A stretch of 64,000 nt of DNA from Lophium mytilinum (GCA_010093605.1 MU004191.1:41397-105396); one strand, 5' to 3'. Shown: positions 1 through 64,000, counted from the first letter of the stretch. Notes: generated from the letters alone by a model not told the origin. Made by a program: numbers and translations.

Positions 1-1560
1 CTATAAGGTTATAAACTTTCTAGTAATAGAGTTAAGTTTAATTCTAGATACTATATATATAAGCTGCGTAGTATCTATAGTAAAGGTGCAGCCTCTACTA
101 GTAATTTTAAGTATAATATAGCTCTTTTAGCCTAGATATATAGCCTTATTACTATTAAACTCTAGTATATTAGTAATATAGTTGCGTAATAGTAAGTATA
201 ATTAATAGCGCTTAGATTAGTATTAGCTATAACTATAATCTTAAAGGTTATTATTATTACTAGAGAAGCTATTAGAGCTAGAGCTACTAGAGTTACTATA
301 GTCTAGGTTATAGCGCTTCTTCTTATATAACCTAGATTTCTTAAAGTGCTTTTTATACTTAAAACTATTCTAATCTATTATATTATAGTTCTCTAGTAAA
401 GAAGGTAGTGCGCCTTTTAAGCTAGTTATAGTTCTAGTTATAGTTATTATAGTAGGGAAGAACCTATTAATTATATTAGGTCTAGTAGGCGCCGCGTTCT
501 TTTTTAAAGTTATAGCTATAGCTATAAGTATAGGTCTATTAGGTATTATAACTTCTATTAGAATAGTAGCTAGTATAGTAAATATAGCGCAGTATTTAAG
601 CTATATAATCTTACCTTTAAAAGCTTTAATTATAATACTTTAAATTTTATAAGCTTTCTTTATAGACTTAAAATTTCCCTTTTAAATAGTAATCTAGGTA
701 ACTTAGTAGTTATACTCCTCTCTTAACTTTATAAGCTTTATCTTTATCTTATTAAGCTTATACTCTAGCTTCTTTATATTAGTAGCTTACTTAAGTATCT
801 TATTAGCTTTAGAAGCTAGCTCTAGCTCTTATATATCTAATTTATTCTTAAATAGTTAAACTTACTCCTTAGCTAATATATTAGTAAGCGCATCTTATTT
901 ATTTTTAGCGTCCTCTTACGCCTTTTTAAGTATAACTATCTAGGTAGTAAGTTCTTTAACTTATTCCTCTAAGACTTTAATCTTATCTTTTTTCTCTTAA
1001 ACTAAGTTCTATTTAAAGTTAAGCCTATCTTAAAGGGTTTTATAGCTATACTTAGTATCTTTTTATATAATTTTCTTGCGCTATACTTATAGTTTATATT
1101 CTTAAAGAATCTAGTATTACTTCTTAGAGTTTACCTTAATAAGAGTAAGATAGGTATTAGCGTTGTTAATTTAGATAAGCTTAAGCTTCTTAGCTTAGCT
1201 AACTATTAAGTAGTTAATAAAAGTAGAGTCTTCTATAAAGTAACCTAGTATAGTTCTTATTAGCTCTATTAATATATTACTAATATAATAGGTAGAAGTA
1301 TTAATCTTACTTATAAGTAGTCTATTAACGCTATACTTCTCTATAGTTTTATTAATCTTTCTATTATTTTAAGTAAATATAACACTCTAGCTATAACTAA
1401 GAGTTTACTAGGTATCTTCTAAAAGGTTTATATCTTACGCGTACTACTCTATCTATAAAAACTATTCTTCTTATAGCTTATTCTTATACTAAAGGCGTTC
1501 TTATAATAGTAAGACTAATATCTAGAGTTAGTTATTATTAGTATTAGTAGAGAAAGTAGA
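1..1560 (-). pseudogene. RIP-degraded relic ORF, Lys/Glu-rich and coiled-coil-like, family unknown; boundaries approximate
   Basis: Minus strand ~690-960 reads KKA*EDAKNK*DALTNILAKE*V*LFKNKLDI*ELELASKANKILK in one frame with TAA/TAG stops; no transposase or RT motif recognised. Confidence 0.35.
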
Positions 1561-1861
1561 ATAAATATATAGAGGTTTATAGTTAAACTTAATATAGATA
1601 GGGTTTTCCTTATTTACTATTATAAGAAGTTATAATTAACCTATAGATTATAAAGGGGCGGAGTATATATAGTATAGTACTAGTTTTTTAGAGTTAGTAA
1701 TATAGAGAGAATAGAGAATAAAAAAGATAAGTATAGTAGATAGGCTTAGAGAAAGTAGCTATATAGCTAGAGCTAAGTTAGCTTATATATATAGTAAATA
1801 ATTACTAATTAAATAGCTACTTATTTTAGTAAATCTAAGTATATACTTTTATAGGCTTATT

Positions 1862-1993
1862 ACTAAGCGGCCTATAGGTAATTAACTAAGCGGCCTATAG
1901 GCAATTAACTAAGCGGCCTATAGGCGATTAACTAAGTAGCCTATAGATAATTAACTAAGTAGCCTATAGGCTATATACTAAGTAGCCTATAGG
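1862..1993 (+). repeat. 23-bp minisatellite, ~6 copies (actaagcggcctataggtaatta and variants)
   Basis: Copies start at 1862, 1885, 1908, 1931, 1954, 1977; differences are mostly transitions. Confidence 0.9.
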
Positions 1994-2079
1994 TTTATAT
2001 AGTTTATAGACTTTTTATATACACCTATAGGCTATAAGAATATAATTATATAGACCTAAGGGTTACTTAACTAAGTAGA

Positions 2080-3950
2080 TCTATAGGTTAATAGTAAGGC
2101 TTTAAAAGAATATAATTAATAGCTTATATAGTTAGGCGGTAAAGCTATAGAATTAAAGTAATAATATTAAGGCTACTATATAGTATATAGTCTAGCTTTA
2201 TAATAAGTAGTTAGAATTATATAAAAAGAAAGTCTAGTATATAGATAGTATATAGTATTATAGATAGTAAGATATAAAGGTATATAGAATAAGAAGTAGA
2301 ATTATATTATAAGATATACTATAAGAAGCTAGAGTATAAGGCTACTTATAATCTATCTAGAGAGGCATATTAGTAGTAGAATAATAATATTTCTAGTAAG
2401 TATATAATAGCTAGGGAAAGAGGCCTAGATTTATTATAATTTTATAGGTAGGCTATAGAGTTCTATAGAAAGGCTGCAGGCTATTATAGTAAGGCTATAG
2501 ATTATTATAGTTAGGCTACTATATTAAATAGAAAGTATATATTAATTAAGTAGTCTATATAGTATAGATAGACTATAGTACTTTATTTATTTTTAGTTAT
2601 TTTAGGTTTTTATGCGTAGTAAATATAGTAGATATAAAGAAGTATTCTACTCTCTTTAGAGTACTACTATCTAGTATATTACTATTTCTAGTAGCCTTTC
2701 TCTTTCTACTTACTATATTAAGAGCTTATAATTCTATTATAGATTAGAATATTACTATACCCGGCGTACTATTAGTATTATTATTAGGGCTATTATTAGC
2801 CTTATAGTAGGTTAGTACTACCTACCTTTTTATATTAGCTTTTAGTTAAGTATTCTTTTTTATAGTATATACTATACTATATAATAAATAGCTTCTCTTA
2901 TAGTTAGTGCATTTTTTAATACTCTTCTCTATATATTATCTTATATTATAAGCTTCTACACACGCCGCGTATACCGCCTTCTTCTTATAGTATCTAGTAA
3001 TATATCTATAGCCCTAGTATTAGAAGTATTAGGTAGCTATAAAGCCTACCTTATACTTTATAGCCTCTAGTATATATCTATTCTATACTAGCCTACTATC
3101 TATAATTTTATTTACTATTACCTCTATACCTATAGTAACTATAGCTAATAAGGTGCACTATTTAGAATTATTTCTAATAGTCTAGATTTAATTTAGGTAC
3201 TTCTATATAATTTTATATATAGCTAAGCCTAGGTATAGTACCTTATTATCTTATATAATACTACTTTATAGTATTAGGTTTTTTAAGTCTATCTCTTTAG
3301 ATACTCTATATACCTCTAGAAGGACCTTAGATAGTTAGATTTATACTATTTTACCTAGAATCTTTACCTATTTCTTTTTCTTTAATTAAGCTTTCTTAAT
3401 AGTTATATCTAGTATATAGGCCTATATATTTCTACTTTAAAGCTTTTTAACTCTATAGATCTTTATTATATTAGGCTCTTCTACTACTTAAAGCTTATAG
3501 ATAATAGTTATATTTAAGTTCTTATTTAATATAGCGCGTTTCTTCTTATTCTTAATATATATAGTAATTTTATAGATAGTCTATATTATATACTTTCTAT
3601 TTTCTATAGTCTTACTATTTCTTTCTACTACTACTACTACTATATAGGTTATTTCTTATATAGATAGTACCTATATACTCTTCTATATTTTCTTTATTAT
3701 CTTTATTATCTTTTTTTATAGCGTTTATTATAGGTCCTCTATAGTACCTAAGAGGCTAGCTAGTATACGCCTAGTAAAGTTCTAGAGGTACTTAAGAGCA
3801 TTATTTATCTTAGAGTTAGAGGATATAGACTTATTCTATAGAAAGTCTTATATACTATAGGCTTCTTTAATAAGTACTTAGATATTAGTATAGATATTCT
3901 ACTTAGTCTTTAGTTAGTAAGTTTAGTTTTAGAGTTATTATTAGTATTAT
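2080..3950 (-). mobile_element. RIP-degraded non-LTR retrotransposon (Tad1-like LINE) relic: ORF1 with three zinc knuckles and probable start of ORF2 endonuclease
   Basis: Minus strand ~3035-2865 reads AT*YF*Y*GYRYITRYYKKKAVYAACVEAYNIR*YIEKSIKKCTNYKRSYLLYSSIY; reversing C>T/G>A gives CxxCxxxxHxxxxC-CxxCxxxHxxxxC-CxxCxxxHxxxxxxC, typical of Tad-clade ORF1. An SLNIITLIL (de-RIP SPDVVTLIL) stretch near 2150-2175 resembles the APE endonuclease. Ends approximate. Confidence 0.75.
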
Positions 3951-3954
3951 TAGT

Positions 3955-3990
<36 letters not shown>

Positions 3991-3993
3991 AAT
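3936..3993 (+). repeat. (TAT/TAG)n trinucleotide tract
   Basis: ttattagtattattagtagtattattattattattattattattattatt; probably a RIP-converted codon repeat. Confidence 0.8.
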
Positions 3994-4249
3994 ACTATAT
4001 AATAGAAGTTATAATATATAATTCTACTATAATACTACTAGTATAGCTTATAGAGCTTTAATACTATATATAAATATTTATAGAGCCTTAAGTAGCCTCT
4101 AGAGGCCCTTTTTAGATTATATTTCTAAAGTACTATAAATTTAATTATATTATTTTAGATTTAATATATACTATTATTATAGCTATATACTACCTTCTCT
4201 ATATATATATAATTAATCTACTAAATAGTAGTATTATTAGTATAGTTTC

Positions 4250-7200
4250 CTAGTAAGTTCTTATCTAACTTATTACTAGGCTTAGATACCTTTAGCGCTT
4301 CTTCTTTAGTAGTAGAGTCTATAGATTTAGAGGTAGTTAGTATAGTAATATTAGGGGCAGCATTATATAGATCTTTATCTAACTTACTATAGTTAGCTAT
4401 AGCCTTAGTTAAGTACTTCTTTCTTTTTCTAGTTTTATTAGTAGCTAGAATAATATATAGAATATTAGTAGAGTATTATTCTATAATATTATATATTAGC
4501 TAGGTAAGCCTTTTTATAGAGACTTTTTATTTATTTAAAAGTATACTAGTAAGCTATAAGGCTCTATATATTTCTTTAGGTAGATTTCTTTTCTTTAATA
4601 TAATTTATATTTAATACTTAGTTCTAGAATTATTTAGATTATCTAGAATATTACTAGGCCTATAAGTAAGGCTATTAGGCTTAGTTAACTACTTATCTAG
4701 TTGCTAGTTTAGAATAAAGTTAAATTAGAAAAGATACTTAGCCTAATAGGCTTATTAGCGGTTTAACTATTTAGAAAATATAAAGTATTCTAGGTTTTTA
4801 TAATCTATCTATACTAGTATAGGGTTAATTATACTAGTAAGCTTAGGGCGCTATTTCTTAAAGGCGTAGATAATAGTAAGTAACTTCTTATTATATATCT
4901 TATAGTTATATTTAGTAGAAGTTATTTTCTTAAAAAGAAAGATAATAGGGTAGAGAATTCTATTTAGGCCTTATTAAGAGAGGATAGTAGTAATAATATA
5001 GTTAAATATATCTATTTCTAATATATAGTCTAGATCTAGATTAAAGTAGGCTAAGACTAGCGCTAAAAGAAAAGAGGCTTTAAGCTTCTTAAAGGCTTAC
5101 GCTACTAGACTATTAGTAAGTAAGAGAAAATTACCTTATTCTATTATTTTCTTAGTAAGCTTAGTTAGTAGTATAGTAATCTATAAATAACTAGTAATAA
5201 ATTACTAATAGAAATTATAAAAGCTAAGAAATAATTAAATATTCTTAATATTATAGAGTAGCTACTAGTTCTAGATAGTACTAACTTTAGTTAGGTCTAT
5301 CTCTATACTATTAGGCGTAATAATAAGTCTAAGATACTTTACGCGTTTAACTAAGAAATAATACTTATTAATATTAAGAAAGAGTTCTATATTATATAGT
5401 ACTATAAGAATATTTATAGTTCTTTTTATAGTTCTCTTTATTATTACTATAGATAAGAATATTATCTATATATACTATATAGTAGATATCTAGGTATAGA
5501 TATAGTATAGAATTAATAAATAATTAAAATATACTAGAAGCATTATATAGGCTAAAGAGTATAATAATAAATTTAAAGATACTATATTAGGTATAGAAGG
5601 CTATTTTATACTAGTTACTATTCTTAATATAGATATTATTAAATATAGTAATAATATTAAAGATAAAGTATATCTTAGCTTTATAAAGCTGCGTAATTAT
5701 ATTATNNNNNNNNNNAATAATTAAAATATACTAGAAGCATTATATAGGCTAAAGAGTATAATAATAAATTTAAAGATACTATATTAGGTATAGAAGGCTA
5801 TTTTATACTAATTGCTATTCTTAACGTAGATATTATTAAATATAGTAATAATATTAAAGATAGAGTATATCTTAGCTTTATAAAGCTGCGTAATTATATT
5901 ATATAAGAGAGAAGGTGCATTTCTATCCTTAATTATAATTTTATTTAGTAAGTAGTAATTAATATAGATATAGAGTCCTCCGCCTAGCTTATAGATAATA
6001 ATAACGGGCGCTATAAATAGTAATATACTAGGGTAAATAAAGCTCTTTCTAAGTATCTTATTAATATAGGCTTTAATAGTATACAGCTTATTATAAGAGA
6101 GGCTATACTAGTATAGAATAGAGGGTTTTATATTTAGATTCTTAAAATTAATAGTATAGTCTACGCTAGGCCTATATAGAGGTAGTTTATTAGCTACTTA
6201 TAAATTAAAAGTGTTTAAGATTTAATAAAAGAATAGAGAAATCTTTTATTAAAGCTAGTCTATATATATAGTAATTTTATTATTTTTTCTTTAAACTAAT
6301 AATAGTTCTTAGTAGTAATACCTACTAGGTTTATAATCTATTATCTATAGGTATATTAGTTATCTATATCTAGAGATTTATCTAGCTACTTAAAATTCTA
6401 TAAAGTAATAGTTATTACTATATTCTTATTATATTTAGCTATAGTAGAATAGGTATATATAGAGATAAATTAAATATTATAAGCTAGTAGCTTATCTAGT
6501 AGAACTAGTTCGGGTAGAAAAGGCTTACTATTATAATCTAGCTAAAGAAAGTCTTCTATATTATTAGGGCCTTTAATAGTTAGGCTAAGGTTAAAATTAA
6601 AGTTAGAGTTAGAGTTATATTAAGAGCTATAGAAATCGCCTAGGTTTTAGTATAGTTTAATTTTAATATATTTTAAATAGATAAGGCTTTTAGTAATAAC
6701 TAGTCTACTATAATAGAGGTAGTTAGATATATAGTAGTTAGATTAGAAGATAGTTAGATCTTTCTAAAACTAGTAGTAGAGTTATAAAGCTAGAGCTAGA
6801 GTATATCTAAGATTATATTATATTATCTAGTATTAGTAATATAGTAGGTTATAGTATTATAGTAGTTACTAATATAAAAGGTAATATCTACTATATAGTC
6901 TAGTATAATAGAGGGCTTACTATTAGTAAGCTTAAGAATAATAGGTTATAAGAAGAGTTAGATAGATATTTTATATAGGTATGCGGTTTTTAAATAAAGA
7001 AATTAAGAGCCTAATTCTATATTAAAGAGAATTTTAGTAGTAAATAGATTAGATTAGAGAATTCTATCTAAAAAGCTAAATTATTTACTATTAACTAGCT
7101 AGAGTATAAAAGTAGATATATATATAATAACTAGCTTAATTTCTTATTTTAAAATAGTAATTCTATCTATAACTACTCTTAATTTTCTATTATTAAAGAC

Positions 7201-9825
7201 TATTAGGGGTTCTTAGTAGTAACTATTACTAAGAACTAAGTATTTTCTATTATCTTATTATAAGTAGAGCTAGTATAGATAGCGCTAATATTAATACTAG
7301 TAAGATTAATTTTATTAGTAAGGCTACTAACTTTATAGATAGGTACTAGCTATTAGCTAATATATAGAGTATTACTATTAGCTATATATCTATACTTAAG
7401 ATAGTTCTAGTAGTAATTAAGCTACTTAAGGCGCGTAATAGTGCAGTAATTATAACTAAAGAGGCTTAGAGAGTTATTTATAGTAGTAATATTACTTAGT
7501 ATAGTATTAGTAAGTAGTAGATAGTAAAGTATAGTAGAGCTAGTACTAGTAGCTTTATAAGTATTATATATAGACTTAAAGATCTTCTTCTCTTTATAGG
7601 TATTCTTATTTAGCTTAATAATATTAAGCTATAATTCTAGAGTCTATAGAAAAGTAATAAAAGTTATTATATTACTATTCTATCTATTAGTAGCCTTATA
7701 TTTAAGGCTATTAGCAAGATTATATTATATATAGTAGATCTTCTTAGAGTCTTTAAGGTAAAGAAAGGCTACGCTAGTATTAAAGTATTCTACCTAGGTT
7801 ATAATGCGCTTATTTTTTTCTTATATAAACTTACTATTATATAAATTAGTATATATATTAGCCGCCTTATTAAAAAGTCTATAGACCTTATCTAGGTTAT
7901 TAATTAATTCTTCTATAGAGAGGTATAGCTCTTTACTATTAAATTTAGCCTAATAGAAAATTATATTAAAGGCTTTTCTTTTAAGCCTATTATAGATATA
8001 TACTATATAATAATATATAGTAGTATATAGTAGTATATAAATATCTATCTTACTAAGTACCTATATATACTACTACTAGTAGAATAGCTTATTCTTATTA
8101 CTACTACTAAACTTATCTAGATTAAAGTAGTAGTATATTACTATATATGCGCTAGGGTTCTAAATAGATATAAATAGAGTAGTAGACTTACTCTTAATTA
8201 GATTAAACTATAGAGGCTAGCTAATAGAATATTAATAAAGTAGAACTATAGATATAGAAGAATAGAAACTATTATTATTAGAATTATAGTTAAAGTCTAG
8301 GGGCTATAGGCGTATAACCCCTTATTAATAAAGCTATTATTTAAGCTTCTTAATATAGATAGTAAGCTATTTATATATTCTCTTAAGAGTCTAGTACTTA
8401 CTATACTAGTAGTTATAGTATAGGCGCATCTAGTTAAGCTTAAGGTTAGCCTAATAACTACTAGTAGTATACTATAGTTATTTAGTATAATAGGCCTCTA
8501 ACTCTTATTCTACTATAGTAGTATTATTAGTTATATTCTACTTATACTTTTAATACTTATTCTAGAGTTTATTATAATACTTATCTTTATTCTTAGCTTT
8601 TTTAAAGCTAACTTTATATTCTATATAGAGCTTCTAGAAGAATTTCTACTATATAAAGTTATTCTTATTTACTATAGTAGTAAACTTAGTCTTATTTATA
8701 ACTATAATATTAATAGTTATAGTACTATTAGTATAATAGTTAAGAAGCTAGACTAGTAGCTAAATATAGTACTAGAGGTTACTTTCTTATAGCTCTTCTA
8801 GAATATCTATATACTTAGGTTTAGTATTTAGAACCTATTTAGTTTTATAGTATATAACTAGAATAAATACTTATTAGTCTACTATAGAGATATAGTAATA
8901 AGTAGAGTATAGCTTATTTCTAGCCTATTTATTTATATTATCTTTAGTTATAAACTAAATAGCGCGCTTATCTAGAGTATTTATACTAGATGTAATAAAG
9001 CTGCCTTTATTATTAGAGTTATAATCTAGGTTAAGTTTATTAGTAATAGTCTAGTTCTAGTTTAAAAGTCTAGTAGTATTAACTAGATTATCTACTAAGT
9101 ATTTAGGGCGCTAGGTATTAGCGTACTAGATATTAGCGCGCTAGATATTAGTATACTAAGTATTATTTAAGGTCTATAAGAAGGCTTAAGTCTATTCTTA
9201 GGTATTTAGAATTAGTTCTCTAGTTCTATAGTAAAAGCTAGAAATAATAGCTAGAGTAGAAGAATTTTTAGCTGCGCCCTAAAAGTATATAAGGCGCGCG
9301 GCGCAGTAGGCCTTTTTATTACTAGTAGTTAATAGAGTTATAGAAGTATAGGTAATAGGTAGTTTTTTTAAAGTTAAATTAGTACTATTTATAGCGCTTA
9401 GAGTCTTTAAATTATTTTAAAGCCTAGCTATTAAATTAGCTACTAGCTTATTTAAAGAAAGTAGTACTAGATTATAGTCTACTAGGTTAGATTTAGATGC
9501 CGCGCGTAGCTATATAGCTAGGCCGGCGGGTATTTAATTAGGTTTAGTAAAAATATCTAAATCTTATAATAGAGTTCTAGAAAAAATTAATAAGATTCTA
9601 AGTATAGAAGAGTAAGCTTAGATTATATAGAGGGCTAATATAATATAAATAATAAGGTATATTAACTATTATATAAATCTAAGCTAAAAAGAAGAGAGAG
9701 AGCTAGAAGCTCTTAAAAGGTTATAGTTTAAGGCCGGCGCATAGGCTATAGTCTAGCGCCTTAGGCTAGCATTTTACTTAGGTTATATAAGAGGCGGCAT
9801 GTAACCTTAGTATATAATTATTATA
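4250..9825 (-). mobile_element. RIP-degraded Ty3/gypsy LTR retrotransposon (gag, protease, RT, RNase H; integrase not seen)
   Basis: Minus strand: ~7040-6990 KILFNIELGS (de-RIP LFDTGSGS protease); ~5610-5450 YKIAFYT*YSIFKFIIILFSLYNASSIF*...YIDNILIYS (KTAF..YG.FEF.VMPFGL.NAP..F, YxDD); ~5100-4650 AFKKLK...EIDIFNY...NYKIYNKKLLTIIYAFKK*R...IDYKNLEYF...LNR**AY*AKYL (ETDASD, NYEIYDKELLAIV, TDHKNL, LNRRQARW). A possible degenerate 5' LTR lies at ~9625-9825. Confidence 0.92.
5706..5715. other. Scaffold gap (10 N) flanked by a 187-bp overlap
   Basis: 5519-5705 is repeated at 5716-5902 with a few transition differences. Confidence 0.95.
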
Positions 9826-9840
9826 ATTCTAGGTTTATAC

Positions 9841-11750
9841 TATAATAATATAAAAATAAAGATATAGAAAAATAAGCTCTAAAAAAAGATTAAAATACTT
9901 TAAAAGAAACTTATATATAAAACTAAACTTCTTATCTAGGCTAAATATTTAAAGAGTAGTAAAGAAGCTAGATTTAAAACTACTTAAAACTAATACCTAA
10001 TTATAGGCGCTAGCTATATTTTATAAAGTATTTATATCTATATTTTCTATAAATAAACTACTTAAAACTTTATTTATAGAAAAACTATATAAGCTATAAA
10101 TAAAATATTATTAGTACTTATAGCTTTAGCTAGTATTAATACTATTATCTAGAGTATATTTATATAGAAAACTAGAGCTTATTAAGCTCTTTTTTAAGAT
10201 ATAGAGAAGTACTTAAAAAAAATAAGTAATAGCGCTACTATTACTATAGTATTCTAGTAATTAATTTATAAAAGTACTAACTTATATATAAATCTTAATA
10301 AAAAGGCTATTAAAGTAATAGAGGCTAATTTATAGAATATTATAATAAGGGGTATAAATATTAATTAAGATATATAGGCCTTTTTTAAATATAATATTCT
10401 TCTACTATCTCTAATAAGTAGAGTAGTAATAACTATTTCTATCTTTCTTATAAATAATAATAAGCTATAAGAAACTAACTTTTATATAGTATAACCTATT
10501 AAAATAATATTACTAGTAAGCTAACTCTATATATCTAAAATAATACTAAAAGAACTAGAAATTATTATATTAGTAGCCTTAAAAAAATCTAGAGAAATAA
10601 CTACTAGTTTATAAGCTTATACTACTAAATAGAAGAAAATACTAATAAAATCTTTTTAGTAAAGTAGAAAATTACTATATATTCTATATAAGTTACTAAT
10701 AAATACTTTAAAATTATAATATAGTATAATAAATACTAATAGAATACTATCTAGAAAGCTATTAATAATAGTATACTTATTAGTAAGCTTTTAATAAAGA
10801 GTATAAAATATATAGTATAATAAGCTAAAGTCTATAAGGCTTTTATATAGCTATCTAGTATTATTACTACTAACTTTAGTAGAATCTATACTAGTAAAGC
10901 TAAAAAGTATAATAAGTAGTAGTATACTAAAAGTAATAACTATAAAGTAAAAGCTATTAAAGAATAATTTTATAACTAGAACTAGTATAACTTAAATATA
11001 ACTAAAGCTAGAATAATAAAATTTTAATAGCTTCTATATTAAATATAATTATCTAAAAAACTTATTATTTAAAGTAAACTATAATAATACTATAGTTAAT
11101 AAGTAAGTAGCCTTAGATAATAATAATCTAGTAAATTTAGATATAACCTTTCTAGTACTCTATAATTTAGTAAAGTTAGCTATACTAGATATATTAAATA
11201 GTAAAAATAAAAAGATTACTAAAAAGAAAATTAATATAATAATAGTTAATATTAATAGCTATATATATAGTAGTAAAAATAAAAGTAAAAATAAATAGCT
11301 TTTCTATAATAATTTTACTAGTAATAACTCTATCTATAATAACTCTATCTATAATAACTCTATCTATAATAACTCTATCTATAATAACTCTACTAGTAAT
11401 AACTTCTCTAACTATTTTACTAGTAATAATTTCTCTAACTATTCTACTAGTAATAAGAATAATAATATTATATAAAATAAAGTTACTAGTATAGCTATAG
11501 TATACTTTAATCTTACTAAAGATAAAATAGTTAAAGAAAAAAAGTAAACTAAATAGCTATAAGTTCTTATTAGTAATAAGTAGCTAAAGAAAAAATATCT
11601 ATCTATATTAAAATACTTTACTAGAAAGATTTAGCTAATAAAAAAGATATAAGCTATAGAAAATATATAAACTATAAATATATCTATAAAGGTATAGATA
11701 ATACTATTAAAGAGATAAGGTTATAGTAGTAGTAATAGTAGAGGTAGCTA
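9841..11750 (+). pseudogene. RIP-degraded long relic ORF (roughly 600 codons), family unknown
   Basis: Frame starting 9841 reads as protein-like text broken by TAA/TAG stops and contains an in-frame 15-bp repeat at 11323; no TE catalytic motif recognised. Confidence 0.4.
11323..11397 (+). repeat. 15-bp tandem repeat (aataactctatctat x4 plus a degenerate copy)
   Basis: Perfect copies at 11323, 11338, 11353, 11368; in frame with the 9841 relic ORF (NNSIY repeats). Confidence 0.9.
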
Positions 11751-11823
11751 TAGCCGGGGCTAGATACTAATACTTCTTCTTTATTACACTATCTTAGGAG
11801 AGATAATTCTTAGGCGCGGTAAT

Positions 11824-11994
11824 TGTTACGTATAACGTAACCCTATAGGGTGCAGGTAATATAAAGGCAGATAATAGGAAGAAAGGAAGGGTTACAGGAC
11901 CAGGATAGATAGCTATAACGTGTTGGAGGGTTAGCCTCTAATACTTCTACTAATACACAATGGTTCTACACCGAGTATTCGAGACCTTGTAACA
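11824..11994 (+). mobile_element. LTR-like element (171 bp), only lightly mutated
   Basis: Starts TGTTAC and ends GTAACA (6-bp inverted termini, TG...CA); internal TATA-like atataaagg and aataca signal; flanks gtaat/acgct do not form a TSD. Confidence 0.7.
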
Positions 11995-12057
11995 ACGCTG
12001 CCGTACAACTGCCAGCCGTATACATGCACGGCACGTAACGACAGCTTGTCTACAACA

Positions 12058-12141
12058 ATCGTGAGTAGCATCGTGAGCAGCATCGTGGGCAGCATCGTGA
12101 GCAGCATCGTGAGCAGCATCGTGAGCAGCATCGTGAGCAGC
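12058..12141 (+). repeat. 12-bp tandem repeat, 7 copies (atcgtgagcagc)
   Basis: Seen directly; causes the overlapping HDAA/MLLT/CCSR repeat ORFs in the track. Confidence 0.95.
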
Positions 12142-12257
12142 ATTGTAAGAATCGCCGTGAGCGGGAACGTGTGAGAGATGTGGTAGGCGGTAGCACAATG
12201 GCTGCTGAGGCCGTAGTAGGGATACGCCTACACCCGCTCAACTAGAAATTGCTACGG

Positions 12258-14015
12258 CTAGATAGTTCGATCCTCCATCTCGACCTGCCCATCTAGCTTC
12301 CAACCAACCTGGTCCCATCGCGCCAACAAGGTAGCTGGTACCACCTGCCGGGTCTTACCCAGCTTGACGTTCACTGTCTGGAGACTCGCCAATGGAAAAT
12401 TGTCCGTACACACCTTCTCTTCCTTGACCTGCTCGCTCTCCCCTCCGACGGAGGGCTCGCCGTCCCATTCCGTGTTGATACAACACTCCGCCCTTTCGTC
12501 CCCCAGATTTTCGTTTCCGTGTAGCTCGACTCCTCCCTTAGTTTGTTCTGCTTGCGTATGAGCCCCACCCCCTACCACATGTTTTGCGCCATCGCACACT
12601 TTGGCCGCCATACACTTCTGCAGCAGCATATCGTCGCAGAGCCGGATGAGATCCATGTCCGCGCCATTGACGACTAAAGTATCCAGCGAGAGCGGGAGCC
12701 TCTCCAGCAGTCCGGTCCCTGCCAATGCCACTTCTCTTCCAGCGGTATGATCCCAAGTCTTGTCCATTTTATCGATCGGGCGACCTACGAGCGCGGTTTG
12801 CTCAATGTCCAAGACTCGCAGTCGCTTGAAAGCTTGCAGATTGGTCATGGGATAGGCGCGCGGAGACTTGCTGGGGCAGGACGAACAGACGATCGTACAC
12901 TTCTCGAGACTTTCGTGAGAGGCGGTGAGGTAGGACAGTAAGACGCAGTAGATCAGGTTGACGCGCGTCGAGCCATCTGGCTCCGACCACTCCGTAGCGT
13001 CCGTGAAGGTGAAAGATGTAAGAGGGCCAGTGCAGCGAAGGAAGTTCGCTAAGCCAACAGTGACTATCGGCCAAGCAGCAGACGAAAGGTCGAGTTGGAT
13101 GGAAAGGTACTTGATGCCAAGTACTCGTGTAGGAGCGCTAGCTGCGAGTAGCACTAGATTTTGCGTGCTGAGGATCGAAATTTCTAGACGTGTGAGGTTG
13201 CCAAGTTCTAAGAGGGAGTCTGGGGCGCCAAAGTACAGCCATGGGAGCGGAGGGCAGCCAATGGGTTGCTCGAGACTTAGGTTGCGGAGCTTGGAGAACG
13301 CCGGGATGCGGTGGAGAGGAGCTCTCAGAACGCCGAAAATCATGGTGTAGAGTGCAATGCTCGTCTTCACCGACTGAGTTTTGATTTCAAAAGACTGCAG
13401 CGTAGGAAACAGCATGAGCATTGCTCCAAGCGTGCCACCGCAGCGGCTGCGATACGCCTCGGCAACCGGGCCAGTTCGTCCTCCGATCATGCCCCAATGG
13501 GCGTTCACCATCATGTTCACCATGGTTGCCTTCTGAGCGTGATTGAGGGGGTCTGGGTCATTGGTTGTTGATCGTCCGGTTTGCGCGATATACATTGACA
13601 GGCTTTTGACTTTACTTCGAAGGTCTGGGCGATCGAGAAGAGTTCGCGTTAGCTGCCTAGCTCTGTGGAAGATGCCATTGAGGTGTCTTGTGTCTAACGC
13701 GATCGCGTGGAAGAGTTGCTCCTGTGCGGTGCGGCCCAAGGACCTTCCCAGATTTGCTACCAGTAAAAGTGTATCATGGTCGAGGAAGGACATAACGTTG
13801 AGTAGAAGCTCGTCGGGGAGCTGGCTTAAAGTTCCTTCCTTGGAGGGCTGCCAGGTTACCTTACGACGACGAGGCTTACCACGCGCGGTTCGCGCACGCT
13901 TGTTGCGTTGAGCCGGAGCGCCAGCCATATTCGGAGCGGTTCGCGCACGCTTGTTGCGGCGTGCCGGGGCGCCGGCCATATTCGAAGCGGTTCGTGAGGA
14001 TGTGGATGGCCACAT
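12258..14015 (-). CDS. F-box domain protein with LRR-like C-terminal region
   Basis: Intronless ~585-aa ORF; F-box-like LSQLPDELLLNVMSFLDHDTLLLVANLGRSLGRTAQEQLF; LxxLxL motifs (FSKLRNLSL, LGNLTRLEI, FKRLRVLDI); first ATG 14015, alternative 13979. Confidence 0.85.
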   Translation of the reverse strand: MWPSTSSRTASNMAGAPARRNKRARTAPNMAGAPAQRNKRARTARGKPRRRKVTWQPSKEGTLSQLPDELLLNVMSFLDHDTLLLVANLGRSLGRTAQEQLFHAIALDTRHLNGIFHRARQLTRTLLDRPDLRSKVKSLSMYIAQTGRSTTNDPDPLNHAQKATMVNMMVNAHWGMIGGRTGPVAEAYRSRCGGTLGAMLMLFPTLQSFEIKTQSVKTSIALYTMIFGVLRAPLHRIPAFSKLRNLSLEQPIGCPPLPWLYFGAPDSLLELGNLTRLEISILSTQNLVLLAASAPTRVLGIKYLSIQLDLSSAAWPIVTVGLANFLRCTGPLTSFTFTDATEWSEPDGSTRVNLIYCVLLSYLTASHESLEKCTIVCSSCPSKSPRAYPMTNLQAFKRLRVLDIEQTALVGRPIDKMDKTWDHTAGREVALAGTGLLERLPLSLDTLVVNGADMDLIRLCDDMLLQKCMAAKVCDGAKHVVGGGAHTQAEQTKGGVELHGNENLGDERAECCINTEWDGEPSVGGESEQVKEEKVCTDNFPLASLQTVNVKLGKTRQVVPATLLARWDQVGWKLDGQVEMEDRTI

Positions 14016-14602
14016 CAAGAGCGGGTCGACGAGGTGTATGGGTTGAACAGGAGAGAGTAGTTTGACGCTGTCTGAGGTGCCCTAAAAAGCTATTCGGCTT
14101 GTCAAATCTGGAATTCACGAGCTCTGATGACGTGCTTGAGGTTCTCAGACGGCGGTATACAAGTGCACGGGTGTTGAACACGAATTAGGAGTTTGGAGAG
14201 TGTATAGAGAAATGTTCTCAAAGCTTATTAGGAAGCCGGTAAGGAGGTATATTTGATGGTGTCTAGGGGGCTGAGAGGTACTGGTGGTCGAATTGCCTTC
14301 CTCGCCCTTAGGAGTAGGTGGCTGTGAATAAGTCAACAAACATACCTAGGCACCAAATTAATTGTGCGCTGCCACGTGGGTGACATGGACTTGGGCTGTC
14401 ACGTGATATTTAGATATGATCGGATACGGTAGTAACGGTTACCAAGAGCTTGGAACACTGAGAAAAAAAGTTGAAAGGCTAGGAAACAATTGCAATTGCT
14501 CGAGTCCAATCCCATCGCGACACGTGCGCCGCGCGAACTCCAATCCACGAATGGCCTATCGCGGTTCAACATCACAAACCTAGCTATACCATCCCACGAA
14601 GC

Positions 14603-15073
14603 TCATACGAATATAAACATGCCGCAAAATCCAACCACGATGAAGCCTACAATCAACGCTACCTCCGGTCCCGCTGTGATCCCGGTCGGGACTAACCCAG
14701 AAAACTGTGCGACAACGCCTTCCGTAAAGTTCTTTTCTGCTTCCACAAATGCAACGGTAGTGAGGTTCCCACAAGCTTTATTCAGACCCGCGTCTTTGGT
14801 GAGCGTAGGTAGTTTGGCGATGGCGGCGTTAAGCATGTCGGCATCCGCAAAAGTGCCGCGCGGTGAGGCTTGTAGAAAGAGGGAGCGATAGGTAGAATTC
14901 TTCCCGATGGTGGAGAGGTTGGCGATGCGGGAGTAGTCGCCGCATTGCGGGTTGGAGGTCGTTTGGCGGACGGCGAGGATAGCGGGGTATTTTTCCACGG
15001 TGGGCCCGGCCAAGACGGTGATGTGGAAGAGCGAGAGGAGAATGATGAGGTTGGTAAGCATTGAGTTCTGCAT
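14603..15073 (-). CDS. Small secreted/membrane-anchored protein
   Basis: Signal peptide MLTNLIILLSLFHITVLA, two ectodomain Cys, N-glycosylation sequons, hydrophobic C-terminus VALIVGFIVVGFCGMFIFV. Confidence 0.8.
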   Translation of the reverse strand: MQNSMLTNLIILLSLFHITVLAGPTVEKYPAILAVRQTTSNPQCGDYSRIANLSTIGKNSTYRSLFLQASPRGTFADADMLNAAIAKLPTLTKDAGLNKACGNLTTVAFVEAEKNFTEGVVAQFSGLVPTGITAGPEVALIVGFIVVGFCGMFIFV

Positions 15074-16884
15074 TATGCTTGCGAGTTTACCGGGGCTACT
15101 GGGAGGGATAGAAGATATTAAAGAAGAACGAACGAGCCGGTCGCTGAGAAGAAATGAATGAATGAGGATAACAGCGAGCCAGTCACCGACAGAAGAAGAT
15201 GGATGGAGGGAAAGTGAAAGCCAGAAAGAAATCCGGCCAGGGCGAAGCACAAAGATATGACACTATGAGGGTTGGTCGGGCCACTAATGTCGTGAAACAG
15301 GGGTCTGAAGCTAGATGTGCCCGACGTGGCGCTGTTTGAATCGTACACTGTCGCAGGTCACATGTCCCTCTTCTTTTCCTCGTCTCTCCGATGCGCTTCT
15401 CCGATGCGCTTTTGATTAGTTCATCACTTAAGGATATAGTTCGATTGGAGTATCGTGGGGAAGGAAATGGACCGGCACCGTACTTGCTATTGACGCCACA
15501 ACACGATCGCCAGCACCGCGCCCACCTCCCTTCGTTACGAGGCGGCTACTATCCCGAACCTCAACGCGGTCTCAGAGTCGTCTCAAAGGCAAAGTGAGCC
15601 ACGGGGTGTACTTTGCCTCAAAATGACTCTAGCCGTGCTTTCGATTCATGCGCGTCGCAGCTGTGCCTCGTAGGATGGGCCTTGCCGCCGGCCATTATTA
15701 GGGGGCGGGCTGGAAGCGCCGGCTATTGGGCATTGGAATACCGTGAATGCCAATCAAATTCGAAGCGTAGACTAGGCCAAAGCCTTTATTGGAGCAGGAT
15801 TGATGACAGATTTACTATGTATGTTGATGATTGCTGCGGAGGAGAGTAGCTGGACAGAGACTGGACAAAGCCGAGATGAAACGGAGTTCTTCGGCAGTCA
15901 AGTTTCTCCGATCCGGACCCCAATACAACTCTCTCCCCAGCATCTCCGTCATCCGCTCCGCACATGATGCATCTGGATAAAGATTCACCGGCACATCAGC
16001 AACGGCAAAGTTGCAGATCAGTAGTGCTATCCCAATGCCCGCTACACTCGTGCCTTCGCCTTTAGGATACTCAACTCGTCGCCTAGGAAAACGGACTCAC
16101 TTTCGGCGGAGGAAAGATATCTACTGTTAGCGTCTGGGTGATAATCTCCTACGATAATGATTCACTCACTACCTTATCCAAACGCCGTAACTGCTTTGAC
16201 AAAGCAAGGAGGCAACAAATTCTACTACAAAAAGAAAGAAATCGCAGGAAAGGTGTGTCAAGACCCACAGCTGAAGACTCTCGAGGTCGGCGTCCTCGAT
16301 TATAAGTAGAATATTACCCCTAGATCTTGACCCCGTCCCTATCGGCGACCTCTTTAACAAGAAAGGGCGGTCATGGGCGAGCGGACTCACTACCCTTGGA
16401 GCTATCACCATCGTTTTGATCTCACAATCTGCAGCAGCCGCCATTCTTTCTTTTTCAATGCTTTCCAACGTCATCGTGTCATTATGCCCTCTCCTATCAG
16501 CCGGTCCTTTGCGCGTTGCGCAAGTACATGCACGCATCTATCAACGAAGCGTACTATTCAACCTCAGCAGCTCTTCAGACTTGAGCCCTGGATAGAGAAG
16601 GGTTTGCGATCGCCCAAGCGATGGCGTATGACATGTATGAGGTGGCATTTGGCTTGTTCTCGAGGTTAGTGAAGCCGGTATTGATGCGTCGCTGTCTGTC
16701 GCGTTGCAGGTTGCGTTGTCATACACGCAGGTGCCATATCCTAGAGTTCTTTGATGTCCGTGGTCAAGGTTACTCACCTTCGATACATAGTAGTTATCGT
16801 GATTCGTGTGGACCTCGATACCTTCCATATTTTCAAGAGACACAGTAACTTCATCACTTGAAACTTACATGTCCTTCTAACGGA

Positions 16885-18033
16885 ATGTCTGCATCAATTT
16901 CTATACTCTTGGGCCTTCTACTCGGCACGTTCCTTTTCGTGCTCTACCGCTTCCATATCGCTCGAGAACCCTCCCCAGACTCGTTCACTGAAACCTTCTC
17001 CGTAGCGCACATCCCCTCAAACACTGATTTTGACATCGCCTCAACACCCCCACACCCTTACCGCCCCTGGAAATCCGGCAAATTCCACATGACCATGGGC
17101 CTGAAGCGAATGCCAGAAGCTGACTGGCTCCTCCTCGACAATAAATACCTCCCAGAACAAACTTTCCGCCGAGAACTCTTGGCCACCCTCCCCGAAGGCG
17201 TGTACCAGCAACTCCCCGGCCCTCGCGTCCACGCCGCCTGCGTCGAGACGCTGGAGTGCATAGTCGCATTTCTAACAAAGCGGTATCCCCGGCTCTTCCA
17301 CCTCGCCCCGGGGAAAGAAGAAGGCCGATACATCCACAATACGCTCACTAACCTGACATTCAAGATCAGCGAACCCTTCAACGAATCGCCACTAGTAGTA
17401 GCTGCCCAGCTGGTGATGGAGGATATCAACATCCTGATGGCTGGGACGGGGAAGCAAGACCCCACTCAATACTTCCTCGTCGCGTCCTTCACGATGGCGC
17501 CCGTCGGCTGGTACCTGCAAGAGCGAATTGGCTGGCCGCTCTATAAGATTCACCTCCCCGTTCCCTTATGGGGTGCCAAACTCCGCAAACCTGTCGAGAA
17601 CTTCTTCCGCAGGCTTTTGGTGTCCCAGCCCGTGGAGCGGTATAATTGGTTTATCCAGACGAACGACGTGCTATTTCAGCAGGAACCATTTGCGGCGGAG
17701 CTTGAGGCGCCGCTGAGGGTTGAGGATGTTAGGATAAGGCATGAGCGACAGACGCTGCGGAGGTTACCGAGAACACGCGCGGTGGTGTTTATGGTGCGGA
17801 CGTATGTGACGAAGTTAACGGACTTGGAGGGAGAGGAGGAGAGTGTGAGGGAGCTGCTGGGGGCGGTGGAGGCGTTGCCAGAGGGGGTGGCGGGGTATAA
17901 AGCGAGGCAGGTCTGGGGGGAAGGGTGGTGTAGAGAGGTGTTGCGAAAGCATGATATGAATGACCGGGGAAGGGAAGATAGGATTGACGGGTGGCAGGTT
18001 GTTCGGGAAGAGGACTTTGCTGAGGATAGATAG
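16885..18033 (+). CDS. DUF3445 / heme-dependent oxidative N-demethylase alpha-subunit-like (HRQ family) protein with N-terminal TM helix
   Basis: Motifs PYRPWK..F.MTMGLKRM...WLLLD, EDINIL, GW....IG.PL..IH.PVP, RYNW, RHERQTLRRLPRTRAVVF..RTY. Confidence 0.85.
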   Translation: MSASISILLGLLLGTFLFVLYRFHIAREPSPDSFTETFSVAHIPSNTDFDIASTPPHPYRPWKSGKFHMTMGLKRMPEADWLLLDNKYLPEQTFRRELLATLPEGVYQQLPGPRVHAACVETLECIVAFLTKRYPRLFHLAPGKEEGRYIHNTLTNLTFKISEPFNESPLVVAAQLVMEDINILMAGTGKQDPTQYFLVASFTMAPVGWYLQERIGWPLYKIHLPVPLWGAKLRKPVENFFRRLLVSQPVERYNWFIQTNDVLFQQEPFAAELEAPLRVEDVRIRHERQTLRRLPRTRAVVFMVRTYVTKLTDLEGEEESVRELLGAVEALPEGVAGYKARQVWGEGWCREVLRKHDMNDRGREDRIDGWQVVREEDFAEDR

Positions 18034-18698
18034 GAAGTCGATTATTGTGAATGATCTAGCTGAATGAATACCTAGGGAGTTTAATCTGAGAAACTACCTA
18101 AGTATCCATGGAAATGGGCTCCGTTGACACTTCGGGCGAGGTCCGCCACCCGCGCTAATTTCTTCGTCCCTACCCATGGTGTCAAGCTCTCAAAGCCTTT
18201 CTCCGGCTTATCATCGAGCGATTAATTACATTACAGTATGTGGAGCTAGATAGCGTCAAGTCCAGACTTGAGAAGAAGGGTAGTGGGATTGACGTAGAGA
18301 TACCGGGGCGTCAATCCCGCCACTCTTCTTTCTCATGTTTGTACAGCACGATAATAGAAGTCCGCAAAACCATCATGGGCGCGTTTTCCAGGATTATAGA
18401 GCATCAAATTACTCTAAGCGATACGTCACGTGTCAGTACGTATTCCCCTGTCTGCCATCGCTTGAAATGTCTCCGTTGTTCGGAGCCTGAGTTGTCAAAA
18501 TCCAAATATCTTGCCCCTTTCACATGGTTTGAAGCACTTCAAGCGGTGTCAGGATAGTATAGCGAGTAAGCAAATGTATACAGAATTAGTTGATTCCAAT
18601 CTATCGTAAGACTCCCTGGAAATCACGCCTCGCGACAATGAGCCAGGGTGAGTTCTCGAAAGGTCAGTATTAGTGAAGCCATTAGAGGTCGTCAAAGA

Positions 18699-19634
18699 TC
18701 AAAAAACCAAGGCCGCCAGGAGCAATCCTGCGATGCCGGCAGCTGGCACGGCGATCGTGAAATGGCGACCTCCAGCGCCCAGGACGTGGGTGACAGTCGC
18801 TGGCATACTAGAAAGTCCTTGGGCGGTAGAAGTCGTTAAGCGCAAATGTGTCTCGGTAGGCGGCGTATTAGACTCAGTTCGTAGGATCGTGGTGAGTTCT
18901 GCGGTAGCGTTCAAGTTGGATGATAGTTTCGATAAAGCTGGGCTGGCCAAAGTGCTCGAGATCTTGCCATCGTGGGTGGGGGATGATGCAGTCTGTGTCG
19001 TAGTTGAGAATTGGAGCCAAGTGAAGCTCGGTAGCAAATCACACTTGTTCTTATAAACATCTTGGCAGTAGTATCCATCCCTGCAGCACGCGATACCGCA
19101 CTTGAGGAAGCCAGCGCAGGCTGGAGTAGATGTCGGCAGGGAAGATGGCGCAGTAGGGAAAGGCGCTGGAGTCGCACTACTCCCCATCCCTAGTTTCTTC
19201 CAGCTAGTAGTGACCGTCTTCATCCCTAATTTCTCCAAGCCGGCAGTAATAGTGACTGCCCTGTTTGCCAGCGGATCAGCGCCGAAGCTGAGGGTCAAAG
19301 GATATTCGCTCTCGGTCGTAGGATAGTCGGTACCACCAAAGCTCAAAGTACAATCGGCTTCGGTAACGCTCCTAGTGTCGCAATAGATGCTCTGAGAGAA
19401 CACCGGTTCTTCGGTGTAGTGTATCTCGACGAAGCCTGGCCCGAAGGTCAAGCGGGAACTGCTCATGTCGTAGACGATGGTTGAGTCATGGGAGGTTACC
19501 ACGCTGGCGAGCGAGGGGGCGTCGATGGCGTAGTCTGGGATGAAAAGCGAGGTAACGCTGGTGGTCTGGCTGAGCACGGTGGTCCAGATTAGGGCCATGA
19601 CGAACGCCGCGGCGAGGGTTATGGGAGTGCGCAT
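18699..19634 (-). CDS. Secreted Ser/Thr-rich, probably GPI-anchored cell-wall protein with a short Cys-rich module
   Basis: Signal peptide, VTITAGLEKL motif, CAGFLKCGIACCRDGYYCQDVYKNKC, S/T stalk, hydrophobic C-terminus. Confidence 0.85.
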   Translation of the reverse strand: MRTPITLAAAFVMALIWTTVLSQTTSVTSLFIPDYAIDAPSLASVVTSHDSTIVYDMSSSRLTFGPGFVEIHYTEEPVFSQSIYCDTRSVTEADCTLSFGGTDYPTTESEYPLTLSFGADPLANRAVTITAGLEKLGMKTVTTSWKKLGMGSSATPAPFPTAPSSLPTSTPACAGFLKCGIACCRDGYYCQDVYKNKCDLLPSFTWLQFSTTTQTASSPTHDGKISSTLASPALSKLSSNLNATAELTTILRTESNTPPTETHLRLTTSTAQGLSSMPATVTHVLGAGGRHFTIAVPAAGIAGLLLAALVF

Positions 19635-20328
19635 CGCGGAGTTGGTAGAATATAGTAGGTAGGTGAGGAGCGATTGAAGTTTCCTGAAAAGACTGTAGTT
19701 GGTATGGTCGAGAAATGAGAGAGTGGCTGTTGAATGAGATAGAGTTAGTCGGGGCTGTCATTGGAGGAGTGAATGTATTGTGATAGCAAAGAGACGATGG
19801 TGGGATCGCAGCTGTGGCCGATACATCTCACCTTGATGGCCTCAGTTCTCGACGGGCAGATCACGAAAGTTGAGAAATGTGATATACAGATGAAGAAGCT
19901 GGTGGCGGAAGGGTGTTGTTGATGTTTCCGTCACAGTCACGTGCTGCTCAACGGAGATTGGTCGGTATCAGCGTGCGCTTATCTAGTGGAGTGAAGTTCC
20001 TCGACCTTCAGTTTCGACTCTATCATAATGCATCTATTTTAGGTCCTCGTTATACAGATCGATCATTAATATGATCTTAACACACTTAGAAATACGCGGC
20101 AAGCAAGCAGTTGGTTCCAGGTGTCCTAAAAGTGCGTCGTCCGTGCCTCCGTTTCAGGCAGCCATCTGAGCAATTTCTCTTCTCTCCCTTATCTGAGGCA
20201 CAGCATCTTTCTTCCCGTTTCTGAACGCAAGTGTGAACCCTTCTCCTGGACCACGTAAAACCAATCCTCGATATCGAACATCCATTCTCCTTCATCATCA
20301 CCTTATATCTTCCTACTAAAACCTCACG

Positions 20329-21153
20329 ATGCTCCTCACCCTACCCCGCGAACTCCGCGACCTCATCTACACCTTTGCCCTCTGCCCCCCCGACCGCGAC
20401 CACCGCGTCAAAATCCACCGCTCCCCCGCCCCAATCGAGCTCTCCCACCTCCGCGTCTCCATCGATCTGTCCCTCCTCCGCGTCTCACGGCAACTCTACA
20501 CCGAAACTCACCCCCTCTACTACTCCACCAACCTCTTTCACGTCCTCGGCCGCGCCGCCGACACCCTAATACCCTTCGTCGACAACATCGGCCCGCGCGG
20601 GCTCCAGCATCTCCGTGCCCTATCCGTCGCCCCCTCGGGCGAGACCGCCTCCAGACGCGTCCGCTTCAGTAGCGCGATCGCGCAGATCCCGCAACTCGAG
20701 CGACTAGAGCTGCGGCTCTTCGACACCTACTTCCTAAGCGAAGCGGGGCGGGGGAATTCGGTGGCAGAGACGCTGGATCGTAGCCACGACTATGGGTGGC
20801 TAACCCCGCTGAGCGGGCTGAAGAGATTCGATATCGTGCTGGGGTTACAGTGCGGGCGCGGGGAGCAGGGATGCGGGCGACCGAACGGACGCAGCTGTGT
20901 GGAGTGGCGGGAGGCGGCAAGGGAGGTGCAGCGGGCGATACGGGTGGAGGTCTGTCAGCCGCGGGCCGCTTTTGGGATGTCGCCGAGCTATTCGAGGCGG
21001 CAAAGGCAGCGGGCGAAGGCGATGGAGCAGCGGAAGTTCTTGAGAGAGATGGAGAAGTTCAGGGAGAGGATGGAGAGGGAGTTGGAGCGGCCGGAGATGG
21101 GGGCTGTGAGGAGGGAGTTGCGGGCGAGGTTTGCGAGTGCTTCACAGCCGTAG
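20329..21153 (+). CDS. F-box-like (LP.ELRD.IY) fungal protein
   Basis: MLLTLPRELRDLIYTFAL and LSLLRVSRQLYTETHPLYYSTNLF; intronless 274 aa. Confidence 0.8.
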   Translation: MLLTLPRELRDLIYTFALCPPDRDHRVKIHRSPAPIELSHLRVSIDLSLLRVSRQLYTETHPLYYSTNLFHVLGRAADTLIPFVDNIGPRGLQHLRALSVAPSGETASRRVRFSSAIAQIPQLERLELRLFDTYFLSEAGRGNSVAETLDRSHDYGWLTPLSGLKRFDIVLGLQCGRGEQGCGRPNGRSCVEWREAAREVQRAIRVEVCQPRAAFGMSPSYSRRQRQRAKAMEQRKFLREMEKFRERMERELERPEMGAVRRELRARFASASQP

Positions 21154-21267
21154 GATATAGAGTATCTCTCCGCGTTCATTTCTCAGGTTCATGGTTTCAA
21201 TGCTCGTATCTTTTCGCTTTCATAGGTCGTCATCCCTACAGTGTTCACGCACAAGAATTATTCTTCC

Positions 21268-22609
21268 CTACCCGTACAGACTCCTCACCGTCTTAGCATG
21301 CTCCCTCGCCAACCTCCTTGGATTAAGAGTCTCAAACGCCATGCTCCACACTTTTTTGCTCTCTCCCGCGCTTCTCTGGATTGAGGACCTAGCTCCGACA
21401 TGCTGCGCCAGCATCGGATATGCGGAGTACCGCTGCAAGCCCTGTTCCCATGCCCAGTCCCGGATCAGCATATCATGCACCCCCTTCTCCGCCCACTGTC
21501 GCATATAACCAACCAACCCTGGGATATGCTCCCGGTTAAACACAAGCGCTTGATTGCAGCATCCAAAGGATTCCGGGCGCACGCCGGGTGCGGGCGGCAG
21601 GAGGGAAGCTTTGCCAGACTGGAAGAAGAGGACTACAAAAGCGGGGATGGCGATGAAAGATATCACGAATGCGCTGGCCCGGTCCACGTGAGGATGCGTT
21701 TTCGAGCGCAAAAGGCATAGGATGACGTAGAGCGTGGATCCGATGGCGAGCGAGATGGGCAGCTCGTGGTTCCCGCCAATGTGCTTCGAGGACCATCCCG
21801 TCGACCGCTCCTGGTTGAATGTCCGGACGTACACCCACTTTCCTGCCTTACCTTCCTGCTCCGTGTGCCGTGCTGTCTCTCGCGCCGCCCACAGCGACCG
21901 TGCAAACCACCCGTCTGCCGCGATGATATCGTCTTCGAAGAGGGCGATGTAGGGGGAGGCGGTGGTGTCGTAGCACTGCTGGAGAGCATGGGCGTAGTCA
22001 AGCGGAGCTTTAGAGAGGACGGTCTTGCCAGCGGTCTCGAGGGCGTGGAAAGAGGGGACTTCCTCTGCTGGTAGTATATCGGTGTAGGAGTAAACGCGAT
22101 CGACGAGGTGTCGGAGCCAAGGCTTATTGTAGGTAGTATGCTGGGTGGGTTCAGTGTTGGCGAAGAAGATCTGGACGTTGACATCGCGCCGTTCGGGTTG
22201 GGTCAGGCCAGCCAAGAAGCTGCCAAGGGAGGTCTAGGTTAGGTCAATGACGGGAGTGGTTGTTTTATGTTATATTGGTACGAACCTCAAGGTACTGTTT
22301 CTCTACATCTCGTCGGACTGTTAAGAATGTGGCGCACATGCTTGCATTATACCTTGCCTTTGTAAATCCCATATTGTCCGCGTTTTCACCTAGAAGTGCG
22401 CCCTGCGCTTCGACTTCGGTGATGAGAGCCGCGGCTTGGTTCTCTCTGAAAGCAGTATACCAGCGACCATAGGCACGGCTCTCATCAAAGAAAACACTGC
22501 CAGGATCTCGATAGAAATGGCCATGTCCGTAAAGAATACAAGCGGAGAACAGAATAGTTATGGTGAGCAAGGTACGGAGGACAGCCGGAAGCGACTGCAA
22601 GTACCGCAT
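21268..22609 (-). CDS. Membrane-bound putative glycosyltransferase (GT-A fold, GT54/MGAT4-like); 2 exons (22609-22286, 22233-21268)
   Basis: N-terminal TM, YRDPGSVFFD, TVRR...YLE|TSLGSFLAGL across a GT..cctaac..AG intron at 22285-22234, LFEDD, two internal TMs, CCNQALVF, QHVG. Confidence 0.75.
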
Positions 22610-24326
22610 CACCGAGCGAACTGGCGATTGTTTGCATGTTGCGAGACTGGTGGGGTATCCTTTTGAGGCCACATTGTGTAGAGGGTACATGGTATTGGGG
22701 TGATATATTGTGTAGATGGAGAACGGAGATGAGAGACCTCGTGAAGCCGGAAAGAGAGATCTTCACTACGAAGGATGCGCCATGTAAGTACTAGGTAATC
22801 CCTCCTGCGCGCGAACATCACTTCCTTTCCTATCTGAAAGCCGTGTGGCTGTGGGTAGCAAAGCTCGGCCAGGTACGTGGTTTCAAGGAGTCAAGGAAGC
22901 CTTGCGTGAGAATTTAGAGGGTAAGGCTGAAAAAAGAATCTCGAATGACCAAACCATCAGATTGGAAGAAAAGAGAATGACCCCAAGAGAGAAGCCTTCT
23001 GGAAAATGTAGAGACATGTGAGCCTTGTAACATGCAAATGATGAAACAGGCAGAGCGGGCCACCCGGTGCTCTAAGTGGGCCTCTCCCCCGGGGCTGTGC
23101 AAGCGTCGCACACGAGAACCAAGTGAGCAAGAGACCAAGGATACTCATACACAGTAATCATACGAGGCTTTTATCCAGGATAATCGTGTCTCGAAAAGCT
23201 TGGCCTGGCATACTTGCCATTCTAGTGGTGCTCGAGTCGCACTAGAAGCCATGGGCGCATACGACACATCAGAGACAACCATAACCGGCGCACATGGAGC
23301 AAGGATGATGCTGATCATGACCTAGCAGGTCTATTTTGGAGGTTTCTTTTGGTTGATGCAGAATAATCAACTCCCTAGAAAGGAAATCCTTAATGAAAAG
23401 GTGAGAAACCGGTAGCTAGGAAATACGAGGCGATCAGCATATCTGTCCTAAACACGAGTCCCCGAGCACCCGAGCGTTCCGCGGAGGGTATATCCACCCA
23501 GAATCCATGGTTTCTTCAACAGTCGCTTCTATTCTCCTCAAAACACTTGTTAGAGAGATTGTTTGTTAATGAGTTGTAACGAATTTTACGAGTTTTCTGC
23601 GTCGAGAAATCTGCTCTGCCGCGCATCGTATCGAGTCAAAAATGTGGAAGGAGCTGCCGTGTGTGTGCGGATGAATGCTACGCTAATTTAGGTTGCGATT
23701 TCTCACTGTTTTATTCCTTCTTCGACTGCGGACTGATAGGGGCGAAGGATTGAGGTTGAAACCCCCAGGAGGCGTTGATCGTCGGTCGTCGGCTACGTCG
23801 GCTCGCTCATCACGTGACTGAGCCTAGTCAGCCTCCACCTTGTCGCTTGAGGTCTTCCTTTTCCATAGATGGTTCTCCAGATATGGGTTTCTTGACACTA
23901 GAAAGTATTGAAGCGCATTCCAGGCAGTAGGACAGAGATCACGTGGTTCTACTCACTATCTACACCATGAAAGCCTATTCTTGCCAACTCTCCTCAGACC
24001 GGTCTCATGCGCTAAGCCTTCATTCGCGTTGGTCTGAGCGCCGACGATGATCCCGTGCGCCCCCGAAAATCCAAAGTTGCTGTAGGGTCTGGAACCGTTA
24101 CGTCGAGTCTTTCAACCATGGTTCAAATGTCCTCCGTCCGATGAGCGATAACGGATTTTCGATGGCGTTTTCTCCTCGGTAACTTCAACAGTTTTTCTTT
24201 TTCTCATGCAATAGTTCTCTTTTGTTTCCTTGTATTTCAGCCAACTTTTCTCCTTTCTACTATCACCGTCAATAGTCAGAACTATCAGATACTGGTTCTT
24301 TTTCGATAAAGCCTCATGATCTCGCC

Positions 24327-25265
24327 ATGCCAATCAAATTGTTACTTGCCCGACTGGTCGAGGCCGATACACACCCGAAAGCCCAGTGGAAGTCACGAGA
24401 AGAGCTAGCACGCTTGATATGGGCGCGCGATCTCTCTCGGGGCTATGTCCCGACGAGAGATTCTATTATAAGGCGCCTTGAAGAGTATGACAGTATGGCT
24501 GAAGACGAAAGACCACGGGATGATCACGGAGCTGCTGCGCTATTGAAGAGATTGATGAAAAGAACGGACTTCGACGCAAAAGACGACAGTAAGCTGTGTA
24601 ATATGCTCCTCGACCGCGGATATCCCCCTTTTGAAAACCGGAGGTTTAACATCATCCTTCTTCACGCCAGCACGAACACCACGTTTGACTATAAGAATGC
24701 GGCGACTGAAGAACTGACCGAAATGTTGAAACGACGCAAAATCCGGATCGCTACGACTGCATCGAAAGCTTTCAAAATCGAACTACTCAAACAAGACGAC
24801 GAAGCAGATCGAGATGTTAGAAATAACGCGTACGCAGAGGTGCTGGCGTGGAAAACCTCTTTTGAGGCATGTCAGCGGCAACAACAGGCTCTGGCAGAGG
24901 GACATTATGCAAATCTCGACCCTGAATACGTTCCGGACCTCTTGCGCCAACGAAATTTATCAGGCTATGGCTCGCTCGCTAGTCAGATCAAGCGGATCAA
25001 GAGACATGACAAGGTCTATTGGAGTATGCCCACTTTGCCGCAGTTAGAGGAGAGGGCCACTAGCCTCGAGATCTTGTATGAAGGGGCTTTGCGCGATCTT
25101 GAGATGGCGACTGGGCAACCGGTACCCGAGGACCTGGACGAGATCGTAAGGGATGCCTTGATGAAGGGAAAAACAGAAGCGCGGGGTTCTATGCAGGTGG
25201 GAGAGGCGGGTTATGGGTATCGCCATTCTGGTTCGGCGGCTTCGTCGATCCAGACGTCTCCGTAA
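24327..25265 (+). CDS. Hypothetical protein with several SAP/HeH-like repeats
   Basis: 312-aa ORF with repeats such as YKNAATEELTEMLKRRKIRIATTASKAFKIELLKQDD and YANLDPEYVPDLLRQRNLSGYGSLASQIKRIKRHD; the true start may be further upstream. Confidence 0.6.
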   Translation: MPIKLLLARLVEADTHPKAQWKSREELARLIWARDLSRGYVPTRDSIIRRLEEYDSMAEDERPRDDHGAAALLKRLMKRTDFDAKDDSKLCNMLLDRGYPPFENRRFNIILLHASTNTTFDYKNAATEELTEMLKRRKIRIATTASKAFKIELLKQDDEADRDVRNNAYAEVLAWKTSFEACQRQQQALAEGHYANLDPEYVPDLLRQRNLSGYGSLASQIKRIKRHDKVYWSMPTLPQLEERATSLEILYEGALRDLEMATGQPVPEDLDEIVRDALMKGKTEARGSMQVGEAGYGYRHSGSAASSIQTSP

Positions 25266-25725
25266 ACACATTGTGGGAAAGAAAGGTCTAAGAGATGCCT
25301 GGTTCATCCTCACGATCTAAGGTTCGAGACAAAACACCAAGAAAATATCGCTCGACCGTCAGACGATCTCGAAAGGCACTCAGTGAATGGGCAGTTGACC
25401 AAAAGAACATCCGTGCACAAACAGCCGCAAAGGACACCCCTCCGTTGGACAACCTCCCTTCCTTGACAACCTCGAATCCGCTACCGCCATCCCACTCTTC
25501 CTCGACCACCACCCCTACTCTTATATACAGTTGATGGCTTAATTGCTGATTGACGTCCACCCTCAGAGCCTGCACTCTGTCTTCCCTAGACTTGCCAATT
25601 TCCGCTTCAAGCCATCTTTTAACCAATTCCTATCGAACAAACCTTGAAGTCAGGGCATCTGTACGTGATTGCTTCTGCGAAACCATCCGTTTCAATCGTC
25701 CATCACAGCCATTGGCAAACGTACC

Positions 25726-27088
25726 ATGGAGGTCATCCACGCCCGCAATCCCGATCGGTTTCTAGGCTATGCAGGTATCCATAATGGCTTGGAGCTGCAG
25801 CAGCACATTCTCTCCCTTCCTGGGGAAGACTTGGATCAGTTAGCGAGTTTTCTTCGTGCGATCGCCCAAGGCAAATGTAGGTCGATACATCCGATCTGCG
25901 ACTCCCCTCCATCACTAGCTAATAACAGCAGGCCAACCTTCGACCAGTACCATAGCCAGCCAATCCAGCCCTATCGAAGAAGCAGCATCTGTGCTATCTC
26001 CAAGAAGGCAAGGCAGTAACTCCGTGATCGCTGACCATTGTTCCACTTCACTCGCGTCTAATGCAGCTTCTAGCAAGAGCCCGGTGCGTGAGAAGGAGTC
26101 CAGCGGCCACCCTGTTCCACTCGCAGAGTCGCCGCTTCGCGATACCACTTCCGACACAGTCAAAACAAAACAATCTAGGCCCGTCTGGAAGGGTTCAGTC
26201 CAGTTTTCACTAACCGAGGAAGATGATGGGACATTCACCGCCGTTGCTAAAGGAATCTCTCGATGCGACACAGGCGACACAGATTCATCCATCTCCCAAC
26301 CGAGCGCTAGTTCACCCCGCTCCACTCTTCCAGACGAGGATAAAAATCCTAACTCTACCAAGCTTGTGACCAGCAATAAACCGAGGTACCACCACACCCC
26401 CAGCTTCTCTATCAACGCCCAGACAATACCCACTCAGGGTCACAAACAGGAAAAGTTCGCCGGTCTTGCGGAAGCGCTCAGTAACCTCAAGCGCTCCATC
26501 CCCGGTACGTTAGGTCACTCAAGCAAAATGGCCTCCATGGCGCTGTCCATCCTCCCAAGCAGTGGACGAGGACGTGGCTTCTTCTCTTCAATTCAAGGCC
26601 CCAAAAGCTTCATAGTCGGGGAGGAGGATAACGACGGAGGGCCTGTATACATAACAGACTTCGAGTCGAGCCTGCTTCCTGAAACTCCTCCGGGTTGTGA
26701 CTACCCCGCCGCCGCCGCCATCGAGATCGCATCACCAGACGTGGAGAACGGTGAGAAATACAAGTCCGTGGGCGGACAGGGAGCGCTGAAAGCCCCTCAA
26801 GACCTAAAGGGCGTCAAGCGCTCGACCAAGAGCAAATGCAGTGCAGATAAGGGCGCGGCTGAGCAGGTTACGAACATTGCCAGAGCAGGAACATTGCGCC
26901 TTCAGGATGCGGTTGATGCCTTTGTGCTCCAGCCTGGAGCCACTGATTGGGATTATCGAGTCCGAAACCCGCTGAAGTCCTATGAAGATGCGTCGAAGCC
27001 CATCACCCAAGAAGAGAGGGATCGCCACATTGCTGACGGGTTTGGGCCGACCTACGCGGAATTCCTCCGCATGGATCCAGGCAATTAG
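25726..27088 (+). CDS. Hypothetical Ser-rich, probably disordered protein; 5' exon structure uncertain
   Basis: 365-codon open frame 25991-27088, preceded by a branch/acceptor-like gctaataacag at ~25918-25928 and an upstream ORF from ATG 25726 (MEVIHARNPDRF). Confidence 0.5.
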
Positions 27089-28188
27089 CTGTGCGGATAT
27101 AGACGGTGAAGGTGTGCGGTGTGGATAATATGAGGACTAGGTGCGGTGAGAAGTCGCTTCTCTGTTCTTGCACGATAGCCTAAAAGAGATGCCGTGTAGG
27201 CCGTGTTCTAGCTGAGACTCGGACCTACCATAGCCACGGCTTGGTCGAAGCGATATCTATATGGACTATCGCTGACCTTGAAAAGATTCTCTCCCGAAAA
27301 AACTTATTACCCCTTCGTAGTAGACGACGATCGATCCATCGGATGCCGTGGTTCAACGATGGTTGCGCCGGCAAGCAAAGAAAAGTCATCTCTCTGATCC
27401 CTATTAGCCCCCAACAAGGATATCACAATCTCAACTACACGCTCGGCCAACTCATTAGGGCTAGTTTGATAGATAAGGTAGCACCAACAGCACAAGGCTT
27501 TCTATCGGGGGCGCGCTATCTTGAGCTCATTTAGAAGCACCTTGACAACAGTCAACGATACTCTTGACGTTGGACAGGTCACATGATGAAACAACCCCAT
27601 GAAAGAAGTCTCCGAGGACAACGCTAAATGTAGGATGAGACGGTGAGGGAATCTTTGAATCATGTAGATAGATGACCAAGTTTACAACACTGTAAGGAAT
27701 CCCAAAGGCCGTGCCAATGCTGAAAAAGGCGTGTATATGTTACACTTTGAAATGTCGACGACCAGCAGTTGCACTTCCCATTCCCCGACAGGTTTAAATC
27801 CTATGAAGTTCACTTAGACAGGGGCGAACGAGTGTCCACAAACTTTTGATCAATCGCTGTCAACGCCATGATCAAGATCAAACTTACGAGGTTAGGGTCC
27901 GTCCTGTTCGCGAGGTCTCATTCCCTTTCATTGGCCAAGCTTTGACTATGTTTGCTTTGCCTATACTGGTTGAACGCAGCCGAACGCTCTTCCAGTGGGC
28001 TTCAGGTAGAAAATCTTAAAACTATGGAAGCATGTCGGAAAGGTCACTCGGTCAAATCGCTGTACGAAGAAGTACGACAGGTAGACCTGTTCATACTTCG
28101 CCTTGCATGACTACGCTATAGACCACTATGCCGGACACAGGAGGTTTGTACAGAGTCCACAACTCGCAGTATCCCTTCTCAGTCCTCT

Positions 28189-29027
28189 TTATACAGTAGG
28201 ATACCCGCAAAATCCGCATCCGTTGCATGTAGAATATTCACGAGTTTGTACCGGCCAGTCCATGCGACACCCTCCACACTTCCATTCTACCGTCTTAAGG
28301 GCATGATTCGCGACCTTTTTTCCTCTACTCATCCGGACGAAGCAATCTCGAGAGAAAGCTCCAAGTTCTTCCATCACGGTCGGGATAGGGTCGTCGTCTG
28401 ATTGCTCGGCAAAGATATTGTGATTTTCGACAACAAAATCGACAACGATGTCGCGTAGGCCTCGATCAGTGGATATTGTGGTCTCGTAAACTAGACGGAT
28501 GACGTCCGCCAGCCACTCTTCGCCTCCGTGCGCTTCGATGAGAGGCCTTAAGTAGTCCTTTGCCAGATTCTGTAGGCCGGTGACCTCGTATTTTGCTCCG
28601 ATGGCATATGTCTTTCAACATAATGTTAAAGCGCTCTTGTACTTAGAGTTGGACTCAACTGACCTGCACGTAGTGAAGCGCCTTCCGACTAGACGCGACA
28701 CTTTCCGCAAAGATGTCGCATTTGCCAGAATAGGCATACCGAAGCAGCGCGTCGACTGCGTAGGCATTGTCATGGTTGAGGTTAACGACGCATTCTTGGC
28801 CTTCTCTCCAGTAGGCGCTACACGCCTTGCGGAAAAACTCGATTTGGCTGCACAGGACGAGACGGTGGACCTTATAGGTGATGCTGCCGCAGCGGACTTG
28901 GAGATCGCTGTACTCGCCGTTGTTCAAGTAGCTATTAGCGCGATTAGTCTAGTGCATACCGAGAGCTTAGTGATGCGGAATGGACTTACTCGGCAAGCTG
29001 AAGAGTTACACCTTGCGGGGGCGCCAT
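28189..29027 (-). CDS. BTB/POZ protein with C-terminal C4 zinc ribbon (BTB-1, intact); exons 29027-28990, 28931-28664, 28611-28189
   Basis: MAPPQGVTLQLAD|YLNNGEYSDLQVRCGSITYKVHRLVLCSQIEFFRKAC...AVDALLRYAYSG...HYVQ|TYAIGAKY...DRGLRD...CGGC..CNGC. Confidence 0.88.
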
Positions 29028-29362
29028 GATGGGGTCCGCTCGTTGGTGTTGAAGATCAAGGTGGAGCGATTGGCTCGAGCAGGCGAAGTAATGTTTGGGT
29101 GCTGAGTAAGCTTTGCCAAACACAACCTCACATGGCAGCGCCTGGGGTGGCTCAGACATATCTCATAGATATCCAAAATGAATTCCCTGCGGCTTGCATC
29201 GGGTTCCAAAACTTTGTTGGGAAATTCTCGACTATGCCAATTGGGCGTATGTTGATGGTAAGGTGAATAACATGACCTCCTCACCTTATATAAACTGACC
29301 TTGTTTCTTCAAGTCGCATGCAAACTGTCATTCTCTTACTAGCAATCCTCACGCTTCTCGCG

Positions 29363-30204
29363 ATGCCGCCTCCAAAAGATCTATCGGGGTAATGATCAGC
29401 TCACAACGTGGCTTCATGATACGTTTGCTAAAGGTGATAGGTTTTTGAAATCCGGGGAATTCAGCGACCTGTAAATCCGCTGCGGCACTCAAAGCTGGCA
29501 AGCCCACCGTGTCATCATGTGCAGCCAGATACCATTCTTCGAAAAAGCTTGTAAGGAAGGAGTGTACAAGGTAGAATTCCCAGGCAGGATTCCGTAAAAG
29601 CATCGGTGCTAATAGATTCAATGACCAGGAGGGCCACGAGCGATTGGTAGATCTCAGCCATGATGAATACCTCGCAGTCAATGCTATGATCCAATACGCA
29701 TATACTGGAGACTACGAGCCTAGAGATCATGTCAATACTTACAACCGAGCGCTTTTCCACGTCCAGGTCTACGCCATCGCGTCAAAATACAACCTGTCAG
29801 ACTTGCAGGAGGTATCCAGCAAGCGCTTCGAGCCAGTGATCAAAGAAGGTTGTTACGAGCGATGGTTCCCGGATGTCATTCGCGCCGTCTACGACTCCAG
29901 CTTCCCGAGAGACCATCATCTCCGCGACATCGTTGCCAACATCATGATCGAACATCAGCCTGCATTCGCGGCTAAGGGTGAAGAGAACTTCATGGACGAG
30001 TTGTTGGAGGAGCTCGGGGGATTTGCTCGTGACTGCTTTGCTAGGCTAAGCAAGAAGGTCAAAGACGAACAAGAGGGCGCCTCCAAAGACGCAGCCAAAA
30101 TGATCCGTTCTGCCAACTGCCACCTATGCGGTCATCAGATTTTCAGAGGCCCATTTTCGCGGCCTCACTTGTGCCCCGGGTGTGGTGCTACCAGTTACTT
30201 CTGA
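29363..30204 (+). pseudogene. BTB/POZ + C4 zinc ribbon gene (BTB-2) with premature TAA at 29472-29474; exons 29363-29388, 29441-29570, 29629-30204
   Basis: MPPPKDLSG|FLKSGEFSDL*IRCGTQSWQAHRVIMCSQIPFFEKACKEGVYK|EGHERLVDLSHDE...CHLC..CPGC; splice sites match paralogues. Confidence 0.8.
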
Positions 30205-30807
30205 GACGAACTCGAGAGACAAGCAATCAGACGGCACTAGCCCAGAGGTCCGGGAACAAGGCTTTATCATTACTTCGCTCCAATCTGACCAACTTGTCAG
30301 CACTACGTGAAGCAACCCAGCTATTATGTAGCCAATGAATCAAGATTTTGTCCAATTTGCACTGTTTCAAACTTCACACTGTGCCTAGGGTTCCGAAACC
30401 CTAAGGGGTATCCTAAGCGGTGGTATACGGGCGAGCATAGTCTGATGTCACTGTAACCTCGTCTATATCAGACTATGCTCCCTAGATGTCAATTATGTAC
30501 GGTTATTTCTCATTCAGACTTCCCCTGATAACAAGCAATCGCGGGAGGTATAGTCCCACAAGTAGATAGATAAAATCTGTAGCGGGTGCCTCGATACGCT
30601 TCCGAAGATCTCATAGAAGGGAGTTATGGCATTCACTGTAATGATGAAGTTTCGTAGGCCGCTTTAAACATCCTTAGCCACGAGCTGGATTACATAAGCC
30701 TTCGAGGTGAGCTTGACTTCACTGCTTGCGCCCTTACTCCCTCGCTGTACTGAATTCCTCCTTCACACCCTCCACTAGCTGCGATCGAGCCGCCAGCTTT
30801 ACCTAAG

Positions 30808-31700
30808 ATGCCATCGCCGGCGGAACTGGAGGACTATCTGGCCAACGGCGAATACAGCGACCTGAAGATTATCTGCAATGGAGCCACCTACATGGTTCAC
30901 CGACTCATTCTGTGCAGTCAGATTAGATTCTTCGAAAATGCATGCAATATATCTTGGAAGGTGAGAGTATCCATGGCTATGGAGATAATCTTGCTAATGT
31001 AGAAATGAATAGGAGGGCGAGGAAGGTGTTGTTGACCTCAGTCATGATGACCCAGGTGCGGTCAAAGCGATGATCCACTATGCCTACACTGGGAACTGCG
31101 CAGCCTTCGACAACGCCGAGGACAGTCAGCAAGCACAACATTGGATCCAAGTGAGTTCTCACTGGTTTCTTGCATGAGAGCTTGTCTCATTGATACAGGT
31201 CTATGCGATCGGATCGAAATACGACTTCCTAGGCTTGAAGACGAAAGCGAAAGTTTATGTGGAACCGATCCTGGAGAACAACTGGGATAAGGACTGGTTT
31301 GCAGATATGATTCGTTTGGTCTATGGCACCACTATTTCCGATCGTGGCCTCCGCGATATTGTCGTCACAATCGTCCTCGAACATCATTCGACTTTCGCTG
31401 AGCAAAGCGGCGACGCTCCCATGCAAAAGCTGTTGGAGGAGGTTGGAGAGTTTAGTCGCGACTGCTTCAATTCGCTGTAAGAGAGAAGCTCATGACCGGG
31501 AAGGATATCTCAAGTGCGAAACTTGCAGTAAAGAGTGGCAGGCTCAGCCACTCGCTTCACTGGTGTCTGACCCCCTCTGTTCGAGATGTGGAGGCCTCGG
31601 ACTCCAGATATCTGCAAAAGGGCAGAAGAAGGGCGATAGGAAGCCGAAACGCTACATAGGCCCTAAATCGTATAGCCCCACATCCTATAGTCAAGGCTAA
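30808..31700 (+). pseudogene. BTB/POZ gene (BTB-3), frameshifted just before its zinc ribbon; exons 30808-30960, 31013-31150, 31199-31480 (ribbon in shifted frame to 31700)
   Basis: MPSPAELEDYLANGEYSDLKIICNGATYMVHRLILCSQ...WK|EGEEGVVDLSHDD...HWIQ|VYAIGSKY...FSRDCFNSL*; the next frame gives KREAHDREGYLKCETC...CSRC. Confidence 0.78.
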
Positions 31701-32206
31701 TCGACAGATCATGTTGCATACACCCGACGGGGCCTGAGTAATGAGATGACTCCAGCAACTGAGAACATCAGATCTCAATTGCTAAGCTATGAAACAGAAT
31801 GCCTCTAAATCAGCCATGATTTTCTTGAGTGATGAGCCTGGTGATGTGTTTCTTTTCTAAATTATTTGCGCCTTTGGCTCCCCGCAGCTTCGACCATATC
31901 TCGCCATAATGTTTCGACTACGGTTCTTGAGTGTCCGTCTAATTGTGACATCAAGGAAGATTTGAGATGATGCCGCTAGAACGATAGAAGATGTGCGTAC
32001 ATGTCCAGCCACGTGTTGTCCTCTTTCTAGAAGCTTTATGTTAGACCATACCTTGTGCGAGACAGGTGAGAGATTTACCGTTGAGACTCGGATTACATAA
32101 GCTGCTACCACAAACACACTCATCTGCGCCCCATTTGGCGTTCCTCCGCCACCTCACCCCTTCACAAGATCCTAAAGCTGCAAAGAGGCTGCTTTTCAAG
32201 CCCGTC

Positions 32207-33049
32207 ATGGCACCTCGTGGCATCATCCTCCCAGTCGAGGAGTAAGTACTAGCTCCCATATTCTCTCTGGTACAACCTTCACAAATATTGATCCACCGCA
32301 ACAGCTACCTCGACAACGGCGAATTCAGCGCTCTCGTCATTCGTTGCGGCGCCGTCACGTACAAAGTTCACCGAATTGTCTTGTGCTGCCAAATCGACTT
32401 CTTCCAAAAAGCTTGCGGCGGTCCTTTCAAGGTTAGTGATTCACAACAATCTGGGGTGGATTCAGTTTTGAACACAAAACAGGAAGCCGAAGAAGGCATG
32501 ATCGACCTCAGCCACGATGACAGTTACGCAGTTGGCGCGATGATTCGCTACGCCTACGGAGGACAATACGGTCCTGCTGAGAATCCCGATCCCGACGAGC
32601 AAGCTCTTCACCATGTCCATGTCTACGCGATTGCCTCCAAGTACAACATACCGGGGTTACAGGCGATGGCCAAAGATTGCCTCAAAACACTAGCGGATGC
32701 GCATTGGGACAAGGACTGGTTTGCGGACATCATTCGATCTGTCTACGAAACCACTATCTCCACAGACCGCGGCCTCCGTGACGTTGTACTTCATGTATTC
32801 ATGGATCATGACATGGCCCTTGCTGAGGAGGGGACCGAAAGTCCGGCTCAGAAAGTGTTCTACGAAATCAGGCAGTTCGCTCGCGACTGCTTCAACAAGA
32901 TGAGCGAGGACAAGAAAGCCGCAAACGATGAATTCAAGATCTTCCGCGAAAATACGATACAATGCATATGCGGATATAAGGGTCTAAAGAACGGCGAGAA
33001 TGGTTCGGTATATTGTGGTGACTGTAGGAGTAAATGGTACCTCAAGTGA
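32207..33049 (+). CDS. BTB/POZ protein with C-terminal zinc ribbon (BTB-4, intact); exons 32207-32241, 32305-32431, 32483-33049
   Basis: MAPRGIILPVED|YLDNGEFSALVIRCGAVTYKVHRIVLCCQIDFFQKACGGPFK|EAEEGMIDLSHDD...CIC..CGDC. Confidence 0.88.
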
Positions 33050-33903
33050 GATACTTGCGGACGTTTCCTGAGATAAGGGATTTACGAGCAATCGAGTATC
33101 CTAGCTAGGCTATAGAGCCTTTTCCCTTTCTCATCCGAATCAAAGGTGCCTTGTTCAACTTACCACCTCACTATACTTCAATGCCTTGTCATAATAATTA
33201 TTAGAAAGGCGAAGATACACTAGTCTGTCATGGCTTGAAGTGATTCGATACCTCAGTAATAGCCTGTGGCAGCCTTGTACAGGGCATGAGGGAGTGGCCC
33301 AGCTCTCTAATGTTCTTACCAGTGACCAGCGTAGAAGTTTTTGGTATTCTAGGTAGACTTAAAAAGATCTTCGCCCGCCTTAAAGAATGAAACACAGTGT
33401 CAAGGCCGTACATGCGGCGAAGGCAACGAAGTTGCACATGATCGCTATCGGCGTGGCTCATTGGCTGCTTGTACAGTGACGCAAATCAACTTAATGTTAA
33501 GCAACGCAATTCAAATTGCTCTTTGACTCATTGCTGATGATTTAGCTGGGCTACCCCTCTCAATGGTATTCAGCCAACGGAATCGGAGCCGAATAGTGAT
33601 GACATCCGTGTGCCCAGAACCAGACTCATCGCCTAGTACTGTTGCAGAGGAACAAAAAGAATGGATTCAGAAATCACATCTAGAATCATTAAGGGCATTG
33701 ATAGCGTAGTTGGAACCATAGCTATGCCTCCCCTCACAATCGAAACGAGGAAAAGGGGGGGTTAAGAAGCGCCAAGTCACGTGATCAGACGGATTTGTAA
33801 TCCAATGTCCATCCCTTGCAGAAGACGAAGCCAGTCCCCTCTTTGTCTCGTTGAACCGTAAGCTCCAAATTCTAGTCACCGTATCTCTGGCCATGCACAG
33901 AGC

Positions 33904-35365
33904 ATGATGAGCAGTGCCTCCACGGACTCGGTACACTTCTGCGACTCCTGTAGCAAGCCATTTGCGAAAGGTGCGTCTCGTTATTCTACCAATGGTGTCC
34001 ACGTCGCTGACTTCGAATAGCATCTTCCTGTAAACGGCATATTTCGTACTGCAGGAGAACGCAAAATCAGAACCGAGTCCGTCGACGATCGTGCCGCGCA
34101 TGTGGCGCTGCGAAAGCCAAATGTAGCTTTGAAGTCCCCTGTTCACGATGCACAAGAAACAGGACGCAATGCATCTACGAGACTCCAATCTCAGGTTCTC
34201 AAAGCTCTAGCTCCATTGTCTCTACACCGGCCAGCAGCATGGTACCATCTTTACCGACGGTTGAGGAACTCGCAGACGGCAGGTCTACGTGGCCAATCTG
34301 GTCATCTACCTATTCATTTGACGAAAATCATCTCTGGGAGGGAGGAGCAGATGATTTCCCTTCGAATCCCATCCCTCCCAACGAAATTATCCGTAATGAT
34401 AGAGCAATTATCGACTATCCCGCAGATACAATACTCAACACTTCTCCTTCTCGATCTCCTACCCACGAAGATCATATTCCGGCAGTCTCCACATGCACGG
34501 ATTTAGCTATATTCCCCATTGTAGCTTCCCTACCACGAATTGGAGCGCCGGATCCCGCTTCCCAAAGGTGCGCGTTATTCATATTGCAGGGCTTGCGTTC
34601 CTTTCCCCACATGATGCTCCGAACCGAGACATTCCCACCATTCATTCACGCAAATTTCCATCAAAATTGGAACTCCCACGGCCCTGCTTTACCAGAAGCC
34701 CTTGGGAATTGCATTGGAGTTGCACAAATGTTTGTCTCGAGGACATCCGAGACGACGCCTTTCATTTGGCGAACCATACGCGAGGAGCAGCATCGCCTAA
34801 TGAAACAAATCGACACATTCACGAAGTTAGAACTGGTAGCTGCCATTCAAGCGTTCACGGTGTACGTGATTATGCGAATTACAGACGAGCAAGCCGAGCA
34901 TGCCGAAGAGGATTTTGCGACTCTCCGATCGTTCCAAGCTCTATGCCACCGTTTTTGCGAGCACTCCGGCGGCGGCCAATGTGTAGGCACGAACAGGTTC
35001 ACCCCAGCTCTACTTGGGCAGAGTGGGTGCTTGCAGAGTCCCTTCGACGGGTTGCGGTTGTTTGGTTCCTCTTCGATCGCATCGTCTGTATCAGAACAGC
35101 GGTTCCATGCGAGGTTACTAAGGACTTCCAATTGCTACCATTGCCTTCCTCCAAGATGCTGTGGGAGGCGCCAACCGAAGAAATGTGGCGTTCGGAACGG
35201 ATTCATGAGAAATCGACGACAAACAGTGGATTCCTTTCTTTCGGCGATCTAATAGATGCTCAAAGAAGAACGCAACACACCGAAAGTATACGAAAGCTTG
35301 ATGCATGGACCTCCAGAGTTGACGGGCTGAGTACACTACTCTCGGTCGCCACCGTCATGGTTTAA
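33904..35365 (+). pseudogene. C2HC finger + Zn(II)2Cys6 transcription factor with an apparent 1-nt frameshift at ~34975; intron 33971-34020
   Basis: CDSCSKPFAK|ASSCKRHISYC, then CRACGAAKAKCSFEVPCSRCTRNRTQCIY; the family-typical C-terminus (WAEWVLAESLRR, PLPSSKMLWEA) lies in the -1 frame. Confidence 0.8.
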
Positions 35366-36756
35366 TAGCGGTAGATTAGAGATCAAAACCGCAGCGTTTG
35401 AAATTCTGTGGAGTCTGCATACAGCTCAGTCTCCATTTTCTCAAACGCACAATCGGAAATTTCGAACGCATGGACACATCACAAAGTAGTGTGCTACGAT
35501 AGCTTGCAATATTCGTGGAGACGTCGCCTGAAACTTCAAGCATAATTCTTCACGTTAGTGCAGGTCAGGATTCCAGCCAATCAGACGGATGGAGCTGCCA
35601 AGCCGGAGTCTAGGAGATATATCTTGGTCACCTATCTCTAGGAACGGCGTGCAATGGAGTCTAGCAGTCGCGCGATTAGCATGCGGAAAGCCAGAACAAA
35701 ATAGCCAGCCAATTCATGATTTGCAATATCAGTAAGCAGAAGAGATTTCATCTAGTGAGCAAAACTGCCTCCTAGCTTGTCGAGGTTTTGAGATGTATTG
35801 TGAAGACTGTATTCCAGTTCAGCCGGGATGGCTTACACATCTTGCCAAGACTCTATTCTCCTAATGCGGGAATACTTCAATGTAATTTTCCTTCTGAGAG
35901 TACCCTTTCTAGTTTGCCTCACTGTTCTTGACGAGAGATGGGGCAGTCGGTTGATGACACTGACGCTGCGCTACCTGTTTAGAGAGGAATTTAACGGCGC
36001 CAGCGGCCGTCCATCGTTCGAGAGGATTATTTCGAGAACCACCCAAAAGCTAGTCTGATACGCGACTACGAAAGGGGTCCAGTAGCCAGTCACGCTAATG
36101 CCTATATCACTCCACGCCGGCCTGATCAGGACCCTTCAAGCAACTTCGGGGACATGTCGCTAGGGGGCAATGACAGCCCATCGACAAGCTCTAACAAAGT
36201 CGCCATACTAGGTCTCCTGTCAATGATTTGCGCATGTCTTTAGAATTATCTATGGTTGACGAACTCCTAAGTGTCCTACGCGCTGCTATTACAGGTGCAG
36301 AAAATACAAGGGCTAGCATCTACAGCATGCGGACCATTCTCTACACACGCGTACTCAAACTACGTTACAAGTCACTTTCGAGCGCAGAAAACATATCTGG
36401 CCGTACCTTGACGTATCCGCCGCGATGTTGTTGATCTTCATGCACGACCGGCCAAATTGGCCGTCGACAACTTTCGCCGCCAAACCCACCACGCAAGATC
36501 CAAAGGGCCCGGCGAAAATATGCTTCTCATAAAGAACTTGGCCGCATCTGAAACCTAAACATTTTCTAATCACAATCAAGCTTATTACAAATGCCCGGCA
36601 TTTCCAATCCCACTTCTACTCCACGGAAGCCGCTGCAGTACTTAGAGACATGCCACAGGAGCTACTTTGGAATCAATTCAAGCTCCTTACCACCCGAACT
36701 CGTCAATTCGGACCGTTTCTGTCGTTATCCCTAAGCTTTTTCGATAAGAAGTCATC

Positions 36757-38723
36757 ATGGGTCTCGAAACCAGCGACATGGCAGTTTCGAAGGATGTATC
36801 AAGTTCAGGGGATGTATCAGTTTCAGAAGAACCGAGAAATACTCTCAACGAGAGCGGGAGGACCATTCATGGCTTCCAGGTAAATATCAGCCTCCCCCCC
36901 CCTTCAGTACGCCCCGCTCTTTCTCTTCTGACATCGAGTTCCAACCAGTGGTTCCTAGTCTGCACCGCCCTATACGCGCTAGGCATCAATTACGGCCTCG
37001 ATGCCACCATCGCCGCCGACGTTCAAGTCGCCGTCATCAAGACCTTCGGCAATGTCGAGCAGATCTCATGGCTCGGCACCGGATTCCCGCTGGGCTCTGT
37101 CTGTGCAATTCTTCCCGTGTAAGTCCGCATTGTCTCCTATCCCTCAGTTGAGAAAGCTAATAGCAACCCCAGAGCATCGTTCTACGCCGTCTTGGACATC
37201 AAGGCCCTCTTCATCTCCAGCATCGTCCTCTTCGAAGTCGGCTCCGCACTCTGCGGCGCGTCCCCTAACATGAACGCCCTCATCGTTGGAAGAGTGCTCA
37301 CTGGGATTGGTGGAGCCGGAGTTTACATTGGGTGAGCCGCCTTGTCAAGATGCAAAAGCAAGTCCAGCTGACCCCGATGTATAGCCTCCTAAACTACATC
37401 ACCTTGTTGACTACCGCATTGGAACGCGGCCGGTACATGGGTGGCATCGGCTTCGTTTGGGGCATCGGAGCCATCCTCGGACCAGTCGTCGGAGGCGCTT
37501 TCTCATCTAGCGCGGCGACGTGGCGATGGGGTTTTTATATCAACCTGTCAGTCTCATACATCAATCTGCCCCCGGTGATACCCTAACGTTTTGCAAGAGT
37601 TCTCGCAGCCATATGCGCACCTGTGTTCTTCCTCTACCTTCCTTCCGCAACCCTACCCCAGGATTCAGGTACCAGCACGCTTGGGAAGCTCCGCCGGATG
37701 GACTGGGTCGGGTTCCTCCTCAGCACCGCGACCCTCGTCAGTCTTACGCTCGTCATCACCTTCGCCGGCACAACGTGGGCCTGGAGCGATTCGCGGACGA
37801 TAGCAACCTTCGTCGTGTCGGGGTTTCTCCTAATCCTCACCGCCCTCCAACAATCATATCTCCTCTTCACGACGGCCGAAACGCGCATGACGCCGGGAAC
37901 GCACGTCCTCGTCAACCGCTCCCTGAGCCTCACCGGCCTCGAGACCTTCGCCACCGCTATGAACATTTTCATCCCCCTTTACTACATCCCCCTCTACTTC
38001 CAGCTCGTTCACGGCGACACCGCCATCAAAGCCGCCGTGCGTCTACTGCCGTTTGTCCTGATCCTCGTGTCTACGAACATAGCTTCCGGGGCGCTGTTGC
38101 ATAGAATAAACTACTAGTAAGCCTCGTCCCAGGAGATTGTCGGGGAACATGCACTAACCCTGCTCCTAAGTTGGGCAATGTATCTCTTCACCGGCGTTTT
38201 CATGACCGTCGGCGGCGCTTTGATGACCACCGTCACAATCTCCAGTCCCGCTTCCGCATTATACGGCTACAGTGTCATCGTCGCCCTCGGGACCGGCCTG
38301 ACGTTCAACATCGGCTACTCGGTCGTGGGCATCAAAGCCGCGAAGAAGGGATGGTCGGGGAAAAACGTGCAGGATGCCGTGTCGCTGCAGAATATAGCGC
38401 AGACGGGCGGCACGCTGTTCTGCTTGTTGGCGCTGGGGCAGGTCTTCCAGAGCTTGGCGTACGAGAACCTTAAGAGCGTGCTAAGCGGCCAGGGGTTCTC
38501 GGATGCGGAGATACGGAGTGTCGTTGCAGGGACGCAGAGTGTCTTCTTTGGGTCGCTTGAAGAGGGGTTGAAAGAAGCGGCGACGAAGGCAATCACGGAG
38601 GCTGTGAGGAAGGTTTATTGGTTGAGCATGGCGGCGGGGGTGCTGTCTATTGTCTGTTCGTTGGCGATGAAGAAAGAACGGCTGTTTGAGGCTGCCGAGG
38701 TCGAGGCTGGGAGTGAGAAGTGA
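36757..38723 (+). CDS. MFS drug:H+ antiporter (DHA2/14-TMS type efflux pump); 6 exons
   Basis: Introns 36880-36948, 37119-37172, 37332-37384, 37547-37597, 38117-38170 give an intact frame with LDATI, FEVGSALCGASPNMNALIVGRVLTGIGGAG, GPVVGGAF..WRWGFYINL, DWVG, YYIPLYFQ. Confidence 0.92.
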
Positions 38724-39403
38724 TAGGTATCTCTATCGGAAGGCCTATGCACATCGTCCTGTAGGCCTGCTGTCTTTGTCGTCTGTGGTGGTTCAGGCTA
38801 GCGAGATGCCAGATCAATTAGATCCGCTAAGTAAGGGTAACCTAGATTAGTGGGGGCGTGTCGAAGCACGTCTAGTAGTTGGAGGTAGAGGCATACCAGA
38901 CGGTCGTCACCGCACTGTACAATATTCAGGTGGTGCGAATGCGAAACATAGCTTAATTCTCTATCTGGTCAGGCCAAGCGCCTTTCTCGCGGTCCTCTCT
39001 CGTGAACGTCATACTCCCCGGCAATGACACCGTGGCGATGATGGCTTCCTCCTCCTCTCTAATCCCCGTCTCATTTGGTACGCTCCTTAAGCGAGCTGTT
39101 AAGGGCCAAGCGATATTCTAGTGGCGGCGTTGTTGAAGGAGTCATCGACCGGAACATGAAATCTCACAGCGTATCCCCACACGAGGATTCTCTATCCATT
39201 GAATTTCGAGTGTGATATCGTCGATTCGATCTCATCCGTCGCGATGCCAAGGTGTATCCCGTCTCCGGGAGCGCGTCTCGTACCGGTGAGGCGCTTTGTG
39301 GCCGTATCTGTGGCTGGTCTGTCCGAGATTCCTCTATTTTGAGGCGCTTGGGTATGACAAACGGGAGGCATGAAAATTTATGTTCGTTTCTTCCAATTGA
39401 CCT

Positions 39404-40171
39404 TCACCCTTTTGCTCGTCTATTCCTCGTCATCTTTCGTCGCGGCTCTGATTTGCGTATCTTGTGTTCGGACACGCCTTTCTGCTGTGTTATACGTTGG
39501 CTCCGTCGAGGCCCAGATCGTTGCTTGGATGCCGTGTCTCGCTTAGTCGCTGCGGCGGCTCTTCGTCGTAGCCGTTGTGAGAGAGGGTCGATTTGAGATG
39601 TTGTGGGTGGGGAAGTGGGCGGAGTCGATGGTAGGAGATGAGACGGCGCAATCTTGGCGGGAGGCGAATGGAGCCGCGTAGCGTCCTCGTCAAGCATGGC
39701 TGACAACTCGAACTGCTGAACAGGCTTAAGGAACGGAAGCACGGGGGATTGCGATGGGGTTGGAGGTGGTTGCGGCCCGTACGACAAGACACCGCGCTCA
39801 TCAGGCGGTATGAACATGCTAAAATACTGCACAAGAGCGTCAAGAGATTTCGAGCGAAATAACCTCAGAGCGGTTGCCCAGTGGTCCGTGTCGCCTGGTA
39901 GGAGGGATGGCCGTCCGATAAGTTCGCAAGCTGTTGAGTCCAAGGCCTCATTGAGTTCCTGGAGGCGTGCAGCGCGACGCTCCTGGAGCCCGGTGTGGAA
40001 CTGATCCGCGTTTGCTGCATGTGTAGCAACATCAAGAACATCGTGGTAGAAAGCTTCGCGGTCCTGGATGGCGGATGGGAACGTATTGTACTGGTCGTGT
40101 AAAGTCGTGTAGAGGTCCTCTCGCTCGTGGCCAAACTTCCAAGCTGGCCACCTCGGCGTGGCTTCGTTCAT
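39404..40171 (-). CDS. Hypothetical protein: helical N-terminal domain plus Pro-rich/basic tail
   Basis: MNEATPRWPAWKFG..DLYTTLHDQYNT..IQD.EAFYHDV...FRSKSLDALVQYF, followed by a disordered Arg/Lys-rich tail; divergent from the kinase. Confidence 0.8.
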   Translation of the reverse strand: MNEATPRWPAWKFGHEREDLYTTLHDQYNTFPSAIQDREAFYHDVLDVATHAANADQFHTGLQERRAARLQELNEALDSTACELIGRPSLLPGDTDHWATALRLFRSKSLDALVQYFSMFIPPDERGVLSYGPQPPPTPSQSPVLPFLKPVQQFELSAMLDEDATRLHSPPAKIAPSHLLPSTPPTSPPTTSQIDPLSQRLRRRAAAATKRDTASKQRSGPRRSQRITQQKGVSEHKIRKSEPRRKMTRNRRAKG

Positions 40172-40474
40172 GATAAAGGCGTTGGCACCAATGGTGTGGT
40201 AGCTCACATGGACAATATAGAGATACTGATAGATGGAGTGGCGGACGAAGTGACGGGGATTCGGAAGGCCAAGAATCGTCGTCGGCGCGGAGAAACCCGA
40301 GTGCCGAGGAACCTCAAACGGCTGCCTGCTGGCTTGAAAACAACAACACACGTACAACGTCTGAAGAGAACCCGTGTACATTTAGCCAGTATTCATGTCA
40401 TGTATCTTCTAGTAAATACTGTTCTGTTATCATTTCTATGATGCATTGAAGGCCAACCTCTCCACCTCAATAAT

Positions 40475-42415
40475 ATGGCGACCAAAAATACAGGTCATCT
40501 CGATATTCCTCTACAGAAGCTACATATTGACAACCACCATCATTCCGAGGGTGTCAGAGTTATCATTCATCCAGCTCAAAGGGGCGTTGTCATTGATACT
40601 CCCGGGGATTGTCTTCGTATTGTTACTCTATATACCTACGGCACCGTCGTACGCGCCGTTCGTGTATTTGGTATTGCTCAAACGCCATCACAAGTCAAGT
40701 TTTCGCTTCGTCTGCGCCAAGATGGAGATATTTGTTCTCTTTGTGACGTTTACTACGACCATGGGAGCGACGGCTTAGTCCTTCGCAATACTTACCATTC
40801 TCCAATACGCATCAACTCCACATCTGCTTTCGCATCACTCGACGAGACATCCAGTCAACATCGAATAGAGCCCGATGATGCCCAGGTCATTGCTCCTGCA
40901 GTTTGGACACTGAGCGTCGAGGACTCACTCGTATTAGAATTCAGAATCTTGCCTCGTTTCCATCCCATCCTCCAGCTGCCAGAGCTTCCGACGCTACACC
41001 CCTCAACAAAGCCAAACAAATTGAAACGAGCCCGCTCACTGCCTGAAGATATTGAAACGCCCACATCTCAAATACGAATTAACCAGAAAGTTAAGACTCT
41101 TCACACTGAAGATGAAGGTGTTCTTTTGTATATACCTAGCAGTCAACGCGGGGACTCCTCGACAGCTTTGACTTCTCCTAGCCGCCACGTGCAGTCTCTT
41201 GCCGAGGGAGATAAATTGATCTTTCCTGGGGTCTGGGGTCATGATGAGTATTCCATCACAAAGCGGCGGCATGTTGCTTCTGCAGGACTCGCAGAGGTCT
41301 ATCACGCCAACCACAGCGAATTTGGCGAGTGTGTTGTCGTCAAAGCTCTGAAATCTCCAATATCGAAAACAGAATCACCGCAAGAGGTAGGAAGACGCGT
41401 CATTAGCCATGCGGATAGTTGGTTCCGGGAATTTGCTCTTCAGAAGGAACTCGATCACGTATGTAACCTATTTTCGATTTCCTTTACAGAGTGCGACGTT
41501 TTATTGATTTGTATACAGGACTCCATTGTCAAAATATACGGCGGTGATGCTCGGTACATGACGCTCTACCTAGAATACGTTCCGGCGAATGATTTGGCCA
41601 AGTCTGGAATCTGGCGAAATAGCGAAAACAACTTTGCGGGAACCAAAGACGACGCGTCTCAGATATGGAGCGAGATTGCTGGAGCGCTTGAATACGTGCA
41701 CGACAAAGGCATCGATCATAACGATATCAAGCCGTCCAATATCCTCTTCTCTCGGGAGCGTGGTGCCGTTCTTTGCGACTTTGGTCTCTCTTGCCTGACG
41801 GGATCCCAGCCCACCACGAATGGCGGCACGCCATACTACATCCCACCTGAATACCTTACCAGAACCCTCCGAGGACAACTTGCCGATATCTGGGCGTTCG
41901 GCATAACGATGTTGTACATTCTGGGGCATATACCTTTACCAGAAGCCAAGCACAAAGTACTCTATTGGCGCATTGCTGAAGTACACAGCCCAGCTCGGCC
42001 TGTGCGGACAACACAGCAGCCACGCCAACCTACTGCGGCAGACAAAATGCGAAGTTGGTTAAGCGAAATCGAGGAGACGAAGAAAAGTCTTGATATGACA
42101 GACTATAGCACGTTCATGCTCATTGACATGCTTGAACAAAATCCAGTGCGTCGTGTGATGGCTTCTGAGCTCCAGAAGCGCATTGTGTTCGAAAAGAAGC
42201 CCAAATACCGCGCTCGTATGAAAGAAAGATCCAATGACGAACAAGAAAATGATGGCGTTGATTTGCCAAGCTGGAGATCGTGGTCTCATGAAGGCTCTAC
42301 CACCGAAGAAAATACTGTTATAGTGACAAGCGACGCCAAAGTCATCGCTAAGCCGCCAGATCCGGGCCCTCCACTGCTACCTACGGAAGAGGAATGTACG
42401 TTGCCGCGGCCATAG
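40475..42415 (+). CDS. Divergent Ser/Thr protein kinase (non-RD) with long N-terminal domain; in-frame intron 41459-41518
   Basis: VVKAL, REFALQKELDH|DSIVK, LYLEY, HNDIKPSNIL, DFG, GGTPYYIPPE, DIWAFG; the 60-bp gtatgt...atacag intron is read through in the ORF track. Confidence 0.9.
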   Translation: MATKNTGHLDIPLQKLHIDNHHHSEGVRVIIHPAQRGVVIDTPGDCLRIVTLYTYGTVVRAVRVFGIAQTPSQVKFSLRLRQDGDICSLCDVYYDHGSDGLVLRNTYHSPIRINSTSAFASLDETSSQHRIEPDDAQVIAPAVWTLSVEDSLVLEFRILPRFHPILQLPELPTLHPSTKPNKLKRARSLPEDIETPTSQIRINQKVKTLHTEDEGVLLYIPSSQRGDSSTALTSPSRHVQSLAEGDKLIFPGVWGHDEYSITKRRHVASAGLAEVYHANHSEFGECVVVKALKSPISKTESPQEVGRRVISHADSWFREFALQKELDHVCNLFSISFTECDVLLICIQDSIVKIYGGDARYMTLYLEYVPANDLAKSGIWRNSENNFAGTKDDASQIWSEIAGALEYVHDKGIDHNDIKPSNILFSRERGAVLCDFGLSCLTGSQPTTNGGTPYYIPPEYLTRTLRGQLADIWAFGITMLYILGHIPLPEAKHKVLYWRIAEVHSPARPVRTTQQPRQPTAADKMRSWLSEIEETKKSLDMTDYSTFMLIDMLEQNPVRRVMASELQKRIVFEKKPKYRARMKERSNDEQENDGVDLPSWRSWSHEGSTTEENTVIVTSDAKVIAKPPDPGPPLLPTEEECTLPRP

Positions 42416-42811
42416 CCTACGATATCCGGCCATAAGTCTGGTCACAAGGATATCGCTCCTTGAGTGCCGGTTTTGCAAGCGGGTTGCCACTGTCAGGGGC
42501 GGTCCCACTGCGAGGATACCTCTTCGTCAAGAGGAAGCTTAGATTACGCCGTCTAAAACTTAGCATGACGCCTACAGTATCGTTATCCCATGGGAGTACT
42601 CTTTGCAATCGCGAATGAGTGTGCACAAATTTATGGCCGGTCACTATAACTGTAAACCTTTCAGTCCTCTTTAGAATCGGCCTTTGGCATTCCCTATCAG
42701 CTATCACAACCTCATTGCGATAGTTCTGTAAGAGCATCGCTCTCAGATCCGCTGGTCGCAGAGCTCTCAACAGCCTGTACCGCCACCAACACATTACTGC
42801 ATACTACCACT

Positions 42812-43513
42812 TTAAAGCTTCAAGGCCTCCCATTCCGCTCCCTTCGGCATGCCTAGATGGAACCGCCCCGTGACAGCCCACTCAAAGAGAAGCGACTTTT
42901 CGTCCGTGGCCTCAAACGCTAGAACCCTGCCACCAGCTCGCATCTGCTCCTCCGTCTGGTTACTCAGGTAGTAGCAGTTCACGCCCGCCACACTGATGCC
43001 AGCCGCCCACGTCGGACTGAAAACCCCAACTATCGTGCCTTGACACCCATTCAAGCAGAAGTCTTCCTGCTCCTCTTCTCCGACTGCCTTTTTCCCCCGC
43101 GCCATCTTCACCTCCCGAAAGTCCCCACGAATCAGAAACGGCATAAACGAGTTCGCGCCTCCCGAATCGCCCGCGCCCTTCGCATAAACGTGTTCCAAGA
43201 GCCAGGATGCATCGGCGCAACTGTTCACACCGTTTCTGAACCCCGTCCAGGACCTATGTTCTGCAACAAACTTAGTCATCTGCACGAACGAGATAGCGGC
43301 GTCGGAAGGGGCGCGCGTGAGCGAGTTTGCTGCGTCGAAACTCCACGCTACGTCGTCGATGAAGGCGAGGGGGAGACCGCTGGCGAGGATTCCGACGCCG
43401 TGGTTGCCGTAGCCGGAGAGGTTCGCGGGCGTGGGGCCAGCTGGGCTGGTGGGGTCGCCGATGGCGGCGGGGAGGGAGAATTGGAAGATGTCGTTGGGGA
43501 TGTGGGCGACCAT
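42812..43513 (-). CDS. Alpha-acetolactate decarboxylase-fold protein, degenerate active site
   Basis: IFQFS, GNHGVG, GTIVGVFSPTWAAGISVAG, GGRVLAF match the ALDC layout; the His-x-His and GGH zinc ligands are absent. Confidence 0.72.
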   Translation of the reverse strand: MVAHIPNDIFQFSLPAAIGDPTSPAGPTPANLSGYGNHGVGILASGLPLAFIDDVAWSFDAANSLTRAPSDAAISFVQMTKFVAEHRSWTGFRNGVNSCADASWLLEHVYAKGAGDSGGANSFMPFLIRGDFREVKMARGKKAVGEEEQEDFCLNGCQGTIVGVFSPTWAAGISVAGVNCYYLSNQTEEQMRAGGRVLAFEATDEKSLLFEWAVTGRFHLGMPKGAEWEALKL

Positions 43514-44058
43514 TTTGGAGGATTTGTGCAGGTGAGGCTGGCGGGAAGGGGTATTTTGGTATTGCGAAAACTTGAGGGCCTTGATTTCATGGCATGGTGC
43601 TTGGGCCACTCAGGTTTTTAGGTGGGCGACCGCGGAGATTTATTTAAGTTGTCGGTTTTTCGAGAATACGGAGGTCGCTCCGTCTATTCTCGGTGGTCCA
43701 GTCGTGACAGGACGCAGGGCTATTTCGGTGATTTTGAAGGATATTCGGCAGTCCAGACCACGATGGATAGTGATGGTGTTCCAAGATTGAGCCTGCCAGT
43801 AAGCGCCACTTTAACATACGTTCCATCTGGCAGAGACAATAAAGGTGCTAGGGCCTTTCATTAATAAGTATAAGCATCGAAATAGATGACGCCATGCATT
43901 ATGCCCATTCATGACCTCCTTACACCATCATTACAGCCCAGATTTTATACGAATCCCCAACGCCAACCCGATCCAATATCCCCACCCAATTTTTCCCAGC
44001 CGCAAGAACGCCCGTCAAATATCCCATCCCATCGCAATGCAATCTTGGTCAACTTGCT

Positions 44059-44478
44059 CTACGCCTCCCACCTCAGCTCCAAACTCCCCACCTCGTCCCT
44101 CTTCCCCACCTTCGGCACCTTCTTACCCCCTTCCAGGGTCCAGTTCTGCACCTGCATGCTATTCACGAAACTCTCGAGCTTCGTGCAGCCGGCCGTGACG
44201 TTCGCGACTTGGTAGCGCCGCGCGCCATTGCCAGCGCTCTTGCACTCCTTGCCCTCGATGAAGACGACGATGGTTCCTTCGTCGGTGGCGTTGGCGTCGA
44301 GTAGGAAGGAGCCCGGGGAGAACCACGAGTCCCAGGGTTGGCACTCGATGCCGCCGCCCAGGCCGGCCCAGTTGAGGTCGGTTTTGCAGTGGTCGTCGGA
44401 GTAGATGCGGACGTTGTGGGCGGTGGCGAGGAGGGGGAGGAGGGTCGTGAGGAACAGGGTGATGGGTTGGGGGAGCAT
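44059..44478 (-). CDS. Small secreted 4-Cys protein (effector candidate)
   Basis: Signal peptide MLPQPITLFLTTLLPLLATA, 139 aa, 4 Cys, KR site near the C-terminus, TATA-like cttatatta upstream (~44628-44636). Confidence 0.8.
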   Translation of the reverse strand: MLPQPITLFLTTLLPLLATAHNVRIYSDDHCKTDLNWAGLGGGIECQPWDSWFSPGSFLLDANATDEGTIVVFIEGKECKSAGNGARRYQVANVTAGCTKLESFVNSMQVQNWTLEGGKKVPKVGKRDEVGSLELRWEA

Positions 44479-45841
44479 GGTGGTGGTTTGGTAGTGGGTT
44501 CGTGAACCGGGTTCGATGGAGAAGATTTCGACGGAGAGGGTTTTCGATGTGGGTAGGGTATGGTATATGGATCGAGAGTGTTATAGCTACTCGGCGGATT
44601 CGAAACTGATGTGTGGGTTCGTTTGGTAATATAAGAGTCTTTTGGATCGTGATCGAATGATGGCGGGATGCTCGGATGCTCAGAACTCAAGAACACGAAA
44701 GGCTGTTCCGGATTAACGACAGCTTCAAGAAACACAGGACGTAGACGAATAAGTAGTTTGACAGTCTGACTAATAAACGCTCTCAAAACCCCCTCGCTGT
44801 GCCGCTCGCAAACTCTTTATACGCACTCACCTCATCGCCTCAGCCGTCCGTCGTGGCAAAACACTCGCCTGCACCAGCCATGCACCCGACACGACGCGCA
44901 TCCCGTCATCCTGCAGCATGGGCAACTCCCCAGTTTTTCCTCAGCAGCCGGGTGCCCGCCACTGGCCAGCAGCGTCCGCTGTCTCTGATACGGGCACTGT
45001 GCGGCGTGGAAACAAAAGGCGATGTCAGAAGCGCCGCTATTTTTAGGCGCTGGCTGCTTAGTAGGCCGAGCCGAATGCGGTAGGATAGGCGGAGCGTGGC
45101 AGGCGGGATCCCGGGATGGGCTGACGCCAGCGGATGACACGGGCGGGAGGCACGCGGGGAGGCCTGCGCGAGAGACACAGCCCTGTGGGTAGTAAGCAGA
45201 TCGTGTTATATAAAGGTGCGCATGTTCGGTGTGCAGACAGTGCCCAGGTATGCAGGCGGAGGGCAGTGTTCAGCCGCAAATGCTTTTCCGATGCGAGAAG
45301 TAGACCTAACGTCAATAGAGAAATACTCTAGGCTGCTTGGCTTTCTGGAACTCGATACGCAGGTCTCTGATGCTTGCTGTGTTTTGCATGGGCGGAGTGG
45401 GTATGTGAAACTTGCTGCGAGCATGGGGCACGCGAGGTGCTGTGCCTTGCTACGGATTTGTGCGGAGCAAGAACAGCGATCTTGACTGAAACCGGCGATA
45501 TGGAGCGACTAGTTCAAACGTCTGTGGATCGAGTTTGCTAATCAGATGTGCTTGTGAGGAAACAGGGCCGTAAAGCTCCTTGTCATAAACCACGTTAAGG
45601 AGAGAGGATACCAGGTTCGAACTAGAAAGAATGCTGTAAGGCCGCCAGTTGTGGGAAAAGGACTGCAGCGAGCTGCAGAATGAAGCTTGGGCATTCCAAA
45701 GTATGATTCGACTCTATTGGACGTTCGCATTACGGACGTATCTCAATGCTTCTACAAACTACAGTACGGAGATCGATTCAATTTTCCCTCCTCGCCTCGT
45801 CCGTTCGCTTTTCTTTTCTCTTTCCAGTCCAATCATCCGCA

Positions 45842-47326
45842 TCACTCAACCATGAACAAGATACGCCAGAGTGGTTCGTGTCCAGTTCGAAGCGAATCTC
45901 GGAAGATACGATACTCTCTCCGAAAGGGAGAAGCTATGTGAGTTTGCGTCATCTTCTGCAAGCTTTGGCTGATTCCGACTCCATGTAGTTCCAGAACACG
46001 GGAATGCGCACCACGCATGCTATGGTAGGCGGGCCCATAATCCTCCGTGAGACTCTCGAGAAACACCGAAGAAAGGCGAGGTAGCTGTGCCATCGACGCG
46101 AAGACCTCTCGCCACGTCAACAGGCTATTAAGATGAATATCGCGCATGCTTATGCTCTCGAGAGTGGCACTGCATCTGCTGAAAAATTGGAGCAGCTGGA
46201 CTGCTCTGACAAAGCTATCGCTAATACCCAAACGGACGAGAGCCGGAAATCTGTGCAGGCAGTCGTAGGATTCGCGTTGCAGCCAACCGCCAAGGAATCG
46301 AGATTTGCTATTGGAGTACTGGAGCTCTTCGATATGGTTGTGCATGCCGGCAGATTCGAGTAGGCCGAGAACCCGAGTGGCCGACTCATAAGTGTCTTCG
46401 TGGCGTATGGACAAGCTCCGAAGATGGCTCTGGACTATGTTTCCCCACGCGACATTCGTTGGGTTCCAAGACCGGCTGTTCCGTGCGTCCCAAGGGTCAT
46501 GGACGTGGTAGATCAAGTTGGGCAGGACCATGGAAACATCGACATTGATAGATGAGATATTACTGATTTTCAGGGCCCTAGCGATGACCTCGTGCGCTGG
46601 ATACAGAGATTTGGATGTTAAGATCCCGGATAGTATTCCCCCCGTGAACATCTCACGAGGAAGGTATCTGCTATGGTAGTCACCTCCACCGTAGCCACCT
46701 CCCAGTTCAGCGATCGTGGAAGGCGCGTACAACTTTCGATGTTCCCAATGCTTCTGAAGCGACGTCGTCTTGCTGGCGTTCGGAGAGATGTCCTCGGGCT
46801 TCTCCAACGGAAGAGAGCTTATTTGAACAGCTTCCAGGTTTTTAAAGTTTCGAAACGCCGCCCCCAACATATCGACATCTTTTCCATTGGCCCGCATCTC
46901 GTTCTGGTGGATGAGTAGCAGGTAAAACAGCTGGAAATCCTGGTCAATAACACCCCGTTTCACTGGGTTACAGTCCGGGTCGAGAAGCTGCTGGACATAT
47001 CCCCGGTCTATGGCCCTACATGCGAAAGAGACGTATTTGATGCGGTTCGATAGTTTGGAGTCCATGGAAAGGTTGACGAGGCACGCAAGGTTTTGATAAG
47101 TCATGACTAGCTGGATCGCCTGGGGATAGTTTGCCTGAAAGACGGAATTTGACTGAATGCAGAGCTCCTTGCATGTCTGCCGGAGGGATCCGACACTATT
47201 TAGGTCGAGGCATCCGCATATAAACCGCACTAGCTCGGTAGGTAAGCTCAAGAGACGTGACTCGGTGGATGTGGTTGCCTCCGGAGGCTCCGGCGGAGGC
47301 TCGAGGGCGTGAGTGAGGATAGACAT
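45842..47326 (-). CDS. F-box protein (tandem paralogue A)
   Basis: LLSLPTELVRFICGCLDLNSVGSLRQTCKEL; LRR-like C-terminus; intronless 494 aa. Confidence 0.88.
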   Translation of the reverse strand: MSILTHALEPPPEPPEATTSTESRLLSLPTELVRFICGCLDLNSVGSLRQTCKELCIQSNSVFQANYPQAIQLVMTYQNLACLVNLSMDSKLSNRIKYVSFACRAIDRGYVQQLLDPDCNPVKRGVIDQDFQLFYLLLIHQNEMRANGKDVDMLGAAFRNFKNLEAVQISSLPLEKPEDISPNASKTTSLQKHWEHRKLYAPSTIAELGGGYGGGDYHSRYLPREMFTGGILSGILTSKSLYPAHEVIARALKISNISSINVDVSMVLPNLIYHVHDPWDARNSRSWNPTNVAWGNIVQSHLRSLSIRHEDTYESATRVLGLLESAGMHNHIEELQYSNSKSRFLGGWLQRESYDCLHRFPALVRLGISDSFVRAVQLLQFFSRCSATLESISMRDIHLNSLLTWREVFASMAQLPRLSSVFLESLTEDYGPAYHSMRGAHSRVLELHGVGISQSLQKMTQTHIASPFRREYRIFRDSLRTGHEPLWRILFMVE

Positions 47327-48757
47327 GATGATGTCGGTCGTAGCGTGTTACTTTGATGGACGTTGAAGAGGTTTGCGGTCGGCGATGTGAGGTACTCGAT
47401 CTTTAAATGGGCGAGGGTAAAGTGCGTGGTTGTCAAGACCTCGCTACCAGACTCTTAGAGACACGTAGCCACAACGACCACGAGAAGCTCCTGAGCAGAG
47501 CTAGAGTCCAGTTTTCCACCGTATGATCTGCGCAAGTATGGAAAATAGCTAATACTTAAGTTCTCCGATGAAATAGCGGAGTGTGCTCGAGGTGACGAAG
47601 GTAAAGAAGCTTGAGGTCGCACAGTAGTTGCAATCTGTCATAAACTGTCAACCGTGGATGTTTCTAAAGCGAACCATGGGACACGAGTCCGAATGAGACT
47701 TTTCATCGCTAACCTTGAGGTCAAGGTTTTTCTCGGATCTCTGAGCTAGTCGTGAAGCAACCTCGAAAGCTGGCAGACGTGCGGATTAAGTTTATAGTGA
47801 GATGGAGTCAAGGAGCTATTCCAGCAGCGCAGTCAAACTATGTCCTAGTATCAAAAAGTTAAATGTTCAAATGAAGTAAAGAAGGCCCTCCGGCATCATA
47901 AAGTAACAAAAATCGTTTTCATATAGCAGCCTACGCTTGCCTAGCGTTCACAAAGCGTTTTATGTGAACCATCACGAGAGGAGGCGTATCATAATTCTGG
48001 TCACGATCATGGAGATACTAAGAAAGCAGTAGAATTGAAGATTCAGTTCTCCAAGAAGCGTCAGAAGCTAGAAGTCCCTGAGCTAGCAAGGTCTCGGTCA
48101 TTCGTGACCCTCCTGATATGCATTCCCAACCCTTGACCTCTTTACTCGCTGTCGCATTGTTCTTGCAATCCAGAAATTAATGATAGAGACTGAAAAGAAA
48201 GTTTGGGAAGGATGTTAGGAAAGTAGAAGTAGAGGTAAGGAAATGTAAATGTGTACTTGAAACTGGGGAGTGAATAAAAATCATGGGCATGTAAGTGGGA
48301 TTCCAAATCTGAGACCCGGACTCGAGATTTGATGGTGCAACACTATTGCAGAAAACCTGTGTCCACTCGTTTGGCACTGTTGAGAGGGCTCTCATCTTGT
48401 TTGAGAGCTCTAGACGCGATAAAAAGAGGCATAGGGTAGGATGCAGGCTGACTTTAAGCAGGCTAGCCGTCTAGCAGCTGAGCTGCTCTTAGTAGTGTTG
48501 CCTCATAGATGAGAATGGCACTTCAGCAGCGGACCATGACTTGGTCCTGTAGTGTCCCAGGTGTAGTGGTTGAAAGTAGCTGAATGATGGAGGAGATCCC
48601 TATGCGGGCTTTGTCAGACCTCGAGGGTTATGTCGTTCGTGAAGCCCCAGTGTCGTTAGTCTTCCGCGGATTTTGTAGTCTGATTTCCTTGGCCGAAGGC
48701 ACCGAGGTAAATTTGATCAGTGACCGGCTGCCTGCCTTCGTGACATCAATTTCAGTC

Positions 48758-50245
48758 TCAAAAATGAACCACCGCCATGTTAAAGGGAGGCTGCCAAAAC
48801 AGGCCCTGGCCTAGTCGTAGCTTGGAAACAGCAAGCTTCAGCCCTGGCGATATCTCTTTGCCTCGAAGCCTTAGATGCTGTTGGCCAGTATTCGGTAGCG
48901 GGTTTACTAGCGCGGGAGTCTCCTGACGCAGGTTTCTCAGATGCACCAAGGAAAGGCGAAGCATTTGTTCCAGGCACTCAAGCACCAGAGTCCAAGAGTC
49001 TCCCGGAAAGTAGAGATTGACGTTTTCCAGAGTGATGTCCTCGAGCATCGGCCCAACATCCGACAATAAGCCATGAAGCTCTCCAACGCGGCTGAATCCA
49101 GTATCGTTGATAGTCAAGTGCTTTAGAGCACGCCAATGGAACGCAGACAAATCCAGAATTCTATCCCGATGATGATACAAATGTGAGAACCTGAACTCTT
49201 CAAGTCGTTCTGACACCGAAGTCACCCTGAGCAGGTTGCTCGTCCATTCGGTCATATCACACAGCTTGCCGTACTCCGCGTGAATCACTAGACTGCGGAG
49301 GTGCCGCTCCGCCAATCTTCTCCACGACGTGGTGGCGAGATCGAACGGCTCATGATTCCAGCTGTCAAGGGAGCTGCAAATAGGCTCGAAATCGGCGTCC
49401 CACGAAGAGAACGGGGGCGAGAGTGATACCGTAACGTCAACTTGAATGGTCTGGCGGTCGCTCTTCTCAAGGGCTTCTACGACTACATCGTTCAAGGGAT
49501 GCAGGGATAATAGCACGAACTGCTCTATTTCGAGTTTCATCCTGTCTACAACTGCTTCAGCTTTGAGACTCCTCTTGAAGGGGGTGATGAGATGTGCTCT
49601 AGGACTTTCATATTGGTCAAAGTCTTCCGAGGCCCATTGTCGCTGCAGAGACATGGTCTTCCCAACGGCCGGAGACGGATCGCCGACCGTCTCTTCTGTG
49701 AATAGGTAACACAGCTGAACGATTTTGAGATTTGTGAAATTCGTGAAGGCCTTGACGAACTGGCAGACGTCAGAACCATCTTTTTCCATACCCCTTTGTT
49801 CATCTAGTAGATAGAGAAAGGCCTTGACTTCGTCGCTGGGTTCAAGGTGGTCGTCGAAATTGGAGTCATCAGAATCGAGTTCAGTGGAAAGACCAGAGGA
49901 CTGAACTTGGCAGTAGCAGTGACTTTCGTTCACGGGCTGGGAAACGATTGAGAGATATTGAACATAGCTGCCGAGATCTTGAGAGGATACGGCCACAAGA
50001 TTCTTTAAAGCCCGGCGTGAGACGATGGTACGAAGAGCCCGGAAGTAGGTAGTTCCGAAGTGATAAAGTGACTTGTCCCGTAGCTCTTTGCAGGTCAGTC
50101 GAACGGCTTTCAAGTTGTCAAGATCCAGCCATTCGCACACGCCTTGGATCATTTCGGTGGCCAGATCCAGGATATATGCTGTGTGAGTCAGCATTGCTGT
50201 GGTTGAAGGAGGCTCTCCGGGAGGCTGTTGAACGCCGGACGACAT
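48758..50245 (-). CDS. F-box protein (tandem paralogue B)
   Basis: ILDLATEMIQGVCEWLDLDNLKAVRLTCKELRD; collinear with paralogue A (KTMSLQRQW vs KTTSLQKHW, RHLRSLVI vs SHLRSLSI); intronless 495 aa. Confidence 0.88.
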   Translation of the reverse strand: MSSGVQQPPGEPPSTTAMLTHTAYILDLATEMIQGVCEWLDLDNLKAVRLTCKELRDKSLYHFGTTYFRALRTIVSRRALKNLVAVSSQDLGSYVQYLSIVSQPVNESHCYCQVQSSGLSTELDSDDSNFDDHLEPSDEVKAFLYLLDEQRGMEKDGSDVCQFVKAFTNFTNLKIVQLCYLFTEETVGDPSPAVGKTMSLQRQWASEDFDQYESPRAHLITPFKRSLKAEAVVDRMKLEIEQFVLLSLHPLNDVVVEALEKSDRQTIQVDVTVSLSPPFSSWDADFEPICSSLDSWNHEPFDLATTSWRRLAERHLRSLVIHAEYGKLCDMTEWTSNLLRVTSVSERLEEFRFSHLYHHRDRILDLSAFHWRALKHLTINDTGFSRVGELHGLLSDVGPMLEDITLENVNLYFPGDSWTLVLECLEQMLRLSLVHLRNLRQETPALVNPLPNTGQQHLRLRGKEISPGLKLAVSKLRLGQGLFWQPPFNMAVVHF

Positions 50246-51189
50246 CGTGGTAGCGCCGGATTAGAATAATTGTTGTTGGCGAGTTCGAAGATGTAGAAGA
50301 GATGTAGTGATATAGTGGAATTGTCGTTCAAGGCTGAAGGAGTTGGCACCTCACTAATCAGAGAGGCTACCAGAATGTATGAAGCAGAGATTGAAGGACA
50401 AAGACCTCAATAAAAGACCTTTCCTGGCAAGGAGCTTGCCGATATTGTCGAGTAGACGGTGATGAAGAATTGCTATTGGTGATGAGACGCTTAGAAGAAG
50501 TAGAGAGGAAGTCGTCGGACTAGATTCGTCCAAAAGGTAGATATAGTGAGAAGGTCCACGCGCTAGCGTTTTGTATACTCCAGTGACTTTATATGAAGTG
50601 AGGAAGCAAGCGATGATATGATGGAGGTCGATGGCGTAGGATTAACGTGAGTACGCAAAGGTGATATACCACCTAAATTTCCCCACAAGCATAAAAGGAT
50701 GACTCCGTAACTCAGATGGCCCAAAGTTACCCATGTGTGGGAAACTTAAAGACGCTGAGTTGGGGATCGACTCGTAGAGAGGTCACCTTTTTGGTATTTT
50801 CTTTTTAGAGGACTCTCGTCCATTCACTATCCACCCCACGAGAAGCCGAGGGTGAGAATATGAGACGGAAAGACGTTGAGAAAACGTGGAGTGGAAGGAA
50901 CGTGAATGTACGCTACCGTGAATGCTCTTACATGTCCAGGTGTTACCTCCTTCCCATTATTCACCCCTTCTCCACGACTATCTCAAGAGCCGTAGAAAGA
51001 TCCCGAGGACTTTGCGTAAAACATACATGAATATACACTACCCGTGGTATCTACCCAGTCGCTGCGCTAAATGCTCCTCGGCGCGTACGCACCGTGTAAG
51101 AACTGCTTCATGCCGCTACAATACCTGGAACTGCCAATGCTCAAAAGCTCTAAGGGAAATGCCTATCTTCGAGACTCTGCATTATCCCC

Positions 51190-52589
51190 CTAAAGCGACG
51201 ATCTCTTCGCTAGAAACGGGAACACATGCCCTAGCCCACCCCCGGAGTCCTCATCTACAGGCCGCATGACCTTCTCATCACTTGGCCCTGAATCCTCCGT
51301 GAACTCAGGGTGAGAGTCTCGTCGGACGGCCGCCGCCCCATCCTCAGCCGCATTCTCAGTACCCTCAGTCCCTATCATCGCGGCCTTCCCACCGACATGT
51401 TCTTCCAACCATGAATTTTGCTCCCTCATCGCAGCCCTCTTCCCCGCATAATGCTCTTCCAGCCACTTATGCTGCTCCTTCTCCAGCCTCAGCGTCTCCT
51501 CCACCTCCCTCCCCATCTTCGCCACTTCCTCCTCCATCAACTCGTCCGCAGTCATATTCGACTTCCTCTCCTCCTCTTCCTTAGCTCTCCGCACTTCCTC
51601 CAGCCGCCACGCCGCCTTCTCCGGCGCCGTCCTCGCCCACAACGCCTCCAACTCCTCCAACCACCCCGCTGCCTCCGCCAGCTTCCGCACTCCCGCATCG
51701 CAATCCCCCAGCACCAGCACATCGTCGGGGCGCGAACCAATACCGCCGACCTGCTCCATATTGAGAAGGACCCGCGGGGTCTCCTCGCGACAGAGCGCTG
51801 GCAACCCCGCGAACGGCTGCACCGAGAGACTCGTGCCCATCACGATACACAAATGCGCCTGCGTCGGCAGATCCCTGTTCGCGAAGAATTCGGCCGGCAG
51901 CTGCTCTCCAAAGAACACAATTTCCGGTTTCACGAGGCCGTTGCATGCCTTGTCCACACACCGCGGCACGCGCTTCTCTCTAATCGCATCCTTCATTCCT
52001 TGTTCGGGGTAGGCGGTTTTGCACTCGATACAGCTTTGGCGCGCGAAGCTGCCGTGGGCTTCGACGATCTTGTCCCCCGGGACGCCGGCTTCGCGCTCGA
52101 GGCAGTCGATGTTTTGGGTGAAGAGTTTGAGGAGGATTCCCTTGTCGTGGAGGAGGCGGATGAAGGAGTGGGTGATTGTGGGGCGGTATTTGCCGGGGTA
52201 GAGTTCTTGGGCGAGGGTGTAGAAGGGGAGGGGGTTGTTGCGGAAGTAGGCGATGTCGAAAACGGCTTCGGCGTAGGGGAGGTTGAGGCGCGCGAGGTTG
52301 GCGTAGAGGCCGGTTGTTGGGGAGCGGAAGTCGGGGATGCCTGCAGAGGTGGATATGCCGGCGCCTGTCTGTGGAAACCGTTAGGGAGGGTTCATGATGG
52401 ATAGCTCAGATAGTAAGAAGCAAGAAGAGATCGACTTACCATCACAACCACCCGTTCCCCCCTCTCCCCCTCCTCCCCCCTCTTCTCCAGTGCCTTCAAC
52501 ATCCTCCCCACTGCCTCTACAGATCTATTCTCCAGCGTCTGCGTCGGCGTATCCTCATCCACTAACGGCAGCGAGTTCTCCTGCCCCAT
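51190..52589 (-). CDS. HST2: NAD-dependent protein deacetylase, class I sirtuin (Hst2/SIRT2-like); intron 52439-52369
   Basis: VVVM|TGAGISTSAGIPDFRS, FTQNIDCLE, EAHGSF, CxxC..CxxxxC, KPEIVFFGE, GTSLSVQPF. Confidence 0.9.
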
Positions 52590-54035
52590 CTTGCCTCTCC
52601 GTCCTTTTCCCTTCTCTTTGCCCTTTCCTTTGCCTTTAGCTCTGCCTCTCTTATCGAAGACAATATCGTCGTCGGCGGCGTCTTCCCACTTGTTCGCCTT
52701 GCTGCCCCGAAAATGCTCGCGGTGAGCGTTCTTATGATGCTTGCGCGCTATGTTTGCGAGGGGTGGAAACGGGTGAGGGTGTTGGGTTTTCGGTGGACAA
52801 TTGTAGTTATTTGCTAGAGTGGGAAAGTTGAGGGCGCGTGCTTGAGCGAGCTGGTAGAACGTTGTAGTATAAGAACAAGTGGTAAGAGGAAGGGCTGCGG
52901 AAGATGATCAGGCTGTGGGGTGGGGACGAGGTCGAGAATTATTAGGCAGCCCCGCGGGATGCGCGAGTCATGCATTGACGGCAATCACATGGGGATGGGC
53001 TTGGCATATCAAGTTCACTTCTTATACTACATGGAAGTTACATGAGTATTCGTTCTTTTACCTGAAGTTCTGAAGGGGAATATGAAGATTAATGGGATCG
53101 ATTGCGAAATTTAGTTTGTTTTAGCGGTGATCGACAAGTGGTATAAGGGTAGGATAGCAGCATGCACCTCGATTTTAGCTACTCTTGTATAATAGGATAA
53201 CTGGCTTGAAAGCAGAAGCAACAATTCGAAATGCCTATCTCAACTCGAGCCGCTAAGATGAACGGGGAAGAAAGTGGGTGAATGTCATGCGGGGCATGAA
53301 AAAGGTGGCACTCCATCTGCGTCTTATATGTACATCTGTCTGCCGCTGCTTATAGTGCTCCAATGCATTCTAAAAATATAAAGGAGGTAGGAACTCTTAG
53401 CTTCGGGCTATATAGAAACGTGTTGAAGCACTCCAAGCAGTGGCAAACCGGTGCACTTACTACTTACCAGGGAAATAGAAGACAGTGGTAGTTAAGTGGC
53501 AGTAGATACTAGCAGTCTACAAATCCGTAAGGTATACCCATGATTATTGTGCTTGTTTAGCACCGTTAGGGCTCCTCTAGTATGCTATTGTTACTCATAA
53601 AGTACTAGCTTTGGCAAGCGTGATAGCTCTCCAGGCCACCTCAGACGGTGTTGAATTGCTTAAGTGTGCCACTTTTTTTCTGCCTAGCGTGGGTGTGTTG
53701 CCCAACACGGAAGGCTGAAAACAAGCCTTTGCCGAGACAGGCGGTGGCGCAGGCACGAATCTTGACCTGGCCCTGCCTGTTCTAGACGATGCATGACGTC
53801 GGTGTAGTTTCACGTCCTTGTTTACTTCTCCGGCCAGGGCCGCCTCTCCTGCAATCTCTCCACCACGCCCAATTGCTACAAAGGTATAATTCCACTGTCT
53901 CTCTCAGCTTGCACCTCTCGCCTGTCACTTCTGTCGCGACTTCTATACCTTTAGTCCTCTGCCGCGTAGGCAAAGGTCCATCCTCTTTCACCCCTAAAAC
54001 ACACCACAACATCAGGCCATCCATTCCTAAGCACC

Positions 54036-55763
54036 ATGGTCTCCCAACGAAGCCCGCGATGGCTTATCCTACCTGCGGCATATGCAGCCGTCGCATCTGC
54101 TGCCGCGGTTCCCTCTGCTACACCTACAGTCGTGGTGCCAGTACCGTTGGTTGCACCGGCGCCCCTTGTTACCCCTGCCGCGATTCAATTCGATTCGTTG
54201 CGGAGCTATTATCGAAGAAACATCCTCAGTGACATCGAGAACGATGGAAAGAGTATTCTTGGCGCGCTTGGAAGTGATGTTCCAAGCTATGTGCTTTCTG
54301 GTGAGTCAAACACATTGATGGAGTCGTGAAGTGCGAGAGTACTAGGAGACGCGCCATTTACCGCACGACTTAAGAGATACTCCCAATCTTTACGAAAATG
54401 CGGCTGGAGCGCTCAGCTACATGATTAATCGCTGGTCTAACATACTTCAGGCGTTCCCAACTTCTTCCAAGACTTTCCCACAGGCGACGCTGTCAAGAGC
54501 TCCCTCGGAATCAGCGACAGCGACCTGGCCGCAACCCCTACACAAGCCCTTCTCATCCCTCCATATGCCAATTGGACAAATGAAGGCTGGAACGTTCGCT
54601 TCCATGGCAACATCTACAAGACACCAAACATTAGCTCCTCTAAATTGGACGATCTGGCTAACAAGTTCCTCATCGGCACGGAACTGTCGAGCCTGCCGAC
54701 AGAGCAGCAGAACCAGGCCAGGAATTTGACCAAGGAAATCTTCGTCGTTCAGCAAGGAGGCGTCAATGTTTCCTTCCACCTCGAGCCGTCCCCATCAAAC
54801 GGCGCGTCTGGTCAACCAGGCGGAGGACAAGCCATTACTCCTGGAGGAGGAACGCAGAACATCACGTTTCCATACGAGACGACGGTTGAAGGTGACTTCG
54901 ATTCGTTTGTCCCGATCAAGAACGTTTCTGGCGCTGGACTGCTTGCCGGAAATGAAACCGAAAACATCCAGCGTATGAATGTCTACACGAACGGGTCCAT
55001 CGATGGCAACGCAACTGCCTACCTCGTCCCACCCACGGGCATTACCATCATCTCGGATATCGACGACATCCTGCGCGTTACTAAAATCTACGAGCCGAAA
55101 GAGGGCCTTCTCAACTCCTTCGCTCGTGCTTTCGTGCCGTGGATGAACATGCCCGACATCTACGCCAACTGGTCGCGCTCTCTCCCGAACAGCACGCATT
55201 TCCACTACCTGACCACGACGCCAGAGCAGGTGACGCGCAACTACATGGACTTCATCTACAAGACGTACCCCGGTGGCTCGTTTGATACGCGACCGCTGAA
55301 CTTCTCGGACGTCAACGCCACGCTCAGCATTCGCCTCTTCCTGCTCAACAAGATCTTCGACACGTACCCGGAGCGGAAGTTCGTACTAGTGGCGGATACA
55401 TCGAATGCGGATGTCATGAAAGATTACCCTCTGCTCGCACATGACCGGCCGAACAACGTCCAGTGCATTTTCCTCCGCAATACGTCGGCGACTGATGATG
55501 GCGACAAGCTGCCCTACGACACGAGCGGCTTCCAGGGACTCAACAACAAGAGCTACATGTTCTTCAAGACACCAGATGACCTTATGGGTCTGGATATCGC
55601 GAATGGGCAGTGTCTCAACCAGAGCATCCTGCAGAACCTGACGTTTGGGTATCAGGACGAGGCGATAGGAATTCACGGGGCGGCGGGCAAGACAGATGCC
55701 AGGAGCGGTGCGATTGGCAGCTTGCTTATTGCGATGGTGGCTGCATTGATGCTGATGGTGTAA
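54036..55763 (+). CDS. Secreted/anchored APP1-family (DUF2183) phosphatidate phosphatase-like protein; intron 54301-54450
   Basis: Signal peptide, IISDIDDILRVT, FHYLTTTPEQ, FVLVADTS..D, CIFLR, hydrophobic C-terminus. Confidence 0.82.
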
Positions 55764-56504
55764 TAACGGTAGAAAAGAAAGGGTAAGAACGATTCCAGTC
55801 ACGACAGGTTATGAGAGTTTGGGATGGCGTCGGCTGGGAATGGTGTACTGATTGCCTGTAATTATTATATTCATGCTGCCCTGAGCACTCCACCCATGTT
55901 CCCGTCGTGTGTCAGCCGTGAGAACTAAAGCTTGAACTTGATATCATCGGCGCATGTGCCAGCTGTTCAGTCGATATGCATGGCCGGAGCGGCGCATCAA
56001 TGCTGCAGGATGGGCACGTTTCACATGAAGACACGAAGGCAGCTCGGCTGCAAGGCTGAATGCGCAGTGCGAGGTCCGAGAGTTGGCGGGTGGTGATAGG
56101 CTTGTTGGTGTTGTGGCTGGTTGGCCAGCCACCGGCATTATTTTCGCATTGCGTCAGGCGGCACAAAGCTTGGCCTCTCGGTGCCGAGTCCCTCGTCCTC
56201 GACCCTCACAACCTTTCCATCACCACCATTCCCTCTCTCTTCTGACCAGCTGCAATTGCGCACGCTGTCTTCTCGTCGCTCTTTTCCAGCTCACCACGAG
56301 CTCCACGTTGCTCTCTTCTTCGTCGCATCTCGCCTCACCCCACCAACAAGGCGCTAGCACCATCCCGCATACATCCGCCAGGAACAACACCACTAGGCCA
56401 ACTACTACGCGCATAACACCACCTCACTCCTCGCGCAACTACACTCCACAGCGCCTTGCACGCTTCCTACTCACATCGCGAGAGCCTCGAGGCTCATCCA
56501 AAGC

Positions 56505-57160
56505 ATGCCAGCAATTCCAATCGCCGCCCGCGCCTCCGCGGCGCAGGTCGAGTCCTCTATCCGCAGCCTGCTCCCCCGTCTCTCCACTGCCGCCGCACGC
56601 CTACTGCGCCGCATACCACTCCCCTCAATCGCCGCAACCTCGAAACCGCGCCTCGAATCCCGCGCCGTTGCAGGCATAATACCCACCTACTACGAATTCA
56701 ACGGCCCGACACCCGGCACCACCGCGGGTATCGTGCTCGGCAGTGTCGCCGGCTTCCTGTTCCTCATCTGGCTCTTCTACTCGCTGTTCGGTGGGAACAT
56801 GTTCGCTGTCGCCGGGGGCGAGGAGGTAGTGGTTAGGAGACGGGGATCGCGGAGCCCGGGACATTCGAGACGGAGTCGGCGGAGTACAAGGACAGAGGTG
56901 CGGGAGGTTAGCCGGAGTCCACGGCGGGAGAGGGTGATTGTAGAGGAGAGGCGGGAGAGGCCGCGCCCGAGGAGTATTATCGTGGAGGAGAGGAGTCGGG
57001 TGCCTGGAGATGACATTGTGGAGGTTATCGAGGAGGAGGATATCAGACCGCCGAGGCGGGGGAGTGGAAGGAGGGGAAGCGGTTATGGGTAAGTCTCCCT
57101 TTCTTGGTGTGTGAGAAGAGTTGGATGGCTTGCTAATATGATTGTTCTTGCAGATACTAG
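56505..57160 (+). CDS. Single-pass membrane protein with Arg/Ser/Glu-rich tail; intron 57089-57153
   Basis: PGTTAGIVLGSVAGFLFLIWLFY TM segment, RSRSP/VIVEERR tail; gg|gtaagt...gctaat...cag|a tac tag. Confidence 0.8.
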
Positions 57161-58040
57161 ATATCACGAGCCGATTGCACATCCCTACGATTACCACCAT
57201 CCACGACATACCATCCGATCCAGGACTGTTCAGATCCGCCCCAAGTCTCCGTCACCCATTATGTTCGACCTTCTCCAACTTCTCAACATACCTTTCCCTG
57301 TCTCTACTTTCTTTCCTGTCGATACATGTAACAATTCCTTTCCGCGATATCCCTTTTTGCGAGTCGCACCTGTCAAATGTTTTGGAGCTACAGATCCGTA
57401 CCGAGCATGGGCGTCAGCGAGACGCCAGCAAGTTGAGCATGGGTAGCGTAGTGCATTCAGGCACCTGGAGTTACAGGTCGGATGTGGACTCGAGAAGGTA
57501 GCCATGTTTTGAGGGGATCAATGGAGGGGCTAGATACGGGCTTAGGAAGATATAGCGCGAATGCCACTGGCACGTATAGGCGCTCTCAATTCAATAAATA
57601 GTGTTAATTTTAGCTTCATTTGCGATTTGTGTGCTCTAAGCTAGAATGGCGGTTGAATGATTGGCCCGGCGCGTTGTCGGCGTCATAAACAGCCAATCAT
57701 GCCTACTGGAACTTTTACTCACAGGTCCATACTGAGGATAAAGGTATCTCACCGTGGTTATCGAGAACAGGGAGAGCCACTTCCTAATGCAACCCCAGCG
57801 TATTGGTCTCGGGGCGCAGTTTGGGAGACTGGAGAAGTTGTTGCAGAGCGTTGCTCGCCTTCAATTTGGTCTTGTTCAAGTACTAAGCTAGCTAACAATA
57901 CCCCACATTTACAGACTTCAGCAGCATAAGGAGCGACTGCTACGATCACCACATAAGACCGAGATAGCCCAGGTCTCCTTCGTCTTTGAGCCATCAACCT
58001 TTCCAGCCCACTTGCTCTCCTCCGTGGCCCAATCCCTACT

Positions 58041-58365
58041 CTAGTCCTTTTGCTCCGTGAGGCAGCAAGTATAGCAGGAATCGAACTTCCTCGACTCCTG
58101 TTGTTTTTAGTTGCGTAAGAAACTATGAAGCAAGTAAGGCGAGTAAAGGGATAAGTCCAAGACTTACCCATCCATCGGGACAACTCATGGTCTGGGGAGC
58201 GCATATTTTCAAACAGATATCGGATGGCTTGGATGAAAAGTCGTAAGCCTTGGGCGCCTTCGAAGGCGTGTTACCCTCGACCATTATGACGACACGCTCG
58301 TCAGGAGTCGGGGCCGCAGCAATGAGGGCGGGCACGAAGAGGAGCGTGGCGAGTGTGAAACGCAT
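58041..58365 (-). CDS. Small secreted 6-Cys protein, 84 aa; exons 58365-58168 and 58097-58041
   Basis: MRFTLATLLFVPALIAA...CLKICAPQTMSCPDGW|ESRKFDSCYTCCLTEQKD*; canonical gtaagt..caacag intron; TATAAAA upstream. Confidence 0.85.
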
Positions 58366-60934
58366 GTTGGATCGTAGGAAGGCTGATAAGTAGTATGAAT
58401 TCAGGTGAGCTGTGACTGAAGATGTGAGGGATTCGGAAGAGACATGCTGCCTTTTATATTGACAAAGCCTTTGCGAATAATAGTATGTACATAGCAGACT
58501 TCTTTCGACTGAGACAACCTTAAAAGAACCTGATGAAGTCATACTTTACATTTGACTTTGCAGAGCGGCAACGGAGCGAGTGAGTGAACTCGGATCTCAT
58601 ACTAATCTGTTGGGACAACGTAAGAGCATTCGGCCGAGTCATGGTTCCGCCGGAATATGCTTTGCCTACGCAGCAACCGGCCAACTAGAAGAAATGCGTA
58701 CTGTCCGTTGCATCGTAGTTCTTGTGCAAGCAGCCTTTCTATACTTCGAATGTCTCTAGTCCCCACTCACAAAAGTGCTGAAGCACGAAAGAATCCGCCT
58801 GGTAAACGCTCGCAAGCGACGAATTGGTGCCCATGCTTTCCGTCAACTGCAGTATTTCCTGCCGGAGTCAGTGTCGAAGAATAATGAGCATTTGTGTAAG
58901 CCCATCTCGGCCGCAGAACAGAAATGCCAATAGTGTTTCAGCACAATGGTAACCGGCGGCGTGATGAAACGGTGACCCTCGTCCTCGCCAAGCTAGCTAA
59001 CCCGCTCATGCACACACTTAAACAGATGCCAATATGCGCCTAGGTCTCCTCTTACCCCCGCTGGCCTTGATCCCTACGGATGTCGTAGTGGGGTGCCGGC
59101 ACAGCGGGGCGTAGACCGATTGGTTGACAGCCATTCTGAAAGCTTCATTGAGGATGATCGCGAAATGAGGTTGACGGATAAGTCGACGAGTGAGGATTCA
59201 GAGTGCCGGCCGCTGGTGTGGGGTAGACGCACTTTGACGTGTAGTCTAGAGATCACCTCTGATGTCGGATGTGGAGCGAATACGTACATACATCTAGTGG
59301 GGCTCGATGTGAGACTGGCGATGGAAAGCCATATGCAAAATTGGCGACAGCCACCGGGCAATGTCACTGCGACTCACGGTCCTCGGTGGTGGACAGCGGG
59401 AACAGCTGCAGCTTGCACCCTGTTCGTTACATCAGTTCGATCATGAGGTCGAAATGGTCGCAGCTTGCAGCGTACCATACAGTCGGAGCGATGCTAGCTA
59501 GCCGGTGAGCCACCCTCGGATGATGGACGCTCAAATGTCGAAAAATGAGGTTTCGGGCACCAGAGGCTGCTGGTGCCGCAGGCAAACCAGATGGTGCGCA
59601 TGCGAGGCGAGGATGGAGAGTGGAGGGATGGGTGACGACTCGATTCAGAAGCGGTCAATTTGCTTGAATCGTCCCACGCATATACTAGGCTCAATCTGCC
59701 GCTATTAGCAAGAAGAATCAATTTTCTGGTGGTTCTACTAAACTCACAGGGTTATCGACATCTCGCTCTTTAGTCTGTTCAAGACGAGCGATTAAGCAGT
59801 ACTGTACGTGACTCCGGCGTTCAGAATCTTTAGAGGGCTAGATTTACGATACAGGAGTCCTGCAACCGTCGGTCTATACAGTAAAGAAGACCTTTAGGGC
59901 TTCCTGTGTTATATTTGGGGGCCTAGATAGTAGTTGTAGCAAAAAGACGCCTGGCCGCTAGATAGCCCTAAATAAGCCTCTACTTACAGCCCCTGTATGG
60001 CTTATTCTACAGCTACGATTCAGACTCTTCCCAGGCCTCTCTTACTAGGGTGGTTGTAAGGGTTGTCAAAGAAAGGCACACTTTCGAAGATGTTGGATTT
60101 TGCGCTCGGGCTGCGTGTGCAGAGATCTACGCCTGTGTTCTGATTTCTACGGAGACGGAGCCGAAACAGCTGGAGGCTTCTCCCAAGGTGGTGGGCTTTT
60201 TGATATACGCTGGAGATATAATTCTATTTTTCGAAACATTTATAGCTGGGAGCGGGTATTATACAAACCCTATATCTTGTGAAGTCTTCGGCCTCTGCTT
60301 TTCGCGATCGGCCTCGGTATGATCTGTTTTGATTAATTGGTCACGTGACTATAGTGCTAATGGTTATCAGGGGCATTGGAGAAGGAGTCAAGAGAGAAGT
60401 TGTGCACGCTATCCTTCCCCGAGAGTTCTCTGTTTGGAGGCTGCGCGAATGTCCCACAGCAGCTCCCTTATTCCGGCCCCCCATAGCTGAGACAGAGGCG
60501 GGCGGGAGCTAGCTAGCTGCCGCAATCGATCCAGCTGGGTACCAGGTACCTCTTAGAGTTACTCCATCCGTATATACGCAAAAGTATATTTACCTTTGTA
60601 GTAAGAAGAGCAAATAGAAGGCACACACTTCTCAGTGATCTCATCTTTGTATGTCGATCAATCTTCATAGAGTCATAAAAGGCACCCCCTGGCACAGAAA
60701 ACATGTCGGCAGATCAGATCAATTTTTTTATACATATTTTCTTAGGCACATTATTCCCTTCGTTTACAGTCTTGTAAAGGCAATCGACCAGAATTATTCC
60801 GAGGAATTAAGCCACGCAACTGCAGGCGGTCGCCGACGCCGATATATGCATTCCATATCCCCATTCGAGCCACCTTCGCAGCAGCCGATGCGCGCTTCGT
60901 GCCCTTGTGCTCGACCATGCTTCTTCAAGCCAAT

Positions 60935-61355
60935 TTATGCGACGACCCCTGAGCAGACGAGAGCCTGGCCGAGCTGTGCGGGTGTTAGAGTCTACCATAA
61001 TACTGAGAGAGACTGAGAGGGGGGGCTACTTACAATAGGCAAGAGGCAGCACTGAGCCTGCTGGCCGCCCTCGACGCTGGCGCAGATGCTGATGAAATCC
61101 TCATTGTCGGTAGGGGTAGGGTTGGCTGAAGGTTGTCAGAAGAAAGTCAAGCTACGAGGAAGAATGAAGGGGAAACGTACGAGCAGCGCAGTCTAGATCC
61201 GCGACGCCGAGTACGTCGGTCGCGCAGCAGAGGGGTGTCGTGTACAAGCCCTCGGTGCAGACAGCTTGCTGGCGCTTGTCGACGTTGAAAGCAGGTACCG
61301 CAAGGACGGAGGACGTGGCCAGGATGGCGGTTGCGAGGATGGTGGTGAACTGCAT
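60935..61355 (-). CDS. Class II hydrophobin (cerato-ulmin family); exons 61355-61181, 61125-61034, 60973-60935
   Basis: Signal peptide, KR site, then C-x9-CC-x11-C-x16-C-x10-CC-x10-C (CCATDVLGVADLDC, AQCCLLPILGQALVC). Confidence 0.93.
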
Positions 61356-64000
61356 CTTGAAGATTGGAAGAACGGGTTGATATTGAGTAGATGATTGGAG
61401 ATTGAGAGTCGGTGGTAGAGAGAAGCGTGCTTTGATGTTTGGATGGCGTCTTCAACTGTCCGGTGTGGCCAGCTTTTATAGAGATCAAGTGGTCAGCGCA
61501 TCTACCACTCTTCCCTTTTGCCATCGTCATCGGGCGAGGTTAGAGAGGCAAGGTCGAGCAGTGCCATGCCATCCAGGAGTACAGTTGGTTGAACATGGGT
61601 CCACGTCAGTTCTGGGCATTTATCCAAGATATCCCCAGTTTTGGAGCGTGCCGATCGCGATCTCTCAGCTCTCATGTTCCCCTAGGGATCTTGTGAGTGG
61701 GCAGCTAGTTGGCAAGATCAAGAAATGTTCGGCACCGGTTGCCCTCCGGTTGACCTGCGATGCCTCCGTGGTCGCGTCGTCAATAGTTCTAGTTGATCAG
61801 TCGCGGAGGAATGGCTTAGAAAGGGATGAACGCCGTTTCTAGAGAGCAATGTTACCCTCAGCGGAGGCTACAGTTTCGTCGTAGGGCTAGGGGAACTCTG
61901 TGCTGCAAGGTACCGCTCGGCGCGAAACAGTGCGGCGAATGAAGGGCGCGTGGGTAGTAGAAAAATAGTAGTACTATTGTAAGGAGTATGGCCTGATCGA
62001 GAGTCGACCGTCCGTGAATGACGTGAAGCTGGGCTCTGTGGTTTGGTTGTGTGGTAGTTCCTCTCGAACGCATGAACAATCATCTCCGGCTAGTAATATT
62101 GACCGACGTCAGTTTTGTGCTCCCCTGGTCGCGAAACGTTGGAAAATGGGTAAACCACCCTGCGCGAATCATAGGCAGGTACAAATGGCTGTGCGATGGT
62201 GGCAACTATAGCAGACCGGGGTCGCCTTGTGGTAAGGATGCACGTGGATGGTCAACGGTCCAACGGTCGTGCCCCTACACCGACGCAGGTGCTTGTCGCC
62301 TTAAGGCATGTTCCTTGGAGTCTGTGGTGGCAATGCTACATCAGTTGAAGCTATTCTCAATCTCTAGTCGAGATCGGCAGGTCCTGTGGAGCATTGGAAC
62401 CGCGACCGTTGAAGCTTGGGGTGCTGATCTGATGTGGCACCAGGAAAGAGCAAGTATTGTCGAGCCGATGAAATTTGATAGGACAGATGCGACGAGTAAG
62501 AAAAGCAAAAGATGGAAAATGACAAACTTGGCCGTCAATTATCAGGGACTGTAGACCTGGAAATGTGGTATAGGCAGGGAAGATGTATAAGATTGACGGG
62601 GCTTGAGCCTCGTTCTGGGGGCTCTCCGCGCCACAGATGGCATTCTTCTCGAGCCGAGCGGACTAAGAAGGTTCACCCTCTGGCACGCAGTGCCTCTAGT
62701 GTGCTTGCCGTCGCCTTTGCCGTGTCAAAGAGATGTGGAATGCAGATGGAGATGGAGTTGAGTCAAGGTACAGATCGGCATCAGCCGCGCAGGGGCCACA
62801 TGAGCGGCCGCTCTACGGTGCGGAGCGGGAGAATCGCCTCCGATCGACGTCATTCACTCCTTTTCTCGTCCACTTCTTCATCTATTCATCCTTGTGCTAC
62901 ATTCACAGCCACCACGGATGCAGCGTCACTGTCGCCATCGCAGGTCGTACAATGTCACAGCCGCTGTTGATCGACCATGCATCCGCCTCTGTACTGGCTA
63001 TTATTGTAGGACGACTTGCCTACTCTAATCGCTCCAGGGGTCTCAAGTCTATACCGTTTGTCGCTTCGTATGATCAACGTTTAGTAATAGGGCTCATACC
63101 TCATCGTCCCTGTTTTACGATCAAACCACTAAAGATATGGTGCATCTGTAGTACATCAATTCAGCGGTGTTGTGCTCCAGCCAGTCCTCAAGCCACTCTT
63201 AACAACCTGTCCATTCAGATTAAAATGAAGGTGAATTTATCTTAGACCCTGGAAACCATTTCAACCCTCCTATGCCCGACCGCTTCTACCGGAAACGCTT
63301 CCATCAAGAGCTACCCCGCAAATGTTGCACACTTTACCATGATACACTACGAATAATGTGACTCGGCGGTGGACATTGAAATTGCAAGGTCGTAACTATG
63401 TACATGTACGTAAGTCCCCCTCTTCCGTGTCTATCAATTTGCGGTTCCGCGGTGGATCGTATCCCGCCTGATTCTCTGCGTCCTTGAACGACGCGTTACC
63501 TTCACATGTTAGGTAGTTAGAAATCGTTCTATTCTGTCAATCTTTTCGGCCACTCCGCACCCATTCCTGCAGTTTGCTTCTTCTTGTTGGAGTGAACTCT
63601 TGATTGTATTCATCTGGAGGGGTAAGGCCCATAATTACTGCAGGAAGGTCTGCACGTGACGGACAGATGCGGAAGTCACGTGTACAAGAGCGTCAGATTG
63701 ACCTCTTCTAACTCTTTTTCCGGCTACTGCATCCCCCTTTCCTTCAACTACATGTACCACCAAGGGCTTGGACGGCTGAAGCGATCCTGAATTAGACATC
63801 ACAAAAGGTCGGTTCTTTCATCGATTTCGTGGTTCCATTCGCACATATCATGATAAGAGGGCATAATCTACCTGCCAAATGCTAAACTCAATTTTAGTTC
63901 TAATTGCGAGTATAAAACGCCTTCTAAATACGTCGGTTATATTCCGGACGCCCTGACTACCGTATTGACTGAGCGTATACAAACGCCAGGCTTGGCAGCG

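Follow-up and report, generated by a model that had tools for sequence, protein, structure and literature searches.

A cluster of four SPOP-like BTB genes with C-terminal zinc-ribbon sequences in Lophium mytilinum, probably part of a large Pezizomycotina family

Lineage-specific expansions of MATH-BTB genes are known from nematodes and grasses, where they form multi-copy, partly tandem sets of adaptor genes. The BTB proteins BCL6, PLZF and the ZBTB family carry arrays of C2H2 fingers and have no BACK-like bundle. In the structural literature on SPOP and the KLHL proteins, the loop that contacts Cul3 is defined by a hydrophobic-x-Glu motif. Cul3-BTB ligases of filamentous ascomycetes have barely been studied. 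Among fungi, an expansion of BTB/POZ proteins is mentioned for the Agaricomycetes, the mushroom-forming fungi (PMC10282164). The Neurospora BTB protein BTB1 co-immunoprecipitates with Cul3, and a strong interaction is reported only for BTB1 among the eight proteins screened (PMC2996332). A BTB fold alone is therefore no proof of adaptor function.

Organization of the locus

The window, meaning the whole 64-kb stretch of DNA analysed here, comes from the wood fungus Lophium mytilinum. An initial annotation of this DNA had placed four BTB paralogues at 28189..33049, which is confirmed by Pfam BTB matches and by tblastn; with four family proteins as queries, tblastn finds exactly these copies in the window. 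The copies had been described as a tandem array. With G1 encoded on the minus strand and G2 placed head-to-head to it, however, the locus is a cluster rather than a uniform head-to-tail array. The features are as follows.

28189..29027, minus strand: G1, intact BTB/BACK-like/ribbon gene, 242 aa; exons 29027-28990, 28931-28664 and 28611-28189 (including the stop)
28989-28932 and 28663-28612, minus strand: G1 introns, GT..AG ends, both spanned by a contig of run X1 that is 877 nt long
28207..28278, minus strand: G1 zinc-ribbon Cys cluster (C214, C217, C231, C234, C237)
29028..29362, no strand: divergent intergenic region of 335 bp between the G1 and G2 start codons, from the gene models
29363..30204, plus strand: G2, BTB/BACK-like/ribbon gene with an in-frame TAA; exons 29363-29388, 29441-29570 and 29629-30204
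30118..30183, plus strand: G2 ribbon (CxxC, 14 residues, CxxC)
30808..31480, plus strand: G3, BTB/BACK-like gene, 190 codons; exons 30808-30960, 31013-31150 and 31199-31480
31515..31589, plus strand: G3 ribbon remnant within ORF 31311-31700, in frame +1 with respect to the BTB frame (CxxC, 17 residues, CxxC)
32207..33049, plus strand: G4, intact gene, 242 aa; exons 32207-32241, 32305-32431 and 32483-33049
32242-32304 and 32432-32482, plus strand: G4 introns, the second bridged by an 807-nt X1 contig with GT..AG ends
32963..33025, plus strand: G4 ribbon (CxC, 14 residues, CxxC)

The G1 translation is 100% identical to P0167, a hypothetical protein of L. mytilinum, and P0001, an annotated partial model of the same species, shares 92% identity with the G4 intron read-through. 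Three intron positions occur in all, and each copy retains a different two. The 807-nt contig on G4 has its first base exactly at 32305, and no contig of X1, a run of unrecorded library type, was found on G2. The 335 bp separating the ATGs of G1 and G2 may serve both genes as a promoter region.

According to the initial annotation, every copy ends in a ribbon, which does not apply to G3 and applies to G2 only past an interruption. Codon 20 of G2 is an in-frame TAA (29472-29474), at a position where G1 has Gln; apart from this codon, G2 is open over 243 codons. The BTB frame of G3 stops at a TAA (31478-31480), three codons past RDCF, and an X1 contig over 31409-31593 is colinear with the genome, with no joint and no indel at a depth of 2.7, although, with the library type guessed, it could represent pre-mRNA or DNA. 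Because of this stop, the +1 frame of the knuckles and the colinear contig, G3 as written is unable to make a BTB domain plus ribbon. A frame-restoring candidate intron (31475-31526, 52 nt, GT..AG) was rejected: it would remove the first Cys knuckle, shows no good branch-site match by eye and is retained in the sole contig spanning it. G2, with its early nonsense codon, and G3, with a ribbon severed by a frameshift, are probably decaying or truncated copies in this strain.

The BTB core and the cysteine tail

The core motifs quoted for the four copies are real, with Y-A-I, K-Y, W..D.IR.VY, LRD and F.RDCF among the columns that do not vary in alignment A1. G1 scores 44.9 bits against the Pfam BTB model (PF00651, E 1.5e-11, cut-off 20.5); the G4 read-through (31.5 bits) and G3 exon 1 (24.1 bits) also lie above the cut-off, and a 40-aa piece of G2 (15.6 bits) lies under it. 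The same model is found at E <= 0.01 in 36 of the 62 aligned family members. The window proteins have the BTB fold, followed by a 3-box and BACK helical bundle. An AF2 model of G1 (mean pLDDT 92.5, pTM 0.81) has structures of SPOP, a ubiquitin-ligase adaptor known from humans, as its top Foldseek matches (4j8z_A, E 7e-7, TM by target 0.74), and a search with the family profile also reaches SPOP (E 4e-15, profile positions 5-193). Pfam lists no match to BACK_BPM_SPOP, and its BACK model reaches E <= 0.01 in a single member of the 62. No MATH domain is matched by Pfam either, and just 13 residues lie ahead of the BTB domain.

At the Cul3-contact loop, the family residues f-k-e are aligned with M-E-E of SPOP, and the window copies read W-R-E, Y-K-E, W-K-E and F-K-E; the loop Glu of G1 is E56. 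The Glu column holds E in 44 of the 47 rows having a residue there; the hydrophobic column holds Phe or Trp in at least 22 of 43. The assignment of these proteins to the structural class of Cul3 adaptors, made earlier from the sequence, therefore holds, as the best fold and profile matches are the BTB/3-box/BACK region of SPOP and the hydrophobic-x-Glu loop is aligned with it.

All four of the four-Cys tails reported earlier exist in the DNA, but the spacing in G2 is 14 and not 15, giving 13, 14, 17 and 14 residues between the knuckles of G1 to G4. CxxC pairs are present in G1, G2 and, out of frame, G3, and the first knuckle of G4 is CxC. The second knuckle of G1 is ambiguous, since this protein has five Cys. 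Across the family, 70 of the 150 best representatives carry the C4 pattern in their last 70 residues, against a mean of 0.95 and a maximum of 4 in whole-protein shuffles and 0/150 in the first 70 residues. The Cys fraction of the tail is 0.046, compared with 0.020 in the rest of the proteins, and alignment A2, whose rows were picked for having the pattern, shows a conservation of 90% or more at the Cys columns. The other ribbon residues had been called unrelated between copies; instead, a loose family consensus is found (Y-K-C-P-x-C, 10-25 residues, Y-C-P-x-C-G). Outside the Cys, the ribbon is poorly conserved, with a family-wide mean pairwise identity of 11% versus 29-34% for the core. No Pfam model names this appended C4 ribbon.

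In the AF2 model of G1, strands 208-213 and 220-225 form one hairpin flanking the first knuckle (block pLDDT 67-92), and the second knuckle lies in coil. Modelled alone, the ribbon reaches a pLDDT of 71 and a pTM of 0.39, and this isolated model has no PDB match at E <= 0.001. Its weak top rows, all at E >= 1.0, are mostly fingers of the RanBP2/NZF type (ZRANB2, RanBP2, Nup153, TRABID, HOIL-1L and HOIP). Fingers of the RanBP2 type have a Trp two residues before the first Cys, as does G1, and the knuckle spacing of RanBP2/NZF fingers is 10. With ~25-35 residues, the ribbon is small for a substrate receptor.

Family history and proposed function

The proteins of the family begin with a short N-terminal peptide, followed by the SPOP-like BTB domain and the helical bundle of 3-box/BACK-like type; a long helix with a linker of low conservation then leads to the C-terminal C4 ribbon. 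Ribbon carriers were found in Lophium, Mytilinidion, Venturia, Tothia, Phaeosphaeriaceae, Elasticomyces, Cryoendolithus and Meristemomyces, as well as in four Aspergillus species, Penicilliopsis and Fusarium oxysporum. The architecture had been proposed to be undescribed, and no fungal BTB-plus-ribbon family appears in the literature searched, which was that outside subscription journals. Two further Lophium paralogues, P0019 and P0020, surfaced in the searches. P0019 and Mytilinidion P0038 were dropped as a ribbon-bearing orthologue pair, with 40% identity and a 26-residue gap. Aspergillus P0034 has one relative only, at 42% identity, in a word-indexed search.

The core identity among the window copies is 41.5-56%, which makes the duplications old. 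In the tree, G1, G2 and G4 form one-to-one pairs with proteins of Mytilinidion resinicola (supports 100/99, 100/100 and 99/96, respectively), at 71-82% identity; no duplication is therefore inferred since the split of Lophium and Mytilinidion. The orthologue of G2 is P0017 (78.5% identical), and two of the Mytilinidion orthologues have adjacent accession numbers on one contig. The Mytilinidion model for this gene begins at the Met that lies further downstream in G2. The annotated models of the array orthologues P0017, P0018 and P0002 all end before the ribbon. The four genes are probably a cluster from an old branch, conserved in the Mytilinidiaceae, of a large Pezizomycotina family of proteins of ~240 aa. 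We are highly confident of the architecture itself, a SPOP-like BTB-BACK body plus ribbon, and of its evolutionary history.

G1 and G4 are predicted to dimerise via the BTB domain and, like SPOP, would use the 3-box together with the hydrophobic-x-Glu loop to dock on the N-terminal domain of Cul3. The ribbon, being the sole appended module, would hold the partner, so that G1 and G4 might act as minimal Cul3 substrate adaptors. Adaptor function for Cul3 is the reading we favour and consider reasonably probable; the selection of partners by the ribbon is put forward more tentatively and is rather doubtful.

Three other explanations were weighed against minimal Cul3 adaptors. The proteins could be BTB-BACK scaffolds acting without Cul3, as oligomeric regulators. 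The ligand of their ribbon would be ubiquitin, RNA or a small GTPase, in the manner of RanBP2/NZF fingers, or nucleic acid, as for the BTB-zinc-finger proteins. The weak structural rows of the isolated ribbon and the Trp of G1 point in this direction, as does the reported strong Cul3 binding of only one Neurospora BTB protein in eight. Nevertheless, every structural match of the ribbon lies at E >= 1.0, no zf-RanBP match exists in Pfam (E <= 1 in the window, E <= 0.01 in the 62 members) and the spacing of 13-17 residues exceeds the 10 of RanBP2/NZF fingers. Moreover, the body finds its best matches among solved structures in Cul3 adaptors, and the Glu of the Cul3 contact is conserved, which leaves a scaffold without Cul3 somewhat unlikely. 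That the entire cluster is a decaying relic without present function is very improbable: the premature stop in G2, the frameshift in G3 and the partial or truncated Mytilinidion models would fit, but G1 and G4 each have a full ORF of 242 codons, correct splice sites and spliced contigs, and they keep 71-82% identity to orthologues across genera.

The initial annotation suggested as a possibility a diversifying repertoire of Cul3 adaptors, in which a hypervariable ribbon surveys foreign or non-self proteins and copies undergo birth-and-death evolution beside transposon-rich DNA. This agrees with the near-random non-Cys ribbon (11% identity, versus 29-34% in the core), with inter-knuckle loops of 10 to 25 residues, with adjacent or multi-unit family members in Tothia and Venturia too, and with an Aspergillus sclerotioniger member whose relatives in the word-indexed search do not exceed 42% identity. 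The damage in two of the four copies fits some gene death; the old duplications and the Mytilinidion orthologues count against the repertoire. One-to-one orthologues of each copy across distant taxa, with a ribbon under strong purifying selection, had been named as a finding that would speak against it, and the data lean that way for G1, G2 and G4, although within a single family of fungi. The claimed hypervariability stands as low conservation outside the Cys and not as a raised rate: of seven close-relative pairs, six have ribbon substitution rates (0-0.045) no higher than those of the rest (0.030-0.060), and the seventh gives 0.208 versus 0.126, in a comparison drawn from two 90%-identity clusters with 0-5 ribbon differences per pair. 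Low conservation is ordinary for small ribbons and linkers outside ligands, which was counted against a diversifying repertoire. The proximity to a transposon-rich block does not hold either, as ~16.4 kb separate the array from the AT-rich block with RIP-like features, whose end is near 11,800, and no RIP signature is present in the array. A scan of 28 neighbouring ORFs (E <= 0.001; eight rescanned at E <= 0.5) gave no NLR, HET or other domain of incompatibility, and no feature of the 64-kb window connects the genes with defence or with the recognition of non-self. A diversifying surveillance repertoire is decidedly unlikely, and the result is not evidence for an immune-like system.

Extending the favoured reading of minimal Cul3 adaptors, there might be an unnamed, Pezizomycotina-wide class of SPOP-like adaptors whose sole recognition module is the ~25-35-residue ribbon. 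Its loop would vary freely (10-25 residues between the knuckles), and it might read ubiquitin or short degrons in the way of NZF/RanBP2 fingers. Tandem clusters like the one here would in that case form a receptor repertoire that diversifies slowly, with copies switched off (G2) or stripped of the ribbon (G3). This extension is speculative and, taken as a whole, unlikely. If true, such a widespread, compact BTB-BACK-ribbon design would provide a simple model for the choice of ligase substrates by a very small module, and would give a name to a large part of what is annotated as 'BTB domain-containing hypothetical proteins' in Aspergillus, Fusarium, Venturia and other moulds. The present gain is mainly one of annotation: the gene models are corrected, two copies are identified as damaged, and the family has a signature by which it can be recognised.

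Comparison with known systems

SPOP and the plant BPM proteins are MATH-BTB proteins, whereas the window proteins are without MATH, have ~13 residues before the BTB domain and carry a C-terminal C4 ribbon instead. Sequence identity between the two groups is ~15%, with no BACK_BPM_SPOP match in Pfam. The window proteins are a look-alike of the SPOP/BPM core and not a member of that family. BTB1 of Neurospora crassa (NCU04838), which co-immunoprecipitates with Cul3 (PMC2996332), is likewise a BTB protein of the Pezizomycotina.

Compared with the BTB-zinc-finger factors, the window proteins have only one C4 ribbon, which follows a BACK-like bundle, and their fold match to these factors is weaker than that to Cul3 adaptors. 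Zn_ribbon_8 (PF09723) resembles the family consensus Y-x-C-P-x-C ... C-P-x-C-G and matches three of the 62 members (best E 1.9e-7); the other 59, the window copies included, miss E 0.01, and the family loop runs from 10 to 25 residues. RanBP2/NZF fingers, which dominate the weak structural rows of the ribbon (E >= 1), have no Pfam match and a shorter spacing than the window ribbons, and serve as a lead only.

The lineage-specific BTB expansions are multi-copy and partly tandem, like the window genes. Here, however, the copies are of old origin, with orthology extending over two genera, and their variable module is the ribbon and not MATH.

Gene structures and surroundings of the BTB array

Exactly four BTB paralogues, G1 to G4, lie within 28189-33049, as the initial annotation had claimed. 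This is confirmed by six-frame reading, Pfam and tblastn, none of which revealed a further BTB relic elsewhere in the 64 kb. The host, Lophium mytilinum, belongs to the Mytilinidiaceae (Dothideomycetes, Mytilinidiales). Exon models were built from the window sequence.

Exon models of the four BTB paralogues (window positions)
29027-28990, 28931-28664, 28611-28189, minus strand: G1, three exons, 242 aa
29363-30204, plus strand: G2, 243 codons, interrupted only by a TAA at codon 20 (29472-29474)
30808-31480, plus strand: G3, with a stop three codons past the conserved RDCF
32207-32241, 32305-32431, 32483-33049, plus strand: G4, three exons, 242 aa

G1 and G2 are divergent, with start codons 335 bp apart. 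The G1 translation matches an annotated L. mytilinum protein of 242 aa, "hypothetical protein BU16DRAFT_527918", at 100% identity, and G4 matches a partial annotated model of this species. Both introns of G1 and the second intron of G4 are bridged, with GT..AG ends, by contigs of one public run of unrecorded library type; the G4 contig begins exactly at the modelled exon-2 start. Because these contigs join their exons, G1 and G4 are intact and present in spliced form. In G2, the TAA occupies the position of a Gln in G1. In G3, both knuckles (the Cys pairs of the C-terminal ribbon) are found in the +1 frame (31515-31589), and a low-depth contig over 31409-31593 is colinear, without joint or indel. 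The four-Cys tail ascribed to every copy is therefore present at the DNA level, but not in the reading frames of G2 and G3. The knuckle spacings measure 13, 14, 17 and 14 residues, so that three of the annotated values stand and the second (15) is corrected.

Each copy keeps two of three intron positions, and the pair kept differs: the intron after the hydrophobic-x-Glu loop is absent from G1, the one before the Y-A-I motif from G2 and G4, and the first from G3. This pattern suggests that the ancestral gene had three introns and that the duplications are old.

Bases 1 to about 11,800 are AT-rich (GC 0.18-0.28), contain no ORF of at least 130 aa and presumably represent RIP-degraded repeats. 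Their RIP indices are strong to extreme (TpA/ApT 1.75; (CpA+TpG)/(ApC+GpT) 0.07); those of the array, about 16.4 kb away (0.71 and 1.26), are ordinary, as is the rest of the window. Among the neighbouring genes are those for an N-demethylase-like haem-dependent protein, a Zn2Cys6 transcription factor, a protein kinase, an acetolactate-decarboxylase-like protein, a sirtuin and an APP1-like phosphatase. Just downstream of G4 (34011-35365, plus strand), Zn2Cys6 DNA-binding and fungal-specific transcription-factor domains occupy two overlapping frames, probably a single intron-containing gene or a frameshift. At 45842-47347 and 48758-50260 (both minus strand), two paralogues of about 500 aa, each a single ORF, share 28% identity (E 1e-32). 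The former has a sub-threshold N-terminal F-box match (18.9 bits, cut-off 20.5), as does a 607-aa ORF at 12258-14081 (minus strand; likewise sub-threshold). Counted along with the four BTB genes, these ORFs may make the window rich in substrate receptors of cullin ligases.

Age and turnover of the copies

Core identity among the four copies is 41.5-56%. Three proteins of Mytilinidion resinicola, a member of the same family, are orthologues: P0018 of G1 (81.8% identical), P0017 of G2 (78.5%) and P0002 of G4 (71%). P0017 and P0018 have consecutive accession numbers, and all three lie on equally long contigs. A maximum-likelihood tree of 21 rows supports these pairings (G1 100/99, G2 100/100, G4 99/96), joins G1, G3 and G4 (97/98), and unites all Lophium and Mytilinidion copies in a single clade (98/98). 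The tree also pairs P0020, a dispersed paralogue in Lophium, with a Mytilinidion protein (99/98). The proteins returned by the search included no G3 orthologue. Because G1, G2 and G4 pair with Mytilinidion proteins, the array is older than the split of the two genera, with no duplication inferred afterwards. Of the birth-and-death turnover put forward initially, the death is seen in this strain (G2 nonsense codon, G3 frameshift), but no birth since the split.

The P0017 model starts at a Met just past the position of the G2 stop; either the two species share an old lesion, or translation from that Met yields a truncated product. The first ~40 residues of P0002, a partial model, resemble G3 exon 1 (30808-30960) and the rest G4, with which the tree places it. 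It may be a chimeric model across two adjoining genes, or a trace of past gene conversion.

Fold of the core and nature of the ribbon

With an alignment of 62 relatives as input, AF2 models G1 confidently (pLDDT 92.5, pTM 0.81). The best Foldseek matches of this model are to SPOP, the human Cul3 adaptor (4j8z_A, E 7e-7, TM by target 0.74), and the family profile matches SPOP across positions 5-193 (E 4e-15). In this alignment, a family f-k-e motif faces the M-E-E of SPOP, which we take to be the hydrophobic-x-Glu Cul3 contact of the SPOP and KLHL structures. The motif reads W-R-E, Y-K-E, W-K-E and F-K-E in G1 to G4, and its Glu is kept in 44 of the 47 rows having a residue there. BTB is the only domain named by Pfam in the body of the four copies. 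Since no MATH or BACK_BPM_SPOP match was obtained in the window copies or the 62 members, and BACK matched 1/62, the body is SPOP-like in fold but not a member of the MATH-BTB family.

In the G1 model, a long helix (186-205) is followed by a hairpin (208-213/220-225) bearing the first knuckle, with the second in coil; pLDDT in the ribbon-region block is 67-92. For the ribbon modelled alone (pLDDT 71), nothing in the PDB matches at E <= 0.001, and RanBP2/NZF-type fingers make up most of the weak rows (all E >= 1). A profile of the four C-terminal halves, searched against 1.84 billion representatives, returned 3690 proteins at E <= 0.001 (647 at E <= 1e-10); weaker matches include generic BTB proteins, one from a spider. 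The pattern C-x(1-4)-C, 6-30 residues, C-x(1-4)-C occurs in the last 70 residues of 70 of the 150 best representatives (47/98 among Met-starting proteins of at least 200 aa), against 0/150 in the first 70 residues, 6/150 anywhere before the last 70, and a mean of 0.95 (maximum 4) after shuffling. The tails have a recognisable pattern in common: from the 57 of strict CxxC...CxxC form, a loose consensus Y-K-C-P-x-C ... Y-C-P-x-C-G emerges, their knuckles being separated by 10-25 residues. Pfam Zn_ribbon_8 matches 3/62 members (best E 1.9e-7).

Named carriers are Lophium, Mytilinidion, Venturia, Tothia, Phaeosphaeriaceae, Elasticomyces, Cryoendolithus, Meristemomyces, four Aspergillus species, Penicilliopsis and Fusarium oxysporum; in every case the protein is listed as hypothetical or "BTB domain-containing". 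As they span these fungi, the architecture is widespread in Pezizomycotina and not peculiar to this locus. Two Tothia fuscella proteins (P0117, P0026) have neighbouring accession numbers, and Venturia P0022 and P0023 and Cryoendolithus P0024 are among proteins, 413-885 aa long, in which the profile matches two to four times, which suggests tandem or fused copies in other fungi.

Mean pairwise identity over the 62 rows is 34% for BTB, 29% for the helical extension, 7% for the linker and 24.5% for the ribbon, or 11% without its four Cys, whose conservation is partly due to the rows being chosen for the Cys pattern. With these lower identities, the tail is far less constrained than the core. The ribbon had been called hypervariable; at short range, where counts are small, it is nevertheless not faster than the remainder of the protein: of seven close pairs (two from an Aspergillus cluster, five from an Elasticomyces cluster), six have a ribbon rate of 0-0.045 and a rate of 0.030-0.060 elsewhere, and the seventh has 0.208 and 0.126, respectively.

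Predicted role and alternatives

In the reading with the best support, G1 and G4 are minimal SPOP-like BTB-BACK proteins, which would dimerise and dock on Cul3 in the SPOP manner, with the ribbon as their sole candidate partner-binding element; G2 and G3 are damaged copies. The architecture and history are very probably as proposed here. The predicted adaptor function is somewhat favoured, and a role of the ribbon as putative selector is only tentatively suggested. Against this reading count the Mytilinidion models, which all end before the ribbon, and Neurospora, where only one of eight BTB proteins is reported as a strong Cul3 binder (PMC2996332). A non-Cul3 scaffold with a putative ubiquitin-, RNA- or Ran-binding finger is rather unlikely, the RanBP2/NZF-type matches of the isolated ribbon being a lead only. 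The diversifying repertoire for defence or non-self surveillance suggested initially is improbable, and its defence role finds no support, as a domain scan of the neighbouring ORFs found no domain tied to incompatibility or defence. That the genes are a functionless relic is very improbable.

A full-text literature search yielded no account of a fungal family that combines BTB and ribbon; BTB/POZ expansion is mentioned for mushroom-forming fungi in PMC10282164. The SPOP-like adaptor core is known already; the module appended to it has no name, yet is widespread. The findings on G1 to G4 represent no departure from ordinary BTB biology.
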